From Eledone cirrhosa (lineage: Eukaryota), in assembly GCA_964016885.1 (NCBI GenBank), contig CAXHJY010001439.1, positions 248,001-312,000 of the forward strand: DNA of 64,000 nucleotides, in the 5' to 3' direction. The notes under the pieces are model-generated. The model was given only the letters and a program-made list of their open reading frames with translations. It had not been told where the DNA came from and made no database searches. Position numbers and translations under genes: made by a program. Positions 1 to 64,000 of the stretch are shown here, in pieces; position 1 is the first letter of the stretch, and each line of letters opens with the position of its first letter.

Positions 1-25200: not shown

Positions 25201-28200
25201 GTAGTTGGTGTTGGTGTTGTTGGTGTTGTTGGTGTTGTTGGTGTTGTTGGTGTTGTTGGTGTTGGTGGTGTTGTTGGTGTTGGTGGTGTTGTTGGTGTTG
25301 GTGGTGTTGGTGTTGCTGGTGTTGTTGGTGTTGTTGGTGTTGTTGGTGTTGGTGGTGTTGTTGGTGTTGGTGGTGTTGTTGGTGTTGTTGGTATTGTTGG
25401 TGTTGGTGGTGTTGGTGGTGTTGTTGGTGTTGTTGGTGTTGTTGGTGTTGTTGGTGTTATTGGTGTTGGCGGTGTTGTTGGTGTTGTTGGTGTTGTTGGT
25501 GTTGTTGGTGGTGTTGGTGGTGTTGTTGGTGTTGGTGGTGTTGTTGGTGTTGGTGTTGTTGGTGTTGTTGGTGTTGTTGGTGTTGGTGTTGTTGGTGTTG
25601 GTGGTGTTGTTGGTGTTGGTGTTGGTGGTGTTGTTGGTGTTGTTGGTGTTGTTGGTGTTGTTGGTGTTGTTGGTGTTGTTGGTGTTGTTGGTGTTGTTGG
25701 TGTTGGTGTTGTTGGTGTTGTTGGTGTTGTTGGTGTTGTTGGTGTTGTTGGTGTTGGTGGTGTTGTTGGTGGTGTTGGTGTTGTTGTTGGTGGTGTTGGT
25801 GTTGTTGGTGGTGTTGGTGTTGTTGGTGGTGGTGTTGGTGGTGTTGGTGGTGTTGGTGTTGTTGGTGGTGGTGTTGGTGTTGTTGGTGTTGTTGGTGTTG
25901 GTGGTGTTGTTGGTGGTGTTGGTGTCGTTGTTGGTGGTGTTGGTGGTGTTGGTGGTGTTGGTGTTGTTGGTGGTGGTGTTGGTGTTGTTGGTGTTGTTGG
26001 TGTTGTTGGTGTTGTTGGTGTGGTTGTTGTTGGTGTTGTTGGTTTTGTTGGTGTTGTTGGTGTTGGTGGTGTTGTTGGTGGTGTTGGTGTTGTTGGTGTT
26101 GTTGGTGGTGTTGTTGGTGTTGTTGGTGTTATTGGTGTTGGCGGTGTTGTTGGTGTTGTTGGTGTTGTTGGTGTTGTTGGTGGTGTTGGTGGTGTTGTTG
26201 GTGTTGGTGGTGTTGTTGGTGTTGGTGTTGTTGGTGTTGTTGGTGTTGGTGGTGTTGTTGGTGTTGGTGGTGTTGTTGGTGGTGTTGGTGTTGTTGTTGG
26301 TGGTGTTGGTGGTGTTGTTGGTGTTGTTGGTGGTGTTGTTGGTGTTGTTGGTGTTGGTGGTGTTATTGATGTTGGTGTTGTTGGTGTTGTTGGTGTTGTT
26401 GGTGGTGTTGTTGGTGTTGGTGGTGTTGTTGGTGCTGTTGTTGGTGTTGGTGGTGTTGTTGGTGTTGGTGTTGTTGGTGGTGTTGGTGTTGTTGTTGGTG
26501 GTGTTGGTGGTGTTGTTGGTGTTGTTGGTGTTGTTGGTGTTGGTGGTGTTGGTGGTGTTGGTGTTGTTGGTGGTGTTGTTGGTGTTGGTGGTGTTGTTGG
26601 TGCTGTTGTTGGTGTTGGTGGTGTTGTTGGTGTTGGTGTTGTTGGTGGTGTTGGTGTTGTTGTTGGTGGTGTTGGTGGTGTTGTTGGTGTTGTTGGTGTT
26701 GTTGGTGTTGTTGGTGTTGGTGGTGTTGGTTTTGTTGGTGGTGTTGGTGGTGTTGTTGGTGTTGTTGGTGTTGTTGGTGTTGTTGGTGTTGGTGTTGTTG
26801 GTGGTGTTGTTGGTGTTGTTGGTGTTGGTGGTGTTATTGGTGTTGGTGTTGTTGGTGTTGTTGGTGTTGTTGGTGTTGGTGGTGTTGGTGTTGTTGGTGG
26901 TGTTGATGTTGTTGTTGGTGGTTTGGTGGTATTGTTCGTGTTGTTTGTGTTGGTGGTGTTGGTGTTGTTGGTGGTGTATTTGGTGTTGGTGGTGTTGTTG
27001 GTGTTGTTGGTGTTGTTGGTGTTGGTGGTGTTGGTGTTGTTGGTGGTGTTGTTGGTGTTTGTGGTGTTGGTGTTGTTGGTGGTGTTGTTGGTGGTGTTGT
27101 TGGTGTTGTTGGTGTTGTTGGTGTTGGTGGTGTTGGTGTTGTTGGTGGTGTTGTTGGTGTTGGTGGTGTTGTTGGTGTTGGTGTTGTTGGTGGTGTTGGT
27201 GTTGTTGTCGGTGGTGTTGGTGGTGTTGTTGGTGTTGGTGGTGTTGTTGGTGTTGGTGGTGTTGTTGTTGGTGGTGTTGTTGTTGGTGGTGTTGTTGGTG
27301 TTGTTGGTGTTGGTGTTGTTGTTGGTGGTGTTGTTGTTGCTGTTGGTGTTGTTGGTGTTGGTGGTGTTGTTGCTGTTGTTGGTGTTGGCGTTGTTGTTGG
27401 TGTTGGTGTTGTTGGTGTTGTTGGTGGTGTTGGTGGTGTTGGTGGTGTTGTTGGTGTTGTTGGTGTTGGTGGTGTTGGTGTTGTTGGTGGTGGTGTTGGT
27501 GGTGTTGTTGGTGTTGTTGGTGGTGTTGTTGTTGGTGTTGTTGGTGTTGTTGGTGTTGTTGGTGTTGTTGGTGGTGTTGGTGGTGGTGTTGTTGGTGTTG
27601 TTGGTGGTGTTATTGGTGTTGGTGTTGTTGGTGTTGTTGGTGTTGGTGTTGTTGTTGTTGGTGGTGTTGTTGGTGTTGTTGTTGATGTTGTTGGTGTTGG
27701 TGTTGTTGGTGTTGTTGGTGGTGTTGGTGGTGTTGTTGGTGTCGTTGGTGTTGTTGGTGGTGTTGTTGGTGTTGTTGGTGTTGTTGGTGTTGTTGTTGGT
27801 GGTGTTGTTGGTGTTGTTGATGTTGGTGTTGTTGGTGTTGTTGGTGGTGTTGCTGGTGTTGTTGGTGTTGTTGGTGTTGTTGGTGGTGTTGTTGGTGTTG
27901 TTGGTGTTGTTGGTGTTGTTGGTGTTGTTGTTAATGTTGTTGGTGTTGGTGTTGTTGGCGTTGTTGGTTGTTTTGGTGGTGTTGTTGGTGTTGTTGGTGG
28001 TGTTGTTGGTGTTGTTGGTGGTGTTGGTGTTGTTGGTGTTGTTGGTGTTGTTGTTGGTGTTGTTGGTGTTGTTGGTGTTGTTGGTGTTGTTGGTGTTGTT
28101 GTTGATGTTGTTGGTGTTGGTGTTGTTGGTGTTGTTGGTGGTGTTGGTGTTGTTGGTGTTGTTGGTGTTGGTGTTGTTGGTGTTGTTGGTGTTGGTGGTG

Positions 28201-31200
28201 TTGGTGTTATTGGTGGTGTTGGTGGTGTTGGTGTTGTTGGTGTTGTTGGTGGTGTTGGTGTTGTTGGTGTTATTGGTGTTGGCGGTGTTGTTGGTGTTGT
28301 TGGTGTTGTTGGTGTTGTTGGTGTTGTTGTTGGTGTTGGTGGTGTTGTTGGTGTTGGTGTTGTTGGTGTTGGTGTTGTTGGTGTTGCTGGTGTTGTTGGT
28401 GTTGGTGTTGGTGGTGTTGTTGGTGTTGTTGGTGTTGTTGGTGTTGTTGGTGTTGTTGGTGGTGTTGGTGGTGTTGTTGGTGTTGGTGGTGTTGTTGGTG
28501 TTGGTGTTGGTGGTGTTGTTGGTGTTGTTGGTGTTGTTGGTGGTGTTGGTGGTGTTGTTGGTGTTGGTGGTGTTGTTGGTGTTGGTGTTGTTGGTGTTGT
28601 TGGTGTTGTTGGTGTTGGTGTTGTTGGTGTTGGTGGTGTTGTTGGTGTTGGTGTTGGTGGTGTTGTTGGTGTTGTTGGTGTTGTTGGTGTTGTTGGTGTT
28701 GTTGGTGTTGTTGGTGTTGTTGGTGTTGTTGGTGTTGTTGGTGTTGGTGTTGTTGGTGTTGTTGGTGTTGTTGGTGTTGTTGGTGTTGGTGGTGTTGTTG
28801 GTGTTGTTGGTGTTGGTGGTGTTGTTGGTGGTGTTGGTGTTGTTGTTGGTGGTGTTGGTGGTGTTGGTGGTGTTGGTGTTGTTGGTGGTGGTGTTGGTGT
28901 TGTTGGTGTTGTTGGTGTTGTTGGTGTTGTTGGTGTGGTTGTTGTTGGTGTTGTTGGTGTTGTTGGTGTTGTTGGTGTTGGTGGTGTTGTTGGTGGTGTT
29001 GGTGTTGTTGGTGTTGTTGGTGGTGTTGTTGGTGTTGTTGGTGTTGTTGGTGTTATTGGTGTTATTGGTGTTGGCGGTGTTGTTGGTGTTGTTGGTGTTG
29101 TTGGTGTTGTTGGTGGTGTTGGTGGTGTTGTTGGTGTTGGTGGTGTTGTTGGTGTTGGTGTTGTTGGTGTTGTTGGTGTTGGTGGTGTTGTTGGTGTTGG
29201 TGGTGTTGTTGGTGGTGTTGGTGTTGTTGTTGGTGGTGTTGGTGGTGTTGTTGGTGTTGTTGGTGGTGTTGTTGGTGTTGTTGGTGTTGGTGGTGTTATT
29301 GATGTTGGTGTTGTTGGTGTTGTTGGTGTTGTTGGTGGTGTTGTTGGTGTTGGTGGTGTTGTTGGTGCTGTTGTTGGTGTTGGTGGTGTTGTTGGTGTTG
29401 GTGTTGTTGGTGGTGTTGGTGTTGTTGTTGGTGGTGTTGGTGGTGTTGTTGGTGTTGTTGGTGTTGTTGGTGTTGTTGGTGTTGGTGGTGTTGGTGTTGT
29501 TGGTGGTGTTGTTGGTGTTGGTGGTGTTGTTGGTGCTGTTGTTGGTGTTGGTGTTGTTGGTGGTGTTGGTGTTGTTGTTGTTGGTGTTGGTGGTGTTGTT
29601 GGTGTTGTTGGTGTTGTTGGTGTTGTTGGTGTTGGTGGTGTTGGTGTTGTTGGTGGTGTTGGTGGTGTTGTTGGTGTTGTTGGTGTTGTTGGTGTTGGTG
29701 TTGTTGGTGGTGTTGTTGGTGTTGTTGGTGTTGGTGGTGTTATTGGTGTTGGTGTTGTTGGTGTTGTTGGTGTTGTTGGTGTTGGTGGTGTTGGTGTTGT
29801 TGGTGGTGTTGGTGTTGTTGTTGGTGGTGTTGGTGGTATTGTTGGTGTTGTTTGTGTTGGTGGTGTTGGTGTTGTTGGTGGTGTTGTTGGTGTTGGTGGT
29901 GTTGTTGGTGTTGTTGGTGTTGTTGGTGTTGGTGGTGTTGGTGTTGTTGGTGGTGTTGTTGGTGTTTGTGGTGTTGGTGTTGTTGGTGGTGTTGTTGGTG
30001 GTGTTGTTGGTGTTGTTGGTGTTGTTGGTGTTGGTGGTGTTGGTGTTGTTGGTGTTGTTGGTGGTGTTGGTGTTGTTGTCGGTGGTGTTGGTGGTGTTGT
30101 TGGTGTTGGTGGTGTTGTTGGTGTTGGTGTTGTTGGTGGTGTTGGTGTTGTTGTCGGTGGTGTTGGTGGTGTTGTTGGTGTTGGTGGTGTTGTTGGTGTT
30201 GGTGGTGTTGTTGTTGGTGGTGTTGTTGTTGGTGGTGTTGTTGGTGTTGTTGGTGTTGGTGTTGTTGTTGGTGGTGTTGTTGTTGCTGTTGGTGTTGTTG
30301 GTGTTGGTGGTGTTGTTGCTGTTGTTGGTGTTGGCGTTGTTGTTGGTGTTGGTGTTGTTGGTGTTGTTGGTGGTGTTGGTGGTGTTGGTGGTGTTGTTGG
30401 TGTTGTTGGTGTTGGTGGTGTTGGTGTTGTTGGTGGTGGTGTTGGTGGTGTTGTTGGTGTTGTTGGTGGTGTTGTTGTTGGTGTTGTTGGTGTTGTTGGT
30501 GTTGTTGGTGTTGTTGGTGGTGTTGGTGGTGGTGTTGTTGGTTTTGTTGGTGGTGTTATTGGTGTTGGTGTTGTTGGTGTTGTTGGTGTTGGTGTTGTTG
30601 TTGTTGGTGGTGTTGTTGGTGTTGTTGTTGATGTTGTTGGTGTTGGTGTTTTTGGTGTTGTTGGTGGTGTTGGTGGTGTTGTTGGTGTCGTTGGTGTTGT
30701 TGGTGGTGTTGTTGGTGTTGTTGGTGTTGTTGGTGTTGTTGGTGATGTTGTTGGTGTTGTTGGTGTTGGTGTTGTTGGTGTTGTTGGTGGTGTTGCTGGT
30801 GTTGTTGGTGTTGTTGGTGTTGTTGGTGGTGTTGTTGGTGTTGTTGGTGTTGTTGGTGTTGTTGGTGTTGTTGTTGATGTTGTTGGTGTTGTTGGTGTTG
30901 TTGGTGTTGTTGTTAATGTTGTTGGTGTTGGTGTTGTTGGCGTTGTTGGTTGTTTTGGTGGTGTTGTTGGTGTTGTTGGTGGTGTTGTTGGTGTTGTTGG
31001 TGGTGTTGGTGTTGTTGGTGTTGTTGTTGTTGTTGTTGGTGTTGTTGGTGTTGTTGGTGTTGGTGTTGTTGGTGTTGTTGGTGGTGTTGGTGTTGTTGGT
31101 GTTGTTGGTGTTGGTGTTGTTGGTGTTGTTGGTGTTGGTGGTGTTGGTGTTATTGGTGGTGTTGGTGGTGTTGGTGTTGTTGGTGTTGTTGGTGGTGTTG

Positions 31201-34200
31201 GTGTTGTTGGTGTTGTTGGTGTTGTTGGTGTTGTTGTTGTTGTTGGTGGTGTTGTTGGTGTTGGTGGTGTTGTTGGTGTTGTTGGTGTTGTTGGTGTTGG
31301 TGGTGTTGTTGGTGTTGTTGGTGTTGTTGGTGTTGGTGGTGTTGGTGTTGTTGGTGTTGTTGGTGTTGTTGGTGTTGGTGTTGTTGGTGTTGTTGTTGTT
31401 GGTGTTGTTGGTGTTGTTGGTGTTGTTGGTGTTGTTGGTGTTGTTGGTGTTGGTGTTGTTGGTGGTGGTGTTGTTGGTGTTGTTGGTGTTGTTGGTGTTG
31501 TTGGTGTTGTTGTTGTTGGTGTTGTTGGTGTTGTTGGTGTTGTTGGTGTTGTTGGTGTTGGTGTTGTTGGTGTTGTTGGTGTTGTTGGTGTTGGTGTTGT
31601 TGGTGGTGTTGTTGGTGTTGTTGGTGTTGGTGTTGGTGGTGTTGTTGGTGTTGTTGGTGTTGTTGGTGTTGGTGTCGTTGGTGGTGTTGGTGTTGTTGGT
31701 GTTGTTGGTGTTGTTGGTGTTGTTGGTGTTGTTGGTGTTGGTGGTGTTGGTGGTGTTGTTGGTGTTGTTGGTGTTGTTGGTGTTGTTGGTGTTGTTGGTG
31801 TTGGTGTTGTTGGTGTTGTTGGTGTTGGTGTTGTTGTTGTTGGTGTTGTTGGTGTTGTTGGTGTTGGTGTTGTTGGTGGTGTTGTTGGTGTTTTTGGTGT
31901 TGGTGGTGTTATTGGTGTTGGTGTTGTTGGTGTTGTTGGTGTTGGTGTTGTTGGTGTTGTTGTTGTTGGTGTTGTTGGGGTTGTTGGTGTTGGTGTTGTT
32001 GGTGGTGTTGTTGGTGTTGTTGGTGTTGGTGTCGTTGGTGTTGGCGTTGTTGGTTGTTTTGGTTGTGTTGTTGGTGTTGTTGGTGGTGTTGTTGGTGTTG
32101 TTGGTGGTGTTGGTGTTGTTGGTGTTGTTGGTGTTGTTGTTGGTGTTGTTGGTGTTGTTGGTGTTGTTGGTGTTGTTGGTGTTGTTGTTGATGTTGTTGG
32201 TGTTGTTGGTGTTGGTGGTGTCGTTGGTGTTGGCGTTGTTGGTTGTTTTGGTGGTGTTGTTGGTGTTGTTGGTGGTGTTGTTGGTGTTGTTGGTGTTGTT
32301 GGTGTTGTTGGTGGTGTTGGTGTTGTTGGTGTTGTTGGTGTTGTTGGTGGTGTTGTTGGTGTTGTTGGTGTTGGTGGTGTTGTTGGTGTTGTTGTTGATG
32401 TTGTTGGTGTTGTTGGTGTTGGTGTTGTTGGTGTTGTTGGTGTTGTTGGTGGTGTTGTTGGTGTTGTTGGTGTTGGTGGTGTTGTTGGTGTTGTTGGTGT
32501 TGTTGGTGTTGTTGGTGTTGGTGGTGTCGTTGGTGTTGGCGTTGTTGGTTGTTTTGGTGGTGTTCTTGGTGTTGTTGGTGGTGTTGTTGGTGTTGTTGGT
32601 GGTGTTGGTGTTGTTGGTGTTGTTGGTGTTGTTGTTGGTGTTGTTGGTGTTGTTGGTGTTGTTGGTGTTGTTGGTGTTGTTGTTGATGTTGTTGGTGTTG
32701 TTGGTGTTGGTGGTGTCGTTGGTGTTGGCGTTGTTGGTTGTTTTGGTGGTGTTGTTGGTGTTGTTGGTGGTGTTGTTGGTGTTGTTGGTGGTGTTGGTGT
32801 TGTTGGTGTTGTTGTTGGTGTTGTTGGTGTTGTTGGTGTTGTTGGTGTTGTTGGTGTTGTTGTTGATGTTGTTGGTGTTGTTGGTGTTGGTGGTGTCGTT
32901 GGTGTTGGCGTTGTTGGTTGTTTTGGTGGTGTTGTTGGTGTTGTTGGTGGTGTTGTTGGTGTTGTTGGTGTTGTTGGTGGTGTTGGTGTTGTTGGTGTTG
33001 TTGGTTTTGGTGTTGTTGGTGTTGTTGGTGGTGTTCGTGTTGTTGGTGTTGGTGTTGTTGGTGTTGTTGGTGTTGGTGGTGTTGGTTTTATTGGTGGTGC
33101 TGGTGTTGTTGGTGTTGTTGGTGTTGTTGGTGGTGTTGGTGTTGTTGGTGTTGTTGGTGTTGTTGGTGTTGTTGTTGTTGTTGGTGGTGTTGTTGGTGTT
33201 GGTGGTGTTGTTGGTGTTGTTGGTGTTGTTGGTGTTTGTGGTGTTGTTGGTGTTGTTGGTGTTGTTGGTGTTGGTGGTGTTGGTGTTGTTGGTGTTGTTG
33301 GTGTTGTTGGTGTTGGTGTTGTTGGTGTTGTTGTTTTTGGTGTTGTTGTTGTTGGTGTTGTTGGTGTTGTTGTTGATGTTATTGGTGTTGGTGTTGTTGG
33401 TGTTGTTGGTGTTGTTGGTGTTGGTGGTCTTGGTGGTGTTCTTGTTGGTGTTGTTGGTGTTGTTGTTGATGTTATTGGTGTTGGTGTTGTTGGTGTTGTT
33501 GGTGTTGTTGGTGTTGGTGGTGTTGGTGGTGTTGTTGGTGTTGTTGGTGTTGGTGGTGTTGGTAGTGTTGGTGTTGTTGGTGGTGTTGGTGTTATTGTTG
33601 ATGGTGTTGGTGATGTTGTTGGTGTTGTTGGTGTTGGTGGTGTTGTTGGTGTTGGTGGTGTTGGTGTTGTTGGTGTTGTTGGTGTTGTTGGTGTTGTTGG
33701 TGTTGTTGGTGTTGTTGGTGTTGGTGTTGTTGGTGTTGTTGGTGTTGTTGGTGTTGGTGTTGTTGGTGGTGTTGTTGGTGTTGTTGGTGTTGTTGTTGTT
33801 GGTGTTGTTGGTGTTGTTGGTGTTGTTGGTGTTGTTGTTGATGTTATTGGTGTTGGTGTTGTTGGTGTTGTTGGTGTTGTTGGTGTTGTTGGTGTTGGTG
33901 TTGTTGGTTGTGTTGGTGTTGTTGGTGTTGTTGGTGTTGGTGATTTTGTTGGTGTTGTTGGTGTTGGCGGTGTTGTTGGTGTTGGTGGTGTTGGTGTTGT
34001 TGGTGTTGTTGGTGTTGTTGTTGTTGTTGGTGTTGTTGGTGTTGGTGGTGTTGGTAGTGTTGGTGTTGTTGGTGGTGTTGGTGTTATTGTTGATGGTGTT
34101 GGTGATGTTGTTGGTGTTGTTGGTGTTGGTGGTGTTGTTGGTGTTGGTGGTGTTGGTGTTGTTGGTGTTGTTGGTGTTGTTGGTGTTGTTGGTGTTGTTG

Positions 34201-37200
34201 GTGTTGGTGTTGTTGGTGTTGTTGGTGTTGTTGTTGTTGGTGTTGTTGGTGGTGTTGTTGGTGTTGTTGGTGTTGTTGTTGTTGGTGTTGTTGGTGTTGT
34301 TGTTGGTGTTGTTGGTGTTGGTGGTGTTGTTGGTGTTGTTGGTGTTGTTGGTGTTGTTGGTGTTGGTGGTGTCGTTGGTGTTGTTGTTGATGTTGTTGGT
34401 GTTGTTGGTGTTGGTGGTGTCGTTGGTGTTGGCGTTGTTGGTTGTTTTGGTGGTGTTGTTGGTGTTGTTGGTGGTGTTGTTGGTGTTGTTGGTGTTGTTG
34501 GTGTTGTTGGTGGTGTTGGTGTTGTTGGTGTTGTTGGTGTTGTTGGTGGTGTTGTTGGTGTTGTTGGTGTTGGTGGTGTTGTTGGTGTTGTTGTTGATGT
34601 TGTTGGTGTTGTTGGTGTTGGTGTTGTTGGTGTTGTTGGTGTTGTTGGTGGTGTTGTTGGTGTTGTTGGTGTTGGTGGTGTTGTTGGTGTTGTTGGTGTT
34701 GTTGGTGTTGTTGGTGTTGGTGGTGTCGTTGGTGTTGGCGTTGTTGGTTGTTTTGGTGGTGTTGTTGGTGTTGTTGGTGGTGTTGTTGGTGTTGTTGGTG
34801 GTGTTGGTGTTGTTGGTGTTGTTGGTGTTGTTGTTGGTGTTGTTGGTGTTGTTGGTGTTGTTGGTGTTGTTGGTGTTGTTGTTGATGTTGTTGGTGTTGT
34901 TGGTGTTGGTGGTGTCGTTGGTGTTGGCGTTGTTGGTTGTTTTGGTGGTGTTGTTGGTGTTGTTGGTGGTGTTGTTGGTGTTGTTGGTGGTGTTGGTGTT
35001 GTTGGTGTTGTTGTTGTTGTTGTTGGTGTTGTTGGTGTTGTTGGTGTTGTTGGTGTTGTTGTTGATGTTGTTGGTGTTGTTGGTGTTGGTGGTGACGTTG
35101 GTGTTGGCGTTGTTGGTTGTTTTGGTGGTGTTGTTGGTGTTGTTGGTGGTGTTGTTTGTGTTGTTGGTGTTGTTGGTGGTGTTGGTGTTGTTGGTGTTGT
35201 TGGTGTTGTTGGTGTTGGTGTTGTTGGTGTTGTTGGTGGTGTTGGTGGTGTTGGTGTTGTTGGTGTTGTTGGTGTTGGTGTTGTTGGTGTTGTTGGTGGT
35301 GTTGGTGTTGTTGGTGTTGGTGTTGTTGGTGTTGTTGGTGTTGGTGGTGTTGGTGTTATTGGTGGTGCTGGTGTTGTTGGTGTTGTTGGTGTTGTTGGTG
35401 GTGTTGGTGTTGTTGGTGTTGTTGGTGTTGTTGGTGTTGTTGTTGTTGTTGGTGGTGTTGTTGGTGTTGGTGGTGTTGTTGGTGTTGTTGGTGTTGTTGG
35501 TGTTTGTGGTGTTGTTGGTGTTGTTGGTGTTGTTGGTGTTGGTGGTGTTGGTGTTGTTGGTGTTGTTGGTGTTGTTGGTGTTGGTGTTGTTGGTGTTGTT
35601 GTTGTTGGTGTTGTTGTTGTTGGTGTTGTTGGTGTTGTTGTTGATGTTATTGGTGTTGGTGTTGTTGGTGTTGTTGGTGTTGTTGGTGTTGGTGGTCTTG
35701 GTGGTGTTGTTGTTGGTGTTGTTGGTGTTGTTGTTGATGTTATTGGTGTTGGTGTTGTTGGTGTTGTTGGTGTTGTTGGTGTTGGTGGTGTTGGTGGTGT
35801 TGTTGGTGTTGTTGGTGTTGGTGGAGTTGGTAGTGTTGGTGTTGTTGGTGGTGTTGGTGTTATTGTTGATGGTGTTGGTGATGTTGTTGGTGTTGTTGGT
35901 GTTGGTGGTGTTGTTGGTGTTGTTGGTGTTGTTGGTGTTGTTGGTGTTGTTGGTGTTGTTGGTGTTGGTGTTGTTGGTGTTGTTGGTGTTGTTGGTGTTG
36001 GTGTTGTTGGTGGTGTTGTTGGTGTTGTTGGTGTTGTTGTTGTTGGTGTTGTTGGTGTTGTTGGTGTTGTTGGTGTTGTTGTTGATGTTATTGGTGTTGG
36101 TGTTGTTGGTGTTGTTGGTGTTGTTGGTGTTGTTGGTGTTGGTGTTGTTGGTGGTGTTGGTGTTGTTGGTGTTGTTGGTGTTGGTGATTTTGTTGGTGTT
36201 GTTGGTGTTGGCGGTGTTGTTGGTGTTGGTGGTGTTGGTGTTGTTGGTGTTGTTGGTGTTGTTGGTGTTGTTGGTGTTGTTGGTGTTGGTGGTGTTGGTA
36301 GTGTTGGTGTTGTTGGTGGTGTTGGTGTTATTGTTGATGGTGTTGGTGATGTTGTTGGTGTTGTTGGTGTTGGTGGTGTTGTTGGTGTTGGTGGTGTTGG
36401 TGTTGTTGGTGTTGTTGGTGTTGTTGGTGTTGTTGGTGTTGTTGGTGTTGGTGTTGTTGGTGTTGTTGGTGTTGTTGTTGTTGGTGTTGTTGGTGGTGTT
36501 GTTGGTGTTGTTGGTGTTGTTGTTGTTGGTGTTGTTGGTGTTGTTGGTGTTGTTGGTGTTGTTGTTGATGTTATTGGTGTTGGTGTTGTTGGTGTTGTTG
36601 GTGTTGTTGGTGGTGTTGGTGTTATTGTTGATGGTGTTGGTGATGTTGTTGGTGTTGTTGGTGTTGGTGATTTTGTTGGTGTTGTTGGTGTTGGCGGTGT
36701 TGTTGGTGTTGGTGGTCTTGGTGTTGTTGGTGTTGTTGGTGTTGTTGGTGTTGTTGGTGTTGTTGGTGTTGTTGGTGTTGGTGTTGTTGGTGTTGTTGGT
36801 GTTGTTGGTGTTGGTGTTGTTGGTGGTGTTGTTGGTGTTGTTGGTGTTGGTGTTGGTGGTGGTGTTGGTGTTGTTGGTGTTGTTGGTGTTGTTGGTGTTG
36901 TTGGTGTTGGTGGTGTTGTTGGTGTTGTTGGTGTTGTTGTTGTTGGTGTTGTTGGTGGTGTTGGTGTTGTTGGTGTTGTTGGTGTTGTTGGTGTTGGTGT
37001 TGTTGGTGTTGTTGGTGTTGTTGGTGTTGTTGGTGTTGGTGTTGTTGGTGTTGTTGGTGTTGTTGGTGTTGTTGGTGTTGGTGTTGTTGTTGTTGGTGTT
37101 GTTGGTGTTGTTGGTGTTGGTGTTGTTGGTGGTGTTGTTGGTGTTGTTGGTGTTGTTGTTGGTGGTGTTGTTGGTGTTGCTGGTGTTGGTGTTGTTGGTG

Positions 37201-40200
37201 GTGTTGTTGATGTTGTTGGTGTTGGTGGTGTTATTGGTGTTGGTGTTGTTGGTGTTGGTGGTGTTGGTGTTGTTGGTGTTGTTAGTGTTGTTGTTGTTGG
37301 TGTTGTTGTTGTTGGTGTTGTTGGGGTTGTTGGTGTTGGTGTTGTTGGTGGTGTTGTTGGTGTTGTTGGTGTTGGTGGTGTTATTGGTGTTGGTGTTGTT
37401 GGTGTTATTGGTGTTGGTGTTGTTGGTGTTGTTGGTGTTGGTGTTGTTGGTGTTGTTGTTGTTGGTGTTGTTGGGGTTGTTGGTGTTGGTGTTGTTGGTG
37501 GTGTTGTTGGTGTTGTTGGTGTTGGTGGTGTTATTGGTGTTGGTGTTGTTGGTGTTGTTGGTGTTGTTGGTGGTGTTGTTGGTGTTGTTGTTGTTGGTGG
37601 TGTTATTGGTGTTGGTGTTGTTGGTGTTGTTGGTGTTGTTGGTGTTGGTGGTGTCGTTGGTGTTGTTGGTGGTGTTGTTGGTGGTGGTGTTGTTGGTGTT
37701 GTTGGTGTTGGTGGTGGTGTTGTTGGTGTTGTTGTTGTTGGTGGTGTTATTGGTGTTGGTGTTGTTGGTGTTGTTGGTGTTGTTGGTGTTGGTGGTGTCG
37801 TTGGTGTTGTTGGTGGTGTTGTTGGTGTTGGTGTTGTTGGTGGTGTAGGTGTTGTTGGTGGTGTTGTTGGTGTTGTTGGTGTTGGTGGTGTTATTGGTGT
37901 TGGTGTTGTTGGTGGTGTTGTTGGTGTTGGTGGTGTTGTTGGTGGTGTTGTTGTTGTTGGTGTTGGTGTTGTTGGTGTTGTTGGTGTTGGTGATGTTGGT
38001 GGTGTTGTTGGTGTTGGCGGTGTTGTTGGTGTTGGTGGTGTTGGTGTTGTTGGTGTTGTTGTTGGTGTTGGTGGTGTTGTTGGTGTTGTTGGTGTTGTTG
38101 GTTTTGGTGGTGTTGGTGTTGTTGGTGGTGTTGGTGGTGTTGTTGGTGTTGGCGGTGTTGGTGTTGTTGGTGTTGTTGGTGTTGTTGGTGTTGGTGGTGT
38201 TGTTGGTGTTGTTGGTGTTGGTGTTGTTGTTGGTGTTGGTGGTGTTGTTGGTGTTGTTGGTGTTGACGGTGTTGTTGGTGTTGTTGGTGTTGGTGGTGTT
38301 ATTGGTGTTGGTGTTGTTGGTGTTGTCGGTGGTGTTGGTGTTGGTGGTGTTGTTGGTGTTGTTGGTGTTGGTGGTGTTGTTGGTGTTGTTGGTGTTGGTG
38401 GTGTTATTGGTGTTGGTGTTGTTGGTGTTGTTGGTGTTGTTGGTGCTGGTGGTGTTGCTGGTGTTGTTGGTGTTGTTGGTGTTGTTGGTGTTGTTGGTGT
38501 TGTTGGTGTTGTTGGTGTTGGTGTTGTTGGTGTTGTTGGTGTTGTTGTTGTTGGTGTTGTTGGTGGTGTTGTTGGTGTTGTTGGTGTTGTTGTTGTTGGT
38601 GTTGTTGGTGTTGTTGGTGTTGTTGGTGTTGTTGTTGATGTTATTGGTGTTGGTGTTGTTGGTGTTGTTGGTGTTGTTGGTGGTGTTGGTGTTATTGTTG
38701 ATGGTGTTGGTGATGTTGTTGGTGTTGTTGGTGTTGGTGGTGTTGTTGGTGTTGTTGGTGTTGTTGGTGTTGTTGGTGTTGTTGGTGTTGTTGGTGTTGG
38801 TGTTGTTGGTGTTGTTGGTGTTGTTGGTGTTGGTGTTGTTGGTGGTGTTGTTGGTGTTGTTGGTGTTGTTGTTGTTGGTGTTGTTGGTGTTGTTGGTGTT
38901 GTTGGTGTTGTTGTTGATGTTATTGGTGTTGGTGTTGTTGGTGTTGTTGGTGTTGTTGGTGTTGTTGGTGTTGGTGTTGTTGGTGGTGTTGGTGTTGTTG
39001 GTGTTGTTGGTGTTGGTGATTTTGTTGGTGTTGTTGGTGTTGGCGGTGTTGTTGGTGTTGGTGGTGTTGGTGTTGTTGGTGTTGTTGGTGTTGTTGGTGT
39101 TGTTGGTGTTGGTGTTGTTGGTGTTGTTGGTGTTGTTGGTGTTGTTGGTGTTGGTGTTGTTGTTGTTGGTGTTGTTGGTGTTGTTGGTGTTGGTGTTGTT
39201 GGTGGTGTTGTTGGTGTTGTTGGTGTTGTTGTTGGTGGTGTTGTTGGTGTTGCTGGTGTTGGTGTTGTTGGTGGTGTTGTTGATGTTGTTGGTGTTGGTG
39301 GTGTTATTGGTGTTGGTGTTGTTGGTGTTGGTGGTGTTGGTGTTGTTGGTGTTGTTGGTGTTGTTGTTGTTGGTGTTGTTGTTGTTGGTGTTGTTGGGGT
39401 TGTTGGTGTTGGTGTTGTTGGTGGTGTTGTTGGTGTTGTTGGTGTTGGTGGTGTTATTGGTGTTGGTGTTGTTGGTGTTATTGGTGTTGGTGTTGTTGGT
39501 GTTGTTGGTGTTGGTGTTGTTGGTGTTGTTGTTGTTGGTGTTGTTGGGGTTGTTGGTGTTGGTGTTGTTGGTGGTGTTGTTGGTGTTGTTGGTGTTGGTG
39601 GTGTTATTGGTGTTGGTGTTGTTGGTGTTGTTGGTGTTGTTGGTGGTGTTGTTGGTGTTGTTGTTGTTGGTGGTGTTATTGGTGTTGGTGTTGTTGGTGT
39701 TGTTGGTGTTGTTGGTGTTGGTGGTGTCGTTGGTGTTGTTGGTGGTGTTGTTGGTGTTGGTGTTGTTGGTGTTGTTGGTGTTGGTGGTGGTGTTGTTGGT
39801 GTTGTTGTTGTTGGTGGTGTTATTGGTGTTGGTGTTGTTGGTGTTGTTGGTGTTGTTGGTGTTGGTGGTGTCGTTGGTGTTGTTGGTGGTGTTGTTGGCG
39901 TTGGTGTTGTTGGTGGTGTTGGTGTTGTTGGTGGTGTTGTTGGTGTTGTTGGTGTTGGTGGTGTTATTGGTGTTGGTGTTGTTGGTGGTGTTGTTGGTGT
40001 TGGTGGTGTTGTTGGTGGTGTTGTTGTTGTTGGTGTTGGTGTTGTTGGTGTTGTTGGTGTTGGTGATGTTGGTGGTGTTGTTGGTGTTGGCGGTGTTGTT
40101 GGTGTTGGTGGTGTTGGTGTTGTTGGTGTTGTTGTTGGTGTTGGTGGTGTTGTTGGTGTTGTTGGTGTTGTTGGTTTTGGTGGTGTTGGTGTTGTTGGTG

Positions 40201-41270
40201 GTGTTGGTGGTGTTGTTGGTGTTGGCGGTGTTGGTGTTGTTGGTGTTGTTGGTGTTGTTGGTGTTGGTGGTGTTGTTGGTGTTGTTGGTGTTGGTGTTGT
40301 TGTTGGTGTTGGTGGTGTTGTTGGTGTTGTTGGTGTTGACGGTGTTGTTGGTGTTGTTGGTGTTGGTGGTGTTATTGGTGTTGGTGTTGTTGGTGTTGTC
40401 GGTGGTGTTGGTGTTGGTGGTGTTGTTGGTGTTGTTGGTGTTGGTGGTGTTGTTGGTGTTGTTGGTGTTGGTGGTGTTATTGGTGTTGGTGTTGTTGGTG
40501 TTGTTGGTGTTGTTGGTGTTGGTGGTGTTGCTGGTGTTGTTGGTGTTGGTGGTGTTGTTGGTGTTGGTGGTGTTGTTGGTGTTGTTGGTGTTGGTGGTGT
40601 TGTTGTTGTTGTTGGTGTTGGTGGTGTTATTGGTGTTGGTGTTGTTGGTGTTGTTGGTGTTGTTGGTGTTGGTGGTGTTGTTGGTGTTGGTGTTGTTGGT
40701 GGTGTTGTTGGTGTTGGTGTTGTTGGTGTTGTTGGTGTTGGTGGTGTTGGTGTTGTTGGTGGTGTTGTTGGTGTTGTTGGTGTTGGTGATGTTATTGGTG
40801 TTGGTGTTGTTGGTGTTGTTGGTGTTGTTGGTGTTGGTGGTGTTGTTGGTGTTGGTGTTGTTGGTGGTGTTGGTGTTATTGTTGGTGGTGTTGGTGGTGT
40901 TGTTGGTGTAGGTGATGTTGTTGGTGTTGTTGGTGTTGGCGGTGTTGCTGGTGTTGGTGTTGTTTTTGGTGTTGTTGGTGTTGGTGGTGTTGTTGGTGTT
41001 GTTGGTGTTGTTGGTGGTGTTGGTGTTGTTGGTGGTGTTGTTGGTGTTGTTGGTGTTGGTGGTGTTATTGGTGTTGGTGTTGTTGTTGTTGTTGGTGTTG
41101 TTGGTGTTGGTGGTGTTGGTGTTGTTGGTGGTGTTGTTGTTGTTGTTGGTGTTGTTGGTGTTGGTGGTGTTGGTGTTGTTGGTGGTGTTGGTGTTGTTGT
41201 TGGTGGTGTTGTTGATGTTGTTGGTGTTGGTGTTGTTGGTGTTATTGGTGTTCTTGTTGGCGTTGTTATT
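1255..41270. repeat. 40-kb GTT/GGT binary trinucleotide satellite with higher-order duplications
   Basis: Nearly all triplets are GTT or GGT, with rare variants (ATT, GAT, GTC, GGC, GCT, AGT, GGA, TTT). Rare-variant strings recur at fixed offsets: GGTCTTGG 12646/17230 (4584), ATTGGCGTTGTTTGTGTCG 3782/24241 (20459), GGAGTCG 4703/25180 (20477). Confidence 0.97.
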
Positions 41271-41300
41271 TATGCTTACCTAATGATAGCTAGTCACATG

Positions 41301-41304
<4 letters not shown>

Positions 41305-41359
<55 letters not shown>

Positions 41360-41390
41360 ATATATATATATTTATATGTGTATATTTATA
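41305..41390. repeat. (TA)n/(TG)n microsatellite
   Basis: Direct read. Confidence 0.9.
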
Positions 41391-41391
41391 T

Positions 41392-41472
41392 ACCTGGAGT
41401 TGCGACGGATAGATAGTATTAGCAATTGGAAAGACCAACGGAAACATTGTTCCCTCGGTCCGATTTGACGAA
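41392..41472 (+). mobile_element. Internal fragment of the SINE family also present at 46520-46795 (opposite orientation)
   Basis: 'tgcgacggatagatagtattagcaattggaaagaccaacggaaacattgttccctcggtccgatttgacga' aligns to the reverse complement of 46589-46670 ('tgcgacccgtagatagtaatagcatctgtaattggaaaggccaatggaaacattgtttcctcggtcagttctgacga'). Confidence 0.75.
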
Positions 41473-41489
41473 AGTCGATCGTTCCTTTT

Positions 41490-41580
41490 TTATTTATATG
41501 TGTATATATATATATATTTATATGTATATATATATTTATATGTATATTTATATATATATATATATTTATAAGTATATGCG

Positions 41581-41674
<94 letters not shown>

Positions 41675-41675
41675 T
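41490..41675. repeat. (TA)n followed by (GA)n
   Basis: Direct read. Confidence 0.9.
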
Positions 41676-41744
41676 AAAATAGTGAGATACACACATACAT
41701 GTGTGTTGTGTTCATTATTCAAAATGGCGTAGATTAGTGCACCG

Positions 41745-41820
41745 TTAAATAAAGTGTCCCGAGGAATTGAACTCACATTCTCCTGAATTTCAGCCGAACA
41801 CCTTAACCACTAAGCTATGC
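41745..41820 (-). mobile_element. tRNA-derived SINE head fragment
   Basis: Minus strand: A-box-like TAGCTTAGTGG, then B-box-like GAGTTCAATTCC, then 'ggacactttattt' (CORE-like remnant). Confidence 0.65.
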
Positions 41821-41824
41821 GCTT

Positions 41825-43070
<1,246 letters not shown>

Positions 43071-43094
43071 TATCTAAGTATAGAGGAAGCAGAA

Positions 43095-43175
43095 CAAATA
43101 AAGTACCAGTAATACACTGGGATAATTGCTGGCCTTGTGCCAAAAGTAGAAACAATTATTATTATTATTATTATT
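43095..43175 (+). mobile_element. 3' end of a tRNA-derived SINE (same family as 52185-52365) with (ATT)n tail
   Basis: 'aaagtaccagtaatacactgggataattgctggccttgtgccaaaagtagaaacaattattatt' matches copies at 51895-51948 and 52650-52715. Confidence 0.8.
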
Positions 43176-43385
43176 AGTAGTAGTAGTGGTAGTAGTAGTA
43201 GTAGTAGTACAAGAAGAACAAGAAGAGGAAGTAAAGAATAATAAGAAGAAGCATAAAAAGAAAAAAAAACAATAATAAGGCGAAAAAGAAGACTAAGAAG
43301 AAGAACAACAGCAGCAGCAAGAAGAAGAAGAAAAAGAAGAAGAAGCTGATGAAGATGAAGCGGACAACAATAACAACAACAATGA
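43176..43385. repeat. (AGT)n then purine-rich (AAG)n/(ACA)n low complexity
   Basis: Direct read. Confidence 0.85.
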
Positions 43386-43511
43386 AGACAAGAAGTAGAA
43401 TTGTGTAAAGTGTGAAATGTAAATAAAGTGGAAGATTTCAGTAATATAGAAGTTGTGTTCAGTGGAGCAGATAACTGGTATGGCACATGGTTATCAAATA
43501 TATTAATTAAT

Positions 43512-45222
43512 CTACTACAACAACAACAGCAACAGCAACAATAACAACAATAACTACAGCTACAACAACAACAACAATAATAACAACTACAACAACAGCA
43601 ACAATAGCAACTATAACTACAGCAACAGTAAAAATAACAACAACTACAACAACAGCAACAATAGCAACTATAACTACAGCTACAACAACAGCAATAACAA
43701 CAACTACAACAACAGCAAAAACAACAACAACAGCAAGTATAACTACAGCTAGAGCAACAATAATAACAACTACAGCAACAACAGCAACTATAACTACAGC
43801 TAGAGCAGCAACAACAATAGCAACTATAACTACAGCTACAACAACAACAAAAATAACAACAACAACAACAACAACAACAGCAACAACAACAACAACAACA
43901 ACAATAGCAACTATAACTACAGCTACAACAACAACAACTGCAACATCAATAGTAACTATGACTGCAGTTAGAACTACAACAATAATAAACAACGATAGCA
44001 ACTATAACTACAACCAGAACAACAACCTCAACAGCAATAATAAAAACAACTATAACTACGGCTAGGAAAACAACAATAACAACAACAATAGCAACAGCCA
44101 CTTCAGTTATAACTTCAGCTATAACAACAACAGTAACAACAGCAATAACAACAACAGTAACAACAGCAATAACAAAAGCAATAACAACAACAACATCAAT
44201 AACAACAACAATAACAACAGCAATAACAACAGTAACAACAGCAATAACAACAACAGTAACAACAATAGTAACAACAACAGTAACAACAGCAATAACAACA
44301 ACAGTAACAACAGCAATAACAACAACAATAACAACAACAGTAACAACAGCAATAACAACAACAACAACATCAATAACAACAACAGAAACAACATCAATAA
44401 CAACAACAGTAACAACAGCAATAACAACAATAACAACAACAGTAACAACAGCAATAACAACAACAATAACAACAACAATAACAACAACAGTAACAACAGC
44501 AATAACAACAATAACAACAACAGTAAAAACAGCAATAACAACAACAATAACAACAACAATAACAACAACAATAACAACAACTGTAACAACAGCAATAACA
44601 ACAACAACAACAACAATAACAACAACAATAACAACAGCAATAACAACAACAACAACATCAATAACAACAGCAGTAACAACAATAACAACAACAGTAACAA
44701 CATCAATAACAACAACAGTAACAACAATAAAAACAACAGTAACAACAGTAATAACAACAGTAACAACATCAATAACAACAACAGTAACAACAGTAATAAC
44801 AACAGTTACAACAGCAATAACAACAACAACATCAATAACAACAACAGTAACAACAGCAATAACAACAACAACAACATCAATAACAACAACAGAAACAACA
44901 GTAACATCAACAGTAACAACAGCAATAACAACAACAGTAACAACAACAGTAACAACAACAGTAACAACAACAATAACAACAGCAATAACAACAACAATAA
45001 CAACAACAGTAACAACAGCAATAACAACAGCAATAACAACAACAATAACAACAGTAACAACAGCAATAACAACAACAACAACAATAGTAACAACAACAAT
45101 AACAACAGCAATAACAACAACAGTAACAACAACAGTAACAACAACAATAACAACAACAATAACAACAGCAATAACAAAAATAGTAACAACAGTAGTAACA
45201 AAAACAGTAAGAATAACAACAA
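43512..45222. repeat. Degenerate (ACA)n array with AGT/AGC/AAT variants
   Basis: aacaacagtaacaacagcaat units. Polarity is opposite to the 40-kb GTT array. Confidence 0.9.
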
Positions 45223-45244
45223 ATGCCAAACTTTAAGATTAACT

Positions 45245-46515
45245 AACCACATCACTACCACCACAACCACTACTACCACCAGAACTACCACTGACACCAC
45301 TACCACTGACATCACTACCACCACCACCACTACTACCACCAGAACTACCACTGACACCACAACAAACAACCACCCAAAGATCTCACCAAAAACTCCACCA
45401 AATACCAGTTACACTACCACTGACACCACTACCACCACTACCACTGACACCACTACCACTGATATCACTACCACCACCACCACTACTACCACCAGAACTA
45501 CCACTGACACCACAACAAACAACCACCCTAAGATCTCACCAAAAACTCCACCAAATACCAGTTACACTACCACTGACACCACTACCACCACTACCACTGA
45601 CACCACTACCACCACTACCACTGACATCACTACTATCACCACCACCACTTCCACTGGTACCACTACCATCACTAATACCACCACCACAACAAACAACCTC
45701 GTACTTCCACTACCACCACCATCACCAACACTAACACCTAACCAGGAACCATCGACAAGACCTTATCCGCTTACTGAGTTTGTGTGAAACTCGTCAGACT
45801 GTTACCACTATCACCACCATCACCACCATCACCACCACCATCACCACCACCACCATCACTGCCACTGGCACCACTACCACCACCATCACCACCATCACTG
45901 CCACTGGCACCACTACCACCACCATCACCACCACCACCAATTCCACTGGCACCACTACCACCACCATCACTACCACCACCATCACCCCCACCACCATCAC
46001 CACCAGCACCACTGCCACTGGCACCACTACCACCACCACTGCCACTACCACCACCATCAACACCACTGCCACTGGCACCACCATCACCATCACCACCACC
46101 ATCACTGCCACTGGCACCGCTACCACCACCATCACCACCACCACCACTGCCACTGGCACCACTACCACCACCATCACCACCACCACCCCTGCCACTGGCA
46201 CCACAACCACCACCATCACCACCACCACCACCACCACTGCCACTGGCACTGGCACCACTACCACCACCATCACCACCACCACTGCCACTGGCACCACTAC
46301 CACCACCATCACTACCACTACCAGCACCAGCACCACCACTTCCACTGGCACCACTACTACCACCATCACCATCACCACCACTTCCACTGGCACCACTACC
46401 ACCACCATCACTACCACCACCATCACCACCACCACCACCATCACTACCAACACCATCACCACCACCACCACTTCCACTAGCACCACTACCACCACCATCA
46501 CTACCACCACCATCA
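45245..46515. repeat. (ACC)n-derived minisatellites: 153-bp tandem duplication, and ACCACTGCCACTGGCACC units
   Basis: GATCTCACCAAAAACTCC at 45379 and 45532. 'actgccactggcaccactacc' is repeated many times in 45858-46400. Confidence 0.85.
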
Positions 46516-46519
46516 CCAA

Positions 46520-46795
46520 CACTAACACCTAACCAGGAACCATCGACAAGATCCCAGACCTTATCCGCTTACTGAGTTTGTGTGAAACTCGTCAGAACTG
46601 ACCGAGGAAACAATGTTTCCATTGGCCTTTCCAATTACAGATGCTATTACTATCTACGGGTCGCAGCACCTGGCAGAAAGAGGAACATGAAATAAAGCGA
46701 CTTGCTCAAGGACAAAACCTATCACCCCGGCTTGGCCATCGAACTCACAACCCCACCATTGTGAATCCAATTCTCTAACCACTGAGCAACAGGCC
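46520..46795 (-). mobile_element. tRNA-derived CORE-like SINE, near full length
   Basis: Minus strand: TGCTCAGTGGTTAGAG (A box), GAGTTCGATGG (B box), CORE-like 'gtccttgagcaagtcgctttatttca', then a body shared with 41392-41472. The 3' boundary is approximate. Confidence 0.75.
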
Positions 46796-47054
46796 AACAT
46801 TTTATTCTTCGCCCCTAATCAACACGTTAAACGAGATTTGGTGCGGATCCAAGTTTTCTATTGTTAAAAATTCAAGATGTCGCTCTCTTCTCTATCGATG
46901 TCCGGAAGCTATATGTTGTATATGACATGCAGTGACACCACTAGGGAAATTAATGTATCATTAGTTTCTGGGAAGGAATGCACTGAGTTCACCTTTAAAG
47001 GGAGGAAACTAATGAAACAACAAACAATAAAGACCTATAAACTGCATTCACACT

Positions 47055-47109
47055 ATGTATGTATGTATGATATATATATATCTATACATAATATGTGTAT
47101 ATATATATA

Positions 47110-47172
<63 letters not shown>

Positions 47173-47188
47173 ATATAACATATGTATA

Positions 47189-47226
<38 letters not shown>

Positions 47227-47240
47227 GTGTATATATATAA

Positions 47241-47276
<36 letters not shown>

Positions 47277-47324
47277 ATGTATATATATATATATATATAT
47301 ATAATGTATATATATATATATATA

Positions 47325-47377
<53 letters not shown>

Positions 47378-47450
47378 GTGTATATATATTGTATATGTGT
47401 ATATATATTATATAATGTATATATATATATAATATGTATATATATATATA

Positions 47451-47510
<60 letters not shown>
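47055..47510. repeat. Degenerate (TA)n tract
   Basis: Direct read. Confidence 0.92.
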
Positions 47511-47512
<2 letters not shown>

Positions 47513-47910
47513 CCTAGTCCGTTTAGTAATATTGTTGTGGTCGTGTTTTCGTTGGCAATCGTCTGTTTACGACAGTACAGCGCGGCTCTACTTTATTTAA
47601 CTGAGATAAAACTTATATGAGCATGAACAGTAGATCATTACGCATCTTTTGGCTTAAAAATCTAGAAATTTGGTCCAGCGGGAAAAAGTTTATAATCAAA
47701 GTTTGCTGATAAATCTTGTGTTCAAGTGAGTGAGTAGTAAGCGTGACGCTAGGGGAGGTAATTACGAGGTAATTACAAGGGGAGGTAATCTAATATATTT
47801 CAAATTGTATTTTTAACTAAATTCATTTATTATAGTCTAATATTTTAAAAATAGGTGAGTGCTCCACGATGATGACCCATGTCCCCGCCATGTGGAGGGG
47901 ATGCTTAGGA

Positions 47911-47970
47911 GCCATCCAGATATCATGTGACCATTTTTGGTTCGCGGTCTCCACATGATATCTGGATGGC
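47911..47970. other. Perfect 19-bp inverted repeat (60-nt hairpin)
   Basis: GCCATCCAGATATCATGTG (47911-47929) and CACATGATATCTGGATGGC (47952-47970), with a 22-nt spacer. Confidence 0.85.
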
Positions 47971-48461
47971 CCTTTATACTAATTAGTCATTTATCTGCAT
48001 AAACATTATACCAGATCATTCTGATTATTGGCTTGAAATCTTTTACACAATTAGTATGAGCAACTAAGAGGTCATCAATAGAAATAGAATTACTTTTTGA
48101 AGTTTTCATGCACAGCATTTTTGGGGATTTTAAATAAAAGTTAATATCATAATTCTTATTTTGTATACCCACATTGCAGATACAGAGAAACATGACAATC
48201 CTATATAAAGGTCGTAGACAGCAGTATCAGTTGTTATCCGTAACACCATTGAAATGCACAAGTTTCACCAATTCACTATTATGCACTAATCATCTCAAAT
48301 GCATTCATGATTTACTAGCTTTGTCATTAAGCCAGTTGCCTCAACTAGATTGCAATTATACTCAAAAGAACTTTAAAATGTCAATCACTTGTCAGTAATT
48401 CACTATGATCTTTTAATTATTAGATAGTTGTTGCTTGCATTGCCTTAAAAAATAGTAGACG

Positions 48462-49482
48462 AGATAGAAAAATGCGTACAGCAAAAAAAAGTAATATTGT
48501 TGGAATATAAACCTTTAAAAATACAGGACAAGAAACTAAAATAAAACTTTAAAAGAATAGGACAAGAAACTAAGATAAAACTTTAAAGAATTGGACAAGA
48601 AATAAAAAATTTTACAATAATATTAGTGACAAAATTTTTTTATTCGTTTCCTGTGCTATGCCCCAGTATCTTCTTGATTAGTGCATAATAATTGTCATGC
48701 TCTCATTGTGCGTTGCCCCTGAGCGGTTGGTTCTGGTTGGGGTTGGTTGGCTGAGCAGTTCTGCTCCGTCAGAATGACCAGTGCAAGAGGAATTGGCCGA
48801 TGCAGCTGCAGGTCTCCTCCAAGAATGCACTTCTGGTCCCGCAACACCAGACGAAGATGGAGAAGACGACCGGGACAAGATGTCGACTCTGACCACCGAC
48901 TAAGGCACCTCCCTCAACCACCGGTCCTCCCTCCCTCTGTCCCGTCATCCCTCCAGTCCTCCTGCTCCCCCTTCCTGTACCAGAAAGCTGTGGCACGCAT
49001 TCATCTGGACTGCCGGACTTGAACTCAAGGACAAGATGCAAGGAGAAGATGGACGGGTTGGTCAAGATCAAGGATGAGCGGGACGACAAGACCGTCCGCT
49101 GCTGCTCAAGATCTGTGCTCATGGGCCCATGGGTCCATTCACATTATGCATGACACATGAGGCGTGTCGCCGAATGATGAAATAGGGGTATGGTTATGGC
49201 CCAATTGGTGTTCAAACCAGGATCAAATGATCCCCCCGGTCTGACGACGACGTCTGAATGTGGAACCCAGAGCCTATGAATGTGGAACTCGATTTTTTAC
49301 CAATAAAAATTTTGCCACTAATATTATTGTAAAATTTTTTATTTCTTGTCCAATTCTTTAAAGTTTTATCTTAGTTTCTTGTCCTATTCTTTTAAAGTTT
49401 TATTTTAGTTTCTTGTCCTGTATTTTTAAAGGTTTATATTCCAACAATATTACTTTTTTTTGCTGTACGCATTTTTCTATCT
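48462..49482. mobile_element. Non-autonomous long-TIR DNA element (178-bp TIRs, ~665-bp GC-rich interior)
   Basis: 48462-48639 is the reverse complement of 49305-49482, with one mismatch that I could see. Each TIR has three GGACAAGAAA sub-repeats at ~33-35 bp spacing. No clear TSD. Confidence 0.85.
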
Positions 49483-49489
49483 GGTATAA

Positions 49490-49526
49490 CATATGTATAT
49501 ATATATATATATATATATAATATGTG

Positions 49527-49580
<54 letters not shown>

Positions 49581-49583
49581 ATA

Positions 49584-49628
<45 letters not shown>

Positions 49629-49664
49629 TGTATATATATAATATATATATATATAATATATGTG

Positions 49665-49709
<45 letters not shown>

Positions 49710-49797
49710 GTGTATATATATAATATATATATATAATACATGTGTATATATATAATATATATAATATACATATATATAATATATGTGTATATATATA

Positions 49798-49828
<31 letters not shown>

Positions 49829-49893
49829 ATACATGTGTATATATATAATATATATAATATACATATATATAATATATGTGTATATATATAATA

Positions 49894-49955
<62 letters not shown>

Positions 49956-49957
49956 TA
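49490..49957. repeat. Degenerate (TA)n tract with internal sub-repeats
   Basis: Direct read. Confidence 0.92.
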
Positions 49958-50117
49958 CTTCGTCTTTAATTGTTGATCTGAAAACGTGTGTTGAAACATA
50001 TATTGTTATACTTTGGGAAGGTCATTCTGCGAACAAAAACACACATCTGCTGAATTTCACTTCAATTTATTACAAATTTCCAGTTGGTTGGTCTAGTATC
50101 CGGATGGTTGTTATTTT

Positions 50118-50172
50118 GTTTATTGTTGAAGCTCTTTCGTCGCACATTCTATGACGTCCTCAGTGACTAATT
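50118..50172 (-). ncRNA. Degenerate type I hammerhead-like motif (Penelope pseudo-LTR-like)
   Basis: Minus strand: CTGAGGA-C-GTC(ATAGAATGTGC)GAC-GAAA-GAGCT-TC-AACAATAAA. Core boxes and stem II are present, but stem I pairs poorly. Confidence 0.45.
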
Positions 50173-50384
50173 TATCACACTGTGTCTCTCTGAGAGGCGA
50201 GTGTATTTTCATTGGCAACATGAACATCCCAAAACATAACCCCCCCCACACCCACACACACCCACACACACACACACACACATATTGTTTTACTTTGGCA
50301 GGTTTATGTTGCCAATAAAAATATACGTATCTCCCTCAAATAAGGCTCAGTATATATATAAATATTATACACATTAATATACAA

Positions 50385-51178
50385 TCATCGACACAACGAC
50401 CACAACCACGACCATTACCACCACTACCACCACCAACAACAACAACAACTACAACAACAAAAACAACAGCAACAACACCACCATCATTATCAACACAATT
50501 ACCAAAATCAATATCACCCTTACACCACCACCACCACCACCACCACCACCACCACCGCCAACACCAACACAACCACCACCACCACCACCACCACTACCAT
50601 CACCACCAGCACCAGCACCACCACCAACACTACCATCACTACCATCACCACCACCACCACTACCATCACCACCACCACCACCACCACCTCCATCAACAAC
50701 AACTACAACAACAAAAACAACAGCAACAACACCACCATCATCACCAACACAATCACCAAAATCAATATCACCCTTACAACCACCACCACCACCACCACCA
50801 CCGCCAACACCAACACAACCATCACCACCACCACCACCACCACCACTACCATCACCACCAGCACCACCACCACCACCACCTCCACCAGCACCACCACCAC
50901 CACCACCACCTACTCCACCACCAAAAACACCACCACCACCACCACTACCATCACCACCAGTACCACCACCACCACCACTACCATCACCACCAGCACCACC
51001 ACCACCTCCACCACCACCAGCACCACCACCACTACCATCACCAGCACCACCACCACCACCTCCACCACCACTACCACCACCACCACCACCACCGCTACCA
51101 CCACCAGCACCACTACCACCACCACCACCACTACCACCACCAGCACCACTACCACCACCACCACCACCACTACCACAT
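50385..51178. repeat. (ACC)n/(ACA)n array with a 254-bp tandem duplication
   Basis: ATCAATATCACCCTTACA at 50507 and 50761. Confidence 0.88.
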
Positions 51179-51296
51179 AACTGTTACTGTGATGTTACAC
51201 TCAATTTCGCAACGTGTTTTTTTAACATTTACGATTCACAGTTTTTAAAAGCAAAACGTTGTTAGTTTGCGGAGTTAATTGAGAGAACGGGAACAT

Positions 51297-51522
51297 GGCA
51301 ACAATGGAAGCAATAATAGCAGCAACAACAACAGCAATACCAATAGCAGTTACAACAACAGCAACAACAACATCAACCACAGCAATAGCAACAACAACAA
51401 CAACAACGACAATAGCAACAACAACAGCCACAGCAATAGCAACAGCAGCAACAACAACTAATGCAGCAATCAATAGTAGCAAACAACTACAACAATACCA
51501 ACAGCAGCAACATCAACAACCG
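51297..51522. repeat. (ACA/GCA)n low complexity
   Basis: Direct read. Confidence 0.85.
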
Positions 51523-51553
51523 CATACCGTAGCTGTATGTCATATATCAAATC

Positions 51554-51628
51554 ATATATTTTGTCTGATGAGGACGTACTGAAAAAAACAACACAGTACC
51601 TTTGAAATATATATATAATAAAGTATAT
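51554..51628 (+). ncRNA. Type I hammerhead ribozyme-like motif 1
   Basis: Stem I ATATATTTTGT(51554-64)/ATAAAGTATAT(51618-28). CTGATGA 51565-71. Stem II GTACTG/CAGTAC on a weak GGAC/CTTT base. GAAA 51604-07. Palindromic stem III TATATATA. UH = TA 51616-17. Confidence 0.65.
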
Positions 51629-51743
51629 ATTTTGATTATGAGAATATTTTTGATTTGTTAATATTTTGAGATATCCGGGAGCTTCCAACAGAAATGGTCG
51701 CATTCTCTAAGGGTATGTCAATATTTATTTATAAAGCTGCTCT

Positions 51744-51819
51744 ATATTATATTTTATCTGATGAAAGCACACCATAATTTAACTTGATGTCCTTGAAATA
51801 TGTATAATGAAATAAATAT
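51744..51819 (+). ncRNA. Type I hammerhead ribozyme-like motif 2
   Basis: Stem I ATTTTAT(51751-57)/ATGAAAT(51807-13), extendable via ATATT/AATAT. CTGATGA 51758-64. Stem II AAGCACACCA/TGATGTCCTT (8 of 10 paired). GAAA 51795-98. Stem III TATGTA. UH = TA 51805-06. Confidence 0.65.
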
Positions 51820-51845
51820 GGTTTTATAAATATAGTTTCCATTTG

Positions 51846-51953
51846 TTCCCGCCGAGGTTGACTTTGCCTTTCATCCTTACGGGGTCGATAAAATAAAGTA
51901 CCAGTAATGCACTGTTTAATTGCTGGCCTTGTGCCTAACGTAGAAACAAAAAA
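51846..51953 (+). mobile_element. 5'-truncated tRNA-derived SINE
   Basis: 'cccgccgaggttgactttgcctttcatccttacggggtcgataaaataaagtaccagtaatgcactg...ggccttgtgcctaacgtagaaac' matches the 52185-52365 copy. Confidence 0.85.
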
Positions 51954-52184
51954 ATATATCGTATTTTTACTCCAACAATTTGTTGAGTGCTTTATATCAG
52001 TTATAAAAATATTTGCTTGTTGTATCCCAACAATTTAAATAGAATTTCTACATATATATATACTTAGGGTAAACATGGATGCAATTCAATTCAAGCACTC
52101 AACGTACTTATTCCACATAGGAGTGACGGAGTAAATATCGAATAAGGAAAAGCGAAGTAGTTTCAGATGTCTTTTAATAATAAT

Positions 52185-52365
52185 TGTTTCTACTTTAGGC
52201 ACAAGGCCAGCACATACCCAGTTCATTACTGGTACTTTATTTTATCGACCCCGTAAGGATGAAAGGCAAAGTCAACCTCGGTGGGATTTGAACTCAGATC
52301 GTAAAGGGACGTAACTATGCTGGAAAGCATGGCGTCCGACCCTCTACCGATACTGCCAATCCACC
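52185..52365 (-). mobile_element. Full-length tRNA-derived SINE with target-site duplication
   Basis: Minus strand: TGGCAGTATCGG (A box), GAGTTCAAATCC (B box), 'ggggtcgataaaataaagtaccagt' body. TSD GTCTTTTAATAATAAT at 52169-52184 and 52368-52383. Confidence 0.88.
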
Positions 52366-52630
52366 AAGTCTTTTAATAATAATGCTGTGATATATATTTC
52401 AATGGCGACAGTGGTCACACTGTTCCGTGCGCCAGTGTCACCACATCGTCAGACAGCTTTTTACATAATAAGGTTATGTTTCCGAGGCAATCCAAATCCA
52501 TGTCGATTCAATTTGGATTGCCTCGGAAACATAACCTTATTATGTAAAAAGCTGTCTGACGATGTCGCGACACTGACACACGGAACAGTGTGACCACTGT
52601 CGCCATTGAAATATATATCACAGCATTATT

Positions 52631-52715
52631 ATCCTTACGGGGTCGATAAAATAAAGTACCAGTAATGCACTGGGTAATTGCTGGCCTTGTGCCTAAAGTA
52701 GAAACAATTATTATT
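52631..52715 (+). mobile_element. 5'-truncated copy of the same SINE
   Basis: 'atccttacggggtcgataaaataaagtacc...gtagaaacaattattatt', flanked by ATTATTAT on both sides. Confidence 0.85.
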
Positions 52716-52753
52716 AAAAGACTTGAACATCTGAAACTACTTCGCTTTTCCTT

Positions 52754-52858
<105 letters not shown>

Positions 52859-53579
52859 TCCGTTTCATAAGTCTATATAACCGGAAAAACAGTTTATATT
52901 TAATTTGTTTTCGAGCTTATAGCTATTTGTATAATATCTCCCTTAATTCTTTATTGAATGTTTTTCTAATCTTAGAGTAAATATTTTACAATAATTTTCT
53001 AATTGCGTTCGTCGTAAATATAATATTATAGTTTTCTAATTGTGTTGCTAAATATAATCTTTCTATATCGACTTTATAATAGTATCTTCTAAATGCAATC
53101 ACTATTTCCACCCTACCCAAATCATTTTCTATTCTAGTCTTACTAATTCAATTAACTTCCAGTTGAGAATAATACTATGACGGTAATATATTAGTAAAAC
53201 AGCTACTGTATTGAGACATATTAACCCCACAACCTTCTTTTTAGCATTTAACTCGTTTTTATTTATTTACAAGTATTAATCGAATGCGACTATAATACAC
53301 TATCTTACCCTTTTCTTTCATTTGTGTGTTTTGTGTTATTTAGTTCATTAATTCCAAAGTATTTATAAGTCTGTCGTTCTTCCACTTCTTCTCTCTCTAT
53401 CTCGTTATCTAATATGATATTACTGGCTTTTATTATTAATTCACATCTCTTAAAGGTAACGTTGGTATTTTATTTATCAACTGAACCGATTTGCATTGCT
53501 AAACCGAACCGGTTTTCATTCTACTTTCTCTAGAATACACGTGTTTTTTTTTTCATCTGCATTACATTATACTTTAGGT

Positions 53580-53923
53580 CAGAGCTTGTCAAAGTTGGCT
53601 CTACTTCCCCCCGGGGGCGTTGAGTAGGACCAAGGGGACGCTGGAGCCTAACCGACAGTGGGGGAACTGTAGAGAGAGAGATGATATAATAGTATATTAA
53701 ATATCAAATGATATATATTATATATAAATATAGTAAAATAAAAAATATATATTTATTTAAGTAATACCCTCAGCGCCAGTATATACACAGTATATATTAT
53801 ATTATTTATTATATATAAATTAACGATTATATTTAGTATACATTATTTACAATTTGTATGGGGCGCTGAGGGTATTACTTGGCAGTGAGTGGGGCGGTGG
53901 CCAAACAAGTTTGAGAAACTCTG
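53580..53923. mobile_element. hAT (Charlie/Buster-like) MITE
   Basis: TIRs CAGAGCTTGTCAAAGTTG / CAAGTTTGAGAAACTCTG. 8-bp TSD CTTTAGGT (53572-79) / CTTTAGGA (53924-31), with the central TA typical of Buster-type hATs. Confidence 0.8.
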
Positions 53924-54019
53924 CTTTAGGATACCCATACAAAGGAGATCCTGCATCTTATTTTATGAAGGGGAGACCCCAGCAGAAGTTTTAAGTGGAT
54001 AGTTAACTGTATATAAGTC

Positions 54020-54293
54020 TAAACTCTGTCTCGAACACGGCGGCTCATCAGGCAGGTGTTTATCTCGGTTTCCGTAGCATGAAGCAACTGAGAGTACAAG
54101 ACTTCCCACTGGACAAGACGCCAGCCCATCACTGGGTTAAACCTGCAACTGTTGCTTGTACTCCTATTCAACTGAATAGACTGGAGCAACGTGAAATGAA
54201 GTCTTTTGCTGAAGAACACAAAATAAAACCCAGTCCTGGAACAAAGCCACGACATTATGATCGTAAGTCAAACACCGTTACCACGCGACCACA
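54020..54293 (-). mobile_element. Diverged tRNA-derived SINE with CORE-like and V-domain-like segments
   Basis: Minus strand: 'gtggtcgcgtggtaacggtg' head, CORE-like 'gtgttcttcagcaaaagacttcatttcacgttgctccagtc', then 'aacccagtgatgggctggcgtcttgtccag...gcttcatgctacggaaaccgagataa'. Confidence 0.7.
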
Positions 54294-54389
54294 GAAAGCA
54301 TATTTTTGATACCGTATCGATTCTGTTTGCAAGTCCACCGCACTAACACGTGTAAAAATATTGATTTATGAACGAGAAGGGCATAGATC

Positions 54390-54505
54390 ATTAAATCAAT
54401 GCTACAAGGAATAAAGGTAAAGTGGACTTTGGTGGGATTTGAACTCAGAATGTAAAGAACCAAAACAAACCTCACTTTGGCACTTTATCTGACGCACTAC
54501 CGATT
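54390..54505 (-). mobile_element. Old SINE head fragment (family of 52185-52365)
   Basis: 'aaggaataaaggtaaagtggactttggtgggatttgaactcagaatgtaaag' parallels 52255-52306. Confidence 0.7.
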
Positions 54506-54727
54506 ATCTATCTATCTATCTATCTTGATAGAGTAAGACACGCTTCGCATCGGCTCCGCTATTCCATCGGGATTTACCCTTACTATTGTAAGTACCGGAT
54601 ACATTTTTTAGTGCAACACATTTGGAACACTAACCCCTGTTATTTAGGGAAACATTTTTGCATTTACCCCCTTTTTAGGGAGTAAAATAAATATCTATTT
54701 TTGCCGAAAAATTTCTTTCTTGGCAGC

Positions 54728-56563
54728 ATGGCGGAAAAGATGGCAGACATGTCTGCCATTAGCTCTGCCACGCCCCCCAAGTCTGAAGAACAAAAAATAA
54801 TTACAACAAAATTAGACATTGAAACAAACAAACAAAATGAAAAAACAAATGTTAAGGAAAATGAGCAAACAGAAAACAAACAAACAGAAAATAATACAAA
54901 TAACGACAGGGCAACTTTCGCCCAGAAAACAAAACAATCCATTACATACACACCAATTGACCTAACTGCCGCCAGAGAAAAACTGGCCGAAGCAAAGAAA
55001 CACATTGTTTTGGGGGAGAACGGAATGTTTTCCATTAACTCCCCCCCAGAATTCAAGAAAGCCAGAGCAGAAAACACAGTTCTATACAGAACTATACTGA
55101 ACCAGACAAGAAAGCCAGCACAGCCCAGCCAAATGGAAATAGAGTTAGTCCTAAAAGATTATATGAAGAATATTCTCTTCATACGAAAGGACCGACTCTA
55201 TGGCAGCATTTCGGTCCTAACAAGAGACAAAGAAACGGCGGAGAAGCTTTCCCTAAGCCCACTCTCGTCGACAACATATAGCTTCTATCCCTCCTACATG
55301 GGTAGAAGAACACAGAGAGTAAAAGTAAAAGCAATGCTGCCCACAATGGACTTCTGGTGGGCTATTGCTGGCTTCATTGATATGGGCGAAGACACTATGC
55401 TGTCAATGGGGAAGGCAACTGGAGATGCGTTCCTGGGAATGGGCCTCGACATACTAGTCCAAATGAGGCCCGAAAGAATAGCACAAATCCCGGATCGCAT
55501 CTGGCTGGATGACCTTACCCCAATAGACATAATTGTAGAGGGGAGAAGACCAGCATGCTATTTATACATGGAAAGGGGACACGTTAAGGCTAACTGCCCG
55601 AAACGTATCCCCCAAAAAGGATTATTGCCCACACCCACCACAAACAGTACACCAGCACCACCTACCTCCAAAAATACACTAATACCACACACAGCAAACA
55701 AAATACAGACACCACCAACCACAAACACAACACAAACATCACCACCACCAGCACCAAACACAAGCACGACACAAAAATCACCACCACCAACCACAACACA
55801 AACATCACCACCACCATCAACAACCACAAGCACGACACAAACATTACCACCACCACCACCACAAAACCCATTCCAAACAAATAATAAAAAAAACAGTAAC
55901 AAATCTACCCCTCCCGCAAAAAAAAAACAACCACACAACACGTCCCTCCCACCTAGCGCTGAAGAGTTTCCCCCAACTTCTGAAGAAGAAGGAGGAGAAG
56001 CCTTCAGACAAGTTAAAAGAAAAAAAAGAAAACACACACCCAGCACACCACAAATAACCCACACACAAACACCAACTCCAATCAAAAACACCCCACCCTC
56101 AACAAACAAAAATAAATCTGCGCCTCCCCTCTCCGAAACATTGACAGCATCACAAAAAAAGACGTTGCAATACACATATATAAATAAAGAAAACAAAAAA
56201 CTGGTTAAATTAATAAACAATAACCCTATGGTGCAGACCGAAGGGCCAAACTTTATCTCAACAGAGAACTTCACCCATTTAAAAATGATAAAGGTCCCTC
56301 TGGACCTTTATCGTTCCTTAAAAGAACAATTTAGACGGGACGTGAGCCCCCCCTGTTTAAAACCGTTGAATCGCGTCCTCTTGAAAGATTTCCCCATAAC
56401 CGCCCCTCTCCCTGACACAACTCCAAATACCCCAACCCCACCACACACGTGTACCCCCACACCACCACAAAACATCCCTCCACCCAACACACCTGATGCC
56501 ATGGAAATTACGCAACCCGGAGAGGTAAGTGCTTTTCTTTCTTCACTTTCAACACCAAAATAG
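54728..56563 (+). CDS. LINE ORF1 (gag-like nucleic-acid-binding protein)
   Basis: Open frame from ATG 54728. Degenerate knuckle 'EGRRPACYLYMERGHVKANCP' (Cx2[C>Y]x4Hx4C), then a Pro/Thr-rich linker and basic 'VKRKKRK'. Confidence 0.85.
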   Translation: MAEKMADMSAISSATPPKSEEQKIITTKLDIETNKQNEKTNVKENEQTENKQTENNTNNDRATFAQKTKQSITYTPIDLTAAREKLAEAKKHIVLGENGMFSINSPPEFKKARAENTVLYRTILNQTRKPAQPSQMEIELVLKDYMKNILFIRKDRLYGSISVLTRDKETAEKLSLSPLSSTTYSFYPSYMGRRTQRVKVKAMLPTMDFWWAIAGFIDMGEDTMLSMGKATGDAFLGMGLDILVQMRPERIAQIPDRIWLDDLTPIDIIVEGRRPACYLYMERGHVKANCPKRIPQKGLLPTPTTNSTPAPPTSKNTLIPHTANKIQTPPTTNTTQTSPPPAPNTSTTQKSPPPTTTQTSPPPSTTTSTTQTLPPPPPQNPFQTNNKKNSNKSTPPAKKKQPHNTSLPPSAEEFPPTSEEEGGEAFRQVKRKKRKHTPSTPQITHTQTPTPIKNTPPSTNKNKSAPPLSETLTASQKKTLQYTYINKENKKLVKLINNNPMVQTEGPNFISTENFTHLKMIKVPLDLYRSLKEQFRRDVSPPCLKPLNRVLLKDFPITAPLPDTTPNTPTPPHTCTPTPPQNIPPPNTPDAMEITQPGEVSAFLSSLSTPK

Positions 56564-59500
56564 ATCAATTGAGAGTTGGCTGTTTGAACGCGCGTGGCCT
56601 GGGCTCAGCTTGGAAGCAAGCAAAGCTTCTAAGTGACCTCAGGTCACAAAGTATAGATGTGATGGTTGTTTGCGAGAGTCGGATCAGCAGCGTGAGACAG
56701 CTGGCGCCCGCCTTCGATGACTTTGAGATGCACGCATCTCTCTGTCAACCCGGAGGCGGGGGGGGGGGGGAGTTGCCGTACTGCTGGATAAACGTCTGAC
56801 TCTCGACGTACAGATTGTTCACTCGGACCCGGGGGGTCGATTACTGGTGCTGGACGTCGCTGGCGGTGAAGGCGGGGCTTTCAGACTGGTCGGTCTTTAT
56901 GCTCCCTTCGGGGCGGAAAGAGCCGACTTCTTCCAGCGTCTGGAGACTTTTCTAGGAACGTCGCGTTCCCTGCTTTTAGTGGGGGACTGGAATGGAATCC
57001 TAGATGCGCGTTGGGACTATGCAGGGGCATGTCCCGATAGAGGGGGGTGTAATAGCCTCAAGGGGTTACTCGATCGATTCGACCTGGTCGATAGATTTCG
57101 ACTAGATTGTCCAACTGCGCCAACCTGGACCTGGGCAAACCGCAGTGGACAATCTAGATCGTACCTAGATAGGTTTTTGGTTAGGAGTAAGGATAGGGAC
57201 GTATTTAGTTGTCCAGAACTGATCATGGTTGGCTATTCAGATCACAAATTAGTGACCTGCGTGGTCAACCTTGATAGAACGCATAGACAGGGTCCCGGTT
57301 ACTGGAAGATGAACTTGTCCTTACCGACAAAGAAAGATTACAGAAACCGGATTAGTAGCTTAGTTAAGATGCGGTTGACGGGAGCGATCGTCAACAGTAG
57401 GTGGTGGATATCTCTAAAGAGAGAGATTAGAGTAAGTTCGATAGGTTACAGTAAGGAACTAGCGGCGAATAGAAATAGGAGGGAAAGGGAGTTAACAGAT
57501 AAACTAGAAGAGGCGATTAGGAGCGGAGACGTAGCCAGAGTGTTAGCGACGAGAACGGCATTGAGCCAGTTCTTTGACGCGAAGCACGAAGGCTGCGTTG
57601 TCCGAAGTAAAATACGTGCTTTAGGAAACGAGGGGACCAAAGCTGTTAGCTGGGCCCGCGTGACAGAAGCCAAGAGTGGGATTAAATCCACCATTCGGTC
57701 TTTGCGAGACCAGGATGGACGGGTGATCCTTGAACCTGAGCGAATGTGCGAGACCTTTCAAAGGCACTTTGCTCGACTGTTCGGAGGTGGCGGGGGGCCG
57801 GATGGGGATGTGGACTTCGGTCCATACCTCGACGGTCTACCGCGTCTTTCGAGCGGCGAAGCGGAGTGCTGCGAAGGGCCAATCACAGCCACTGAAATCG
57901 GGGAAGCGCTCAGCCAATGCAGCAGACGCAAATCCCCGGGTCTCGATGGTCTACCATACGAACTTTATTTAGCTATGCCGGTCTTGTTCTCCGAACTCCT
58001 CGAGGCTGTCTATTGCAACTGGCAACAGAACGGGAGAATTCCCTGTTCTGTGACCAAGGGCGTGGTCACGCTAGTGAGGAAGGACGAGAGCAAGGGGGAC
58101 GACTTAAGTAACTTTAGGCCCATAACTCTGCTGAATGCAGAGTTACAGATTTTGGCCAAGGTGTTGGCGAAGAGGTTGGCGCTTGTGGTGGGTGGTTTGG
58201 TGGGAGACGCGCAGACATGCGCTATCCCGTCCAGGTCCATTCACGACAACCTCCACCTCATGCGATACATCATAGAGAGGGTTGGCTACGAACCCGGCTT
58301 TGGTGGGGCCCTGATCAACTTGGATCAATCTAAGGCGTTCGATAGGGTCGACCATGGTTACCTGGATGCGGTGCTAGCGGCGGCGGGCTTCGGACCCGTT
58401 TTCAGGGGCTGGATTTCTGCCATGCACAGTGGCAACATCTACTCTAGGATTAAAGTAAACGGCTACCTCTCGGAGCCGTTTCAAATCACCCGATCCATCA
58501 GACAGGGGTGCCCCCTCTCCTCCCTTCTGTACGTATTGACTCTCGAGCCACTGCTGCGGAAGTTGGAGTTGCTGCGGGGCATACCCCTGGAACCGGGATT
58601 GCACAAAGCGGTCTCGGCCTATGCCGACGACGTAACAGTAATGGTGGCAGACGCCTCGGAAATCGGGGCGATCGCCACCCTACTGGAGGAATACGAAAGG
58701 CTGACGGGGGCTAAGCTGAACCAGGACAAGTCAGTCGGTTTGCAACTCGGAACGTGGAGGGGCAAACCGATGCCGTTAGACGGTGTCGTCGGGCGGTGGA
58801 CGGAGGGCCCGGTGAAGCTGCTCGGGGTCTGGTTCGGACCGGACCTCCAGGTGGAGAAGAATTGGGGCGAGGTGACGAGCAGGGTGTTTGCGCTGACCCA
58901 GAAGTGGGCCAAGTGCAAACTATCACTGAAAGGTCGGGCGGAGGTGACGAACGCTTACATAGCGTCCGTCATCTACTACCGCCTGACCGTCGTGCCTTGC
59001 CCCAAGGAAAAGCTCACCATCATGGAACGCATGCTCTTCCAGTTCCTCTGGAAGAAGCGGCCTCCCATGGTGAGGAGATCCATCTGCTGCCAGCACCCTT
59101 CGAAAGGAGGGCTGGGTATGCCGTGGCTGTTGATGCGTAGGCACGCATTGAGGCTACGGCATCTACAGGTATTCCTCAACGGTCAGCCGGTGTGGGCCCC
59201 GTTTGTGAGGCGAGCCTTCCCACAGCTCGTCTCGCTCACCGAACTGCAATCCTGAGTGAAGCAAAGACCGAGAAAACTGGGCAACTGGCACACCGAGTGT
59301 GCCCAGGCGCTCACGGCTATTTGGCAAGCGGACCCGACTGTCAGTGGAGAATCCACCTCGACATTCTATAGAGGGTTGGTGGCTAGCAGGGGCGACGACA
59401 CCCTTGGAGAGTCGCTAGGCATGGAGGAAGACGAACTGGCTAGCCTGTTCGGTAGAACTTTCGGCCCGGGACCCATGGACAACTTCCAGAGGTCCCTAGC

Positions 59501-60002
59501 CTGGCAGTGTTACCGGGGGGCTCTGCCCGTTCGAGAAAAGCTCTACAGACACGGGCGCCCGGGCAGGGATCCCGCGAAAAAGATCTGTCCCAGATGCGTG
59601 CGCGACGAGGAAACCGTTGCGCATGCACTGGTACACTGCCCGGGCGTTGCCGATCTGTGGGGCTACGTCGAACGACTGCTGTCGCGTGTGGCGCCGATTC
59701 GATTAACCGCCGAGTCTGTGGTGAACATCAAGCCGCCTCCTCCCTTCAGAAATGAAGCAGAGGCGGTCTTTCTGTGCGTAATAGCCATGATGAAAGAGGT
59801 TGTGTGGTGGACGCGCCTGAAAGGTCTGAGGTCGGGTGACTTTCTCTCCGGCCATCACCTGGTTTACTTCTTCCGATACCACTTCGGAAGAAGAATCAGG
59901 ATGGAGAGAGAAGTGCTTGGTCCCAGACAGTTTTATGAAAGGTGGGTGAAAGAAGCGAGAATGGCCCGTGTAAATGGGCCTTCTCTCTACATTGTTCTGT
60001 AG
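56560..60002 (+). pseudogene. LINE ORF2 (AP endonuclease + reverse transcriptase + C-terminal zinc finger), disrupted
   Basis: EN motifs LNARGL, VCE, GVAVLL, LYAP, GDWN, SYLDRF, SDH. RT motifs SPGLDGLP, FRPITLLN, LDQSKAFDRV, RQGCPLS, YADD. C-terminal CPRC..ETVAHALVHCP. Frameshift in the G-run ~56758-56771 and in-frame TGA at 59253-55. Confidence 0.92.
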
Positions 60003-60240
60003 GTGAAGAAGTGAAGAGGAAAGGGGGAGCGCCTCCTCTCTGGGCTTCCCCCGCGAAAAGAATTGCACACTTTTCGGGGGTATGTGCAATCCCCAACACG
60101 CCCCCTCCCTTTTGAGGACTTTTATTGTTATATTATTATTGTTATTCCTTTTTTCTTTACTCGATTTATGTAAACTCCCCACTGTGTAAATGTCCCCTTC
60201 TTTTGTGCCCTCGTGGCAAATAAATAGAAATTTATCTATG

Positions 60241-60283
<43 letters not shown>

Positions 60284-60291
60284 TATATATA

Positions 60292-60580
60292 CCAGCAAAT
60301 TTTATAAAAGGTGGGTGAATGTGGCAAAGATAGTCCGAGTGGTTGGGCCTTCTCTCTATATAAGCCTGTTGGTGCTCCTGGAGATGAGGGTTGTACATTT
60401 TTTCGGGGTGTGTACAACCCCTGTGTCACGCCTCCCCCTATTGGGGATTTCAATTGTTATTTTTTATTTTATTAATAGTTATTAATAGTTATTTTATTAA
60501 TTTTATTTTCATATACCTGTATGTAAACTCCCCATTTGTATTTGTCCCCTTCTTTTGTGCCCTTGTGGCTAATAAAGAAA
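60292..60580 (+). mobile_element. Diverged 5'-truncated 3' fragment of a related LINE, ending in (TATC)n
   Basis: Encodes KFYKRWVNVAKIVRVVGPSLYI versus QFYERWVKEARMARVNGPSLYI in the full copy. Shares 'tgtaaactcccca..tgtccccttcttttgtgccct.gtggc.aataaa'. Confidence 0.88.

Positions 60581-64000: not shown

Follow-up and report, generated by a model that had tools for sequence, protein, structure and literature searches.

Two neighbouring hammerhead motifs in Eledone cirrhosa DNA belong to separate high-copy repeat families, probably ends of Penelope-like elements

Two type I hammerhead ribozyme motifs lie on the same strand of an Eledone cirrhosa contig with predicted cuts 189 nt apart, which raises the question of whether the pair forms one small self-cleaving unit or owes its arrangement to something else. 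The preliminary description, made from the letters of the window (the whole 64,000-nt stretch analysed here, which is microsatellite-rich animal DNA), proposed a retrozyme-like family releasing a monomer of about 189 nt and also named Penelope-like elements (PLEs). The two motifs are located as follows.

51554..51628, + strand: HH1, type I hammerhead motif, predicted cut after A51617 (AUA)
51744..51819, + strand: HH2, type I hammerhead motif, predicted cut after A51806 (AUA)

Both motifs show the type I order, with C3UGANGA9, G12AAA15.1, U16.1 and H17 arranged around three stems and stem I open. Re-derivation of the coordinates confirmed what had been described, namely complete element order on one strand, intact cores and cuts after 51617 and 51806. 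In HH1, stem I (51554-51564/51618-51628) pairs at 11 of 11 positions, two of them G.U, the core consists of CUGAUGA at 51565-51571 and GAAA at 51604-51607, and stem II (51572-51581/51594-51603) pairs at 9 of 10. HH2 has a stem I of 13 pairs with one bulge (51744-51757/51807-51819), a core of CUGAUGA at 51758-51764 and GAAA at 51795-51798, and a stem II (51765-51774/51785-51794) with 8 of 10 positions paired. The stem III segments are self-complementary, as had been noted; the A15.1-U16.1 segment of HH1 comprises 10 nt, and that of HH2 comprises 8 nt with two G.U pairs. The usual, though not strict, G10.1-C11.1 pair at the base of stem II is absent, also as described, and is replaced by G.U in HH1, A-U in HH2 and U.U in two further motifs, HH3 and HH4, presented below. 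The AUA triplet at both cuts is listed as a natural, slower cleavage triplet in PMC1636495.

The preliminary description cautioned that AT-rich DNA pairs easily and proposed a descriptor search against dinucleotide-shuffled controls, together with an Rfam Hammerhead_1 scan, as checks. Across 20,000 dinucleotide shuffles of 51520-51850, searched on both strands, a loose descriptor found one match in 4 and two matches in 0, while a strict descriptor, whose limits were fixed after the motifs were known, found none. The background of the loose descriptor in the non-microsatellite part of the window is 0.007 matches per shuffled 12.5 kb. An outside control, in which a relaxed core pattern was matched to public contigs, returned 8 viral and 82 metagenome loci; a stem I of at least 4 pairs together with a stem II of at least 7/10 occurs in 0 of these 90 matches, against 4 of 4 window motifs, and the strict hammerhead pattern has 0 matches in the metagenome contigs. 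The Rfam scan came back empty, with no hammerhead at gathering score across the 64-kb window. At E<=10, 51300-52100 again gave no hammerhead, only weak unrelated matches, and 52340-52680 behaved likewise, the miRNA matches at this threshold being the inverted repeat described below. The motifs share topology and core with Hammerhead_1, and their long stem II and long loop 2 would place them outside the model.

Unconstrained, the two motifs fold only weakly (z -1.95 and +0.43), and their hammerhead conformation lies 5.3 (HH1) and 4.5 (HH2) kcal/mol above the minimum at 37 C, as expected where stem III forms only in a dimer under the established model (PMC4209133). Chance pairing in AT-rich DNA would also leave folding energies weak and Rfam without a match, but it does not account for two descriptor matches in none of the shuffles, for the failure of every outside pattern match to carry both stems, or for family variation that leaves the core untouched and keeps its pairs. 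These three lines rule chance out for practical purposes, reducing it to a negligible probability.

Whether the two motifs are repeats of one another is a separate matter. By position the term tandem is justified, as both lie on the same strand 189 nt apart; as repeats it fails, the two units not being copies of each other and TRF reporting no array at a 189-nt period. Aligned with each other, the 189-nt segments that end at cut 1 and at cut 2 score above shuffles (7/3000), and they do so through the motif itself. Stem II of A against B scores at shuffle level (1548 of 3000 as good), the tails after stem I show no significant similarity (474/3000), and the upstream parts have one 8-nt word in common (38/3000), which is not significant in the window copies. 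BLAST of the two modules against the window found no further copies.

The family structure emerges from public sequencing runs; the analysis covered 4 of 23 listed runs, aligned to 51495-51846 at 80% likeness. X1 and X4 are contigs of organism A, X5 contigs of organism B and X21 RAD-seq reads of organism A, and the aligned pieces number 5559 X1 contigs, 649 X4 contigs, 46 X5 contigs and 28,765 X21 reads. X1 is possibly the source sample, and a record filter was active, so a hole alone proves nothing. Details refer to a listed subset of 24 pieces, 40 variant rows and 15 of 23 joints, with loose ends shown as 30 letters each. The alignment divides the locus into the following parts.

51526..51669, + strand: module A, a high-copy hammerhead repeat and 5'-truncated 3' end, probably a PLE pseudo-LTR, delimited by run alignment
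51669..51672, + strand: A/B junction, at single-copy depth only
51672..51846, + strand: module B, a second, more abundant hammerhead family, also a 5'-truncated 3' end, delimited by run alignment
51618..51806, + strand: cut-to-cut interval of 189 nt, a chimera of the A tail (52 nt), the junction and the truncated B body

Pieces of module A start at 51526-51560 and end at 51638-51669; their loose ends run before 51526/51535 into other upstream sequence of their own and behind 51669 into TA repeats (37 X1 contigs). Pieces of module B start at or after 51672, before which 18 X1 and 3 X4 contigs come from different upstream sequence, and behind 51844 a total of 84 X1 contigs and 3221 X21 reads cross some 15 AT-rich letters before reaching TA repeats. 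In the module B copy at the locus the last 15 nt or so are absent where a SINE-like piece starts. Because the loose ends lead to other sequence on both sides, the stretch splits into A and B. Where the tails enter TA repeats, agreement is low, at 0.65 (X1) and 0.57 (X21) behind 51844 and 0.57-0.66 across the tails in X1 and X21, as expected of dispersed insertions.

Summed X1 depth stands at 121 in the flank, 0.8-2.3e5 over the HH1 motif (about 2e5 at its core) and about 1e6 at the HH2 core, so that core depth exceeds the 5-27 of single listed X1 contigs by four to five orders, summed depth being no copy number. At 51671, within the junction, X1 depth is 29.4, of which 19.3 carries the family-B letter and 10.1, a value within the range of single listed X1 contigs, is left with the letter of the window; X4 and X5 have depth 0 there, and 3 of 3 X21 reads have the family-B letter. 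No piece among the 24 listed spans 51669-51672. A and B are distinct dispersed families whose ends lie about 55 nt past their respective cuts; both are 5'-truncated here, and the 189-nt interval is a chimera local to this locus, not a family unit. Homologous copies, whose lack the preliminary description named as a refutation, exist for each motif, both of which sit in high-copy families in the run alignment. Four opposite-strand joints fall inside module B in X1. Other joints go back from 51766-51768 to 51585-51609 with 7-29 letters between, letters that by eye complete one stem II; circles or arrays were rejected as their source for this reason, and the joints are read as single hammerheads of intermediate subfamilies.

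Variation within the families spares the ribozyme core. Among the 40 listed variant rows, the 26 core positions are represented only by the free position 7 of HH1 (27% in X21). The window's G.U pairs at 51563, 51623, 51572/51603, 51573/51602 and 51809 read A-U or G-C in the family, with A-U found at 51563 in 594 of 1001 X21 reads, at 51623 in 748 of 1215 X21 reads and at 51809 in 43% of X1 depth. Whole alternative stem II helices are present among the family joints and variants. Stems are kept by compensatory change across homologues in this per-position table, column linkage lying outside its reach, and the variation fits a selected hammerhead fold. The earlier remark that stem II changes sequence while keeping its pairing is borne out by the replacement of G.U with A-U or G-C, by the alternative helices and by a restored pair at 51787. 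One listed change opposes stem I as drawn, T51624C, present in 26% of X21 reads and 43% of X1 depth; its partner may have changed too, in a row beyond the 40 listed.

The base of stem II follows family rather than individual lines in part. At HH1 this pair has C11.1 in 481 of 996 X21 reads, while about 23% have A at 51572 and a similar share have A at 51573, so family A carries both G-C and A-U forms at 10.1/11.1, their linkage being outside the table. In family B, A10.1-U11.1 is the majority form, since all six T>C and three A>G changes of X1 are placed at other positions. An A-U pair at this place is published for PLE hammerheads of Marsupenaeus and D. willistoni (PMC4209133), and U.U is reported in PMC3088659 and for axolotl HHR_Amex2 (PMC7229834). 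The suggestion that the missing G10.1-C11.1 pair marks decayed copies is consequently upheld in one respect and not in the other: the absence itself is partly a family trait, and decay is visible elsewhere as private changes. A51787 is private to the window's HH2 and breaks one stem II pair, the family having G in 99.8% of X1 depth, and near-fixed family differences occur at 51534, 51652, 51707 and 51736. The HH1 stem III segment is one TA longer than in most family reads; a 2-nt gap is placed at 51607 in 468 of 1011 X21 reads, and single gaps at 51605 and 51608 in 336-351 reads. Folded within its surroundings, HH1 is drawn by the extra TA towards a competing hairpin, and the mean pair probability of its stem I is 0.01. 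The window copies of HH1 and HH2 show private decay.

A third family lies about 600 bases from modules A and B in the form of an inverted pair, and short repeats, which we take to be SINEs, accompany the hammerhead modules. The corresponding features are these.

52376..52497, - strand: left arm of the inverted pair with HH3 (core 52452-52446, GAAA 52400-52397, cut after 52389, AUC)
52511..52632, + strand: right arm of the inverted pair with HH4 (core 52556-52562, GAAA 52608-52611, cut after 52619, AUC)
51847..51949, + strand: truncated SINE-like repeat interrupting the module B tail

The arms stand head-to-head, 13 nt apart, each 122 nt long and identical at 118 of 122 positions (97%). HH3 and HH4 have CUGACGA, U.U at the base of stem II and an 8-nt AU palindrome; their tails without the SINE-like insert measure about 53 nt (HH3) and 61 nt (HH4), and the HH4 tail then enters (TA)n at 52758. 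The AUC triplet at both cuts is described in PMC1636495 as essentially absent from natural hammerheads.

The SINE-like piece at 51847-51949 matches 52184-52286 on the minus strand and 52631-52707 on the plus strand at 93-96%, and the short repeats at 51847-51949, 52184-52364 and 52631-52707 are 93-97% alike. Both tails of the inverted pair hold a SINE-like insert at the same site, with a 16-nt duplication at 52169-52184 and 52368-52383. All three pieces sit in tails of hammerhead modules, and the piece at 51847-51949 has a weak match to U2 snRNA (13 bits), probably by chance.

A feature common to the families concerns the fourth pair of stem II, which is a C.C mismatch in HH1 (51575/51600), HH2 (51768/51791) and HH4 (52566/52604) and G-C in HH3. 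The four C.C positions of HH1 and HH2 do not occur among the 40 listed variant rows, and a C>G change of at least 10% is seen nowhere in X1, X4 or X21 and at one place in X5; with no such change in X1, X4 and X21 and the positions absent from the listed variants, the mismatch is the family state. Among the alternative stem II helices, as judged by eye, three carry C.C at this pair and two carry A.C or U.C. In published alignments, likewise by eye, C.C at the fourth pair appears in 0 of 56 rows of Fig. S3 of PMC4209133, where two rows have other mismatches, and in 0 of 34 rows of File S2 of PMC8557442. A literature search found no paper on a C-C mismatch in hammerhead stem II, and broader ones gave no clear lead; Lunse et al. 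2017, the largest survey, stands outside this comparison, and the feature may already be known.

The reading that best fits these observations, to which we assign a probability of roughly 0.7, makes A and B 5'-truncated 3' ends, or pseudo-LTR pieces, of two diverged PLE families. The Penelope connection drawn in the preliminary description holds as the best reading, on the strength of TA-rich ends, 5' truncation, the inverted pair and a palindromic stem III near the 3' end. As in PLE pseudo-LTRs, the hammerheads here have a palindromic stem III and stand close to the 3' end, with tails of about 55 nt (53/61 nt for HH3/HH4). Dispersed 5'-truncated copies and inverted copies are seen as heterogeneous 3' flanks, opposite-strand joints and the pair at 52376-52632, and the (TA)n targets of the Neptune, Hydra and Naiad clades are seen behind 51669, behind 51844 and behind the HH4 tail at 52758. 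PMC8557442 lists 5' truncation, partial tandems, an inverted 5'-truncated copy and (TA)n targets as PLE traits, PMC4209133 describes PLE hammerheads as mostly single, with some opposite-strand pairs 100-700 bp apart and some small palindromic helices III, and insertion into or beside earlier copies is reported in PMC6765202. PLEs make up 6.83% of the Octopus vulgaris assembly in 190 families (O. vulgaris repeat paper), and Penelope is among the expanded coleoid repeats (PMC8967140). Full-length PLEs carry an upstream ORF with a telomerase-like reverse transcriptase (RT) and a GIY-YIG endonuclease; within the 30 loose letters shown per end, neither is seen upstream of any copy. The one RT ORF scanned within 46500-61000 belongs to a LINE, with an endonuclease of APE type, and upstream of HH2 and HH4 there is one open frame each, of 30-40 codons, without a recognisable endonuclease end.

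The closest published comparison is with the PLE hammerheads of Drosophila, Aedes, shrimp and rotifer in PMC4209133, which resemble the window motifs in core, open stem I, long helix II, palindromic 15.2-16.2 segment and AU-rich flanks, in occurring mostly as single truncated copies, and in forming divergent families per genome and opposite-strand pairs; A10.1-U11.1 and cleavage after A are also among the published examples. Besides the C.C mismatch, they differ in two respects. Typical minimal PLE hammerheads have a stem I of 4-5 bp, whereas HH1 and HH2 have 11-13 bp, and PLE hammerheads carry an unpaired base between A9 and stem II that is absent from the window motifs. Hydra-1_Obim of Octopus bimaculoides (PMC8557442 Files S1, S2) has, as here, a hammerhead near the 3' end, (TA)n targets and an A-U stem II base; by eye its stems I-III and flanks match none of the four window motifs, and its stem II is fully paired. 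Naiad PLEs, which have octopus members and TA targets, were set aside by description, being without canonical hammerheads.

The retrozyme model of the preliminary description, a 189-nt monomer family cleaved as dimers and circularised, shares several features with the locus. Metazoan retrozymes have type I hammerheads in direct orientation, low GC and a probable PLE origin, and their 170-400-nt range includes the present spacing between two intact cores on one strand (PMC7229834); the HH1 and HH2 stem III segments can also pair with each other over 8 bp (-3.9 kcal/mol at 37 C). Retrozymes, however, repeat a single unit in tandem, and their circular monomer is expressed and highly self-paired, whereas the window pair joins two families, and neither a one-unit tandem nor a multi-copy cut-to-cut monomer was found. 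The junction is at single-copy depth, the 15 of 23 joints shown include none from about 51806 back to 51618, the 189-mer (27% GC) has z +0.41 with 128 of 200 shuffles folding as well, the stem III segments are unequal at 10 and 8 nt, and HH1 stem I is scarcely formed in the pair-probability calculation. The claim of a family releasing a monomer of about 189 nt is therefore abandoned as very unlikely, on grounds of the single-copy junction, the A/B chimera and a 189-mer that is not unusually self-paired. A related proposal treats A and B as short non-autonomous families that arose from PLE ends, each with its own unit length and possibly with arrays and circular RNAs elsewhere, and the locus as a chance pairing of two truncated copies. 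It draws on the very high summed depth, the many subfamilies with intact cores and re-paired stems, the published view of animal retrozymes as non-autonomous PLE derivatives, often monomers (bioRxiv 10.64898/2026.07.22.740005), and the presence of both PLEs and retrozymes in mussels (PMC7229834). We hold it to be improbable, though the main rival, because the tails enter low-agreement TA repeats and not their own upstream sequence, as arrays would, and because the goes-back joints are single hammerheads of intermediate subfamilies.

The adjacency of A and B might instead be an assembly chimera of two repeat copies, since 51669-51672 is not spanned, with 31 letters to either side, by any listed piece and X1-X3 hold 0.55-0.58 of the words of 51500-52750; the X1 depth of 10.1 with the window's letter at 51671 and the private substitutions in both modules, as in single old copies, make an artefact of this kind a poor explanation with little probability. 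A device kept by the host to release one defined small RNA out of read-through transcription would agree with two intact cores at the locus, but A51787, the extra TA, the G.U at the HH1 stem II base and spacer changes point to neutral decay, and the junction is without support in X4, X5 and X21, so this idea has only the slimmest of chances. Cleavage of an HH1/HH2 heterodimer is possible in the pairing model, the segments being 2 nt unequal, and 1 of 9 tested true dimers was cleaved in the bioRxiv preprint (10.64898/2026.07.22.740005).

Under the PLE reading, the parent element would carry a hammerhead about 55 nt from its 3' end that cuts a tandem precursor RNA, presumably by dimerising, as in the established model, at its palindromic AU-only stem III. 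Reverse transcription would be primed at TA-rich targets and usually stop early, giving many ends of 140-180 nt. A family-B end would then have joined the TA-rich tail of a family-A end, either by later insertion into the tail or by template switch, which would have left two dissimilar hammerheads at a spacing of 189 nt in this one place, and the SINE-like piece would have cut the module B tail afterwards. We infer the PLE identity, the insertion order and the dimeric cleavage. Double cleavage at the locus, if transcribed, would probably be poor, and its detection in vitro with locus RNA seems rather unlikely.

The surroundings contain several other repeats. A near-complete LINE occupies the following interval.

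54728..60002, + strand: L1/Tx1-type LINE, near-complete, with APE-type endonuclease, RT and zf-RVT domains

Its ORF1 of about 610 aa is without a Pfam match, and ORF2, which holds the three domains, is interrupted twice, by a frameshift at about 56770 and by a stop codon at about 59255; the best named relative of the LINE protein, among 120 of 393 matches, is from the octopod Argonauta hians (68% identity). A short second copy of the LINE 3' end is seen at about 60300-60590. A 40-kb array at 1256-41256 consists of about 4,490 copies of a 9-nt G/T-only unit with 84% matches and extreme strand skew. At 48485-49480, inverted repeats (about 48485-48640 and 49300-49480, each with a 34-nt subrepeat) flank a GC-richer 600-nt core, a structure that resembles a non-autonomous DNA transposon by eye and TRF rows, and at 53640-53885 an AT-rich insert with inverted ends (53765-53780, 53860-53880) is, by eye, a possible MITE or Helitron piece.

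The HH1 and HH2 modules are hammerhead-bearing ends of probable PLEs, an ordinary class. Cephalopod hammerheads have received only brief mention in print, with Hydra-1_Obim in a supplement (PMC8557442) and 235 Rfam hammerhead matches in the giant squid (PMC6962438); a search of the literature on hammerheads in octopus and cephalopods found no study of the present families, and the word ribozyme is absent from the main text and supplement of the O. vulgaris repeat paper. Tentatively, and with more doubt than confidence, octopods may harbour a very abundant, undescribed subtype of type I hammerhead that combines a long stem I with a palindromic stem III of A and U only and retains the C.C mismatch in three or more families whose stem II sequences are otherwise unrelated. 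On that proposal the mismatch would probably serve a selected tertiary or protein contact replacing the loop 1-loop 2 contact, the near-identical stem III palindrome would make heterodimer cleavage between unlike families possible, and chance head-to-tail pairs would be raw material of new retrozymes.

Abundant cephalopod hammerhead families thus escape Rfam, and two tandem hammerheads are insufficient to call a retrozyme. Pairs of hammerheads from unlike families, as at this locus, would offer a direct test of heterodimer cleavage, and the retained C.C mismatch gives a cheap and specific way to probe the tuning of dimer-type PLE hammerheads.
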